Source: Octopus vulgaris (Eukaryota). From it: a stretch of DNA of 64,000 nt. The translations under genes and the position numbers were made by a program. Positions 1 through 64,000 of this stretch are shown here, in pieces. Location: assembly GCA_951406725.2 (NCBI GenBank), contig OX597820.1, positions 24,614,001 to 24,678,000 of the forward strand, read 5' to 3'. Each line of letters starts with the position of its first letter. Position 1 is the stretch's first letter. The notes below the pieces were generated by a model. The model was given only the letters and a program-made list of their open reading frames with translations, did not search any database and was not told the DNA's origin.

Positions 1-450
1 TAAATACGTATATATATATATATGTATATGCATATATATGTAGGTAACTGGATATGAATGTAAACAGATAGACTTACAGACATGGTTATACTATAACAAA
101 AGAAATGAGATGTTTACAATAATTCCTCTCAACAGGATAAGATTTCAATTCACTTGCAATGAGCAAGATCTGCGAGTGTCATGGTCGTTTACGCAATTCA
201 CGTCCGTATATATGTCACAAAAGTATCCATACATCCCAATATTTGAGCTGTAGACATACTGTCTCCTTACTTTGCTACTGCTACACCAGCAGACTCAGTT
301 CATCGGAATTGACTGCTCGCATACCATCGCCATTTAAACTCCCCTTTCTTTTGCCTCTAATTCTCCTCTTGTTCCCCATATTTCGACCCTGAATCAACCC
401 TTAGTTTGATGTGAGTCATTAGAACCAGTCGTTTCTTCCAAAAACTTATT

Positions 451-869
451 TGTGGTTAAGAAGCTCGATTTGTACCCATGTATTTTCGGTTCCAGTTCCA
501 CAGCTCAGCATCTTGGGTCTAGAATATCTTTCTATAATCCCGGGTCGACTAATTTCTTGTGGGTGAATTTGTTAGGTGGAAACTGTGTAGAAGCCTGTAC
601 ATATATAGATATATGTTAACATGTGACATTATTGACCGAGGTTACCGTGGTGTTTTCCGTAGGCTTTTCTTTCAACGGATAAACCTTATCTGTTTCCCCC
701 TTTACTCTTTACATCGGGACATTTTTGTGATACACGATCCCTATTGATCGTTTTCTTTTTTACGATCCCTTTTGATCGAAAACATACCCTCCCATTTTTT
801 CTCCCCCAAAAGAAAAGCTCTAGTTTGTAATTTGTCCCCTCTGTGTTCAGCCCTGTGTGGTTAATAAAG

Positions 870-906
<37 letters not shown>

Positions 907-1115
907 TATATATATATATCAATGGGTGTGTGTCCTTGTATGTTTGTTGCCGCTTTACAAGTGTTGGTTTGTTGCGTTCCTGTATGCTAGCAGTTCGACA
1001 ACAGTGAACAATAGAATAAATATCAAATTTAAACAAAATAAGTACTGTGGTCGATGTGTTCGAATCATGGCCGCCGTCCAGTGACTGATACAAGTAAAAA
1101 AATAATTATAAAAGA
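451..1115 (+). mobile_element. SINE family B (tRNA-like head, central microsatellite), decayed, interrupted by a LINE 3' fragment
   Basis: Head tgtggttaagaagct...ggttccagttcc and tail catggccgccgtccagtgactgatacaagtaaaa match the better copies at 26122 and 60784. Confidence 0.7.
612..872 (+). mobile_element. 3' UTR fragment of Tx1/L1-like LINE
   Basis: Reverse complement of 15641-16030 and 16935-17350; ends aataaagaaa directly before (CA)n. Confidence 0.85.
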
Positions 1116-1129
1116 TAATACGTCGGCCT

Positions 1130-1398
1130 TTTCAATTCTAGCCAGGCTCATGGGCCCGGTTTCTGTGGCTGGACGGGACGCTAGTCCATCGCAGCGTAAC
1201 TCAAGAAACAGGAATAGAGAGTGAGAAAAAGTTGTGGCGAAAGAGTACAACAGTGTCGCCACCATCCCTTGCCAGAGCCTCTTGTAGCTTTTAAGTGTTT
1301 TGCGCTCAATAAACACACACAACGCCTGATCTGGGAATCGAAACCGCGATCCTCCGACCGCAAGTCCGCTGCCCTAACCACTGGGCCATTGCGCCTCC
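1130..1398 (-). mobile_element. SINE family A (tRNA-derived head)
   Basis: Minus strand begins ggaggcgcaatggcccagtggttagggcagcggac...gtttcgattccc (A/B-box-like); near-identical copies at 22997, 39421, 51150. Confidence 0.85.
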
Positions 1399-2396
1399 GC
1401 GATAAAAAGATAATATTGCATTAATATTCTATCTGCGAAACTTCCTGTTTTGCCGCAGTCCTCAACTTGTAACTACTCAAGTGGAAAAATAATCGTGTAT
1501 CTTATCGGTATCAAGAGGCCCTTGAAGACCATAGGCATAATCCTTTCCTTCTGAACGATACCAATACAATTTTTAAAATATATAATAAATTAATAAATAT
1601 TCTTTTGATCTCACCAGCATACATTTTAATAGTTTCTTAATGGCAGCAATATGAATATGATTTGCATAAATGATAGATAACACCTATCACATATTGAATC
1701 CTTGCCGCGTACCAGCATGAACATATTTCAAATTTTGTAAAATACGGAGACTTTTGTTCATATTCCAATTAATTATGGCAAACAATATTTTTATCTTTAT
1801 TTTTCCTTTTTGCTGCAGCCCGTGCGATAAAACATCTTGATAATTAGATTTATCAGACGTCGTTTAAATAGACTTTTATTTATCGATTGAAAATCTTACG
1901 AGACACGTAAGACATGATTCTAGGAAAGAACTGAGAGGCGTGGTTGTGTGTTTAAGGAGTTCTCTTCACAATCATTTTATTCCGGGTTCGATTTTACCGC
2001 GCGGCGCTTTGAGAAAATATATATATATTCTACCACAACATCGATTGAGCAATACTTGATGATTGGTGTTTGCTACATAGAAGCTGTATGACAGACTGAT
2101 GTGCATGTGAATATCTGTCTATCTGCCTCTGTCTGTCTGTTTCTCTCTCACCTTCTCTCTCTCTGTCTGTATGTCTGTCTCTCTCTCGCTCTCTACACAC
2201 ACTCATATAGACATTGGAATTTTTCATTTGCTGATTACACAACCACTGACGCCACTCCTGTAGATGCGTTGCTATTACTTTCTTGGTAGAGTTTGATGGT
2301 TCTGACCGTTGATTTTCTAAGATTTCTCCGCTCAGCATCAATGTAAGAAGCACTGTTCACTCAGATGAGGTCTTCCGCTACCTCTTCAAAATCCGC

Positions 2397-2729
2397 CATG
2401 CTGCAATCCCATGACTTCGCCGTATCCCTGGTAGGGTTGCATATACCTTATACATTAAGTAAATACAGTATTTTAATTTAGTGCATTTTTCTCGCGTATG
2501 CATAGTATCGATCGCAACAGCTGATGTACTTGCGCGTCCAAATGCACGTTCCCACGGATTTATCGATCACATTCTCACCTGGAATAGATTTTTGTATATT
2601 TTTCAAGACTTATACACGCTCTGATACCGTCGGTATCTACATATCAAATTTAAGTGCAATCGGATGGAGGATGCCCGAGATCCTAGAAGACACACACACA
2701 GACAGACAGAACGGATTTTATATAATAGA
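2397..2729 (-). mobile_element. Decayed non-autonomous Helitron
   Basis: Minus strand starts TC-tattatataaaa then (ctgt)n/(gt)n; ends in a degenerate GC hairpin followed by cagcatg in place of cagCTAG. Confidence 0.5.
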
Positions 2730-3184
2730 AATTATTTGAATTACTTTAGCAGCAATATTGTCCATTTTAATGACGTTGTTTCTAGCATCGCTCAAAACAT
2801 ATTATTTTCCTCCATCTCTTGACCTCATTGTGCTTAACTCCATTTATTTTATAACTTCTTTTACTTGTCCCAATATTGGAAACTATTTTTCCCTAATTAT
2901 TTATCTGCTGGGGCAAGGTTTCGTTGATCATTGGCTGTGAGAAGGATAATTTCAGCTACTGTCGTTAATAAAATGTGCTCGACTCCAGTATTCTCACAAC
3001 AGTTTCTATTTTGTTTGTTCTTTCTTTCTTTCTTTTACTTAATTTATTTATTTTGGCGTTTTGTCGTCTCAAGTACACTTATGCTGATGGTTCGACCTTC
3101 GGTACACAAAAGATATTGTGAAGAGATCTCTCTGACTAGCATCATTGACGATGAAGAAACAACATTTTCTCCATCAAATCCGCT

Positions 3185-3615
3185 CACCACAATCACCATC
3201 ACCATCATGACCATACCACTACAACTACTTACAACAGTAACAAAAACATATACTACTACTACTACTACTACTACTACTAGTAGTAGTAGTAGTATATATT
3301 TTTGTTACTGTTGTAAGTAGTTGTAGGAGTAGTAGTAATAATGATGATAATGATGGTAATACTGATAATAATAATAATAATAATGATAATATTGTTATAC
3401 TACCATTTTGATTGCAGTAACTGTTACTAAAATCACTGACATTACTACTCATTACTACTAGCACATACTCAACAATTACTTAAGAAATGCGCCTCACCAT
3501 CACTATCACCATCACCATCAACACCACCACCACCACCACCACCACTACGCTCTGTCCCACACCACCACCACCACCACCACCACCATTACCACTACCCTCT
3601 GTTCCATTACCACCA

Positions 3616-3647
<32 letters not shown>

Positions 3648-3800
3648 ACCACCACCACCCACCAGTACCACCACAACCACCACCACCACCAGCACAAACA
3701 GAACCACCTTCAGGACAAACAACAACACTAACACAAGCACAACAACGACGACAACGACGACCACCACCACCACAGCTACCACCATCAATAACAACAGCAA
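3185..3800. repeat. Mosaic trinucleotide low-complexity tract (CAC/CAA/TAC/CCG)
   Basis: Directly visible; source of the poly-T/P/V/G ORFs. Confidence 0.95.
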
Positions 3801-4049
3801 ATTCTATCAACCTTTCGTTGCTAGGCCACTTACAGTTTATTAGTCGCCATCTTCGTAATAAATTATTGATTGTGTTGTGTTACCTTCGGTTCTCGCTACC
3901 ATTAGTAAACATACACTTTACACGTTACACATATCCATGAATACAATGTGATAAACACACATTCAAGAATTGTCACATATAGAGGAGTATACAGTATATA
4001 CATACAAACATACGAACATAGAAGAGAGATGACCTGTAAGTGGAGATCC

Positions 4050-4102
<53 letters not shown>

Positions 4103-4646
4103 ATCTTTTAATTTGTCTTGCTCGTTTACGTTCTGGCGCTTGCTAAATTTACTTGAGAACATTCTTTTCTTAATGGTAAGACCATATCGGATCTTCTTCT
4201 AGCGTAATTGATGTCCACTTACAGGTCATCCCCCTTATATGTATGTAATATAATATTTTCTGAAACTTCAAATTTGTCAATATGCTAGACCACTGGTTTT
4301 AAATTGATATTAATCAAATTAATATTCATTTTTTCACCCTTAAATACAAACACGTATATAAACACACATGCATGCATACATACACATGTATGCATGCATA
4401 CATGCACATATACATACATACGTCCATGTATGCACACATATGCGCATACTCACATAAATACAAACATACGTATATGCGTGCGTACATAAAGGCATACATA
4501 CATACGTGCATGCATGAATACATGTATTCATATAAGCATTCATACATAATACACGCATACATAAATATATACATATACATACATACATACATACATACAT
4601 ACATACATACATACATACATACATACATACATGCATATGGCATGAG

Positions 4647-4980
4647 GTGACCCCCTTTGGTCATGAAGGACCATGGCATTGCACCTAGAAAGTTACCTTC
4701 CGAGGCACCAGTGTGGGAAAGTTTGTTTATGGAAGACCAGTAGTCGCTCATGCATACCATTTTCCCCTCTCCACGCCACCGATATTTTCCAAGGGAAACA
4801 CAAGGCCGACACAGCTTGACCCCAGTGATGTTGTTACTCATTTCTATAGCTGAGTGAAATGGAGCAACGGGAAATGAAGTGTCTTGCTCAAGAACACAAC
4901 ACGCAGCCCGGTCCGGGAATCGAACTCACAACCTCATGATCGTAATCTCGACGCTCTAAGCACTGTGCCATGCGCCTTCA
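4647..4980 (-). mobile_element. SINE family D (tRNA head, CORE-like segment, distinct tail)
   Basis: Minus strand tgaaggcgcatggcacagtgcttagagcgtcgag...gagttcgattccc then ttgtgttcttgagcaagacactt; tail repeated at 11042-11240. Confidence 0.8.
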
Positions 4981-5224
4981 ATTAATGCATATATACATAT
5001 AGGCGGTGCTCTTTTAAGGTGTTGCTCCAGCACGACCGCAGTGAAATGAATGAAACATGTAAAAGAATAAAAGAATTCAAAGATTATGCATGCATACATA
5101 AATACCCACATACGTAAATAAATACATAATTATACATAGATACAATCATGCATATACAAATACATACACACATGCATACATATACGCATTTATACATACA
5201 AACATACACACATGCATGCATAAA

Positions 5225-5750
5225 TATTGGTTTGTCCGGAAAGTTTGTACCGATTTTTAGAGGAAAGAAAAGGGTCAATAAATAATTGCCATTATATTTT
5301 TAATCGACCAAATATGAACCATTTTGTTGCACAATGCATCTCCATCTTTCCTTTAACTTGAAAATACCCTCTTCCAAGAATTGAGGTGGTTTCATGGCAA
5401 ATAAATCATCAAGGTATCTTTTTACGTCATCCAAAGAATTGAAATTTTTACCATTAAGACTATTCTGCAGGGACCTGAATAAGTGGAAATCTGAAGGAAC
5501 AATATCTGGTGAATATGGAGGGTGGGGTAACACATCCCAGCCGAGCTGCAGCAATTTTTGTCTGGTTCCCAAAGCATCAAGTGCCGAAAATGGACTTTCT
5601 TATCTTCCATTTTAAAGGGTTACAGAATTAACACAGGTTATAGGAACATAAACCTCCCCCCACAAAAAGATAGCTTAAACTGTGCTCTAAATGGAGGTGT
5701 AGCAAAATCCTGTTTTGTGGACTCAACTATGTTCTAAAATCAAAATCAAA
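5225..5750 (-). mobile_element. Internally deleted mariner element
   Basis: One TIR-like end at 5225 (tattggtttgtccggaaagtttgtaccgatttt); transposase start MEDKKVHFRHLMLWE fused to the C-terminus. Confidence 0.85.
5300..5610 (-). pseudogene. Mariner transposase remnant (N-terminal 15 aa joined to C-terminal ~88 aa)
   Basis: LGWDVLPHPPYSPDIVPSDFHLFRSLQNSL...ERWRCIVQQNGSY is the mariner YSPDLAP(S)D region. Confidence 0.92.
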
Positions 5751-5751
5751 A

Positions 5752-5842
5752 TCAATGGCTTACAAACGCCTTCCATGCTGCAATTGTTTTCGTTCCAGCA
5801 CACGATCTCAGATCATGTCACTTGCTATGCAAGTACATCTCC

Positions 5843-5843
<1 letters not shown>
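5752..5843 (+). mobile_element. 3' fragment of the fold-back element family at 21991-22340
   Basis: Diverged reverse complement of 21991-22080, ending at the same point and abutting (TA)n. Confidence 0.8.
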
Positions 5844-5889
<46 letters not shown>

Positions 5890-5917
5890 TTTCAAATACT
5901 GGTACACGGTTCGGTCG

Positions 5918-7132
5918 ATGATGATGACGACGTCGACGACGATGATGATAATGATGACGATGGTGATGATGACGATGACGATGATGGTGACGATGGTAAT
6001 GATAACGATGATGATGATGACTATAACGATGATGATGGTGACGATGATGATAATGAGGTATTGATGATAATGACGACGACGATGACGAAGATTATGATAA
6101 TGATGACGATGATGATGTTGATGTCGAGGACGACGACGACGATGATGACGTCGATGAAGATGACGATGACGATGATGATGATATTAATGTTAATGACAGA
6201 AGCGAGAAAAGGCGTTAAGAATGCCAAAGCCAACGAAGAAACAAGAACACTTAAAAGTGAAAACAAACACACATTGAGCGTATTAATGTGTATTACTCAA
6301 ATACCTGCTAATCTTGCACATAACTTCCTGCATCAGCACCACCAGCACCACCGCCAGTACCATCGCCTTTAGCGTCATGATTATCATCAACATCATCATC
6401 ATCGTCATCAAAATCAATGCCGAAATTACTAGCATCAGCGCCACCAATAACAACAGCATTTAATCAGGATAGCAATAAAATGTAATATTACTAGCGTCAC
6501 ATTGGCATCACCATCACCATCACCATCATCATCATCAGCAGCAGCATCAGCATCATCATCATCAGCTTCATCATCATTATCATTATCAGCATCACCACCA
6601 ACACCACCATCACCATCACTGCCACCACCACCACCACAATCATCATCATCATCATCAACACCACCACAACTATCACCACCACCACCACCACCACCACCAC
6701 CATCGCAATCACCACCACCACCATCACCACCACCAGTAACAGTATAACAACGATTATCACCCCGACGACGGCCACCAGTATCATCACCATCATCATCATC
6801 ATCATCGTCACTACCACCAATAATGTCGCCGCCGCCACCACCACCATCACCACCACCACCAACAACGACAACAACAAAAATAACCTCTCACCACCATCGC
6901 TGCCACCAACACAACAAGTACCATCACTACCATCCTCACCACTATCACTACCTTCACCACCATGTCACGAGCATTGCCCCCCACCCCCACAACCAACACC
7001 ACTACCACCACCATCACTATCACTACAATCACAACCACCGCCTCCACCAACACCACAACCACCACCCCGACCATCACCACTATAACCACCACGACTAACA
7101 CCATGGACAATAACAACAGCATCAGCAGCATA
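5918..7132. repeat. (GAT/GAC)n tract, short unique spacer, then (CAT/CAC)n mosaic
   Basis: Directly visible. Confidence 0.95.
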
Positions 7133-7134
7133 CA

Positions 7135-7291
7135 GTTCTATATTTAAGAGATGAGGAATTATGTACATTATTTACATTTGATGGATATTTGTTGTTAAAA
7201 CGTTTCGGGAATGATATACTCCCCAGCCATCATCAGGTGTCTTGGGGAAATTTCGAACCTGGGTTCTCCTTCCTAAGGTGTTTTTCAATGC

Positions 7292-7292
<1 letters not shown>
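7135..7292 (-). mobile_element. 3' part of a SINE carrying a degenerate minimal hammerhead motif (7199-7239)
   Basis: Minus strand cac-CTGATGA-t-ggctg gggagtatat cattccc-GAAA-cg-TT. Confidence 0.55.
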
Positions 7293-7349
<57 letters not shown>

Positions 7350-7902
7350 GAGTGAGCGAGCAGAGCATGCCATCAAAGTGACACTGGGTAAAATATACGA
7401 AGCCCAGTATACCCATCATGACTACCCGTCTGATAAGGGTACACCAGGCACATGCATCACAACCATATGTGCGCGACATGGTGATCTCATATCAAGATAA
7501 ACAGCACATGACCTTGCAGGTGGGGCCCAGTTAGAATTTTCTTCAGGTTGAGTAGCCCATCCCGCTCAAACGGTCCCTGAATAAGGGTTGTTTAAGGGTG
7601 TTGAAAGAACCACCCATGTTTCCAGAGGTGAACTATTCAAACCCCAGAGAATCCCTCTCAACACATGGCTATGATGCTCCCCCACTACTTCTGCTCGTGA
7701 TCAGAGATGCACATATCGTCAGCCACTAAGGGACATGCTCAACTGGTTATGGTCAAACAACTGACAAGCAAATCTGTGGTATTGAGCAGAATATTTGCTG
7801 TAGCCCATCTTTTATACCAAGACAAAACAATGTACATGATAACACTTCCAATCAGTTAAGATCAGAAGCCATGAGAGCCACTGCCTGGTACTGCATCAGG
7901 GC

Positions 7903-7905
<3 letters not shown>
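7350..7905 (-). mobile_element. Non-coding (AAT)n-embedded retroposon, longest copy
   Basis: Flanked by (TAT)n on both sides; same 3' end (...ctcactc-aataat) as three other copies. Confidence 0.85.
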
Positions 7906-7951
<46 letters not shown>

Positions 7952-8472
7952 GAGTGAGAGAGCAATGCATGCCATCAAAGTGACACTGGGGTAAAATATA
8001 CGAAGCCCAGTATACCCATTATGACTACCTGTCTGATAAGAGTACACCAGGCACATGAATCACAACCATATGTGCGCGACGTGGTGATCTCATATGAAGA
8101 TAAACAGCGCATGACCTTGCAGGTGGAGCCCAGTTAGAATTTTCTTCTGGTCGAGTAGCCCATTCCACTCAAAAGGTCCCTGAATAAGGTTTCTTTAAGG
8201 ATATTGAACGAAGCATCCATGTTTCTAAAGGTGAATTATCCAAACCTCACACGGCTATGATGCTCCGCCACTAGTCCTGCTTGTGATTAGAGATGCACAT
8301 ATTGTCAGCTACTAGGGGACATGGTCAACTGGTTATGGTCAAACAACTGACAAGCAAATCTGTGGTATTGAGCAGAATATTTTCTGTAGCCCATCTTTTA
8401 TACCAAGACAAAGCAATATACATGATAACACTTCCAATCAGTTAAGATCAGCAGCCATGAGAGCCATTGCCC
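7952..8472 (-). mobile_element. Second tandem copy of the (AAT)n-embedded retroposon
   Basis: Diverged direct repeat of 7350-7885 in the same (TAT)n tract. Confidence 0.85.
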
Positions 8473-8540
8473 GTTATTTATATTATTATTATTATTATTA
8501 TTATTGTTGTTGTTGTTGTTATTGTTGTTGTTGTTGTTGT

Positions 8541-8612
8541 TATCCAGGTGACTGCCTTGAATAGAACTCGGAATCTTGGGGTTAGTAGCCCGCGCTCTTA
8601 ACCATTACGGCA
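8541..8612 (-). mobile_element. tRNA-derived SINE head
   Basis: Minus strand tgccgtaatggttaagagcgc ggg-ctactaa-ccc aagattccgagttctattc: A-box, anticodon-like stem-loop, B-box. Confidence 0.7.
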
Positions 8613-8629
8613 AATGTAAAATAATATAG

Positions 8630-10470
8630 CAACAGCAGCATTTACAACAAAATTATGATGGCCACCACTTTCTCTACCATTACCATCATCACCACACACA
8701 ATTGCTGCCACCACCGCCACCACCACCACCACCACCACCACCACCACCACCCACCACCATCAACAACAGCAACAACAGGGACAGCAAAAACATTACAATG
8801 GCCAATACCACCACCACAATCAATACCATCAGCAGGGCTAGCACTACCATCATAACTATCATCAGTATTACCACCACCGTCACTACTACCTCCACCACCA
8901 TCATCACCACCACCACTACCACCATGACAACAACCACCATCTCCACAACCAACACCACCATCATCACCAGCATCACGATCACGATCACCACCACAACCAC
9001 TACAACCCACAACACCTTGTATCACGACAACCACTTCCTCCAGCATCGTCAACCATCATTCCCACCACCACCTCCACCACCACAACCACTATCACCAGCA
9101 GCACCGCTTCCACAATCACCACAACTACTACCATTAGCATCACCACCAACAACCTCTAGAATTACCGACACCAGGAACATCACTACCACCACCACCACCA
9201 CTACAATCACTACAACATCAACAACAATAAGAACATCAACAACGAAGCCACGAAGAGCAAGAAGTAGAAATTACCAACGAAGGGGGAAAAGGAAAAGCAT
9301 CCAGCAATTGTATGGTGAAATTGTTAAATGCTGTTTGAATCAATATAGCACTCACTTATAGGTGACATATTGATTATTTTTATTATACAGTGTGACAGAT
9401 GTAAATGGTGTCATGACGTAATGACATTGACAGGCTGAATAACGTTGTTAGGAGGGGAAATAACGTTTAGTTAGTGGAGATGGTGTTGGTGGTAGTGGTG
9501 GTGGTGGTGGTTGTGGTGGTGGTAGTAGTGGTGGTGGTGGTGGTATTTATGGTGGCGGTGGCGGTGGTGGTTGTGATGGTTGTGACGTGATGACGATGAT
9601 GATGATGGTGATTGTAGTGGTCATAGCGCTAGGAGTGGTGGTGGTGGTTGTGGTGGTGATGGTTGTGGTGGTGGGTGTGGTGGTGGGTGTGGTGGTGGGT
9701 GTGGTGGTTGTGGTGGTGGTAGTGATGGTGGTGATAGTGGCGTGAGTATGATGGTGACGGTTGTGATGCTACTGATAATGATGGTGGTAATTCCATGGCA
9801 ATCGGAATGACGTCTAGTGATGTTAGCCATGATGGTGGGCATGATGGTGGCAGTGGTGGTGGTGGTGGTGGTAGTAGTAGTGATAGTGGGGGTTGTTGGT
9901 GACGGATGGTGAACGTTTTGATGGTAGTTGCGATTATAGTTATGGTGGTGGTGGTGGCGATTGTGGTAGTGGTGGTGGTGATGACCACGTGATGGTAGTT
10001 GTGATGGCTGTATCGGTAGTCGTCGTGGCCCTTGGTGTATTAGTTGTTGATGATAGAAGCCAAAGTGGCCGATATACTTTTTTTAGTGGCTCGTATAGAT
10101 GTGGAAACAACTGCAGCAGCAAGAACAGAAATAACAACAACAGCAATACCAGCAACAGCCGTGCCAGCGGTAGTAGTAGTAGTAGTAGTAGTGGTGGTGT
10201 TGGTGGTAGCGGTGGTGGTAGTAGTAGTAGTGGGGATTTTAGTGGTGGTAGTAGTAGCAGTAATAGTGGTAGTAGTGGTGGTGGTGGTGGTGGTGGTGGT
10301 TGTAGTAGTAGCAGTAGCAGTAGCAGTAGTCATGACGATGGAGTAGTACTGCTAAAAGCGTCGATAGTAGTGGATATGGCATTGTTGGTGGTTTGGTGAT
10401 GCTACTGGTGTTTCTGCTGCTGTTGTTGTTGTTGGCGGTGGTGGTGTTAGTGGTGATGGTAGTGGTGGTG
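8630..10470. repeat. (CAC/CAA)n mosaic, ~230-bp unique spacer, then (GGT/AGT)n mosaic
   Basis: Directly visible; repeat polarity switches across 9250-9475. Confidence 0.95.
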
Positions 10471-10903
10471 TTGCGCTCGTTATCGTTTGCATTCTTAGTA
10501 ACGTTTGAGTGTCTGTATGAAGATGTAGGTAAGATGATGAATGGTTGCTATGCTGGTGGTTATGTTCCATCGTGTGAACAGCGTCAACATATATGGAACA
10601 AAAAAGATAGGAGGAACAAACGCTTAGTGGGATGAACTTGCCGTCAGATTTATGTCTTTTTTCATTATGTTATGCATACAAACATATGTTACCTACTTAC
10701 ATACCTACCTACTTACCTTCCTTCCTTCATACCTACATGGTGGTACCCTGTCACCAATTATTTACAGAGCATAATCGGCAGCATAAAACTCAAACCGAAC
10801 ATCCCAAGAGTTTAAAATTATATTAATGATAATAATGATAGCAATAATAATAATACTACTACTACTACTACTACTACTAATAATAATAATAATAATAATA
10901 ATA

Positions 10904-10995
10904 ACCCTTATCAGACGGGTAGTCATGATGGGTATATTGGGCTTCGTATATTTTACCCCAGTGTCACTTTGATGGCATGCACTGCTCTCTCACTC
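10904..10995 (+). mobile_element. 5'-truncated copy of the (AAT)n-embedded retroposon
   Basis: Reverse complement of 7350-7441, (AAT)n on both sides. Confidence 0.85.
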
Positions 10996-11041
10996 AATAA
11001 TAATAATAATAATAATAATAATGATAATAATTGTTGTTGTT

Positions 11042-11533
11042 GTGACCCCCTTCGGTCATGAATGACCATGGGACGGCACCTAGAAAGTTACCCTCCGAGG
11101 CACAAGTCTTGGCAAGGTTGTTTATGGAAAACCAGCAGTCGCCCACGCATACCAGCCTCTCCTCTCCACGCCACCGATGTTATCCAAGGTAAAGGCAAAG
11201 GCCGATACAGCTTGGCACCTGTGACGACGCAATTCATTTATTAACGTGCATGCCACAGACACGTGTACCCTTAACGTAGGTCTCGGGGAGATTGAGCGTG
11301 ACACAGAATGTGACAATGGCCCTTTGAAATACAGGTACAACAGAAACAAGAAAAAAGAGAGATAAAGTTGTGGGGAAAGAGTACAGCAGGGTTCACCCAC
11401 ATCCCCTGTCGGAGCATTGTGGAGCTTAACGTGTTTTCGCTCAATAAACACTCACAATGCTCAGTCTGGGAATCAAAACCGCGATCCTAAGACCGCACAT
11501 CCGCTGCTCTAAGCACTCGGCCATTGCACCTCC
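11042..11533 (-). mobile_element. Composite SINE region (family D tail, family E segment, family A-type head)
   Basis: Segments match 4647-4830, 13415-13500 and 1200-1398. Confidence 0.7.
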
Positions 11534-11586
11534 GCAACAACAACAACAACAACAATAACAAAAACAACAACAACAACAACAACAAA

Positions 11587-11640
<54 letters not shown>

Positions 11641-11641
<1 letters not shown>

Positions 11642-11906
11642 GTGTTTCGTTCAACGTCCTTAAACAACCCTTATTCAGGGACCTTTTGAGCGGGATGGGT
11701 TACTCGATCTGATGAAAATTCTAACTGGGCTCCACCTGCAAGGTCATGTGCTGTTTATCTTGATATGAGATCACCATGTCGCGCACATATGGTTGTGATG
11801 CATGTGCCTGGTGTACCCTTATCAGACGGGTAGTCATGATGGGTATACTGGGCTTCGTATATTTTACCCCAGTGTCACTTTGATGGCATGCTCTGCTCGC
11901 TCACTC
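11641..11906 (+). mobile_element. 5'-truncated copy of the (AAT)n-embedded retroposon
   Basis: Reverse complement of ~7350-7615, (AAT)n on both sides. Confidence 0.85.
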
Positions 11907-11965
<59 letters not shown>

Positions 11966-11984
11966 CAATAACAACCACAACAAT

Positions 11985-12197
11985 CCTTTCTACCAAAGGT
12001 CAAAAACCTAAAATTTTGGGGAAGTTGACTAGCCGATTACATCGACCCCAGTGCTTGACTAGTACTTAATTTATCGACCCCGAAAGGATGGAAGGCAAAG
12101 TCGACCTCGGTGAAATTTGCACTCAGAAGGTAGCGACGGATGAAATAACGCTAAGCATTTTGCTCGGCATGCTAACGATTCTACCACCTCGCCGCCT
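11985..12197 (-). mobile_element. SINE family C
   Basis: Conserved core ccgaggtcgactttgccttccatcctttcggggtcgataaattaagtac; other copies at 23408, 37370, 40770, 41028, 42920, 44165, 45610, 63518. Confidence 0.8.
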
Positions 12198-12269
12198 TAG
12201 TGATGATGATAATGATGATGATAATAAAAAGGAAGAGGACGAGAAACAAAAAATACAATCCCTTAATAT

Positions 12270-12473
12270 TTGAAACAGGAAGAATTTTTGAGTATGAGAA
12301 CTATAAAGGCCGTACCTATAATAATTGGTGCGTTGGGAACAGTAAACAAAGATGTAGACAAATGGCGGAAGGAGATTGGAATAGAATGCCCAGTAGAGCT
12401 CCTACAGAAGGTTTGTCTCGTAGGGACAGCAGGGATTATCAGGTGTGGTTTTAAACATTTGAAAGACTACTGA
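12270..12473 (+). pseudogene. C-terminus of R4/Dong-like (restriction-like endonuclease) non-LTR retrotransposon ORF
   Basis: VPIIIGALGTVNK...LLQKVCLVGTAGIIR is typical of the REL-endonuclease C-terminus. Confidence 0.75.
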
Positions 12474-12654
12474 AAACTTGTGGATGCCTAAAGTTACATA
12501 AATTCTACGAAGTAGTTTTGAATTGATTGCTGTTTCCTATCGTGAATATACTTTGAAATGTGTTAATCCCCTCTCTATGTTTAAGATACGAATGTGACGA
12601 GATGTAAGACGCTGTGGAGCTTCACTGTAAGGAAGTGATTATTAGTTTTTGATA

Positions 12655-13039
12655 TCTCTCTCTCTATATAAACGGCAGTTTGTCTGTGCGTTTTCTGTGT
12701 GTCTGTTTTCTCGTACCCTCACTCTGACCACGGCTTTCAACCGATTCTGATGAAACTTGACACACACATAGCCCAATGTCATAATTCAAAACTAACGCAG
12801 CGAAAATTTTGAAAAGTTCCCCAGTTCTGAAAAAAATCGATAAATTCGACATGGGGTCGAGAATCAGAAACCCAAACCACAGACCGTCTAGGGGACGCAA
12901 CTCCACCTTTTTTTACTCTCAAAAAAAATTTACCATAATATTTTTTCCATTTTTTGGCTATTTTTTGGCTATAACTCTCTAAAAATGCTTTATAGTTATT
13001 TCCCTTACAAACCTGAGCAACGCCGGGCGATACTGCTAG
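12655..13039 (+). mobile_element. Non-autonomous Helitron
   Basis: a|TC start; subterminal hairpin cctgagcaacgccggg; ends ctgCTAG|t; last ~100 bp shared with 56321-56420. Confidence 0.85.
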
Positions 13040-13324
13040 TTCTTAAATACATGTCGCTTGTCTATATCACCGACAGGAAACTTGTCGATTCTCTTTTGTT
13101 TTTATGCGTCCTAATCAGCTTTGAAAATGTTGCATTCTTTTCTGGATTGTGAAGATTGCGAAGGTGGGTCATTAGGATTGAAACGTAGCTTGTTGAAGTA
13201 TTACTAGTGAAGAAAGGAACTCATTATAAAATACTTTTTCTCAACACGTATACTAATCAGAAAGCAAAGCTTTCTTTCGATAATTACATATCGGTATCCT
13301 CAAGGGCGAGAAAATATTGTCATA

Positions 13325-13640
13325 CCGTCGGTTACGATGACAAGGGTTCTAGTTGATCCGATCAACAGAACAGCCTGCTCGGGAAATTAATGCGAAAGTG
13401 GCTGAGCACTCCACAGATACGCGTATCCTTAACGTAGTTCTTAGCGCGATTCAGCATAAAACTGGATGTGACAAGGCTGGCCTTTTGAAATACAGGAACA
13501 ACTCATTTTTGCCAGCTGAGAGGACTGGAGCAACGTGAAATAAAGTGTCTTGCTCAAAGACACAACGGGTCACTGGGAATTGAACCACTACCTTACGACC
13601 GTGAGCCGAATACTCTAACCACTAAGCCACGCCCCTTCAC
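13325..13640 (-). mobile_element. SINE family E (tRNA head + CORE-like segment)
   Basis: Minus strand ggcgtggcttagtggttagagtattcggc...ttgtgtctttgagcaagacactttatttcacgttgctccagt; + copy at 25325-25648. Confidence 0.8.
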
Positions 13641-13761
13641 TGATGAAAAAGTTCATTGGCTCCGAATATCTGCAAGGCACTCCGCAACAAGACGTCAGCT
13701 GTCAGTGACGGGATTTCGATTCGCTCTATAACCAATTTCGTGTAATTGTGTCAGAAATAGC

Positions 13762-13798
<37 letters not shown>

Positions 13799-13817
13799 TG
13801 TGTGTGTGTGTTTAGGA

Positions 13818-14375
<558 letters not shown>

Positions 14376-14869
14376 AATATGCCAGATTTTAAATATTTCA
14401 ACTTTCATTTGACATCACCACACAAAACAAGATATCATTTGAACCAAGCCGAAACTAACCGAACAGAAGCGAACAGAACCGAACAGATCACAGACAATAT
14501 CTGGCAAATAATAAAATGATTTATCAATGTTTTAACGACTCTCTTCGATGCACTAAATACTTTTGTTTTTTTATAGCGAAATAATATAAAGTAGAATTCT
14601 AAGATTTAATGGAGTTTCGAATAAAGAAGTAATTGATTTTCGGAAGTGAGTTAACATTTATTTTATTTATACCTGTGTTGTTTTTTACCTGGCGGTTTCT
14701 TATTGTTGCATTCTGTTATGTAATACAAACAGATTGGCTATTGCTGTAGCTGCTATCGTCGCAGTTATTTATGCTGTTGGTTGTTCTTTACTGTGATTCG
14801 TTGGTAGCATTATTGAGCATTAAATTAACGGACGATCAATATCCAGTTGGTTTAGTGTTTAAATCATGA

Positions 14870-14914
<45 letters not shown>

Positions 14915-15106
14915 TCCATATGTATGTATGAATGTATGTATGTATGTTTGTATGTATGTATGTGTGTTTGTATGTATGTATGTATATATCTATCTATCTA
15001 TCTCTCTGTCTGTCTCTCTATCTACCAATTCGCCTGTCTATGTATGTATGTATGTATGTATGTATGTATGTATGTATGTATGTATGTATGTATGTATGTA
15101 TCTATC

Positions 15107-15151
<45 letters not shown>

Positions 15152-15464
15152 GTCTATCTATCTATCTTTAATATAAATGCAATATAGATGAAGACGGTGA
15201 AAACCGTTATTGCATCACCCATGTCAACTGTATTGCTGTGCTAAACACAACACTAAAATTTGTTCAAAGAAGAAGACTCAATTTAAGAAGTTGAAATTAC
15301 ACGAAATACACGCTCGAGCGCTTTCGTACTCGCGCACGCATGCACGCATATGTACATGTATATAACTGATCAAAGGGAAATAATAGAGTGAGTGTTGCCA
15401 TGGATATGTAGACAGGCAGACGGGCAGACAGATAGATAGACAGATAGACAGACAAGAAAAAAAA

Positions 15465-15504
<40 letters not shown>

Positions 15505-15518
15505 TATAGATAGATAAT

Positions 15519-15590
<72 letters not shown>

Positions 15591-15640
15591 CAGACTGATA
15601 GACAGTCAGATAGATAGATACATAAATAGATAGATAGATA

Positions 15641-16787
15641 AGTTTCTTTATTGGCCACACAGGGCTGCACACAGATGGGACAAATTACAAGGTAGAGCTT
15701 TTATTTTGTGGGATGAAAAAAAAACAAAAAACAAAAGAAACAAAAAAAAAGTGGCGTAGGTTTTCGATCAAAAGGGATCGTAAAAGGGGAACAAGGAAAA
15801 AAAAAGAAAGAAAAGAAAAAAAGGGAAAAAAGGTAAAGAAAAAGAAAAAAGGAAGAAAAAAGAGGAAAAAAGGGGAGAGGAAAAAAACGATCAATAGGAA
15901 TCGTGATCACAGTGTCATGATGTACGGTGTAAAGGGGAAAGCAGATAAGGTTTATCCGTGGGAAGAAAAGCCTACGAAAAAGACCACGGTAACCTTGGTC
16001 AATATTGTTATATGTTACCACATTTATTTGCAAGTGGATAACCCTCTGTTTTCAATTTCTGGGCTCATATGATTATGCTCAAGGTGGCTTCGTCATTCAT
16101 ACATGCCATCCTTGCTACATTCACCCATCTTTTTTTAAAACATTCGCTAGACAAAACTTGCCTCTCTACTCTAACTTTCCTTTTCAAGTGGTGCTTGAGG
16201 AAGTTGATGAGAGATTGACCAGAGAGGAAAGTGTTTGTCTCAAATCCTTTCAGACGCGTCCACCAGATACATTCCTTCGCCATAGCCACAAGGATGATGA
16301 AAATAGCTCTTCCTTCCCGTTTGAAGGAAGGAGGCGTGACAATATTGACGATAGACTCAGCTGATAAACCGACTCGACCCACACGTGACAGCAGTTGTTC
16401 GACATAAGCCCACAGGTCGGAAATTGTTGGACACTGCACGAGTGCGTGCAGAACGGTTTCGTCGCTCTGACCGCATCTCGGGCAGGTCGGCCCCGTGTTT
16501 CTCGAGCTGTGTCTGTAGAGCTTATCCCGAACGGGTAGCGCTTTTCGGTAGCACTGCCAGACCAGGGATCTCTGGAAGTTGTCCATGGGCCCTAGCCCGA
16601 AAGTCGTCCCGAACAGGTGGGTTAGGCATTCCTCGTCGACGTCCAGGTTCGCCCCGAGCTCGTCGTCGTAACTCCCCTCCACTAATCCCCTCTAGAATGC
16701 TTTGGTTGTGATGGAGTCACTCAAGGTCGACCCAGGACGGCAGAGTTGCTTGAGAGCAACGCGACACTCGCGGTGCCATTCGCCCTT
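15641..16787 (-). mobile_element. 5'-truncated Tx1/L1-like LINE inserted in (GATA)n
   Basis: ORF2 C-terminus + T-rich 3' UTR ending aataaagaaact; (GATA)n on both flanks. Confidence 0.88.
16065..16787 (-). pseudogene. LINE ORF2 C-terminal zinc-binding (zf-RVT-like) region
   Basis: WQCYRKALPVRDKL...CPRCGQSDETVLHALVQCP..LW (CCHC); one in-frame TAG at 16692-16694; truncated upstream. Confidence 0.88.
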
Positions 16788-16869
16788 AGATAGATAGATT
16801 GATAGATAGATAGATAGATAGATAGATATATAGATAGATATATAGATAGATAGATAGATAGATAGATAC

Positions 16870-16926
<57 letters not shown>

Positions 16927-16934
16927 CAGAGATA

Positions 16935-17411
16935 AGTTTCTTTATTGGCCACACAGGGCTGTACACAGGTGGGACAAGTTACAAAGTAGAGCTTTTCTTT
17001 TGGGGGATGAAAAAAAACAAAAAACAAAAGAAACAAAAAAAAGGGGTGGCGTAGGTTTTCGATCAAGAGGGATCGTAAAAGGGAAGAAAAGAACAAAAAA
17101 AATAAATAAATAAAAGAAAAGAAAAAAAAGAAGAAAAAAAAAGAAAAGGAAAAGGAACAAAAGAAAAGAGAAATGAAAAAGAAGAAAAAGGGGAAAAAGG
17201 GGAAGAGGAAAAAAACGATCAATAGGGATCGTGTATCACAGTGTTATGATATATGGTGTAAAGGGAAAGCAAGTAAGGTTTATCCGTGGGAAGAAAAGCC
17301 TACGAAAAGGACCACGGTAACCTTGGTCAATAATGTTATATGTTACCACATTTGTTTGCAAGTGGGTAACCCTCTGTTTTCAATTTCTGGGTTCATAGGA
17401 TTATGCTCAAG
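16935..17411 (-). mobile_element. Second, shorter Tx1/L1-like copy (3' UTR) in the same (GATA)n tract
   Basis: Diverged direct repeat of 15641-16083. Confidence 0.88.
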
Positions 17412-17427
17412 ATAGAAAGATAGATAC

Positions 17428-17492
<65 letters not shown>

Positions 17493-18707
17493 AAGAGAGA
17501 GGGGCAAAAATTAAGATTAAATAAAATGGTACTATCAACACAGATATGCAAAACGGAAACAATGTATGAGCGTAAGTGTCGTTCGAGATAGAATAAGTAA
17601 CAGAGAATAATAACAGATACAGAATAAGTAACTAGAGAGAGAATAAGTAATAGATAGACGGGAAGAAACACAATAAATTAGAAAGCGAACAAGAGAAAGA
17701 GAGAACGGAAAATATGAGCGAAGAAAGAGAAAAGGAAAGAGAAAGAGTAAGCGAGGAGAACGCAGAAGACAGACAGAGAAAGCGAGAGGGAAAGTTGGAG
17801 AGAGAACGAACATACTGGAAGAATTAAGTGACATACATGGTACGTGTTTAACATGAAAAATCATGTACTAAAAGCGAAAACGTCTTAAACTTGAAACCCT
17901 CAGCAGGATTTTCAATATCTGGCAAAGTTTCATATCTGTCATAGACAAATAAAGAACAAATAAAGCAACTGCATTGTAATGTTATCTGGTATGGGGGTAA
18001 GAGATAACAAAAGACATACTGAACGATCTATGATCTGAGACTTACGCACAAAGGAACTGCCATAAATATTAAGCATTGTCTAATATTAGACGACTATAAT
18101 GGACGGACCGTACGTTCTTGTATGTATGTATGTATGTATGTATGTATGTATGTATGTATGTATGTATGTATGTATGTATGTATGTATGTATGTATGTATG
18201 TATGTATGTATGTATGTATGTATGTATGTATGTATGCAGGTGGGTTATATAATCATGTATATGTATAAATAAGTATTCACACATACACATACATAAATAT
18301 TTATTTATAGATACATATATACACATATATTTATCTATATATACATACATACATTCTTTTATTCTTTTATTCTTCTACTTGTTTCAGTCATTTGACAAGG
18401 CTTTGAGTAGATGAAACAGGGACAACTGAAGAAGGGGAATATTCTTTATGTTGTAGGTTTCGTTTCTCTGTTTTTTTCGTTGTTTGAAAAAAAGTTCGTT
18501 TCTATGTTTTTGTTTTTATATTTTCTCATTGTGTTCAACGTTTTTTTATGTCCTGTACCCATATATGCATGTATATATACATATATATGTAGGTATGTAC
18601 ATATATGTATGTATATATGCACATATTTATATATTATTTTTTATTATATATATATATATGTTTGTGTGAGCGTGTATATACGTATATATACATATATGTG
18701 CGTGTAA

Positions 18708-18771
<64 letters not shown>

Positions 18772-19354
18772 GGATTTGATTTGAAAACCCACTGGATTGG
18801 GAGAAAGCGCTAATAATCCGAATGATATGATCTGAATGATATGATAGATATATATGTAAAAAATGTAATATATAAATAAATATCTATAAATATGAACCAT
18901 CCGATCTGATTACCTCATTTTTTCTAATATATAATACCTGTACATCATCTCCAAACCTTCCAATATATATATATATGAATATATAGATATATGTATGTAG
19001 CTATGTATGTATGCATATATGTGTATATGTGAGTGTATATGTGTATCTGAAGTATGCGTATATACATGAAACGAAAATGAGCGATGAAAAAATCCCAGAG
19101 TAACTAGTTGTATGCTTTTCAAGAACAATTACGGGTAAAGCCATATTAAATAATATTCAAGATAAATCATTGATTTACTGAAATTATTTCCGGTTTCAGA
19201 GAGAGTACTCCAATCGCTTGGTGGCAATTAAACATCATATATATCTCAGCAATGTCAGACCGATTGACATTAAATATTTATTTATAATTGTTTGTTATTC
19301 TGAGATTATTTCCCATTCTCATTTGTTATTGCTACTAGGTGATTGATCAACACC

Positions 19355-19385
<31 letters not shown>

Positions 19386-20159
19386 TAGTGAAGAAATAGG
19401 TAGCAAAGAACAACTCTCTGATATATGATGGAAAGAATATGTGTACCTCTACGTTATAGTCTTTTCTCCGACAAACATTTGTATTTGTGACCATTATTCA
19501 CTTCGTGAGACGGTGTTGTAAAGGCCATATTCCAGTGAAGACATAGCACTCGGCCACACGTGTTTGGATATAAAACCGAAAGCGACGGAGAAACTTATTG
19601 ATGCTAGTGGTTTTATATCTAGTCGCTTTACCATCGCTTTTCTAGACATTAAAGTTCTCGAAATTTATTCAACATGAAAATAAATTCCTACATTATCTAT
19701 ATACCAAATAAGATTGCCAATGGTCGAACAAGCGAAGTATAATTTACTGAATGTCTTCAATAAATAATTATCAAAAAATTTCAAATCAGTCTCCTTGTTG
19801 GAGTATTGGTGGGGGTATGAAGTGAGGGTAGAATAAAGTATTAAAAACAGTATATAGCAGTGATACCCCACATGAAGGGAACCAGTGCTACGTTCTATAT
19901 TCTTGATCAAGGAGTGGATATTACAAATTTGGGTGAGCTCTTGTGCCAGCTTGTGGTGTTACACTCTTGAGGCCAGTGGGATATTAAAATGTTAGGCCAG
20001 ATGGCAGGGCTTATACCCTTGGACCAAGTAGGAATGCTACACCCGTCAACGAATTAAGCTCACCAACTAAGAACAAGAACTGTCCCCTTCGACGGACTTT
20101 CGCATTATATTAGTTAGTGTACATTACGGTTTCCGTAACAATTCGGTTTTCCGATTGAA

Positions 20160-20349
20160 GTTGTAAGCCTTAAGTCAACCTCTTTACTTTCGAGGAGAGG
20201 TGGATCGCACTTCGTCACGATTATACCCTTCGGTCGGTCTGGTATGATCGATGCAGCAAAGAGCCTACGCTCTCACCAACGTTGTCCTCTGGATCATAGA
20301 ACTATGCAAGCCCCTCGATCACGACAAAGTAGCGATCTTTTGAGGGGCC
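20160..20349 (-). mobile_element. 5' UTR remnant of an RTE-clade LINE
   Basis: Minus strand gatcgctactttgtcgtgatcgaggggcttgcat...atgatcc resembles the conserved RTE/BovB 5' motif (cttgtcgtgg..ggggcttgcgt). Confidence 0.6.
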
Positions 20350-20962
20350 GATCCTTGTTAGGGCTGATCATTCTGAGGAGCGCATTATATGACGTTAACC
20401 AAATTTCAACCTCATAGTTTCGTTGGAATTGATGCCAAATGAGTAAACACTTGCCAAAGATTCTACGCTTTGAAATCGAACCCGAAACCACAAAGTTAAC
20501 GCAGCGAAATGCTTATACACACAGCTGTATCCCTTTTCATAGTGAGCTTATCTGTCTAAACTCAGGTTAACTTTTACAATTATATTTTTATCGACTTATG
20601 AGATGGGTACTAAAATCGTTGAATATACTCAATTGAGAGAGCTAAAACAACCAGCTTGAAGAAGTGATAAAATATTAAACTCACGTAAATCAGTATCTTA
20701 TCGTTCAAAACTTATGACGAATAACTTCGTCTAGTGAATTCATTGATAATAAAGGGAGTAATATTATTTTATTGCTTCAAGAAAAATTATTCAGCATGGG
20801 AATTGAAACATTCAGTGTGTCGATGTCTAGCTGTATGGTTTGCTGTGGAAGTATATTCTATGTTTTGCCATAGAATGATATTCAAGTGATATAGTAGACA
20901 GACATTCTTTTTGTCACGGTGCGTGTATGGAACCCATTGCAGTTTCTGAATATCCTAAAAGC

Positions 20963-21022
<60 letters not shown>

Positions 21023-21068
21023 CACACACACACATACACACACATACATATTCATATGTGTGTGTGTA

Positions 21069-21127
<59 letters not shown>

Positions 21128-21358
21128 GTGTGTATACAGATATGTGTGTATATATATGTGTGTGTACATATATGTGCGTATGTGTGTGCGTGTATATATC
21201 CATATGTGTGTATGTGCGCGCGTGTATATATCTATATGTGTGTGTGTGTTTGTGTATGTGTGCGTGTGTGTGTTTGTGTATGTGTGCGTGTGTGTGTGTG
21301 CAACAACATAGATATATAAATATTTTTTATTGTGTTTGGAAGCTTCGAATGTGTATCG

Positions 21359-21514
21359 TATCATACAGACAAGGGAGTGATATTTCGAACGCAGTTTAGC
21401 CATCGAAACAGCAGAAAGACGGGGTATTTTACCCTTCCGTGATAGAAAATGCTGTCAGCAGACAACTAAAGGCTATAACTGCATTCGAAATATTACTTCC
21501 TTGTCTGTATGATA
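21359..21514. mobile_element. MITE-like element with ~43-bp imperfect TIRs
   Basis: tatcatacagacaagggagtgatatttcgaacgcagtttagcc ... ggctataactgcattcgaaatattacttccttgtctgtatgata. Confidence 0.65.
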
Positions 21515-21919
21515 TAATCACCCAGTATCAAGAATAAATAATCCAACTGAAATCTAAAATGAACCCGTCTACGCATGATGTCAGCTGACGTTTCCCCTAG
21601 GTTTGGTTATCAATCGCCAATGTGGTCATCCCAAGTGTTGGATGAATATCCTGTCACGGAGACATCGAGGCAACCTCGTATTTGTTTATATGACGACTGC
21701 TTGAGACTCCGAAATATTTGACTACCGCCAGTATAATAGTATGATACAGAATGATGCGTGTGACTTTTACCTGACAATGTCCCTTAAGAATGTAAAAATA
21801 TAAAACAAAGCTATGTAGCCCATAGGCCGACTTACGACTAAATCGACTTACGACCAGTCAGTCGGAACTAATTGTGGTCGTAATTCGACGACGATCTGTA
21901 TACACACACACACAGAGAT

Positions 21920-21993
<74 letters not shown>

Positions 21994-22128
21994 AGATGTA
22001 CTCGCATAGCAAGTAATTTGCTCTGAGATCGTGTGCTGAAACGAAAACAATTGCAGCGTGGAAGGTGTTTATAAGCCATTTAAGAAACACACAAAAACCG
22101 TTCGATTCACTTCAACATTTAAGTTTAA

Positions 22129-22178
22129 TTTGTCAAAATATTTTCGTCGCTAAAATCCGCGACCTGTTCACTGACAAA
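22129..22178 (-). ncRNA. Minimal type I hammerhead, G3-C8 core variant (mirror copy)
   Basis: Exact reverse complement of 22209-22258. Confidence 0.7.
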
Positions 22179-22208
22179 AATCCGTGCTGCACGGATGCAG
22201 CACGGATT

Positions 22209-22258
22209 TTTGTCAGTGAACAGGTCGCGGATTTTAGCGACGAAAATATTTTGACAAA
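22209..22258 (+). ncRNA. Minimal type I hammerhead, G3-C8 core variant
   Basis: tttgtca-GTGAACA-g-gtcgc ggatttta gcgac-GAAA-atat-TT-tgacaaa: 7-bp stem I, 5-bp stem II, palindromic stem III. Confidence 0.7.
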
Positions 22259-22339
22259 TTAAACTTAAATGTTGAAGTGAATCGAACGGCTTTTGTGTGT
22301 TTCTTAAATGGCTTATAAACACCTTCCACGCTGCAATTG

Positions 22340-22377
<38 letters not shown>

Positions 22378-22380
22378 AAC

Positions 22381-22986
22381 ATAGTAAATAGTGTAATAAA
22401 AATAAATTATCATTACCAGTGACCTAGCACAAAAGACGAATTAGTCATTAGACTATACGTTATTCATATATAAGTACATTAAAAGGCTTCCAAATAAAGA
22501 AGCAAGTGCTAGATACACAAAGAGGGGATAAATTCATGAAATTCATGAGGGGATTAGCTGAGATGGTAAACGTTTTTGATTTTGCAGTTTCATCTTCTTT
22601 TTAGCGAATGAATTGAATTCATCTGCCAATGCCAGAATCGTCAGCAGGAAGCTTTGTAATCCAAGCTGTACACATCGCTAGAAGCACGTGCAAATCTAAC
22701 GATCTGTATACTCTAACTTTTCAGACCAGTGCGCAGACGCAAATTATACCCGACGAACAGATAGGATGCCGGTAAAAATTTACGAGCAAATTTATCGAGC
22801 AATATTTGAAGATAGTAAATAGGGTAATAAAATTCTATTCATTTGCTAAAAAAAAAACGATGAAACTGCAGTACAGGATTAGCTGAGATGGTAAACGTTT
22901 TTGATTTTCATTTCATTTCATGAATCTATCCCCTCTTTGTGTATCTAGCACTTGCTTCTTTATTTGGAAGCCTTTAATGTACTTAT
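22381..22986. mobile_element. Second fold-back PLE-type insert with a split hammerhead
   Basis: Inverted arms ~22466-22619 / 22831-22990; minus strand tcctg-CTGACGA...GAAA-ctgca (22649-22583); plus strand GAAA-ctgcag-TA-cagga (22862-22878). Confidence 0.75.
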
Positions 22987-22996
22987 ATATATATAT

Positions 22997-23291
22997 GGAG
23001 GCGCAATGGCCCAGTGGTTAGGGCAGCGAACTCGCGGTCGTAGGATCGCGGTTTCGATTCCCAGACCGGGTGTCGTGAGTGTTTATTGAGCGAAAACACC
23101 TAAAATCTCCACGAGCCTCCGGCAGTGGGGGTGATCCCTGCTGTACTCTTTCACCACTCTTTCTCCCACTCTTTCTTCTGTTGGCCTGCTCGCTTAGCCA
23201 GCGGGGTGGCGTCGCTCGAAGGCTAAAACAATGCGAACGCATTGTGACCAGCGATGTGTAACTACATCTGATGGACTGGTCGGTCACGTGA
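22997..23291 (+). mobile_element. SINE family A
   Basis: tRNA-like head as at 1398; tail as at 51150-51440. Confidence 0.85.
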
Positions 23292-23292
23292 T

Positions 23293-23343
<51 letters not shown>

Positions 23344-23407
23344 TGTGCGTTTGTGTGTGTGTCCGTCCGTCCGTTTGCTAGTGATATCAGAAAACGATTA
23401 TTCATTA

Positions 23408-23625
23408 TCGAGCTGGCAGAATCGTTACCGCTCCGAGAAAAATGCTTAACAGAAGTACTTTTCGGCTTTACATTCATAGTTCGAATACTGCCGGGGTCGA
23501 TCTTGCCTTCATCCGTTCAGGTTCAATATAAAATAAGTATCAGTTGAACACTGGGGTCAACGTAACAGATTTAACAGATTTACCTCTCACCCTAAAATCA
23601 CTGACCTTGTGCCAAAATATTAAAT
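23408..23625 (+). mobile_element. SINE family C (decayed)
   Basis: gagctggcagaatcgtta...ggtcgatcttgccttcatcc core. Confidence 0.7.
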
Positions 23626-23929
23626 CAACAGCATAGAAGACGTTAATACTTTAGTCGAGTCAGATACATTCTGTTCTGTGTTTCACCCGTGAATGCACAG
23701 GATTGTCAGTTAAGTTATGAATGAAAATTGATGGGATTTGTTCGTTTAGATAAAAGTTCCTTGTTACAGGCTATGGTAGAGGACAGAAAATATGATAAAA
23801 AGGGTGAAAAAGAAGAGACATATAGAAGACAAACGAGAAAAAGATTGGAAAGTAAATAAAAAAAAGGAGGAAAGGGGGCTACAATGTAATTCAAGAAGAT
23901 ACAAATTGACTGAGGTTTTTCTTTTGCTT

Positions 23930-24149
23930 TACGAGGGCATGCAGAAAAGTTCTTGACTTTAAGGGATTCGTGGAAGGCCTGGCTGGAGGCCCAACTTATC
24001 GAGTTCTTTAACAGCGCTTAGAAAAACTGAAGGGCCGTTGCCATAAGTGTGTGAATCTGAGAAAGGGAATATGTTAAATAAAATAATATTCAAGTTAATC
24101 TCCTTTATTTTCTTTTACCCAAAGCCAGAAACTTTTCATCACACCGTCG

Positions 24150-24151
<2 letters not shown>
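23930..24151 (+). mobile_element. Short non-autonomous mariner derivative
   Basis: Imperfect TIRs tacgagggcatgcagaaaagttcttgacttt / aaagccagaaacttttcatcacaccgtcgta with TA ends; internal LEKLKGRCHKCVNL resembles the mariner C-terminus. Confidence 0.7.
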
Positions 24152-24181
<30 letters not shown>

Positions 24182-24221
24182 TGTATGTATGTATGTATGT
24201 ATGTATGTATGTATGTATGTA

Positions 24222-24272
<51 letters not shown>

Positions 24273-24809
24273 ATGTATGTATGTATGTATGCATGCATGA
24301 ATGTATGTATGTATGTATGTATGTATGTACATACGTATGTATGTATGTATGTGTGTATATATGTATGTACATGTGTATGTATGTATGTTTGTATATCTCT
24401 GTGTGTCTGTATGTATGCGTGTATGCATGTTTGTATGTATAGTGCGCCTGTGTCTCTTTAGTTGTAAATATGTATTTAGACTTCTATTTTGTGTTTACTG
24501 TTTATACCGAAGCGGTTTGAAAATGAAAGCTTATATGAAAATGAAATTATGTAAAAGATAAACTTTGGAAACGCCTAACAACTCACTTGCTCTCTCTCTC
24601 TCTCTCTCTCTCTCCCTCTCTTTCTCTCTCTCTCTCTCTCCCTCTCTTTCTCTCTCTCTCTCTCTCTCTCATACAATGAACGAAAATAATGATTAAAAAA
24701 AAACAGTCGAATAATGCTTAAGTACTCAATGTAAATAAAATCCGGCTAACAGAACTGTCCAGTCAAGATTACGATAATCTGTTTTGATTGTTATTTTTTC
24801 TTGTGACAG

Positions 24810-24860
24810 GTGCAACTGCAAATGCGGAGTTGATCACCAATTAGTGATGTTGCTGCATTA
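24810..24860 (+). other. Candidate non-coding 5' UTR exon of the 27926 gene
   Basis: ttattttttcttgtgacag| acceptor and |gtaagg donor in non-repetitive DNA; signals only. Confidence 0.25.
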
Positions 24861-25324
24861 GTAAGGAGACAAGGAAACATGTTCAATGATATTTATTTCG
24901 CTTACGCGTGTTTCAAATAGTTGAACAAATTGAATCCTTTGCTCATTGGGATTAGGATGCTTAATCGACCCTTCAGTGAATCGACTATTTAACCAAATTT
25001 ACGAAGCTGTTGACTACTAATCCATTCTATTCAAGGCTTTAATCACTTTGTTAGATCTTAGGCTTGGGGATACACAATGAGAGCATTGAAAAGGGGTGGT
25101 ATAAGCTATAAACATCAGACCAACCTCCTGAATTTATTACTCTGTGTGCCTTCTATAGTCATAGGAGTTAGTTTTTTTTTTTTATCATATGCTATTAATA
25201 TAATGTTTGTTATGAGAACACAGCAATAGTATTTGCTTAATGACCAAATAAATATCTTTATACTTGATGTCGTCAAGTGCAAATTACTTTGTAGCAGAAA
25301 ACAGAGTGTACTGTCAAAAGCATG

Positions 25325-25648
25325 TACCGTTGCTAGAGTGTTCGACTCACGATCGTACAGTTCAATGACTTCGATTCACGGCGACGCCTTGTGTCCTTAA
25401 GTAAGACACTTTATTAAACCTTGCTCCAGTCCATGCAGCTAGCAAAATTGGGTTGGCTTTCTGTTTCAAAAGGCCAGCTTTGTCACACCCTGTGTCACGC
25501 TGAATCTCGCTGAAAACTACGTTCAGGTTACGCGCGTCTCTGGAACTGTGGAGTATTCAGCCACTTACACCTTAATTTCACGAGCACCTTAACTTCACGT
25601 TGATCGAATGAGCTGGAACACTCGTCGACGTAACCGACGGAGTGCCAA
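25325..25648 (+). mobile_element. SINE family E
   Basis: Reverse-complement similarity to 13325-13640. Confidence 0.75.
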
Positions 25649-26121
25649 TATGCACACTGGTATATATATATATATATATGAAGCCATTGAAAAGATTTCT
25701 ATTAAATAAAATTATATGAAATAAAATATCTTTAAAAGTGAAGTTAAGTTACGAATCGTTAGAAGAAATCAATCAAATGGAATATACTCTAGAGAAAGTG
25801 TAATTTACTGTGTTTTAATTGCGGAAGTTATATATCAAGATAGGAAATTACATTGAATTTCAAACTTATCAGGGAAAGAGTGTTTACGACCTAATTATTA
25901 GGGAAAAGAAAATTTTGGAAGAGGAATCATTAAAATATCATAAAGTGCCGAAGCGATTAACAATTATGCAACTATAGCAGAAATAGAATGACAGAGGCTG
26001 AGAGAAGCAGAAAATAGCTGCACTACAGGTTTTTTGTATGAGTTTGCCTTCTCCTAGAAAGACGTTCTAACGATAACTAGGAGCCCTTCACTCCCAGTGG
26101 TGCCACATGATAGTAAAATGA

Positions 26122-26286
26122 TAGGAGTGGCTGCGTGGCAGGTAGCTTGCTTACCAACCACATAACTCCGGGTTCAGTCCCATTGCGTGGCACCTTGGGC
26201 AAGTGTTTTCTACTATAGCCTCGGGCCGACCAAAGCCTTGTGATTGGATTTGGTAGACGGAAACTGAGAGAATCCCATCGTATATA

Positions 26287-26331
<45 letters not shown>

Positions 26332-26558
26332 TTGTGAGTCTGTGTTTGTTCCCCCCCCCCCTCCGCCAACATCGCTTGACAACTGATGCTGGTGTGTTTA
26401 CGTCCCCGTAACTTAGCGGTTCGGCTAAGCGACCGATAGAATAAGTACTAGGCTTACAAAGAATAAGTCATTGGGTCGATTTGCTCGACAAAAAGCGGTG
26501 TTCCAGCATGGCCGCAGTCAAATGATTGAAACAAGCAAAAGAGTAAAGAGTAAAGAGT
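26122..26558 (+). mobile_element. SINE family B, full length
   Basis: ggttcagtccc B-box-like, ccttgggcaagt CORE-like start, central (TA)n/(TG)n, tail ...tgaaacaagcaaaagagtaaagag. Confidence 0.88.
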
Positions 26559-26769
26559 AGGGACTCTAACAAGTTGTTCTACTCTGGGTCAGATTAGACC
26601 TAGGAACAATGGTGGCTAAGAGGTTTATTTCATGCTCCCCAAAATCAAGGAACCCCTGTACAAGGGCCCTGTACCTGATGCTTTTTAAAGTCATAGCCCG
26701 GACGTACGTACATACATACATACATACATACATACATACATACATACATACATACATACATACATACAT

Positions 26770-27095
26770 AGATTTGGGATAGAGAAGAGAAACTGTGCAT
26801 AGTTGTGGAAATTAGTTGCCTAGCGGATGTTAACATAAAGTTAAAGATCAGTGAAAAAGAGAACACCTATGTTGAACTATTGAGAAATATGTAGTTACTC
26901 TATCCAGATTAAATGTTCAGGTCTATACCTATAATTATTGGGGACCTGGTATATGTAACACACTGCCTAAATACCAATCTTGAAAAATTAGGATTCTCAA
27001 AAACAGAAAGGAGAAAGCTAATTCGAAGACTACAGATCCAACCCATTACTGGAACTGTAAAGATCCGTAAAACTTTCCTGAAGCATATTATTTAA
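26770..27095 (+). pseudogene. R4/Dong-like REL endonuclease C-terminal fragment
   Basis: [17 protein letters not shown]...SEKENTY..L...IPIIIG with internal stops; 5' end abuts (CATA)n. Confidence 0.75.
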
Positions 27096-27196
27096 ACATA
27101 TATGAGTATGTCTAGATATGTAACTATATGTAGATTTTCGGTATAATTATACTAATGTGTCCATCTGTTCTAATTTAATTAAATTCTATGTCTTTG

Positions 27197-27283
27197 TGCA
27201 GCTGAAGATTGCTCTACATTTTACATTGATGTAATGATTGCATTGTTCAATTAAATGAAGTTGCCTGAAACGATCGTACTGCA
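27197..27283 (+). ncRNA. Type I hammerhead motif (canonical core, long domain II)
   Basis: tgcag-CTGAAGA-(58 nt)-GAAA-cgatcg-TA-ctgca: stem I closes, palindromic stem III, GUA triplet; base of stem II is imperfect. Confidence 0.72.
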
Positions 27284-27402
27284 TTGCCTCTGGATATCTT
27301 TGTTGCATATTTTGATTTTAATCACCTTAATTTGAAATTGCATGGATAATACCGTACTAAATTCTGTAGCCTCAACTTAAGTACCATATTCATCTGAATC
27401 TG

Positions 27403-27497
<95 letters not shown>

Positions 27498-27925
27498 TAC
27501 ATGTACGCACACATGCATATACACACTCGTATATAGTCATACGTGTACAAATACATACAGCTGTATAAATACATATATTCGTATATGCGAGCGTATCTTT
27601 TTTCGCTTTTAATCACTTTTTACCATTTGTTCTTTTATATTTTCACGACTTTATAATAAATAATAAAATCTTTCTGTCTTTCATTCCTTGTTTCTTTTCT
27701 TCTTTCTTTCCTTCTTACTTTCGTTCATTCCTTTCTTTTACCTCCTCTTACATCTGCGCCATTTTTTTTTATATTAATGCTATCACTGTTCTTATAATTA
27801 TTAACGATGTTGTCATAAACAAAATTATTACTAGTTTGCTAAAAGCTTCAGGTTGTCTTCGTTCGTTTATCGTTTCAGATGCTGCATTCACGGCGTAAAA
27901 AACATAATGTCCACACCGGTCGAGG

Positions 27926-28339
27926 ATGTTAGCTAATAACAATAATAATAATAATGCCATATCACTGCTAGTTTGGCTGCTTTGTATGTGGACCACAACA
28001 GGGTTCGCTACGAACGCTGCATTAGACTATGACCAAATTCACATCCTTGGCCTCTGCGACCCGGACATTTACAAAGATTGCGTCGACGCCTTCACCAACT
28101 TTTTACCCAACAGAGACAACGTAGGACCTTTTGAGACGTTTTATTATAATTGGTCGGTGATTAAGGCCAAAAAGGATTTCGCTACAGGACTACGAGAGAT
28201 GGACGGTGTGTGCAGCAAATATACATACCACGTGATGGTAGCTTTCGGTTTAACACCGACAATGATGACAGCAGCGCTTACAGCTGACACGTTCAACATA
28301 ACGCTTTTGGCTTATGACACGACGCCTGGACACATTTTG
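27926..28339 (+). CDS. First coding exon of a membrane receptor: signal peptide + start of ATD/Venus-flytrap-like ectodomain, probably NMDA-type/ionotropic glutamate receptor family
   Basis: Non-repetitive 138-codon ORF; hydrophobic leader AISLLVWLLCMWTTTGFA; beta/alpha pattern IHILGL...DFATGLREMDGVCSKYTYHVMVAFG...ALTADTFNITLLAY parallels the GluN ATD; acceptor tttcag| at 27878 and phase-0 donor |gtgagt at 28340. The exon call is firm, the family call is by eye. Confidence 0.75.
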
Positions 28340-28373
28340 GTGAGTAATTGACTTTATTCTGATTTTTATTATC

Positions 28374-28415
<42 letters not shown>

Positions 28416-28416
28416 A

Positions 28417-28450
<34 letters not shown>

Positions 28451-28496
28451 CCTACCTATCCATCTATCTATCTACCTACTTACCTATCTACCCACA

Positions 28497-28561
<65 letters not shown>

Positions 28562-29997
28562 GTCTGTCTGTCTGTCTGTCTGTATATCTATCTATCTACC
28601 AGTCTATTTGTTTGTCTGTATATCTATATGTCTGTATATCGGTTTGTATATCTATCTATCTATGTATTTGTTCCTTTTTACCCAATATTTGCAGGCTATT
28701 CTTCTTTACTATAACTTCGAGATTCATTATTCCCCAAAATAAACACACACATAAATACATATAGACACATACACACACACACACATAAAGACATATACAT
28801 ATGCAAAATATTTTGTGCCGAATAAACACACACACTATATACTCGCTCTTCACTTCAGCTTTATTATTGTTCTTATTTTAGTGATCGTCTGAAATCTATC
28901 GTCATACATACATTGACTTCTCCAACGACTCTCTATCCCAGAACTGGAGGAGACACGTGGGATGAGGAGTTACTGAAGAGGTCAGAGATGTGAATGAAGA
29001 CCAAGTATATAGTGCGTGTGTTTAATAGGCAAAAAATATGACCTTCCCAAAATATAACATTATCTAGGAGAGGTTGGTAATCAATAAATTATTAAGCTAC
29101 ATCAGGATGCGAGTAGGTTCAGTTTTGGTAACATGCTCACGTATTGTTTATAACAAAAGAAAGGAGAAAAAAACGGGAAGTGGGGAAAAAGTAAGCTGCA
29201 CGTATAACACATAACTTAGAAGCAGCGCTACGGATGTGACAGCACACACGAGATTGACACATGGCCGACCTCACGCACTTCTCATGAGGAATTCCGGAAG
29301 GAGCTTCGTGAGATCACTGCTGAAACGCTTCCGGAAAAAAAGAAAAGCCGTTGTAAAACAGATTATAGCAGCGACTCCATCAATTCCTAGAGGTATCTGA
29401 AGAAGGAATTTTTATTCCGAAGTATATCAGACTATGGATGATTAAATTAAAACAGTTATTATAGTCCATTGTTTGTATTATAGTGCATTGTTGTGTCATT
29501 CAAAACATTTTATTTTTTATAACATCATCTGGCTCAAATTCACGATTTAACATCGGGAACCTTGCAAAACAAATACATACTAGTAGGACCCATGTAAATT
29601 CCACAGAATAGAAAAAATTAAGAGGACCTACTCAAGAAAGAAAAAATGATTTGCATTTTTATAGCCTTCATAGTCTAGCTATTCTGTAAATAAACTTGAC
29701 GTTCATCTACATTTATTTCCTCACGTCTCCGTCGATGTTGTCTTTTTCTTCTTTTTATGATATCTTCTCTCTGTTTCTCTCTGATCTGTGCTCTATATCT
29801 GCACATCTTTTCTCGGGCAGCTTGTAATCGTATTTCTTGTGAATTCAGCGATTAAGCTAAATTAAACATAAGCAAATATCAATTTTTGAAGCAGACGATA
29901 AATAATTGCTTCTCCGCATATGCGATGGTCACTAGGAAAAAGTAAATTCAATAAAAAAGACAATTTTTCAATATCAACACACCTCCACCGCTATGTG

Positions 29998-30032
<35 letters not shown>

Positions 30033-30467
30033 ATAACCGCCTCCCCTGTCAATCTCTTTCTTTCCACCTTCCTCTCCAGCTAACTTTTTAATCACGTAAT
30101 AAGTTTTCCTTGCCCACTCCACTGCGCGTCGTTAACACTTCTCGCTCCTTCTTTTTCTCTCGTCATCTTTTTCTCTCATCATCTTTTTCTCTCATTCTTT
30201 GCCTCTACCTTCAGCTGACCATAAAGCCATCGACTGTCTGTTCTTTATTCACTCTTCTCTCTCGCTTTCTTTCTCTCGCCCTTAACCCCTCTCACTCAGT
30301 CCTCCTCTACCTCTTTAACTAACTAATGTATAACGGGTGAATGAAGAAGCAGATTATTATATAGATATCCATTTATTTTATGTTTATAAGAGTATGTATG
30401 AACGTGTATGGGTATTACATGAAAACATATGCCCTTTCAGTTAATATTCAATGTAACCAAATATAAC

Positions 30468-30518
<51 letters not shown>

Positions 30519-30578
30519 TTCACTTCAGAAATGTCACCACAGGTGGAACGTTGGCGATTTTCCTTCTTTGCCTTTCTC

Positions 30579-30614
30579 CTTTCCGACGAAGAACCACGCT
30601 TGAAACGTCAAAAA
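30579..30614 (+). ncRNA. Degenerate minimal hammerhead motif (PLE-type)
   Basis: ttt-CCGACGA-agaaccacgctt-GAAA-cg-TC-aaa; U4->C and weakened stem II. Confidence 0.45.
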
Positions 30615-30884
30615 CACTCTCTTTTCATCGAACATCAAAACACTATGATTTTTGAGCACGTCCGTACATTCGTTATTTTATCTCTTTCGTTATTTTTCCG
30701 CTATTTTTTCTTTTTACGTTATCTCTTCATTTTTTATTATTATATGAATTGAATATATATATTTGTACACACATACACACAAAAGCATATATAAACCGTA
30801 ACCGACACATACAGCGAGCATCATTGGGTAGCGATACCATACTTTCGCCAATATTTTTAGGTAGCTCCCTGCTTATGATACATT

Positions 30885-31085
30885 CTCTTTTAATCTTTTA
30901 CTTGTTTCAGTCATTTGGAGCACCGCCTTTTAGTCGAGCAAATCGACCCCAGGACTTAGCCTTTGTAAGCCTAGTACTTATTCTATCGGTGTCTTTTGCC
31001 GAACCGCTAAGTTACGAGAACGTAAACACGCCAGCGTCGGGTGTCAAGCGATGTTTGCGGGACAAACACAGACACACAAACATCT
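30885..31085 (-). mobile_element. SINE family B, 3' half
   Basis: Reverse complement of the family B tail. Confidence 0.75.
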
Positions 31086-31189
31086 ACATACATACATACA
31101 TACATACATACATACATACATACATACATACATACATACATACATACATCGTTCATTCTGAAACGCACCCAACAGATAACAAAGGTTAT

Positions 31190-31990
31190 GAGCGGTCACT
31201 AAATCTGTTAGAAACGGCAACAACATCTCTCTCAAATTTTGCTTTATAATCTTCTTCGTAAAGAAAGGAAGTCACACATTCGATTATGTATTTTCGTACA
31301 TATACCAAGTCTGAAAAATGCAATGACGAGATGGTCACGGCTAAAACAACTTTCATCATATGTACGCTTGATCAGGGCTGACCCGGGGCTAAATATCAAC
31401 AACAACAGCAACAGTAACGACGGCAAAGATCACATTGAACTACCGTTTTCTTCTTTTGAAAGTTGACCTTGTATCTGATTAGTTTGACATTATCGTTAAT
31501 CAATGATTTTTCCTTTCAATCAACATCTAATTATATAATTATACAACTACGTAATTATATTAATTATGTAATTGTGTAATAAGTCTCAGCCATGTAGCAA
31601 TCAAGCATTTCGAAAAAGCCTCGATGTTGTCACTCGATCTGTTAGAGATAGCAGTAAAATATCCCTGAAATCACTCCATACAGTCTTAGATAATACGGGA
31701 CATATTGGAGAGCTTAGTTCTCGATAGACTGTGAACATTCTGACAAGAAGACAGGATGAATGGTAACGGTTGAAATACGGTTAAATCAACGAAAAATATT
31801 TAAACCACATTGGCCCATCGATAGAACGACCAAGGTCTCAATGAATGTGCTAGAAATAGCTGCCAATTCTTAAAATCAGTCGCGAACGCCTGAAAAAGGA
31901 AAACTGATCGAAAGTATAGCCTTAAGAAAACACTTCCATTTCTAAAACAAAGATGGAATGGTCGAGACTGGAACGCCTTTAAATGCATAA
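31190..31990 (+). repeat. Three decayed copies of an unclassified interspersed repeat
   Basis: Recurrent tg(c/t)tagaaatagc...atggtcacggctggaac-like blocks at ~31200, ~31640, ~31850. Confidence 0.45.
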
Positions 31991-32817
31991 GCAATTTTGA
32001 ATACATACACAATTTAAAGCAATTTGAACCCACGAGGGCAGTAACGCCAGAATTTCAGGCATCATTAAATTTCTCTCACTCTTCTTCTTCTTCTTCTTCT
32101 TCTTCTTCTTCTTCTTCTTCTTCTCCATTCGCTATTTCCATATTTCCCCCCGCCCCGCTACTTTTATCCCCGTTCCGTTACCATAGCCTACACTCTCACC
32201 AAACCAGAGAGTCTCCCTCTTTGATAACTGATCAAATCTAGAATACCCTTTAGAAATTCTTCGTGTCTGTTTAATCTTTACCAGTCACTCTTGAACAACT
32301 CATTTCCATTCGAAGTGTCATTTTTCACAACACTGTGGCACTCAATAACTGTCTTCCAACTTTACGATCAATTTGTCAATTCATATGTGTCAGCATGTCC
32401 GTTATAGCTGTTAATAAATGAGAGATGACCATCTTCTTAGAAATCAAGCGAGAATAGAAATTTGAATATGAATTTAAGGAATACAACGAAGAAAATAACA
32501 GATTTCTCATTTAATTGTTTGTCTAGTATGAAGTTCTTACACTTTCTAGTTGTTGAGGACCATGTATGGTGTTATTTCATCCTTACATTTATCTACAGCA
32601 TGAATTAAACTTTAACTTATAAGCTAGATATATTACGAAGAGAAACATTTTTCAATGTGTTTTAATTGTATTTTTATCATCCTTATCTTCTCCAGTGTCA
32701 CCGAATTTCTATTTTCTCACCATCATTTTTAAAATTATTGTCATCACCCGCAAATCTGTTTATAATAAAAGTCTTAAATTTTGCTATCATTTTCATAGCT
32801 ATCATAGTTATGAACAT

Positions 32818-33160
32818 GGATCTTTACCTTTTGACCGGCAGATTTAGAAAATAATTTTTTGTAACTTAACACTTTCAAACTTCGTATAGTGGTAGAATGT
32901 GTCATATAAAACATCTATTACTCTTAACGTTTTTGAGAAAAGTTTATATTTACGAAGCTATTTCGTGTTAAAGTTGCCGTATTTCGGTAATTTCAACAAA
33001 TCAATGACGTTTATTCAGCTGAATAGAATTACTGCAACAACAACTTCCGGCGGTGTAAAAGATGTTTTATATGACACATTCTACCACTGTCCGAAGTTTG
33101 AAAATGTTTAGTTACAAAAAATTTTAATTTCTCGATCTGCCGTTCAAAGGGAAAAGATCC
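32818..33160. mobile_element. MITE with ~100-bp TIRs and 8-bp TSD (Merlin-like)
   Basis: atgaacat|GGATCTTT...AAAGATCC|atgaacat; long imperfect TIRs. Confidence 0.85.
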
Positions 33161-33741
33161 ATGAACATTACTGTTTTCACCACCTACTTCCACTGCTACT
33201 ACTTCCACTGCTCCTACTTCCACTGCTTCTACTTCCACTTCACGTTTACGGTTTGTTATTTTAGTCTCTCGTGGTCTGAGAAAGACGGTTCGGTAAATTC
33301 TTACGAAACAACAAATTCCCTGAAGAGGTGCACGGTGTCCCACATGTCAGGTGTCGAAGTTATCACAAGGCAACGTGAAATGAGGTGTTTTGCTCAAAAA
33401 CACAACGTAAAACCCGGTTCAAGAATTGAAACTGCCATGTCGGCATCGTGAATGAAACTCCTAAACCACTTAACCAATCGCCTTCAAACGTTTACAAAGT
33501 ACATAAACCAAGCACAGGTAGATCATGTCCCAATATATTTACTAGTATTCTACGAGGGTAAAAAATATTAGAAGTTATTTTAAATTATACAATACATAGG
33601 CTCAGGAGTGTGGTAAGTAGCTTGCTCACCGACTACAAGGTTCCGGGTTCAGTCACACTGTATGTCACCTTCTGTTATAGCCGCGAGCCGACCAAAGCCT
33701 TGTGAGTGGATTTGGTAGACGGACACTGAAAGAAGCCCATC

Positions 33742-33791
<50 letters not shown>

Positions 33792-34072
33792 ACAATTGAG
33801 GGTAAAATTAATTAATCAATTTCACCAAGTGTTCAGTATGTAAAAGGACCATTTAAGGCGAATTCAAAATATTACATTATATAATTAGGGCTTAGTAAAA
33901 TAAAATAAATTACTTTGCCACATACTGAACTTAGTAGAAATAGCAGCCCAAAAAAAAATTTTTTTAGTCGTTTCTACTACTTAAAGAAAATTTCTCTCAG
34001 ATAATGTTTACTCCAGACAGCTCACGAAGGTTTGGAGGTAAATACAGAAAAATATCACAAGTACATAGATCA

Positions 34073-34135
34073 TTTGAGTACGTCAACGTTTCAAGATTAG
34101 CCAAGTAAAATCAGTATTTCTTTCGTCAGCTCAAA
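34073..34135 (-). ncRNA. Type I hammerhead ribozyme (left-arm copy)
   Basis: Reverse complement of 34876-34938 with one substitution in domain II. Confidence 0.85.
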
Positions 34136-34875
34136 ATTTCTTAATTTGGATTTGGAAACACTAAAAAGAAGGAACCTTACCTATCTGCGAACTTGTCGCT
34201 TCAAATGAACCAGCTCCGACTGACAGTGCTAACAAATTCAAAATGCGCAGGCGTAAATTTCTGCACTCCTTTTCCACCCACGTGGTCTATCTAGCAAACA
34301 CTATATTTTAACCGCGAGAAGCGAGGTAGTAAGACAGAGAGAAATGAATTATAATATCAACAATTGCGGGTAAAATTAATTAATCAATTTCACCAAGTGT
34401 TCAGTATGTAAAAGGACCATTTAAGGCGAATTCAAAATATTACATTATATAATTAGGGCTTAGTAAAATAAAATAAATTACTTTGCCACATACTGAACTT
34501 AGTAGAAATAGCAGCCAAAAAAAAATTTTTTTAGTCGTTTCTACTACTTAAGCTCTAATTATATAATGTAATATTTTGAATTCGCCTTAAATGGTCCTTT
34601 TACATACTGAACACTTGGTGAAATTGATTAATTAATTTTACCCTCAATTGTTGATATTATAATTCATTTCTCTCTGTCATACTACCTCGGTTCTCGCGGT
34701 TAAAATATAGTGTTTGCTAGATAGACCACGTGGGTGGAAAAGGAGTGCAGAAATTTACGCCTGCGCATTTTGAATTTGTTAGCACTGTCAGTCGGAGCTG
34801 GTTCATTTGAAGCGACAAGTTCGCAGATAGGTAAGATTCCTTCTTTTTAGTGTTTCCAAATCCAAATTAAGAAAT

Positions 34876-34938
34876 TTTGAGCTGACGAAAGAAATGCTGA
34901 TTTTACTTGGCTAATCTTGAAACGTTGACGTACTCAAA
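34876..34938 (+). ncRNA. Type I hammerhead ribozyme, intact core
   Basis: tttgag-CTGACGA-aaga...tctt-GAAA-cgttgacg-TA-ctcaaa: all core nucleotides, three stems, GUA cleavage triplet (34930-34932). Confidence 0.88.
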
Positions 34939-35126
34939 CGATCTATGTACTTGTGATATTTTTCTGTATTTACCTCCAAACCTTCGTGAGCTGTCTGGAG
35001 TAAACATTATCTGAGAGAAATTTTCTTTAAGTAGTAGAAACGACTAAAAAAAATTTTTTTTGGCTGCTATTTCTACTAAGTTCAGTATGTGGCAAAGTAA
35101 TTTATTTTATTTTACTAAGCCCTAAT

Positions 35127-35190
<64 letters not shown>

Positions 35191-35409
35191 GTATGTATAC
35201 GTTTGTGTGTTTGTGTTTGTCCCCCAACATAGCTTGACAACCAATACTGGTGTGTTTATGTCCCGTAACTTAGCGGCTCGGCAAAAGAGACCGATAGAAT
35301 AAGCACTAGGCTTACAAAGAGTAAATCCTGGGGTCGATTTGCTCGACTAAAGGCGGTGCTCCAGCATGGCCACAGTTAAATGACTGAAACAAGTAAAAGA
35401 ATAAACCGA

Positions 35410-35600
35410 AAATTTATAATGTTAATACAATGTAAGAAAGGGGTATAACAGTATTGCTATTTTATTGTGTCTGGGGAGAATCATTCACTTTTAGTGCCTT
35501 ATTATTTAACACACACACCGGTTCTATTGCCACTCATTTACTTCTTTATTTTTTCTAAAATTTTCGTTGCTTCTTGCAAACTTTTCAATAGTCGTTGACT
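35410..35600 (-). mobile_element. PLE-type remnant with U3-A8 hammerhead-like motif (35555-35591)
   Basis: Minus strand cta-TTGAAAA-g-tttgc aagaa gcaac-GAAA-at-TT-tag; homologous to 56945-57142. Confidence 0.55.
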
Positions 35601-35679
35601 CTGTCCGTTATCAGAGCTGTGTTCTTTTTGTTTGTTTATTTGTGCGCATGTGTGTGCGTCAGTTTGCATGCGCATGCAC

Positions 35680-35710
<31 letters not shown>

Positions 35711-36008
35711 TGTATGTATGTATGTATGTATGTATGTATGTATATATGTATGTATGTATGTATGTATGTGCGTGTATGCATGTATGTATATGCATCTATA
35801 TATGTATGCATGTGTGTATTCTGCATATTCATGTATTTGTGTTCATGCTTGTGTGTTTGTATCTGTACTTGTATTTGTGTGTGTATATGGTCATGTATTT
35901 CAGTCTTCATTTGTGTATGTACGTGTGTATGTGTGTATGTTCTTGTCTGTCCGTATTACCTATGTAACACCTATCTATCTGTTTAGTTACATATCCACTT
36001 ACCTACAT

Positions 36009-36041
<33 letters not shown>

Positions 36042-36075
36042 TGTATGTATTTATAAATACATACATGAATTTATA

Positions 36076-36126
<51 letters not shown>

Positions 36127-36812
36127 GTCTACGTAACAACCTACTGACAACTCTACCGGTGTATATATAAAATGTGGGTATTGGGGTATGATATTAATAT
36201 ATATTTAGAAGAGTTTTTTTTCCTTTAATTTGAAAAGATCTAAACGTCAAAATAGTATTTTCGACTTTCTATATATTTTTTTCATTATTTTGTGAAATAT
36301 TAACATCACGCGCCAGTAAAGTGTTTCAAGGCATAATAGCAAATAAAGATATCAGTATGAATGTTATAATCTTTTTAGTTTCCATGAGAGCTAAGAATTT
36401 AAGGGTTACATATATTATATACGAGCATATAATATATGTAACTGTATCGACCAAATCATCGGATGTAGATATACACGGCTGGCCACAATGCGCGTCCTCA
36501 CATTGTTGTGACTTACGAGTGATGCTAACCCACTGGCTAGGCGGACTGGTCAGCATTTCCCTTGTATGGAACGTCAGTCGGTCTTTGAGTTGAATGGGAT
36601 TGAGCAACATGAAATGAAGTGTTTTGCTCCAAGAGCTCAACGCACCGCCGTTCTGGGAATCGAAACCGTGATCTTGCCATCGTGAATACAGCACACAAAC
36701 CACTAGGATTTATAGATATGGAGTGGTGCATGGCGTTGTGGTTTGGAATGTTGCATTTACGATCGTGTGATGCAACGTATGTTTTTCTATGTAGGGAAAA
36801 TAATGTATTAAA

Positions 36813-36844
<32 letters not shown>

Positions 36845-36849
36845 GTCTG

Positions 36850-36884
<35 letters not shown>

Positions 36885-36894
36885 TCTCTTTCTC

Positions 36895-37308
36895 ACTTTT
36901 ACTCTCTTTTACTTGTTTCAGTCATTTGACTGCGGCCATGCTGGAGCACCGCTTTTAGTCGAGGAAATCGACCCCAAGACTTATTCTTTGGAAGCCTAGT
37001 ACTTATTCTATCGGTTATATTGTCGAGACACTAAGTTACGGGGACGTAAACACACCACCATCTGTTGTCAAGTGATGTTGGGGGGGGGGGGAACAAACAC
37101 AGACATACAAACATATACACACACATATACACATATACATATATACAACAGGCTTCTTTCAGTTTCTGTCTACCGAATCCACTCACAAGGCTTTGGTCGG
37201 CCTGAGGTTATAGTAGAAGACACTTGCCCAAGGTGCCACGCAGTGGGAATGAACACAGAACCATATTGTTGGTAAGCATGCTACTTACCACACAGCCACT
37301 CCTGCGCC
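36895..37308 (-). mobile_element. SINE family B, full length
   Basis: Reverse complement of 60784-61257. Confidence 0.88.
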
Positions 37309-37369
37309 ATATATATATATATATACACACACACATATGCATGCATATCATACTATATTAAATTATATA

Positions 37370-37762
37370 TATTTCTTTATTGCCCACAGGGGGCTAAACA
37401 TAGAGAGGACAAACAAGGACAAAGTGTTTCAGTCGATTAAATCGACCCCGGTGCGTAACTGGTACTTATGTAATCGACCCAGAAGGGGTGAAAGTCAAAG
37501 TCAACTTCGGCGCAGTTTGAACTCAGAACCTAACGGCAGACGAAATACCTATTTCTCTACTACCCACAAGGAGCAAAGAAGGACAGACAAACGGATTAAG
37601 TCAATTATATCGACCCCAGTGCGTAACTGGTACTTATTTAATCGACCCTGAAAGGATGAAAGACAAAGTTGACCTCGGCGGAGTTTGAACTCAGAATGTA
37701 ACGGTAGACGAAATACCGCTAGGCATTTTGCTCGGCGTGTTATCGATTCTGCCAGCTCGCGG
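37370..37762 (-). mobile_element. SINE family C tandem dimer with Tx1-type tail
   Basis: Two core copies; tail tttctttattgcccacagggggctaaacatagagaggacaaac. Confidence 0.8.
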
Positions 37763-37866
37763 CCCTTGCCAGCTCGCCGCCCTATATTAGATTATATAGA
37801 AAAACATACGTGCCTAGTGTGTTCATGCATATTTGGGTGTGTATATACATATATAAAATTTGTATA

Positions 37867-37918
<52 letters not shown>

Positions 37919-38189
37919 CTTCCATCTGTACGTATAATATTTGTAAGTGTTGGTATACCTGCATGCACATATGACACCAGCAATATCGACGCCAGATTCC
38001 TTTAAACACATATGTCCAGTATACATCAAATTCAGTCTTTATCGGTTATCAGATTCTTCAAAACCACTGTATGTATAAGAATCTCCAACATTCTTCAATT
38101 CTGATTTCCACTGAAACTATACGCTATTTACAAACAGATTTGGAATTATACATATATAAATATATATGTATATATATGTGTGTGTGTGC

Positions 38190-38223
<34 letters not shown>

Positions 38224-38577
38224 GCGCACACTGGCGCTCTCATACAATCTCATTACGTACTTATACACCTCACCAGCAGAGACACCCTGATTTATAAAGA
38301 GCATTAATCTTTGTATAAGAGTTTATATTGATTTATAGATATGGAACAATACGAGTATGTCTCAATCAGTATATGTTTCCGCGTACACACACACACACAC
38401 ACACACGCAGATACACACTCTTCAGCACGCGCGAGCACGCACAGACGCATAACACACACTAAAGCACAGATATACAACCTCCATATGTATGTGTGTGTGT
38501 ATATATATATATACACACACGTATATATATACATGTATATATATGCACACACACACACATATATATACATGTGTATA

Positions 38578-38639
<62 letters not shown>

Positions 38640-38653
38640 AATATATATACATG

Positions 38654-38685
<32 letters not shown>

Positions 38686-38763
38686 TACACATGTCTGCAT
38701 CCATATCTTTACATATATATACACATATATAGATGCACATATATATTTATGCATACACACATG

Positions 38764-38811
<48 letters not shown>

Positions 38812-38886
38812 AGTGTGTGTGTGTGTGTGTATATAAACACACACTCACACATATGCCTGTACATAATGTGTGGAGATGAGATGATC

Positions 38887-38917
<31 letters not shown>

Positions 38918-39420
38918 CACGCTTAATAAGACACACACATGCGCACACGCATATATTCATATACGTGTGTATGCGTCAGTACGTGTGCTTGTCTATATGT
39001 ATGTTCGCGTTTGTCTATTCGTGTGTTTGTGTGGAGTATGATTGACATGTCTAAGCATGTGACAAGAAAATAGAATCATTGATTTAAAAGTATAGCAATA
39101 ACTTCCTCTCACCTGCTGATCACCTCCTCTACTTACCTTTACTTCACTCATATTACTAAAAGCTTTTCAGTAATTTCTATAATTGGGTCTGCTAAAACGC
39201 TTCGAAGAAGCCACATTTGCCAATTAAGTGAGTTGGTATATTTCGTGGTAAAAGTTCTTAAGTTCGCTCTCGGTTACAGTCCCTGATATACAGCCTTCCC
39301 TAAATCAATTTCCTGTCTTTCGTCTCGCTCAGTTTAATCAGAAATTATTTCTCAAGAGTGGTTAATTCTCTGTCAGAATCACAGTTACGTAAGAAATGAC
39401 CGCTGTAAACTAGAAGTAGT

Positions 39421-39728
39421 GGAGGCACAATGGCCCAGTGGTTAGGGCAGTGGACTCGCGGTCGGAGGATCGCAGTTTCGATTCCTACACCGGGCGTTGT
39501 GTGTGTTTATTGAGCGAAAACACCTAAAGCTCCACGAAGCTCCGACAGGGAGTGGGTGGGTGTTTAGCGACCCCTGTTGTACTCTTTCGCCACAACTTTC
39601 TCTCACTCTCTCTTCCTGTTTCTTGAGTAACGCTGCGATGGACTGGCGTCCCGTTCAACTGGGGGGGGGACATATACGCCATAGAAACCGGGAAACCGGG
39701 CCCATGAGCCTGGTTAGGCTTGAAAAAA
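39421..39728 (+). mobile_element. SINE family A
   Basis: Reverse-complement match to 1130-1398. Confidence 0.85.
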
Positions 39729-40376
39729 AATAGAAGTAAGCAACTAACTAGCGGAATGAATGTCTCGGTTTCGATTCACGGTTGTAAAGCTCGTTCAATC
39801 TTTTAAATCGTTATTAGAAAAATGTCATATAAAATTCACGCAACTCTCATCCGCTTCTAATAAGCACGAAAATGAACAAGGACTTGAACTCAACCATCTA
39901 GTGGTTAATATGTTTCTTGTGGAGACACAGGCCGTCTACTGATCAACTAAAATTGTTTCTGATAATGGCTAATGTATTTACTAAGTTTAGAGTTATGTTA
40001 CCTTAATTAAATAGAAAAAAAAATATAACATCATTAAACCTATACAAACATCTCGATGTATTTGGCAATAACTTCTATGTATAAATTAAATAATTGATTC
40101 ATTACTTAATCACAATAGAGGCGCGAAGCTTAGTGGTTAGAGAGTTGAGGTTAAGATCAAAAGATAGTGACTTCATGTTCTGTGATGGGCAGCGCGTTGT
40201 ATTCTTGGTCAATGCATTTAAGTTCACTTCATTCCAGTCTATTTAGCTGCAATGACTAGCAGCCTGGCACTGATGCTACCCTCTCTATCTTTTTCCATCT
40301 GTTACGTACTGGAAGTTCCACTGGAAGAAGCATGCATAAAGATGGAAAGAGGCTATATATATATATATATATATAT

Positions 40377-40580
40377 CAGGATAAGATTGATATTTAAAAT
40401 ACCGATCTTATCAGGTGGCCGGATTGGGAATAAAAACCTTTCAAAGGTAATAATTACTTAAAATTATAATTTTGGGTATCTAAGAGATACCTCCGTGAAC
40501 ATTTAATGTGGTTTTAGAGTCAAGCTTTGACTGCTATTTCCAGCGTGGAGGTATCTCATAGTTACCCTAAATTATAATTA
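40377..40580. mobile_element. Decayed fold-back insert in (TA)n
   Basis: Imperfect IR 40462-40494 / 40547-40579; arm homologous to the 48090-48146 arm. Confidence 0.6.
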
Positions 40581-40769
40581 TATATATATGTCTGTTCGCG
40601 ACTATAAAGGAACCTAAAATTATTAGCGAAAATATATATGTTACGAAGCTACATTTGCTCGCGACAGACAGCTGACTGTACTTTGTAATTAAACAAATTA
40701 GTATTGAGGGAATAAGAAAGAAATATAACATTCATTTCATTCTAATGAGTATTACCAGAATAAGTTGAA

Positions 40770-40962
40770 GGGTGGGGAGCTGGCCTAGTCGTAAGCACAC
40801 CGGACAAAATGCATAGCGGTATTTCGCTCGTCGTTATGTCCTGAATTCAAATTTCATTGAGGTCGACTTTCTTTCTTTTCATCCTTCAGCGTCGATAAAA
40901 TAAGTACGAATCAAACAGTGGTGTCGATGTACCGAAAGCAGAAAGGGTTATTATTATTATTA

Positions 40963-41021
<59 letters not shown>

Positions 41022-41250
41022 GATATTAGGGCGATGAGCTAGTTGGATCGTTAGCACGCAGGACAAAATGTTTCGCGGCATTTCGTCCGTCTTTATGTTC
41101 AGAGTTCAAATTCTGCTGAGGTTGACTCCGCCTTTTATCTCTTCAGAGTCGATAAAATAATTACCAGAAGAATGAGCGCTGTGGTCATTATAATCAATTA
41201 GCCCTCTCCTTCAAAATTTTGAGGTCTTGTACCTATTATAGAAAGGATTA
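40770..41250 (+). mobile_element. Two SINE family C copies separated by (TAT)n
   Basis: Core motif at ~40860 and ~41120. Confidence 0.75.
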
Positions 41251-42072
41251 TAAAAGTAAGTACAAAGGTAACGAGCGGACAAGTTCATTGAATTATTTGT
41301 TCTGGTAATATTATGATTTGAACGTCTTTCATCGTAAGCAAATACTAATTAGATCTGACCCCTGGTTAAACAACAGCATCAATGAAAACATGCTTTACTA
41401 AGATCGAAGGTGACGGTCTAACTATAGAACAATACTTCAGATTTATTTGAGAGTTGTTTGGAGAAGTTGTGACATACATTTCTCTTGATGTCATGAATAT
41501 GTTATTAAAGATTCAAAACCAGCGCAAAAATATAGCTCATAACCCCATTTCTTGTTAGAACCTACTTTCTAAGTCTGCATTCTAAAGATAATTTTTAACA
41601 ATGCAGAACAATGGCCCGACGGAAATTTGATTTTTCCGTTACTTTTAGTGATTTTTTTTCTTTCGTACACTTTTCCCCTCTAGATATAAACAATGACAGT
41701 GAAATGGAATGGTTGAAAATCTTAGGGCAAAGGTAAAAAGGAAAGAAGAGAATAAAATAGAAAAGAAAATATCTGTAGATGAAAAGTAAAAAACCTCTAC
41801 TTCCTTTCTATTCTCTCGCAAGAATCGGACATGTCTTGTGTCTTGGCACCACAATAGGGATTATGTGTGTATATATGTTTGCATGTATATATGTGTATAT
41901 ATTTGTGTGTATTTGTGTGTGGGTGTGTGTATGTGTATGTCATAATAACGGTTGTATTGAGTCGCCCGTTGTGGAGAAAAAATCCAGTGTTACCAAGAAT
42001 GGAAATTATTCAAAAACAATAATCGATTCTTCATAATTCTATGAATTCAATATTCGACATTATATTTCCTTT

Positions 42073-42119
<47 letters not shown>

Positions 42120-42151
42120 TGATGATGATGATGATGATGATAATAATAATA

Positions 42152-42185
<34 letters not shown>

Positions 42186-42398
42186 CGATGATGATGATAA
42201 TAATAATAATAATAATAATAATAATAGTAAAAATAATAATCTCAATGATAGAATTGAAAGCAACACCAACAACAATGATGTCTTTATTTCCCACCAAGGG
42301 CCTATTTGCGGAGAAAAGAAATGCGTTACAACTTTGTCACAAAATTTTGTGGCGATCAGACTCAAGATGTCATATAAAACAAAGGCGGGAAGAAAAAA

Positions 42399-42680
42399 TA
42401 TGTGGTCTGATCAATAAGTATCAAGACTGTTGCCATAGTAACAAATTTAAAGCTCGTAGTGTAAAGCCGCTAGGCACAGTTTGACTTTAAACTTTGCTGT
42501 ACATGCGCACTAAGTTTTAAAGTTCTAGCTCCCTTCCACAGTTTACAGCAGTGGTTGGAAGGAAGGTATATAGTGTGTGAGCGTCACATTGACCATGACA
42601 GAGAAAGTTGAGCAGAAGATCTGCATCAAATTTTGCCAAAAGCTTGGCGATACCTGCTTAGAGGCCTACGCAAAGTTTTC
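42399..42680 (+). mobile_element. Mariner 5' end with transposase N-terminus
   Basis: MTEKVEQKICIKFCQKLGDTCLEAYAK resembles the mariner N-terminal HTH; TIR-like start tatgtggtctgatcaataagtatc. Confidence 0.75.
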
Positions 42681-42919
42681 AAACAGTTTTCGTTGTTCTC
42701 GACATACTGAACAATTTCTCAAAATACTGAACAATTTCTTCAAGCACCAGTTACGACGGAGTAGTTGAGAAAAGACTCACATCTTCCTAATACTTAACAT
42801 TGCAAAGTAATGTCCTGCAGTACCTTATCTCTTACTTGTTCTCACATAATCGGTATCTGCTACACTCAAATATGCATTGGTTATACCCTGAGAGACATTG
42901 TGAACGTCATATATATATG

Positions 42920-43076
42920 ACGTTCAAATTCCGCCGAGGTCGACTTTGCCTTTCATCCTTTCGGGGTCGATAAATTAAGTACCAGTTACGCACTGGGGTC
43001 GATGTAATCGACTTGATCCGTTTGTCTGTCCTTGTTTGTCCCCTCTGTGTTTAACCCATTGTGGGTAGTAAAGAAA
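42920..43076 (+). mobile_element. 5'-truncated SINE family C with Tx1-type tail, in (TA)n
   Basis: Core + tttgtcccctctgtgtttaacccattgtgggtagtaaagaaa. Confidence 0.85.
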
Positions 43077-44951
43077 TATATATATATATCGAAGGAAATG
43101 GGCTTCTACGCGTACATCCTACTCGTCGTCATTGGGCGGTACAATGTTTTTTTTTTATTTAGACGAGCAACTTCCTCGTTTTTCTTTCACTCATTCCAAT
43201 GATCTCAAAATGTAAGGTTCTTGTTCATCTTCAATACAGAGTATTGACTCAATATCACAAGACGATTCACAGGAGCAGTTGGTTAATGCCGCGGTCCCTG
43301 GCTGTTGGCTTTTGGGATCGAGGGCAAGGAGATCATTTACGTTGTTCTCGGTGACTCGACCAGTTGTGCTTTGGGAACTGTAGTTTATATGGCTTACTGT
43401 TCTCTTCTTTCCTCTTTCTCAAAGGACCATTTAGAGATCTATTTAAAGTTTTCCGGGCAGAAAGACTTTAAATGGCTCTACAATGTTAGACTGAAAGGAT
43501 TTATTTTCATAAACAGAAAGATGCAACTCTGAAATTGCACGCTAGGTTTTCTCACTTATTAGACATTTTATGTCTATACAGATGTCATTTTGACACTTTG
43601 GTGATCACAATCCGATTAATGCCATTACCTGATTAGTGCCCGTAGTTATGCTGATGAGTCAGATCACCAACAACTCCATTAGTGCCGCAGATATGACAAT
43701 GTCACTGGTCCGACACTGTAAACTTGTGCTGCTTCATCTCGTGTATTGTCGCACAAACCTGTGAATTGTTTACGTTATTCTAACCCAGCTGGTATGCTCA
43801 TCGCCCTCACGATTATTAAAAGCATGTGATACTATTCCATAATCCCTTCTCTAATCGATGGAAGAGACATCACTGAACACATCAGCAAGGATTATTGTCT
43901 GATGTTGTCCTGAAGGAAAATCTGTTTTCCATTATGCAGAGACATATGGCTTTCTTCTGTGCTCGCGTTTGAGACAAAGAAGCATCGCATTTTGTCGCAA
44001 ATGTAGATGTTTTATCTTAAGCTTTACATATGGTCCTTTTTTGGATAGCGTTGCTAGCGAAAGACTTCCTGGCCCGTCCTATAAAGAACACTTTCGCCCA
44101 TTAATTCCCTCTTGCTTACTTGGTTTTAATAAAAGTATATGAGTATGTATGTGTGTATTAATATTGATTTCAAATTTTGGCATAAGGCTGGTAATTTCTG
44201 AGGAGGGAGGAAGTTGATTACGTAGACCCCGGTGCTCGGCTGGTACTTTTATCAACCCCGAAAGGATGAAAGGTAAATTCAACCTCTGTAGAATTTGAAC
44301 TTAGAACGTAAAGAAGGACAAAATGCCGCGAAGCATTTCTCCTGGTGTGACAACGATTCTGCTACCTTGCCACCTTAAAATGTGTGTTAATATTGTTATT
44401 AATAGCAACATCTTTCAAATTATTCAAATTGACAAACATATTTAATCGTTTAAATATAATTCATTTTGTGGTTTGAGCTTTGCTGCGGAATTGAATTTTT
44501 TAAATTTTTCTTTGGCGTTTATTTATTTTCTGTGTCGTACGTCCATGATCGATTTTTCTAATAGAGCACGTTTTTTTCTCTACTGAGATATACTTCTTGA
44601 ATTAGTTGTAAACAGAAAGAGAAAATATACTGATGTCCAAAAGCAACAGCCCTTACATCACCACAACCACTCTCGGTGAAGGGGACGACGGCCAAATCCT
44701 TCCAGGATGTTTATTATTGAAAATTCGCCAAGACTGAATATTTTCATTCAGTTGTACATGGTAAATTGCTGTGAATCCCCGAGGAATTTTGGAACTCGTC
44801 CCTACACTGTGAATGCAATAATAAGAATTGTAATATTCACAACAACAAAGGCAATTATTACAAGAACGACAAAAATGAAAACAAGAACAACATTAATGTG
44901 GAAACATATAAAGAGAATTGAAGAAACTTCACAAAAGAAACTAAATGTCAA

Positions 44952-44993
<42 letters not shown>

Positions 44994-45085
44994 CATTTAT
45001 ATACTTAAAGAGATAGAGAGAGGGAAAGAGAGAAAGTAAGCGAATATATATAGATATATATACGTATACATACATAAATACATAC

Positions 45086-45164
<79 letters not shown>

Positions 45165-45609
45165 TAAATGTCTGTGTGTGTATGTATTTAGAAGTGCGTG
45201 TGTATATGTATGTGTATTGTGCATGTCTATGTGCGTGTATGTACGCGCACGCACGTTTAGTGTACGTGTACGTGAGTTTGCGATGATATTGATTATCGCA
45301 TTTTAAGTTTTTATTTTCGCTCCAGAAAAATAAGCAAATCTAATTTGGTCTATATGAATTTTTTTTTCTCAGCGAAAATTAGGATCATATAGAATCGATT
45401 GATATAACCATTTTCAAGCGAATATAGATAAAGAATAGTCTTTAATATCATATTCAGAGCCACAAAATCTATCCTGAAGTCTCTATCTCCAGTTTTGTTC
45501 TGTTAGTGGAGTAAAGATATGTTATAGGATACTAGTCTACTGCAGTGTGGTTTTTTTTTTTTCTCGGGAGAAGGAATGAAAGGGGCGTGAAGTGTGTACT
45601 ACTCGAAGT

Positions 45610-46013
45610 TCTTTTCTACTCTAGGCAAAAAGCCCGAAATTTTTGGGAAGGGTGGGGGCAGTCGATTTGATCGACCCCAGTACGCAACTGATATTTAATT
45701 TATCGACCCCTTTCTTCGAAACAATGAAACCAAAGTCGACCTCGGCGGAATTTGTACTCAGAACGTAAAGACAGATGAAATACCTATTTCTTTACTACCC
45801 ACAAGGGGCAAAACACAGAGGGGACAAACAAGGACAGACAAACGGATTAAGTCGATTACATCGACCCCAGTGTGTAACTGGTACTTAATTTATCGACCCC
45901 GAATGGATGAAAGGCAAAGTCGACCTCGGCGAAATTTGAACTCAGATCGTAACGGCAGACGAAATACGGCTACGCATTTCGCCCGGTGTGCTAACGTTTC
46001 TGTCAGCTCGCCA
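45610..46013 (-). mobile_element. SINE family C dimer (two different tails)
   Basis: Upstream unit ends in the Tx1-type tail (45787-45830); downstream unit ends in the alternative ...gcctagagtagaaaagaa tail. Confidence 0.8.
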
Positions 46014-46054
46014 CATAAGAGTACTATTTGTAGTGTAGTATGTGACTACTACTC

Positions 46055-46384
46055 CTCGTCATTACTTTTGTCTGTCATTACTTTTGAGATAGTACTTCTT
46101 GATACACCAAATATTTCGGCTGTTTTCGTTACGCTAGTGCCTGCCATAGAGAACCAAAAACTTTTCCTCTTTAAAAGTCCAATAGATCTGTCATTTTAAT
46201 GAATTTTAATTACTTTTTTCCGATGATATCTGAAAAGATACAACAATTTCAGCAAAACATATTAAGCAACACTAACAATAAATCAAAACACATAAAAATA
46301 AACAAGCTTTTGACGGTTTTATAGATATTTCAAAATTATGATGCGATGATGCTAGGTGTTTCCATTACTTTGTCCAACCCCTGT
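46055..46384 (-). mobile_element. Tc1-like transposon 5' remnant
   Basis: TIR-like caggggttggacaaagtaatggaaacacc; decayed MTDLLDF.RG...AGTSVTKTAEIFGVSRSTISKVMT HTH. Confidence 0.75.
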
Positions 46385-46507
46385 TGATATGTAAATATCA
46401 ATATGTATACACACACATGTATGTATGTATGTATGTATGTATGTATGTATGTATGTATGTATGTATGTATGTATGTATGTATGTATGTATGTATGTATGT
46501 ATGTATG

Positions 46508-46820
46508 AAGCAATAGTTGTTTTCTGAAATGAACTGGAGGTCATCCACAATAAATTTTCTATCTAAATGCTCCGGTATTTGGCATTTCATACGGAAATGA
46601 ATCTAGTCCGTATTTTATAGCTTCGATTTTATAATTATCTGGAATGTTGCCAGGTTCACATCAAATGTGACATTATAGGTCTGTTCGTATACTCTAGTAG
46701 GAATATCATCTATGAATCTCTTTACGTGCTTGTGGAAAAGCTTTAGTACAATGTCTAGGAATTTACTTAAACGATGTTATTCGCAAGATGGGCCTGCTTA
46801 AATAGGTTTTCGTTTTACCT
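46508..46820 (-). pseudogene. Penelope-like element reverse transcriptase fragment
   Basis: Minus strand KPI*AGPSCE*HRLSKFLDIVLK...VTFDV...NIP...IEAIKY...FIVDDLQFISENNYCF follows PLE RT motif order; stops and frameshifts. Confidence 0.72.
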
Positions 46821-47138
46821 ACAATGGTGACGGTACTTTCACACAATTAATTAATTTTTGCTTTTCCACATGTTTCATTAATTAGTTTATTCTTAAGTAT
46901 TTTAGGTAGTCCTTAGAAGTTCTTACTTTATATTTAAAATTTGTTAGATAACACTATGTAACTAATATTTTGTTTTAATTTTTTCCCTATTTGCTTCAAT
47001 CTAGAAAAAAAAAGTGACTACTATTCCCTTAAAACATTGCTTTTGTGACCCGGGCATCAATGTTTTCAAACTGACATATTTTCCATTAAATTTCAGACAG
47101 ATTCAGTGCTGAGCTGCTGAAGCAGAAATATCGTAATA

Positions 47139-47303
47139 GCAAATATTCTGCTCAATACCACAAATTTGCTTGTTAGTTACTTGACCGTAACCACTTGAGC
47201 ATGTCCCTTAGTGGCTGACAATATGTGCATCTTTGATTACGAGCAGGAGTAGTGGCGGAGCATCACAACCATGCGTTGGGAGGAATTCTTTGGGGTTTGA
47301 ATA
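47139..47303 (+). mobile_element. Internal fragment of the (AAT)n-embedded retroposon
   Basis: Reverse complement of ~7635-7800. Confidence 0.75.
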
Positions 47304-47861
47304 AATGTTACAAAAGCAAAGTTTGAAAGCCATTTTTTAATTCATTCTAGGAGTAAGCATATAACAGTTGCTACCCAAGGACAAAGTCGTGTTACACAAA
47401 GTGATTTAATGCTTTATCGTTTAATAAATTTCGATATGTGTGTAGTTGTTTGATAATTTTTCACAGGATTGTAATTTTTGTTCTCTTCATAGAATACATT
47501 GTAACATATTCAATGCAATATTCGCGTAATATTCTGTATCTATGACAACAACTGAACATCTTCTGATTTCCTTAATGATTGCACTTTTACCAAACTGTTA
47601 GGGGATCCATTGTTGTGTTAAAAAAAGAATAAAATTGTTTTTACGTTTTTCTATAGGAAACTTCGAAATATAAGCACAGAATTTACCAAGAGCTGTATTT
47701 CTTCCTATGCATATATGTGGTGTGCGCGCGCGCGTGTGTGATTGTGTGTGTGTCTGTATGTGTGTGCGCGTGTATGTATATGTATGTATGGATGGATGTA
47801 AAGATGTGTGCGCGAATGTATGTACACATACACATATACATACATATATATGTATCTATGC

Positions 47862-47901
<40 letters not shown>

Positions 47902-47907
<6 letters not shown>

Positions 47908-48248
47908 TATAAGAGAGTTACCACTATGTGGATAGCTCTAGTGCTAAAAATAGCTCCGTTACTAGTATAGCTACAGAAAGATGTTTCCAAGAAGAAATAA
48001 CATGACATTTAACGGAAGGAAAGTGAAACATAACGAAAAAATAGATGTTTTTTCTTCTTGGAAACATCTTTCTGTGGCTATACTAGTAACGGAGCTATTT
48101 TTAGCACTAGAGCTATCCACATAGTGGTAACTCTCTTATAATTTATGTATAACTTTGTATTATCTCCCTAGTTTTATGTGCTAAGCCACTTGGTGTTATA
48201 CTGACGGTATTATTAAATTAATATCAAATTTTTCACCCTCATTTATAA
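47902..48248. mobile_element. Fold-back insert in (TA)n
   Basis: ~102-bp near-perfect arms 47902-48003 / 48045-48146; right arm extends ~100 bp further. Confidence 0.8.
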
Positions 48249-48279
<31 letters not shown>

Positions 48280-48435
48280 GGCGCAGGTAAGAAGCTTGCT
48301 TCCCAACCACATGGTTTCGGGTTCAGTCCCACTGTGTGGTATCTTGGGTAAGTGTCTTCTACTATAGCTTCGGGCAGACCAAAACCTTGTGAGTGGATTT
48401 GGTAGACGGAAGCTGAAATGAGGGTGAAAAATATG

Positions 48436-48493
<58 letters not shown>

Positions 48494-48732
48494 TGTGTGT
48501 GAGAGACAGAGAGAGTGGGGTGAGAAATTGTGAGTGCTTGTGTATCTGTGTCTATCCCCACCATCGCTTGACAACCGATAACTAAGCTGTAACTTACCAG
48601 CTCGGCGTAAGAGACCGATAGAATAAGTGCTAGGCTTACAAAGAATATTCCTGGGGTTGATTTGTTCGATCAAAGGTGATGCTACAGCATGGTCGCAATC
48701 AAATGACTGAAACAAGCAAAGGAATGAAAGAA
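48280..48732 (+). mobile_element. SINE family B
   Basis: Matches 60784-61257. Confidence 0.8.
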
Positions 48733-48880
48733 TATATATATATCCATTATGACTTATTTAATGTATGCATGTATATATGTATGTATGAATGGATGGATGG
48801 ATGGTTAGAAGGATGGAAGGATGTATAGATGTTTGGATGAATGTAAGGATGTGTATTAGAGCGCGCGCATGCTTGCATGC

Positions 48881-48922
<42 letters not shown>

Positions 48923-49260
48923 GCGCAGGCACGCGCGTGCACACACACATCCTTACATTCATCCTAACAACTATACATCCTTCCATCCATACATCCATCC
49001 ATACACACACACACACACACACACACAAATACATACTCACTCACACACAAACACACACACTCACACACATATGTATGTATGCATGTATGTACGTATGTGA
49101 ATATGTATGTATGTATGTATGTATGAATGCGTGTGTATGCGTGTATGTTTGTATGTATGTATGAATGTGTGTGTATGTGTGTATGTTTGTATGTATGCAT
49201 ATATATGTACATATATATGTGATTGTATGTGTATATATATAATATGTGTATATATGTATA

Positions 49261-49345
<85 letters not shown>

Positions 49346-49732
49346 TGCGAGAGAGGGAAAGACAGAGAAAGGGGGGATGATGTTATGGTCTTGTATTCGG
49401 TACTAAATGGGTTTTGTAATTACACTGTTGTTATGCTGGGCCGTGTTTTCATTTTTAGCCGATCTTAGTGACCCCATTACTTATTTCACTCCAGCATTTA
49501 TTTTATCCATATCTGATTTCACTGATTGGCTCAGTTACCATCTTAATTCAGCAGAGCTCTTGTTTTAATTGCTGCCGTTCTTTCACACACACAAGCTCAT
49601 AAGTATATACTCCCACTCAGACTAAAACACGCAGAGGCACAGAGACATTCGCGTAAACGCACATAATAGACACCCACTCACACGCAAACATCGTCCCCCA
49701 ATCGTTTCTCTCTCTTTCCCTCTCTCGCACTC

Positions 49733-49785
<53 letters not shown>

Positions 49786-51090
49786 CTATACATATATACA
49801 CATATTATATATACACACACAAACACATATATATGCATACATACATATATATATATATGTGTGTGTATGTATGTATATATATTACATATATTATCCCTAA
49901 CACCGTTAAATATGTATACGTGTATATATTATTCATCAACGCGTTCATTATATATGAATATGTTTGTGTGCATGTTCATCACGTGTACATTACGCATATC
50001 ATACTCGTATGTACATACACATACGCATACATACAAACATACACGCATACACACACATTCATACATACATAGATACGTACATACTCACATACATACATAC
50101 ATACGTACATACATATATACACACATACATACATACACACAATCATACATACGTGCACGCTAAATGTTTTTATAGAATCGATTCATAAAAACCATTCATT
50201 TTTAAATCATTTTTTTCTTCTTTCAGTTTCATTTCAAGCATTACAAACGGTTTTAGTATTAGCTCTCGCTTAAATTACGCTACATTTATAAACAGAGTAG
50301 ATTAGTAAAAATAAATAGCACATAATAGGGAAATGTGCAGAACTGACTTCAATTTGCAAAGAATGTTTGATCCACAAAGATCCTACTCAATAGCTATTGT
50401 TACAACAAAAGTATTTCCGGCTTTTATGAGATTGGATCATTAATTGGATAGCAATCAAAGCCGTGAAAACGGAGAAGGTAGCGTTCAACGTACATGCTAC
50501 TCGACGTAATTTTTTAAATAAACAAAGAGCATAGTACGTAGCTCTTAACAGTCAAATCCTTTTGTATCTGTTCTTTCGAATATTTTGATACTGTTATATG
50601 TGATAAGGTTAAACGTCTTTCTGTTTGTTTGTTTTTGGGGGTATCTTTTTTGCTTTTGGTTTCTAAATTTTTTTTGCTTCATTTTCGTTTCATTTTGCAT
50701 TATTTTTGCAAACAAAACTTGGGAACGTGCCATTGGTTTCGAGTGTTAATTTAATGTGGGATTTGACTGAGAACTATATCGGCGTATGTCAATGGGTGCG
50801 TGCTAGCGCGAGCGTGTGCGTGAGTGTATGTGTGTATGTGTGAATGTGTGTGTGTGTTTGTGCGTACGTCTGTACGAACATGCACGTATATATGTATTCC
50901 TGTGTGTGCATGTTTGTAAGTGCATGCGTAGGTGTGCGTGTGTGCATATTTCTGTGCATGCGGAAGTGCGTATATTTGTTCTCTATGTACATGATAGACA
51001 ATACGTCTATATTGTATAAGACTGTGTATACGCGTGTACACACACAGAGAAAGACACACACATTTACGTTTATGCATGCCTATTTATACA

Positions 51091-51149
<59 letters not shown>

Positions 51150-51151
<2 letters not shown>

Positions 51152-51440
51152 AGGCACACTAGCCCGGTGGTTAGGGCAGCGGACTCGCGGTCGTAGATTC
51201 GCAGTTTCGATTCCCAGATCGGGCGTTCTGAGTGTTTATTGAGCAAAAACACCTAAAGCTCCACGAAGCTCCGGCAGGGGATGGTGGCAATCCCTGCTGT
51301 ACTCTTTCGCCACAACTTTCTCTCACTCTTTCTTCTGTTGGCCTGCTCGCTTAGCCAGCGGAGTGGCGTCATTTAAAGCGCATTGTGACCAGCGATGTGT
51401 AGCAACATCTGATAGCCTGGTCGGTCACGGTGATCACGGT
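51150..51440 (+). mobile_element. SINE family A
   Basis: Matches 22997-23291. Confidence 0.85.
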
Positions 51441-51480
51441 GATATATATATATACATACGCACATATATGTATGCATATA

Positions 51481-51522
<42 letters not shown>

Positions 51523-51662
51523 CACTTATGTTTGTATATATATGTGTGTATATATATATATATTGGAATATTTGTATGCCTGTGTATGCGCGTATACACA
51601 CACATATTTATACATATGTATACATATGAATACATATGTATATATATGTACATATATGTATA

Positions 51663-51694
<32 letters not shown>

Positions 51695-51699
51695 ATAAA

Positions 51700-51936
51700 T
51701 GCGCCCTTTTAAAGCCTAGTCAGGCTCATGGGCCCGGTTTCTATGGCATATGTGTTCATCGGCTGGACAGAACGCTAGTCCATCGCAGCATTACTCATTT
51801 TTGCCAGCGGAGTGGACTGGAGCAACGTGAACTGAAGTGTTTTGCTCAAGAACACAAAGCGTCGCCCGGTCCAGGAATCGAAACCACAATCTTACAATCA
51901 TGGTGCTGACACCCTAGCCACTAAGCCACGCGCCTC

Positions 51937-51937
<1 letters not shown>
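51700..51937 (-). mobile_element. SINE with family E-type head/CORE-like segment and family A-type tail
   Basis: Tail caggctcatgggcccggtttct shared with 1144-1165; body shared with 13500-13630. Confidence 0.7.
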
Positions 51938-52014
<77 letters not shown>

Positions 52015-52018
52015 CATT

Positions 52019-52052
<34 letters not shown>

Positions 52053-52774
52053 CGTATGTATATATGTATATATGTACGTATATGCATACACAAGTATGTC
52101 TGTCTATGTATGTATGCACATATACATACATATGGATACACGTGTGCATCTAAGTGTGTATATGTGTATAGAGCTTAAGAAAAAGAAAGAGGAGAATAGG
52201 AAAATAATGCAATGAAAATTTCTATTGTTGTTTTTCTTGTTTTATGGGCTTTTTTTTTTTCGTCATCGTATCTACCACCACCGTGGACTGCTTTACAAAT
52301 CAATCGTAAGAAAGAATAAGCCTTGTTACGAATTCAAAAAATGAAATCTTTACACATGAGGTGTTGAGTTTGGTTCTAACAACAGTAGACTTGTGTGCTT
52401 CCTCCGTTAAGTGTTCACATGTCATAACAACAATGTAATACAATGTACAGGAAAAAAATGCAATCCCAACATTGTGTATCTGTTCTTGTAAATCCGTGTA
52501 TAAATCACGACCCTTATCTTTCTCTCTCTTTGTATCTATCTATCCAGCCATCTATCTATCTATTTATCTATCTATCTATCTGTCTGTCTGTCTATCTATC
52601 TATCTATTTATCTGTCATCTATAAGATTTTGTGTTGTATATACATGCATATACACATGCATACATACATACATACATACATACAAACATACATACATACA
52701 TACATATATACATACATACATACATACATACATACATACATACATACATACATACATACATACATGCATATATA

Positions 52775-53066
52775 TTCACGTTTCCAGAGTATTTCAACCC
52801 CATCGTCAGGATATGATGAGGTGTTGGCTTTTGTATTATACACAAGCCTAAAATAAACATATAGACTATAGATAAATGTCAACCAGAAGATAAGAACGTC
52901 ACTGATGGCCTGTAATACTGAGAGCCAAATTACTTGCCTGGTGACATCGAATTCTGACGCTTGAAAGTGACGGTAAAATTCGCATGAATAGAAGGTCCAT
53001 TATATAATTAACAATACAGTTGCCAACCACTTCGTATCCTAATGATGATGATCTCGAAACGTCGAT
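52775..53066. mobile_element. Decayed insert with two divergently oriented degenerate hammerhead motifs
   Basis: Minus 52812-52775 atc-CTGACGA-tggggt tgaaat actctg-GAAA-cg-TG; plus 53036-53066 atc-CTAATGA-tgatgatctc-GAAA-cg-TC-gat. Confidence 0.5.
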
Positions 53067-53227
53067 GATGGACAGAGATGCTCTGAGAACTTCGATAAAG
53101 ATTATCCGAGAAACATTTTTGTTCTTAACACACAGAAGATTTTGATGCAGAAAGAAGATTAAACTGCAGCATAAATATGCTTTTAAGATAACGCCGAAAG
53201 AAAATATATATAGATACATGCTTATAA

Positions 53228-53270
<43 letters not shown>

Positions 53271-53360
53271 ACATGCATATATATGTGTATATATATATAT
53301 ATCTTTTCTCATCTGTACACTCAAACCAACGTGTGTATTATAATACATACACATCTGTAT

Positions 53361-53402
<42 letters not shown>

Positions 53403-54029
53403 ATGCATACATATATGTACACGCGCATGCCCTCTCAATACCACCACCACCACCACCACCACCACCACCACCACCAAACACACAAACACATACATATGCA
53501 TATATTTTTTTTCATTCCTTTTCTTTCCCATTTTTCTATCCTGTCCGTTATGGTAACGGTGGGGCACTGCAATCAATTTTAAATTTATTCATAGCATCCT
53601 CGGTCGACATATCATATGCTGAAAAGAAGAGGACATGAATAAATCGCAATGTCTATATGGATCTAAAATTTAGTCTTACTAAGACTGCTTTAGCTCTGTA
53701 AGATACATAATACTATGTAACAGATACAAACATATAAAATCCCACAAAATCAATTAGGCTAAAGAATATATATCATTTCCCAAACTGATGTATTCAGCAT
53801 GTATATTTGCCTCATTTATGAGACACTGAATTGAATTGCAAGAGATTTATATCCATACATGTTTCAATACATATATAATTTTTATGCTGATTATTTATCC
53901 TTCCCTTAGTGCTGTGTTCTCATTTTTGCAGTTCGATGCTATCATGCCGGTGTGTGTACATGCATGTGCGCGCGAGTATTATGCATGTATGTATGTGATT
54001 ATTGTGTTTGTTTGTGTGTGTGTGTATTA

Positions 54030-54469
54030 TTCTTTTATTCTTTTACTCGTTGCAGCTATTCGACTGTGGCCGTGCCAGAGCACCGGCTTGAAGGGTCTTA
54101 GTGGAACAAATCGACTTATTGTTCGAAAATATAAGGACACAGATTGTGTCGTACAGCCAACAGGAGACGATGTCTCCTGGGATTACAGCAACATTAGTCC
54201 TAAATCAGGACTGCCAGATTATGTTGGCAAACAATCCAATCTTTACTACAAGTACTGTTGCTGAATATCTCACGTGGTGAGATTTAAAAGTAGTAATTTT
54301 CTAAATCGACTTATTCTCTGAAAGCCTGGTACTCTGTGCGTCTCTTTTACCAAAACCTCTAGGTTACGGGGACATAAACACACTAACATCGGTTGTTCAA
54401 GCGGTGATGGGGGAACAAACATTGACACATACACACAACACACACAAACACACACAAACACACACACAC

Positions 54470-54531
<62 letters not shown>

Positions 54532-54705
54532 GCATATACAAACATGCAACGGACTTCTTTCAGTTTCCATCAACTAAATCCACTCACGATACTTTGGTTG
54601 GCACGTGGCTATAGTTGAAGACTCTTGCACAAGGTACCACCCAGTTGAACTGAACCCAGAACAATATGGTTTGAAAGCAAGCTTCTTACCACATGGCCAC
54701 TCCTA
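54030..54705 (-). mobile_element. SINE family B interrupted by a 182-bp insert
   Basis: Tail 54030-54120, remainder 54303-54705. Confidence 0.75.
54121..54302. mobile_element. 182-bp multi-hairpin insert with 13-bp direct-repeat flanks
   Basis: aaatcgacttatt at 54108-54120 and 54303-54315. Confidence 0.7.
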
Positions 54706-55208
54706 ATAATAAAGTGCAACCAAATAGTGATTTTTGAATTCATTTAATACGTGCATTTCATGTTTGCGTAATTTATAATAGGAAATGTATCAATTACGTA
54801 AAACTTTCCTCAGTTTAAATACTGAAGCATTTCAAAATATCAAGAAGCGAAATAGAAGGAGAGAGAGGGGGGAAGAAAGGGAGAAGACAGAAGCGACGTA
54901 TATATATAAAGTGAGACAGTGGGGAAGGGGAAGAAATGAAACTGTACAAGCATTGAAAGGAAATCGGATGGTTGTGTCTGATTGCATACAAAATCTAAAT
55001 ATAAGGATAAAGAGAAAAGAAGGTCAAGAATGTACGTATATATTAGAATATGTACATAAATATACATACATGCTTATATATACAGTATATACATGTGTGT
55101 GCGTGTGTGTGCTTGTGTATTCACAGAGGTATGACTATACTTATATCCATAATAATCAATATGCACATATGTATATACAGATGTACAAATATAAGTACTC
55201 ACACATAC

Positions 55209-55261
<53 letters not shown>

Positions 55262-55394
55262 TAGGTGAATGAATTATCTTAGTATGGATAATTCGGTTAA
55301 CCGATACCCGGGTAGCAAATTCACGTCAGAAAACACGGTTGAAGCTACATGCCAAGGGCAGAAATCACATGTTCTCGTGTGGAAATTCCATTTA

Positions 55395-55441
<47 letters not shown>

Positions 55442-55447
55442 ATTATG

Positions 55448-55515
<68 letters not shown>

Positions 55516-55561
55516 TGTATGTATGTATGTATGTATGTATGTATGTATGTATGTATGTATA

Positions 55562-55605
<44 letters not shown>

Positions 55606-55608
<3 letters not shown>

Positions 55609-55938
55609 CGCAGGACTGGTTGCAGGGTAAGACGCTTGCTTCCCAACCAGATGGTTCTGGTTTCAGTCCTACAGCGTGACATCTTGGACAAGTGTCTTCT
55701 ACTTCTACTATAGCCTCAGACCTAGCGAAGCCTTGTGAGTATATTTGGTACACAGAAACTGAAAGAAGACCGTCGTATATATATATGATTGTATGTCTGT
55801 GTTTGTTCCCACCCCTCCATCGCCTAACAACTGATGTTGGTCCATTTACTAGGCTTACAAAGAATAAGTATTGGGATCGATTTGTTCGACTAAAACCGGT
55901 ACTCCAGCATGGCCACAGTCAAATGAGTGAAACAAGTA
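55606..55938 (+). mobile_element. SINE family B (internally deleted)
   Basis: Matches the family B head and tail. Confidence 0.8.
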
Positions 55939-56320
55939 ATAGTTGATATGTATGTGCTCTTGTTTGTTTGTTTATCTTTGTGTGCGTGTGCGCGCGCGCG
56001 CGCGCGTGTGTGTGTGTGCGTGCGTGTGTGGGTGGGAAATCATAACGACTCAATTTAGGAAAATAGCGAAATATGTTATGTCTGAGGTTCCATACATAAG
56101 TTAATCTGATATTGTCGTAGTGAGACAGTTAAGAAGCTCAAGAGTGGCAAAATATAAAACATATTTAAAACTGAAAATAACAAATAGATACCAGTCGTCC
56201 CTAATATTGAAAATTAACCAAAATGGGGCAGACGTTAGCGTTTTCTTTTATTTCCCAGAGCGCTCTGTTCATCTGTTTATACTACGTTATCTTCGATAGT
56301 TGTTTTCCTAATATAAATCA

Positions 56321-56717
56321 CTAGCAGTATTGCCCGGCGTTGCTCGGGTTTGTAAGGGAAATAACTATATAAGCATTTTTAGAGAGTTATAGCCAAAAAA
56401 ATAGAAAAAAAATGCATTAAAAATGGAAAAAAAATTATGGTAAATTTTTTTTTAATCGTTGACTCATCGTAGACATTTTTAGAGAGTTACTTCCCTTATA
56501 TAATAGCGAAAAAATGCATTAAAATGAAAAAAATGATGGTAATTTTTTTTTTTAATCGTAGACTCATCGTAGACGCGCGCTAATACCCAGAAGGGCTCGA
56601 TATAAATCACGACTATAAGACACCCGGTTTTGGTTAAACTGCACCGCAAAATGTGGGAGTAGTTAGGAATCTAAATCGTAGGAGACAGACACACAACTTC
56701 ACTTTTATATATAAAGA
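56321..56717 (-). mobile_element. Non-autonomous Helitron with internal ~100-bp tandem duplication
   Basis: Minus strand a|TCtttatatataaaag...cccgagcaacgccgggcaatactgCTAG|t. Confidence 0.88.
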
Positions 56718-56944
56718 TATAACTATAACGTAATTCATCAATGTGACCATTTTGAAAACCAACACTGAATACTTTATGTAGTTCTGGTTTAAGGCCAACA
56801 TATATATATATATGCAATCATACATATATATACATATATATGTATATGCGTGTGTATGTGTGTGTGTCTGTGTGTCTTTGTGTGAGTGTGTATATATATA
56901 TATATATATATATTTCGTTTTTGGATTTGGTTTGCAAGGCTCTT

Positions 56945-57142
56945 TATATGAGTTCGTGTGTTGAAGCATATTCTCTTGTGCCTGGGGAGAGTCATTTTCT
57001 ATTTGTACCTTATAATGTAACACACTCACCGGTAAAATTTTCACTTATTTCTTATTTTTATTTTCCTAAAATTTTCGTTGCGTCTTGCAACATTTCCAGT
57101 AGTCAAGACTATTGAAAATGTGGCAAGACGCATCGAAAATTT
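56945..57142. mobile_element. PLE-type remnant ending in a 36-bp fold-back over a hammerhead-like motif
   Basis: Imperfect palindrome 57069-57142 centred on agtc-aa-gact; homologous to 35410-35600. Confidence 0.65.
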
Positions 57143-57508
57143 CTTTACTTTATTCCTCTCTTCCTGTTTTTCTTTTTCTTTTTTCTTCTTTTTTTCCTCT
57201 TTTCTTTATTCCTTTCTCACTGTTTTCCTCTCTTACCCTCTTCCTGTTTTCGATTCGACTTTACAAATACATTCCCTACTTTTAGGTCACTTTAAATAAA
57301 ACCCTGTGTACAAACTCTATACTTAGAATACACAAATTTTAAATAATATTGGAATTTACTCACAAGGTATTGGAATCATATATGTATACCAATCTGCCTA
57401 AATAATGGATCTACAAATGCATATCTCAGATCTATTTTCATTCCTCCACTTCACTCTCTATTTCGTATCTTATCTAAATTAAATATTCCTTAACCATTTT
57501 TTCCCACC

Positions 57509-57556
57509 GTCTCTGATGTAGGGATATAATAAATATCAAGGAAACAGCTGTAAGGC
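57509..57556 (+). ncRNA. Degenerate type I hammerhead motif
   Basis: gtct-CTGATGT-agggatat aata aatatcaag-GAAA-cagctg-TA-aggc; palindromic stem III, GUA triplet; A9 mutated. Confidence 0.55.
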
Positions 57557-57763
57557 CTTCTATTTATAAATGTTCTAAGATTTTCACAGCGTTGGTTATT
57601 TATCTCATTCTGAAAAAAAAAATTTATTTATACACACGCTGACCTATGTTGGACTCCTTATTTGCAGAATCACCGAACCTGGAGCTTAACTATGGTCTAA
57701 CCAAAGCACTTTCACATCATTACCTGACACCTTTGGGTCTTATTGACACTATTACATCTCATA

Positions 57764-57810
<47 letters not shown>

Positions 57811-60419
57811 TGTTTGCAGTTGTTTGTGTATATATGTATATATGCGTATATACATACATATACACATACACGCGCGCGCGCGCACATATTTATATATAAA
57901 TAATCGTAAACAAAGCCAGCTCGCACTCGCGAGTATGTCTGTGTGTCTTTCTGCCTGTCTGTATGTATATTTGTATGTATGTAAGCATGTATGTTATGTA
58001 GGGTGAGGTGTCATGTGTGCTAGTATGATTTCCGCACAAAAATAGACCCTAGATAGTTGCAAATGTCAGAGAACACTCTGAAACCGCAAAAGGAAAGAAA
58101 ATAGCATCACTGACTGTCTGGGCACTTAAGTTTCATGGGTAGGGTAGTGCAAATTGAATATGTCTTTGTTATATGTTCCTCTATATTTCTTTCAAGTCAC
58201 AGATATAAATCTTTCCTGTTCCAATGATAGTTGATATTATATCGATTTTTGTTCCTTGTAAAGTAACTGACATCAGTCTGTTTCGTTTTTTTCTTTGAAA
58301 TATATATAGACAGACCCACCCACAGTACATGTGCGCGCTTGTATATTTATATGCATATTTTTTGTATGTATATAAATATATGTCTGTGAATATGTGTGTA
58401 CATCTCTATACATGTACTTGTACATAGATAAATACATTCACAACAGCTAGAATACACATAAGTACATGCACGGACGCACATACACTCACACACACTCACA
58501 CATACAAACGCACACACACACTCACCACACACACACACAATTAGAGAGTCTTAGAGAGAAATATATATATACATATGTGTGTGTGTGTATGTATAGATAG
58601 ATAGATAGATTGATAGATAGATAGAAAGAAAGATAGATATAGGTGTAATTGTATACAAAAATACATAGCTGCAATTTTGCGTGCATATATAATTGTGCAT
58701 ATGTAGGCATTCATGTATATTTTAACACGTATGTGTCTATATATGTGTATGCATATACGTGTGTGTATCGGCATATCGTCCTACAATTGCTTAGTCAATA
58801 GACTAACAGACGTTATTGACTAAGATTTTTGCTTTACTATGTCCCGTCCCACCGCTGTCTCCCGTATTTTATATTTAAACATTGAAATCTAAAAGGTAAA
58901 GCTGTGTGTGTATGTGTGTTTGTGTGTGTGTGTGTGTGTGTGCGTCTTTTTTTTTTAGCTGTTATACTTTTGGTTTGGTTTTGTGTTTTATTTTCTTTCA
59001 ATGAATTACTATTGATTTCAAAATATAGAGTATTCTTCATATGCTTGGATGCTAAAAGAAGAGTAAAAATAGTAGTGTTGGTGGTGGTGGTGTTGTTGGT
59101 GGTGGTGGTGGTGTGGGTGGCGATGGTGGTAATGATTATGGTGGTGGTGTAACACTGTAATGTAAAGATTTGGTACTAGATGGCGCTGATGAAATGATAG
59201 AAAATGGCTTTCTATGATTGCTAACTGAAATTTGAGAGATTATTATTCTTATAAACTCTGCATACACATGGCTGTGTAGTTAAGAAATTGGCTTCACAAC
59301 CATGTGATCTCGGCTTCGCCCACTCTGTCCGCCATCTTAAATAAGGGTCAAATTCTCTGGCCTTGGTTTATACAATGAATTTTGACTGAAATTTTCTGAA
59401 CCAAAACTATTCTTTAACCACCTTATACACACACACACGCACATATATATATATATATATATATATAGTCTGCCTGCTGTGTTTATATTAGCATATAACT
59501 ATAAAACAAATAAAATATGTGTATGTACATATCTATGCGTGTGTGTGTTGTTATCTTACACATTTTGTGTAAATTAGCTGTTCGAGAAATATCTATCGAT
59601 AAAATATGGTCCACTCAGAAATAATTAGATAAAGGATAATGTGTGTGAATGGAAAGAAAAATGACGAGAAATTATAAATGTTACAAAATTTAACGCCCAA
59701 AAGGATGCTTAGATGATACGAAATTAGAAAGATCCTGGTACGACTGATGTTCAGAAATTCTTGTATAAAAATCTCACAAGTATGCACTGATGCATACATT
59801 CGTTTCTTACCGACTGTATAGAAAAGGCAGCACCATCATGGCTGACAAAAGGAAATGCAGATCCAATACACAACGACAGAGAAAACAGGAGGGAAAGTCA
59901 AGAACATTAGACCTATTACTTGTTTATTATATAACCACTGCCGGCGCTAGGAAGTGCGGGGCCCATTTAGAGAATTGCTAGTGAGGTCCTATACTCTACA
60001 AAAGCTGAAGATCGATGTATTATGATTCGCGTAGTACACCAGTCTCAGCCAAAAGGCGTCGAGAGTTTGAGGATTCACCATTAGCCACAATGATATACTA
60101 AACTTTCATCAAAGCGTCCTCGCTCGAGCATGTGCGCGGAGCCCTCCCTCGACGTAAATCTCAATTTCAACAAATCTGTCTAATTGGCAAAGAACCGACC
60201 CTGCATATAACATGCTTATAAATGTAGACGATAAAGAGATGTTATATCATATCGAACTGAATCTCGGGAGTGAATATCACCGAGAAAAGCATCGAAGTAT
60301 GAAAGACAAAAATGGCCATTACACAAGTTCGCAGAAGTTTTGTAAGTCGTAGAGTAGTGGATTTCGAAGAATTTGACAGTTAAATACCACAGGTCGAGAG
60401 ATTACGTTGATGCTTCCCC

Positions 60420-60485
<66 letters not shown>

Positions 60486-60783
60486 TTTGTTGATTAACCC
60501 TTGGTCAATAGCTATAATAGAGTAGTATAATCTATGAAGAAGTTAGATTAATTAGAGTGAGATTCGCTGGTTGCATGCGAAATTCGTGAAATTACGAAAG
60601 TCGTGTATATTATTCAATGTGCCTGTTGCTTTTTTTTTAAACCACAAAGATTTGATCTGGCGGGGTTTTAGCTGTTTTTGCCCATATATTGAGCATGAAA
60701 GCTCATTGGCTAATTTTCTATTCACCGATATAACGATCTATACATACATGCGTGTATGTGTACATATATAGAAATCTGTACAT

Positions 60784-60975
60784 AGGCGTAGGAGTGGTTG
60801 TGTGGTAAGGAGCTTCTTTACCAACCACATGGTTCCGGGTTCAGTCCCACTGCGTGGCACCTTGGACAGGTGTCTTCTACTATAGCCTCGGACCGACCAA
60901 AGCCTTGTGAGTGGATTTGGTAGATGGAAACTGAAAGAAACACGTCGTATATATATGTACACACACACACACACG

Positions 60976-61028
<53 letters not shown>

Positions 61029-61257
61029 ATGTATGTGTGTTTATGTGTTTGTGTGTCAGTGTTTGTCCCCCCAACATCGCTTGACAACCGATGCTGGTGT
61101 GTTTACGTTCCCGTAAGTTAGCGGTTCGGCAAAAGAGAACGATAGAATAAGTACTAGGCTTACAAAGAATAAATCCTGGGGTCGATTACTCGACTAAAGG
61201 CGGTGCTCCAGCATGGCCACAGTCACATGACTAAAACAAGTGAAAGAGTAAAAGAGT
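60784..61257 (+). mobile_element. SINE family B, full length
   Basis: Best-preserved copy in the window. Confidence 0.9.
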
Positions 61258-61776
61258 ATATATATAAGTCTGTACCAAAGACGTCAAATGAGTTTTAGCA
61301 CCTACTTGTATTTGATGATTACCTCGAGCAATAAATATTTCAGTCACCAATTTACATCTAAAATATTATTACATAAGATTTAGTATTCTATATTGCATTC
61401 ACGACATCAAGTCCTTCCAAACCTAGTGTGATATAAAGTTACATTGCATAACAGGCGCTGGCGTATCAGTTTACTGAGCCAATAAAGGATCTGCTACGAG
61501 GTCGATAACTCTGCAAGAAATAACTGTTAATCATCTGAAATCACATCCCAGAATATTTTTTTTCAATTTAACGAAAATCGGATAATTTAATATTATATAG
61601 ATTATCCTCGAAAGTTCGCAGTAGCAATGATTTTTTGCCATAAGCCTGCTCAGTCAAAGTAAAGCGACGGCAAAACACCAACATACTTTGAAAAAGAAAG
61701 TCGACCACGGTCGGAAGAAATGCCACTAAGCATTTTGCCCGACTTGCTAATGATGCTGCCGATGAGGGTGATGATG

Positions 61777-61808
<32 letters not shown>

Positions 61809-61845
61809 GATGATGATGATGATCATAATCATAATAATGATATTA

Positions 61846-62225
61846 ATAGAGTTTGTTAGTAGCTGCATAAGATCAAGCACTAAGGACTAATTGGATAAAA
61901 GCCAAGATAGACAAAAATCAAGTAGATTCCCACTTACTATGTGAGTGTTACTCACATAGTAAGTGAATGTAGAATGCTGGCACAGAAAGAATACAAGACA
62001 AAGCATGACAATCTAGGGAAAGTAATCCACTGGGAGTTATGGAGAAAGCTAGGATTTGAACATACTGATAAATGGTATTAACACGAAGTTAGTAAAATAC
62101 TAGAAAGTAAAAAATATATGATGTTGGGCAACTTCTACATTTAGACTGACAGAGTAATAGAAGTTAGACAGTCTGATTTGGTAGTAGTAGATAACGAGAA
62201 TAGAAAGTGCCAGATAATAAACTTT
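61846..62225 (+). pseudogene. R4/Dong-like retrotransposon fragment (zinc knuckle to REL endonuclease)
   Basis: LLVAA*DQALRTNWIKAKIDK...THIVSECRMLAQKEYKTKHD..GKVIHWEL...TDRVIEVRQSDLVVVD. Confidence 0.82.
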
Positions 62226-62237
62226 ACGGAAATAGGT

Positions 62238-63412
62238 GTCAGATGAACTGAGGACGGGATTTGAGGCCATGTGGCGCAAAGGAGCGAAGAGAGAAGATTA
62301 ATACCTGCTCATGGCGAATGTGGGAGTCCGGATGGCCCATCTACAAAGACAATCAGAACACGACAGGTTTTGTAGTGAATGACTGGTGGAGTGGAAATGG
62401 CTCGAGACCGGAGTGTCATTGCCTAGTCTGATGTCTCGAAGGTGCTTCGCGAACCGGTCAGCCAAGAAACATCCTGTTTGACCGATGTATAAAGAAGGGC
62501 AGAAAGAGCGGGAGATGTAGTAAATGACGTTGCTAGAAGTGCAGGTAAAGGAGTCGATGCTATGATAGGGGCTATAGTGGGTACTTGTGAGGATGGTGGT
62601 GTTGGAGAGGTAGTGGAAAGTACAGCAGCATGTGTGGGATCGAGGGAACGAGCCAGGTTGGGAGGTGGGGCTAGAGAAGAGACTGTTGACCAAGAGCTCA
62701 TGCAGGTTGTAGGCTCGTTTGAAGTAGGGAATGTGTAGGTTGCGGAAAACGTGCGAGGTGAAGCTGTTGAACTGGAGCCACCGGAACGCTCGGAGAATGG
62801 TGCGTTGGAGGGGCAGGATGGTGGGGTGGTAAGTGAAGGGAAACTGGAGACGGGCAACGGCGGGGTGGGTAGGGAGAGAGAGATCAGAGGCAGGGTCCGC
62901 GGAAGTGCTCTATCAAGGGCTGTGTGGATTGTGCTGAGAAGCGAGAAGATATCCACGAAGGATGAAGTGGCGGGCCATGAGTTGAGATTGAGTCATGGTT
63001 CTCACTGCAGAGCCTACGCAGACTGAGGAAATGGGAGTAGGGGATGCATAGTTGGTGTGGGTAGGATGGGAGGAGGAGAAGTTAAGGAATGAGTATGAGT
63101 CGGTGTGTTTGTAGTGGATGGAGGTAGTGAGAGTGAAGTGGTGTATGTTGATCGAAATGTCAAGAAATGCGACGGATGTGATGGAAATAGTGCAGGAGAA
63201 TTAGGAGGCATGATGGAAAGATTGGACAAAAGAGAGGAAGGAGTCTAGCTGTTCGCGGGAGAGCGATTTCGCACCAATGCAGTCATCAATATAACGACCT
63301 ATAGTTCAGGATTGGGACCAGTGAATCGTGAGAATATTTAGGCCTCAACGTGGCCAACGAACAAGTTCGCATAGTTAGGGACCATTCTCGTTCCCATGTC
63401 CACTCCTAAGAG
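62238..63412 (-). pseudogene. Penelope-like element: RT C-terminal half + GIY-YIG endonuclease
   Basis: [46 protein letters not shown], then FTCTSSNVIYYI...LYIGQTG..LADRFAKHLRDI..PVSSHF; stops and frameshifts; 5' end abuts (TA)n. Confidence 0.92.
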
Positions 63413-63448
63413 TTATTGATATATATATATATATATATGTATATAGAC

Positions 63449-63517
<69 letters not shown>

Positions 63518-63519
<2 letters not shown>

Positions 63520-63687
63520 TCTTTATTACCCACAAAGGGCTAAACATAGAGGGGACAAACAAGGACAGACAAACGGATTAAGTCGATTATATCGACCCCA
63601 GTGCGTAACTGGTACTTAATTTATCGACCCCGAAAAGATGAAAGGCAAAGTCGGCCATAGCGGAATTTGAACTCAGAACGTAACGGC

Positions 63688-63690
<3 letters not shown>
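63518..63690 (-). mobile_element. 5'-truncated SINE family C with Tx1-type tail, in (TA)n
   Basis: (TA)n on both flanks; tail matches 43035-43076. Confidence 0.85.
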
Positions 63691-63731
<41 letters not shown>

Positions 63732-64000
63732 CATATATATATACACACATATATGCATAAATCTATCTATCTACCTATCTCCCTATCTATTATCTATAAA
63801 TCTATCTATCTATCTATATATATATATACATATATATGTATATATGTATGCACTTATATATATATATATATACGCATATATATATACATACATATATGTA
63901 TATATATATACGTATATATATATATATATATTCGCATATGTAAATATATATGCGTGCTTTTACAATTTTATTCATTATACGTTTACATACATGCATACAT

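Follow-up and report, generated by a model that had tools for sequence, protein, structure and literature searches.

A 567-nt non-coding unit carrying a hammerhead ribozyme has been copied twice, head-to-head, into a (TA)n tract of the Octopus vulgaris genome, and the copies of its family elsewhere in that genome obey a nearly strict rule: in a head-to-head insertion, one arm ends at a fixed site A and the other at a fixed site B. Both arms, and the tandem units within them, derive from one donor per insertion. The unit is very probably a retrozyme mobilised by PLE machinery, and we hold with good confidence that its insertions arise from two coordinated starts of reverse transcription.

Architecture of the locus

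The window analysed is a 64,000-nt stretch of contig OX597820.1. The element and its immediate surroundings comprise the following features.

33596 to 33742, plus strand: left half of an interrupted host repeat, SINE-like
33743 to 33789: left (TA)n target tract (no strand)
33786 to 34551, minus strand: left arm, 766 nt (1.35 units), with its 5' start at circle position 479 and its 3' end at site B (circle 109)
33786 to 33875, minus strand: "tail" of 90 nt (circle 20-109) between sites A and B, at the left end only
33786 to 33978, minus strand: outer copy of a structured 3' module, with hairpin P1, a helix (33929-33921 with 33840-33832) and a hairpin at 33826-33801
34074 to 34134, minus strand: left-arm hammerhead (type I), with cleavage predicted after 34079
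34549 to 34551: head-to-head junction, a 3-nt TAA overlap
34549 to 35134, plus strand: right arm, 586 nt (1.03 units), with its 5' start at circle 1 and its 3' end at site A (circle 19)
34727 to 34739, plus strand: CACGYGGRTGGAA motif, present in four of five diverged units
34877 to 34937, plus strand: right-arm hammerhead (type I), with cleavage predicted after A34932 and a self-complementary stem III (dimer type)
35135 to 35179: right (TA)n target tract
35201 to 35400, plus strand: right half of the interrupted host repeat, SINE-like

Positions 34549-35115 (567 nt) served as the reference unit, and circle numbering starts at 34549. Read on the minus strand from 34551 to 33786, the left arm runs through circle 479 to 567, then 1 to 567, then 1 to 109; its 199-nt overlap with itself (period 568) contains one substitution and one indel. 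The right arm (34549-35134) covers circle 1 to 567 and then 1 to 19. Over one unit, the two arms differ by seven substitutions and one indel, five of the differences lying in 501 well-alignable sites. The longest stop-to-stop frame within the element is 49 aa, making it non-coding; the unit has a GC content of 0.34 and is without fixed terminal repeats or an LTR pair. The initial annotation had described this geometry (permuted ends, periods of 568 and 567, the TAA junction, no ORF) in six points, all of which we re-derived.

As a stand-in for the empty site, we used paralogs of the flank. Among 67 paralogous matches that extend to the 3' end of the left flank, 28 reach the right flank less than 300 nt further on via a short TA-rich tract, so that 33596..33742 and 35201..35400 are two halves of one repeat, presumably a SINE. 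Genome-wide, 68 of the 120 insertions examined have the head-to-head layout, and the earlier proposal of two reverse-transcription events, one from either end of a broken (TA)n, is supported.

Could the inverted arrangement be an assembly mirror or a local palindrome artefact? We saw no read or contig that spans the locus; the four public sequencing runs, consulted as contigs, gave neither joints nor start or end sites. Against such an artefact, the arms differ not only in sequence, as the initial annotation had argued and as the count per unit above confirms, but also in their start and end points; the layout recurs at 68 of 120 loci under a strict end rule; the flanks are halves of one repeat; and in the four public runs, which were labelled as two organisms, the unit is covered in 29-30 of its 30 bins. 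We give this explanation next to no credence.

Several other elements were seen in the element and around it. The CACGYGGRTGGAA motif is a possible internal promoter element, judging from its sequence. A strong splice-donor-like AG/GTAAG lies at 34829-34835 (plus strand), about 45 nt 5' of the hammerhead, and a relative at L124 has one too; introns occur in the pLTRs of PLEs. A frame at 27926-28351 (plus strand) has a signal-peptide-like start and no Pfam match; it may be a first exon, in which case the insertion would be intronic. The window also contains a 3' fragment of a LINE carrying zf-RVT (16065-16691, minus strand), a broken copy left by a Neptune-like, GC-rich PLE family that numbers 12507 candidates in the genome (62298-63200, minus strand) and a long MITE-like inverted repeat (about 32760-33170).

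The hammerhead ribozyme

Each arm contains one complete type I hammerhead, as had been annotated: at 34877-34937 on the plus strand and from 34134 to 34074 on the minus strand. The layout is a 5-bp stem I, CUGACGA, stem II, GAAA, a short stem III and GUA. Identification was based on the motif, its pairing and covariation among diverged families; an Rfam search of the window returned no hammerhead at the gathering threshold, and at E<=10 it gave microsatellite-driven noise alone. The computed energy of stem III is -12.8 kcal/mol as a dimer vs. -0.6 kcal/mol as a hairpin, and the hammerhead does not form in the minimum-free-energy fold of the monomer. Dimer-type hammerheads have been described for PLEs and amphibians (PMC4209133, PMC7229834).

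The core and stems are conserved among families that are about 56-84% identical, and the hammerhead is retained despite altered stems in four listed units. A U.U as the first pair of stem II occurs in 55 hammerheads, with one further similar case; this subfamily has spread to at least 55 copies (e.g., L061-L090). For PAc in vitro, cleavage was found to be unnecessary, and no reads ended at the cut (PMC11167929). Given that result and the spread of the U.U subfamily, hammerhead cleavage may be dispensable.

A multicopy family in AT-rich targets

The 2.8-Gb genome holds at least 355 hammerhead copies of the 567-nt family. An exact hammerhead pattern gave 298 matches (reversed control, 0), and a second pattern gave 65, of which 57 were further family members (control, 1). 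A DNA search of the genome yielded 1497 candidates, 40 of them scored. From these searches we took 30 loci from the DNA search (picked for completeness), 70 exact-pattern loci and 29 second-pattern loci (in both cases the earliest by position), and 20 of the 99 tail matches. Merging of overlaps left 123 insertions, and 120 remained once two duplicated twins and one chance match had been removed. The excluded rows are L159 (below 84% identity), three locus-edge groups, the twins L029 and L040, and L223 (a 27-nt chance match). The near-identical insertion pairs L038/L040 and L027/L029 lie 7 kb and 18 kb apart, respectively, and were probably carried by segmental duplication.

Of the 120 insertions, 68 have two arms, always head-to-head and never tail-to-tail, and 52 have one. 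Arms exceed one unit in 69 of 194 cases, the longest being 1933 nt (up to 3.4 units head-to-tail), and 28 arms traverse the cut site two or three times. The target is a (TA)n microsatellite or otherwise AT-rich, and target-site duplications are unreadable inside (TA)n. Differing PLE and retrozyme families are stacked in common (TA)n tracts at L222, L249, L134, L137, L154 and L216.

Insertions end at two fixed sites, used as a pair

We defined site A as circle 8-34 and site B as circle 103-115; the two windows are 90 nt apart and together make up 7% of the unit. Outer 3' ends fall in them in 171 of 188 cases (86 at B, 85 at A), and nearly all enter (TA)n. The 5' starts, in contrast, occupy 143 distinct positions among 180. 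Permutation is thus one-sided, with free 5' ends and two fixed 3' sites, and the mapping of ends upheld the earlier expectation of many permutations at the 5' side alone. The idea that 3' ends are freely permuted by TA microhomology found no support: words at circle 157-158 and 408 that are as TA-like as those at A and B are almost never used. Microhomology alone therefore does not choose the sites, even though A and B do match the target by 4-9 TA-like nucleotides.

Among the 68 head-to-head pairs, 55 are A+B, one is B+B and none is A+A; the remaining 12 have another end and were left unclassified. The excess of A+B over independent choice is considerable (binomial p = 8e-16). In the subset of 40 pairs selected by hammerhead pattern alone, the counts are 31 A+B, one B+B, no A+A and eight other. 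With A+B in 55 of the 56 classifiable head-to-head insertions, the two reverse-transcription events are not independent. Arm lengths within pairs are uncorrelated, and the junction overlaps between arms are mostly 1-10 nt. In 26 single-armed insertions the one arm ends at A and a B arm is absent, so that A serves as a start site by itself.

The same pairing would be expected if only one arm were reverse-transcribed and the second were a DNA fold-back copy that used site A to anneal to the opposite (TA)n end. Such a route would account for the A+B rule and for the haplotype that the arms have in common (below), and two counts lean mildly toward it: one arm is contained in the other in 37 of 52 pairs (30.5 expected, p = 0.024), and four of the 52 share a palindromic start position. 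Yet nesting is impossible in 15 of the 52 pairs, the 26 A-ended single arms have no B arm from which to fold, and the other TA-like words go unused. For PAc, moreover, two start sites are used and both strands are extended from RNA in vitro (PMC11167929). Fold-back is refuted as a general route, though it may serve a minority of insertions, and we consider it highly improbable as the explanation of the pattern. Two coordinated starts on RNA are the reading we carry forward.

A conserved 3' module around the start sites

The region that holds both sites forms a structured module. It consists of hairpin P1, of a long helix inside which a second hairpin leads into CCCT and site A, and of one more hairpin, with CCCT and site B after it. 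Six sequences from diverged families align here with 68% column identity. Pairing is kept in 92.5% of cells, and six pairs have changes on both sides; only 0-4 of 500 shuffles did as well on four of five measures, although the structure being scored had itself been built from those six sequences. Higher run depth over the module had suggested a 3' end shared with an autonomous element; this candidate was dropped, as the 20 loci picked by their tail were family copies, either short or of the usual form.

The module is common to sister retrozyme families. One of these has a 588-nt unit, 2800 candidates and copies that are 97-99% identical (L117, L233-L244); its hammerhead has a CCGAUGA core and a long stem II, and its 3' module is that of the 567-nt family. 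In 12 loci of this family, four pairs were resolved, three of them A+B and one B+B, so the rule is perhaps looser there. One insertion (L242) lies in (TATC)n. Further diverged families (about 65-85% identity) keep the module (L121, L122, L123, L124:3480-4430, L205:7518-8000, L106, L095); where their ends are resolved, A and B are used alike, and together they make up a clan of such retrozymes.

PLE proteins have been predicted to dimerise (PMC11167929). On this model, each of the two look-alike hairpins that precede CCCT and a start site might dock one protomer of a dimeric PLE protein.

One donor per insertion and the form of the template

We then asked what kind of RNA was copied. At 36 subfamily sites, tandem units are discordant in 19 of 1044 comparisons and opposite arms in 13 of 984, vs. 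24.8% for separate insertions. Two-piece arms carry the minor allele in both units 65 times out of 68. Among alleles private to one insertion, 27 are in all copies, 109 in one copy and seven in some (L073, with overlapping alignments, was omitted); the 109 are expected from later mutation and inseparable from template differences. A mutation arises in one unit, and its presence in all units would point to a monomer stage or to conversion. The shared minor alleles and the 27 all-copy private alleles thus indicate that new alleles pass through a one-unit bottleneck. A single arm at L018 contains two tandem units of unlike subfamily haplotypes (seven sites), possibly through a template switch between two RNAs or through later conversion.

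Lengths copied past the hammerhead are compatible with an exponential of mean 336 nt (n = 84, KS p = 0.33). We looked for an accumulation of 5' starts where the hammerhead would cut and found none (three vs. 2.2 expected); circle 476-483 has eight vs. 2.5 expected, uncorrected for multiple positions. Cut-site junctions are without deletion in 166 of 167 cases, a biased figure, as many loci were chosen by an intact motif, and no added bases were found in the 156 junctions read (partly selected). In circular form, the sense strand of five diverged units is predicted to fold with z-scores of -3.9 to -8.5 (antisense, -0.6). Three controls gave -1.5, -0.3 and -11.4, the last because that control (window about 32760-33170) contains a long inverted repeat.

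A circle is the simplest account of the haplotype, length, start and fold data, and we lean clearly toward a circular monomer as the template. The circular or multimeric template proposed initially is accordingly favoured by the arms longer than a unit, the shared haplotype and the lack of a cut-site pile-up; circular templates had also been put forward earlier (PMC4209133, PMC7229834).

Two linear templates have to be weighed against the circle. In the first, PLE two-site insertion would use an uncleaved multimeric transcript, the hammerhead would be dispensable, and gene conversion or unequal crossing-over would homogenise the units. Unprocessed RNA is indeed the main in vitro substrate (PMC11167929), the U.U subfamily has spread, and the mosaic arm at L018 and the seven alleles found in some copies only are what such a template could leave behind. 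However, 5' truncation shortens arrays and a mutation stays in one unit of a multimer, yet minor alleles are common to both units in nearly every two-piece arm; opposite arms share the haplotype too. Conversion should also spread later mutations, whereas 109 remain single-copy, and the hammerhead core and stems are conserved across families of about 56-84% identity. We judge the multimer unlikely.

In the second, a hammerhead-cut linear monomer would produce arms longer than a unit by end-to-end template jumps. It likewise yields a one-unit bottleneck; L018 could be a jump between two RNAs; and three outer or single arms, together with one internal piece (L044), start at circle 383-387. On the other side stand the near-chance number of starts at the cut, a length distribution without a step there and the lack of added bases at the cut in the partly selected junctions. 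This template seems to us very unlikely, and the circular monomer remains our preferred one.

Autonomous PLEs and the search for a partner

The genome has at least four autonomous families that are Neptune-like, a clade assignment suggested by our reading of the CxxC linker. One, of 4271 bp, encodes RT and GIY-YIG; it is intact, almost invariant and (TA)n-targeting, and forms partial tandems and head-to-head pairs. Its tandem unit (L195:3127-6722; G000:C1; L195-L212) occurs in copies that are 99-100% identical and is very young. We hand-picked eight inverted pairs of this family, of which six were resolved; in all six, the ends of opposite arms lie 137 nt vs. 169-170 nt past the hammerhead. 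This Neptune-like family obeys the A+B rule as the 567-nt family does. Canonical PLEs have one ORF. The 4271-bp element has overlapping frames of 454 aa and then 775 aa (RT and GIY-YIG, -1 frame), and a U UUU UUU heptamer in the overlap suggests a programmed frameshift. Its hammerhead core is CCGAAGA. A second young Neptune-like family (L245, L246, L249) has a 781-aa frame and, close to its (TA)n end, a hammerhead-like motif whose core reads UUGAUAA; promoter words resembling CCAAT/TGACGTCA recur in it.

Does any of these supply the sequence of the 567-nt unit? Searches with blastn and nhmmer of the unit and its 3' module against the GC-rich, 775-aa, 781-aa and fourth Neptune-like families gave no match, and no pLTR or 3'-end homology to the unit was found among 79 PLE loci, which represent four or more Neptune-like families. 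Apparent nhmmer matches in 73 PLE loci proved to be separate relics of sister retrozyme families. PLE relics adjoin nine insertions and were considered as partners; they belong to differing families that share TA tracts. A direct junction to an old PLE relic (L134) was a single case and was rejected.

These searches bear on whether the copies are 5'-truncated solo pseudo-LTRs of an autonomous PLE and no self-standing family. The unit is laid out like a PLE inter-ORF region (promoter-like motif, hammerhead, tail), and 120 insertions were read of up to 1497 candidates, which leaves that reading some room. Against it, the 567-nt repeats run head-to-tail for up to 3.4 units with no ORF; four PLE queries found no PLE ORF upstream in sense among 166 loci; and the nearby PLE relics are of other families. 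At the locus itself, an ORF with RT and GIY-YIG is not contiguous with the repeat. We give the solo pseudo-LTR very little credence. The PLE tail signature and the absence of an ORF instead agree with the initial proposal of a non-autonomous hammerhead element that uses PLE machinery in trans.

A model for insertion

How might such insertions be made? A genomic copy longer than one unit would be transcribed, and the self-complementary stem III, present as a motif, would pair two hammerheads and allow a 567-nt monomer to be excised. To judge by the insertion footprint, the monomer would then be ligated into a rod-like circle. A Neptune-type PLE protein acting in trans would bind the 3' module and cut both (TA)n strands. 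From the pattern of ends, one cDNA would begin at A and one at B, each on its own DNA end, and both would travel round the template, stopping at a constant rate. Joining of the cDNA ends through short microhomology would leave two arms facing each other head-to-head, only one of which carries the 90-nt tail, and extension on one side only would leave a single arm. Taken whole (circular monomer, PLE protein in trans, two coordinated starts), this is the account we favour and think likely. A narrower version, in which a dimeric PLE protein sits on the two hairpins of one circular RNA, makes a double-strand break in (TA)n and copies that circle from both DNA ends simultaneously, one protomer at A and the other at B, is a possibility that we advance tentatively, thinking it rather less likely than its alternatives.

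Relation to known systems

By its sequence, the 567-nt family is a non-LTR retrozyme and a non-autonomous PLE, a known class. On the retrozyme side we found hammerheads in each unit, dispersed tandems, non-coding sequence of low GC and a self-paired fold (one of three controls was also low); on the PLE side, variable 5' truncation, partial tandems, an inverted copy, a tail at one end and an AT-rich target. The degree of novelty first attached to the locus was overrated. The tandem, inverted and tailed layout and the (TA)n bias of PLEs had been described (PMC8557442), as had the two start sites (PMC11167929), and animal retrozymes of 51-972 bp have been argued to be non-autonomous PLE derivatives (Li, Clavereau and Pollet 2026; bioRxiv 10.64898/2026.07.22.740005).

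Animal non-LTR retrozymes (PMC7229834; the bioRxiv preprint) resemble the 567-nt family in being non-coding, low-GC (34%) tandems of type I hammerheads, with a dimer-type stem III, dispersed low-order arrays, a self-paired circle (here predicted) and PLEs in the genome. At 546-588 nt, the unit here exceeds the circles of 170-400 nt demonstrated for animal retrozymes and lies inside the preprint's range. Inverted arms, fixed 3' ends and (TA)n targeting are found here and are absent from the consulted text of the animal-retrozyme papers ("inverted" has no match in that of PMC7229834). Those retrozymes were tied to PLEs by co-occurrence and pLTR homology; ours are tied to them by the insertion footprint, with no pLTR homology found.

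With EN+ PLEs (Penelope/Poseidon, Neptune, Naiad; PMC8557442, PMC11167929, PMC4209133) the family shares 5' truncation, partial tandems, an inverted 5'-truncated copy, a tail at one end, a microsatellite bias, two internal RT starts and a hammerhead upstream of the starts. Unlike them, it has no ORF, and it has a tail of 90 nt, or about 100 nt in the sister family, where PLE tails measure 30-40. Its start sites match the target by a few TA-like nucleotides, whereas those of PAc are non-homologous (PMC11167929). The strict pairing of one A with one B and the shared haplotype, counted here, are unquantified in the passages of the PLE literature consulted. The Chlamys element MRC1 (PMC8557442) is alike in being a non-autonomous PLE derivative with pLTRs and multicopy head-to-tail insertions; elements of its type carry the 3' sequence of autonomous families and no canonical hammerhead, whereas ours has a hammerhead and no autonomous 3' match was found.

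Two other systems differ further. The plant LTR retrozyme, with a type III hammerhead in its LTRs, PBS/PPT and a 4-bp TSD, is not matched; here the hammerhead is type I and there is no LTR pair. LINE-1 twin priming also makes head-to-head insertions from two priming events joined by microhomology. In that case a single linear RNA gives rise to pieces that do not overlap, and the internal site varies; in the 567-nt family, each arm may by itself be longer than one whole unit, and the two sites are constant.

No cephalopod report of such a family turned up in the searched literature ("ribozyme" has no match in the consulted text of PMC13282606), and repeat libraries or supplements may list the unit as unknown or Penelope. 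Within the openly readable literature searched, the PLE tail on a retrozyme, the near-strict A+B rule, the single donor and the two-hairpin module appear to be new.

How PLEs make tandem, inverted and tailed insertions, and whether retrozymes use PLE protein and circles, are questions raised in earlier work (PMC8557442, PMC7229834, PMC11167929). This genome offers a short, young and multicopy template for them, one whose two starts are mapped, whose RNA module is conserved and whose ends obey a strict pairing rule. It also encodes Neptune-like proteins that are young and intact and follow that rule, so that the mechanism is testable in vitro with few constructs. If a dimer does act on one circle, a single rule would cover the tandem, inverted and tailed structures of PLEs, the mobility of retrozymes by PLE machinery would be proved, and a 567-nt circular template with its RNA module would be in hand for rolling, two-ended, microsatellite-targeted insertion.
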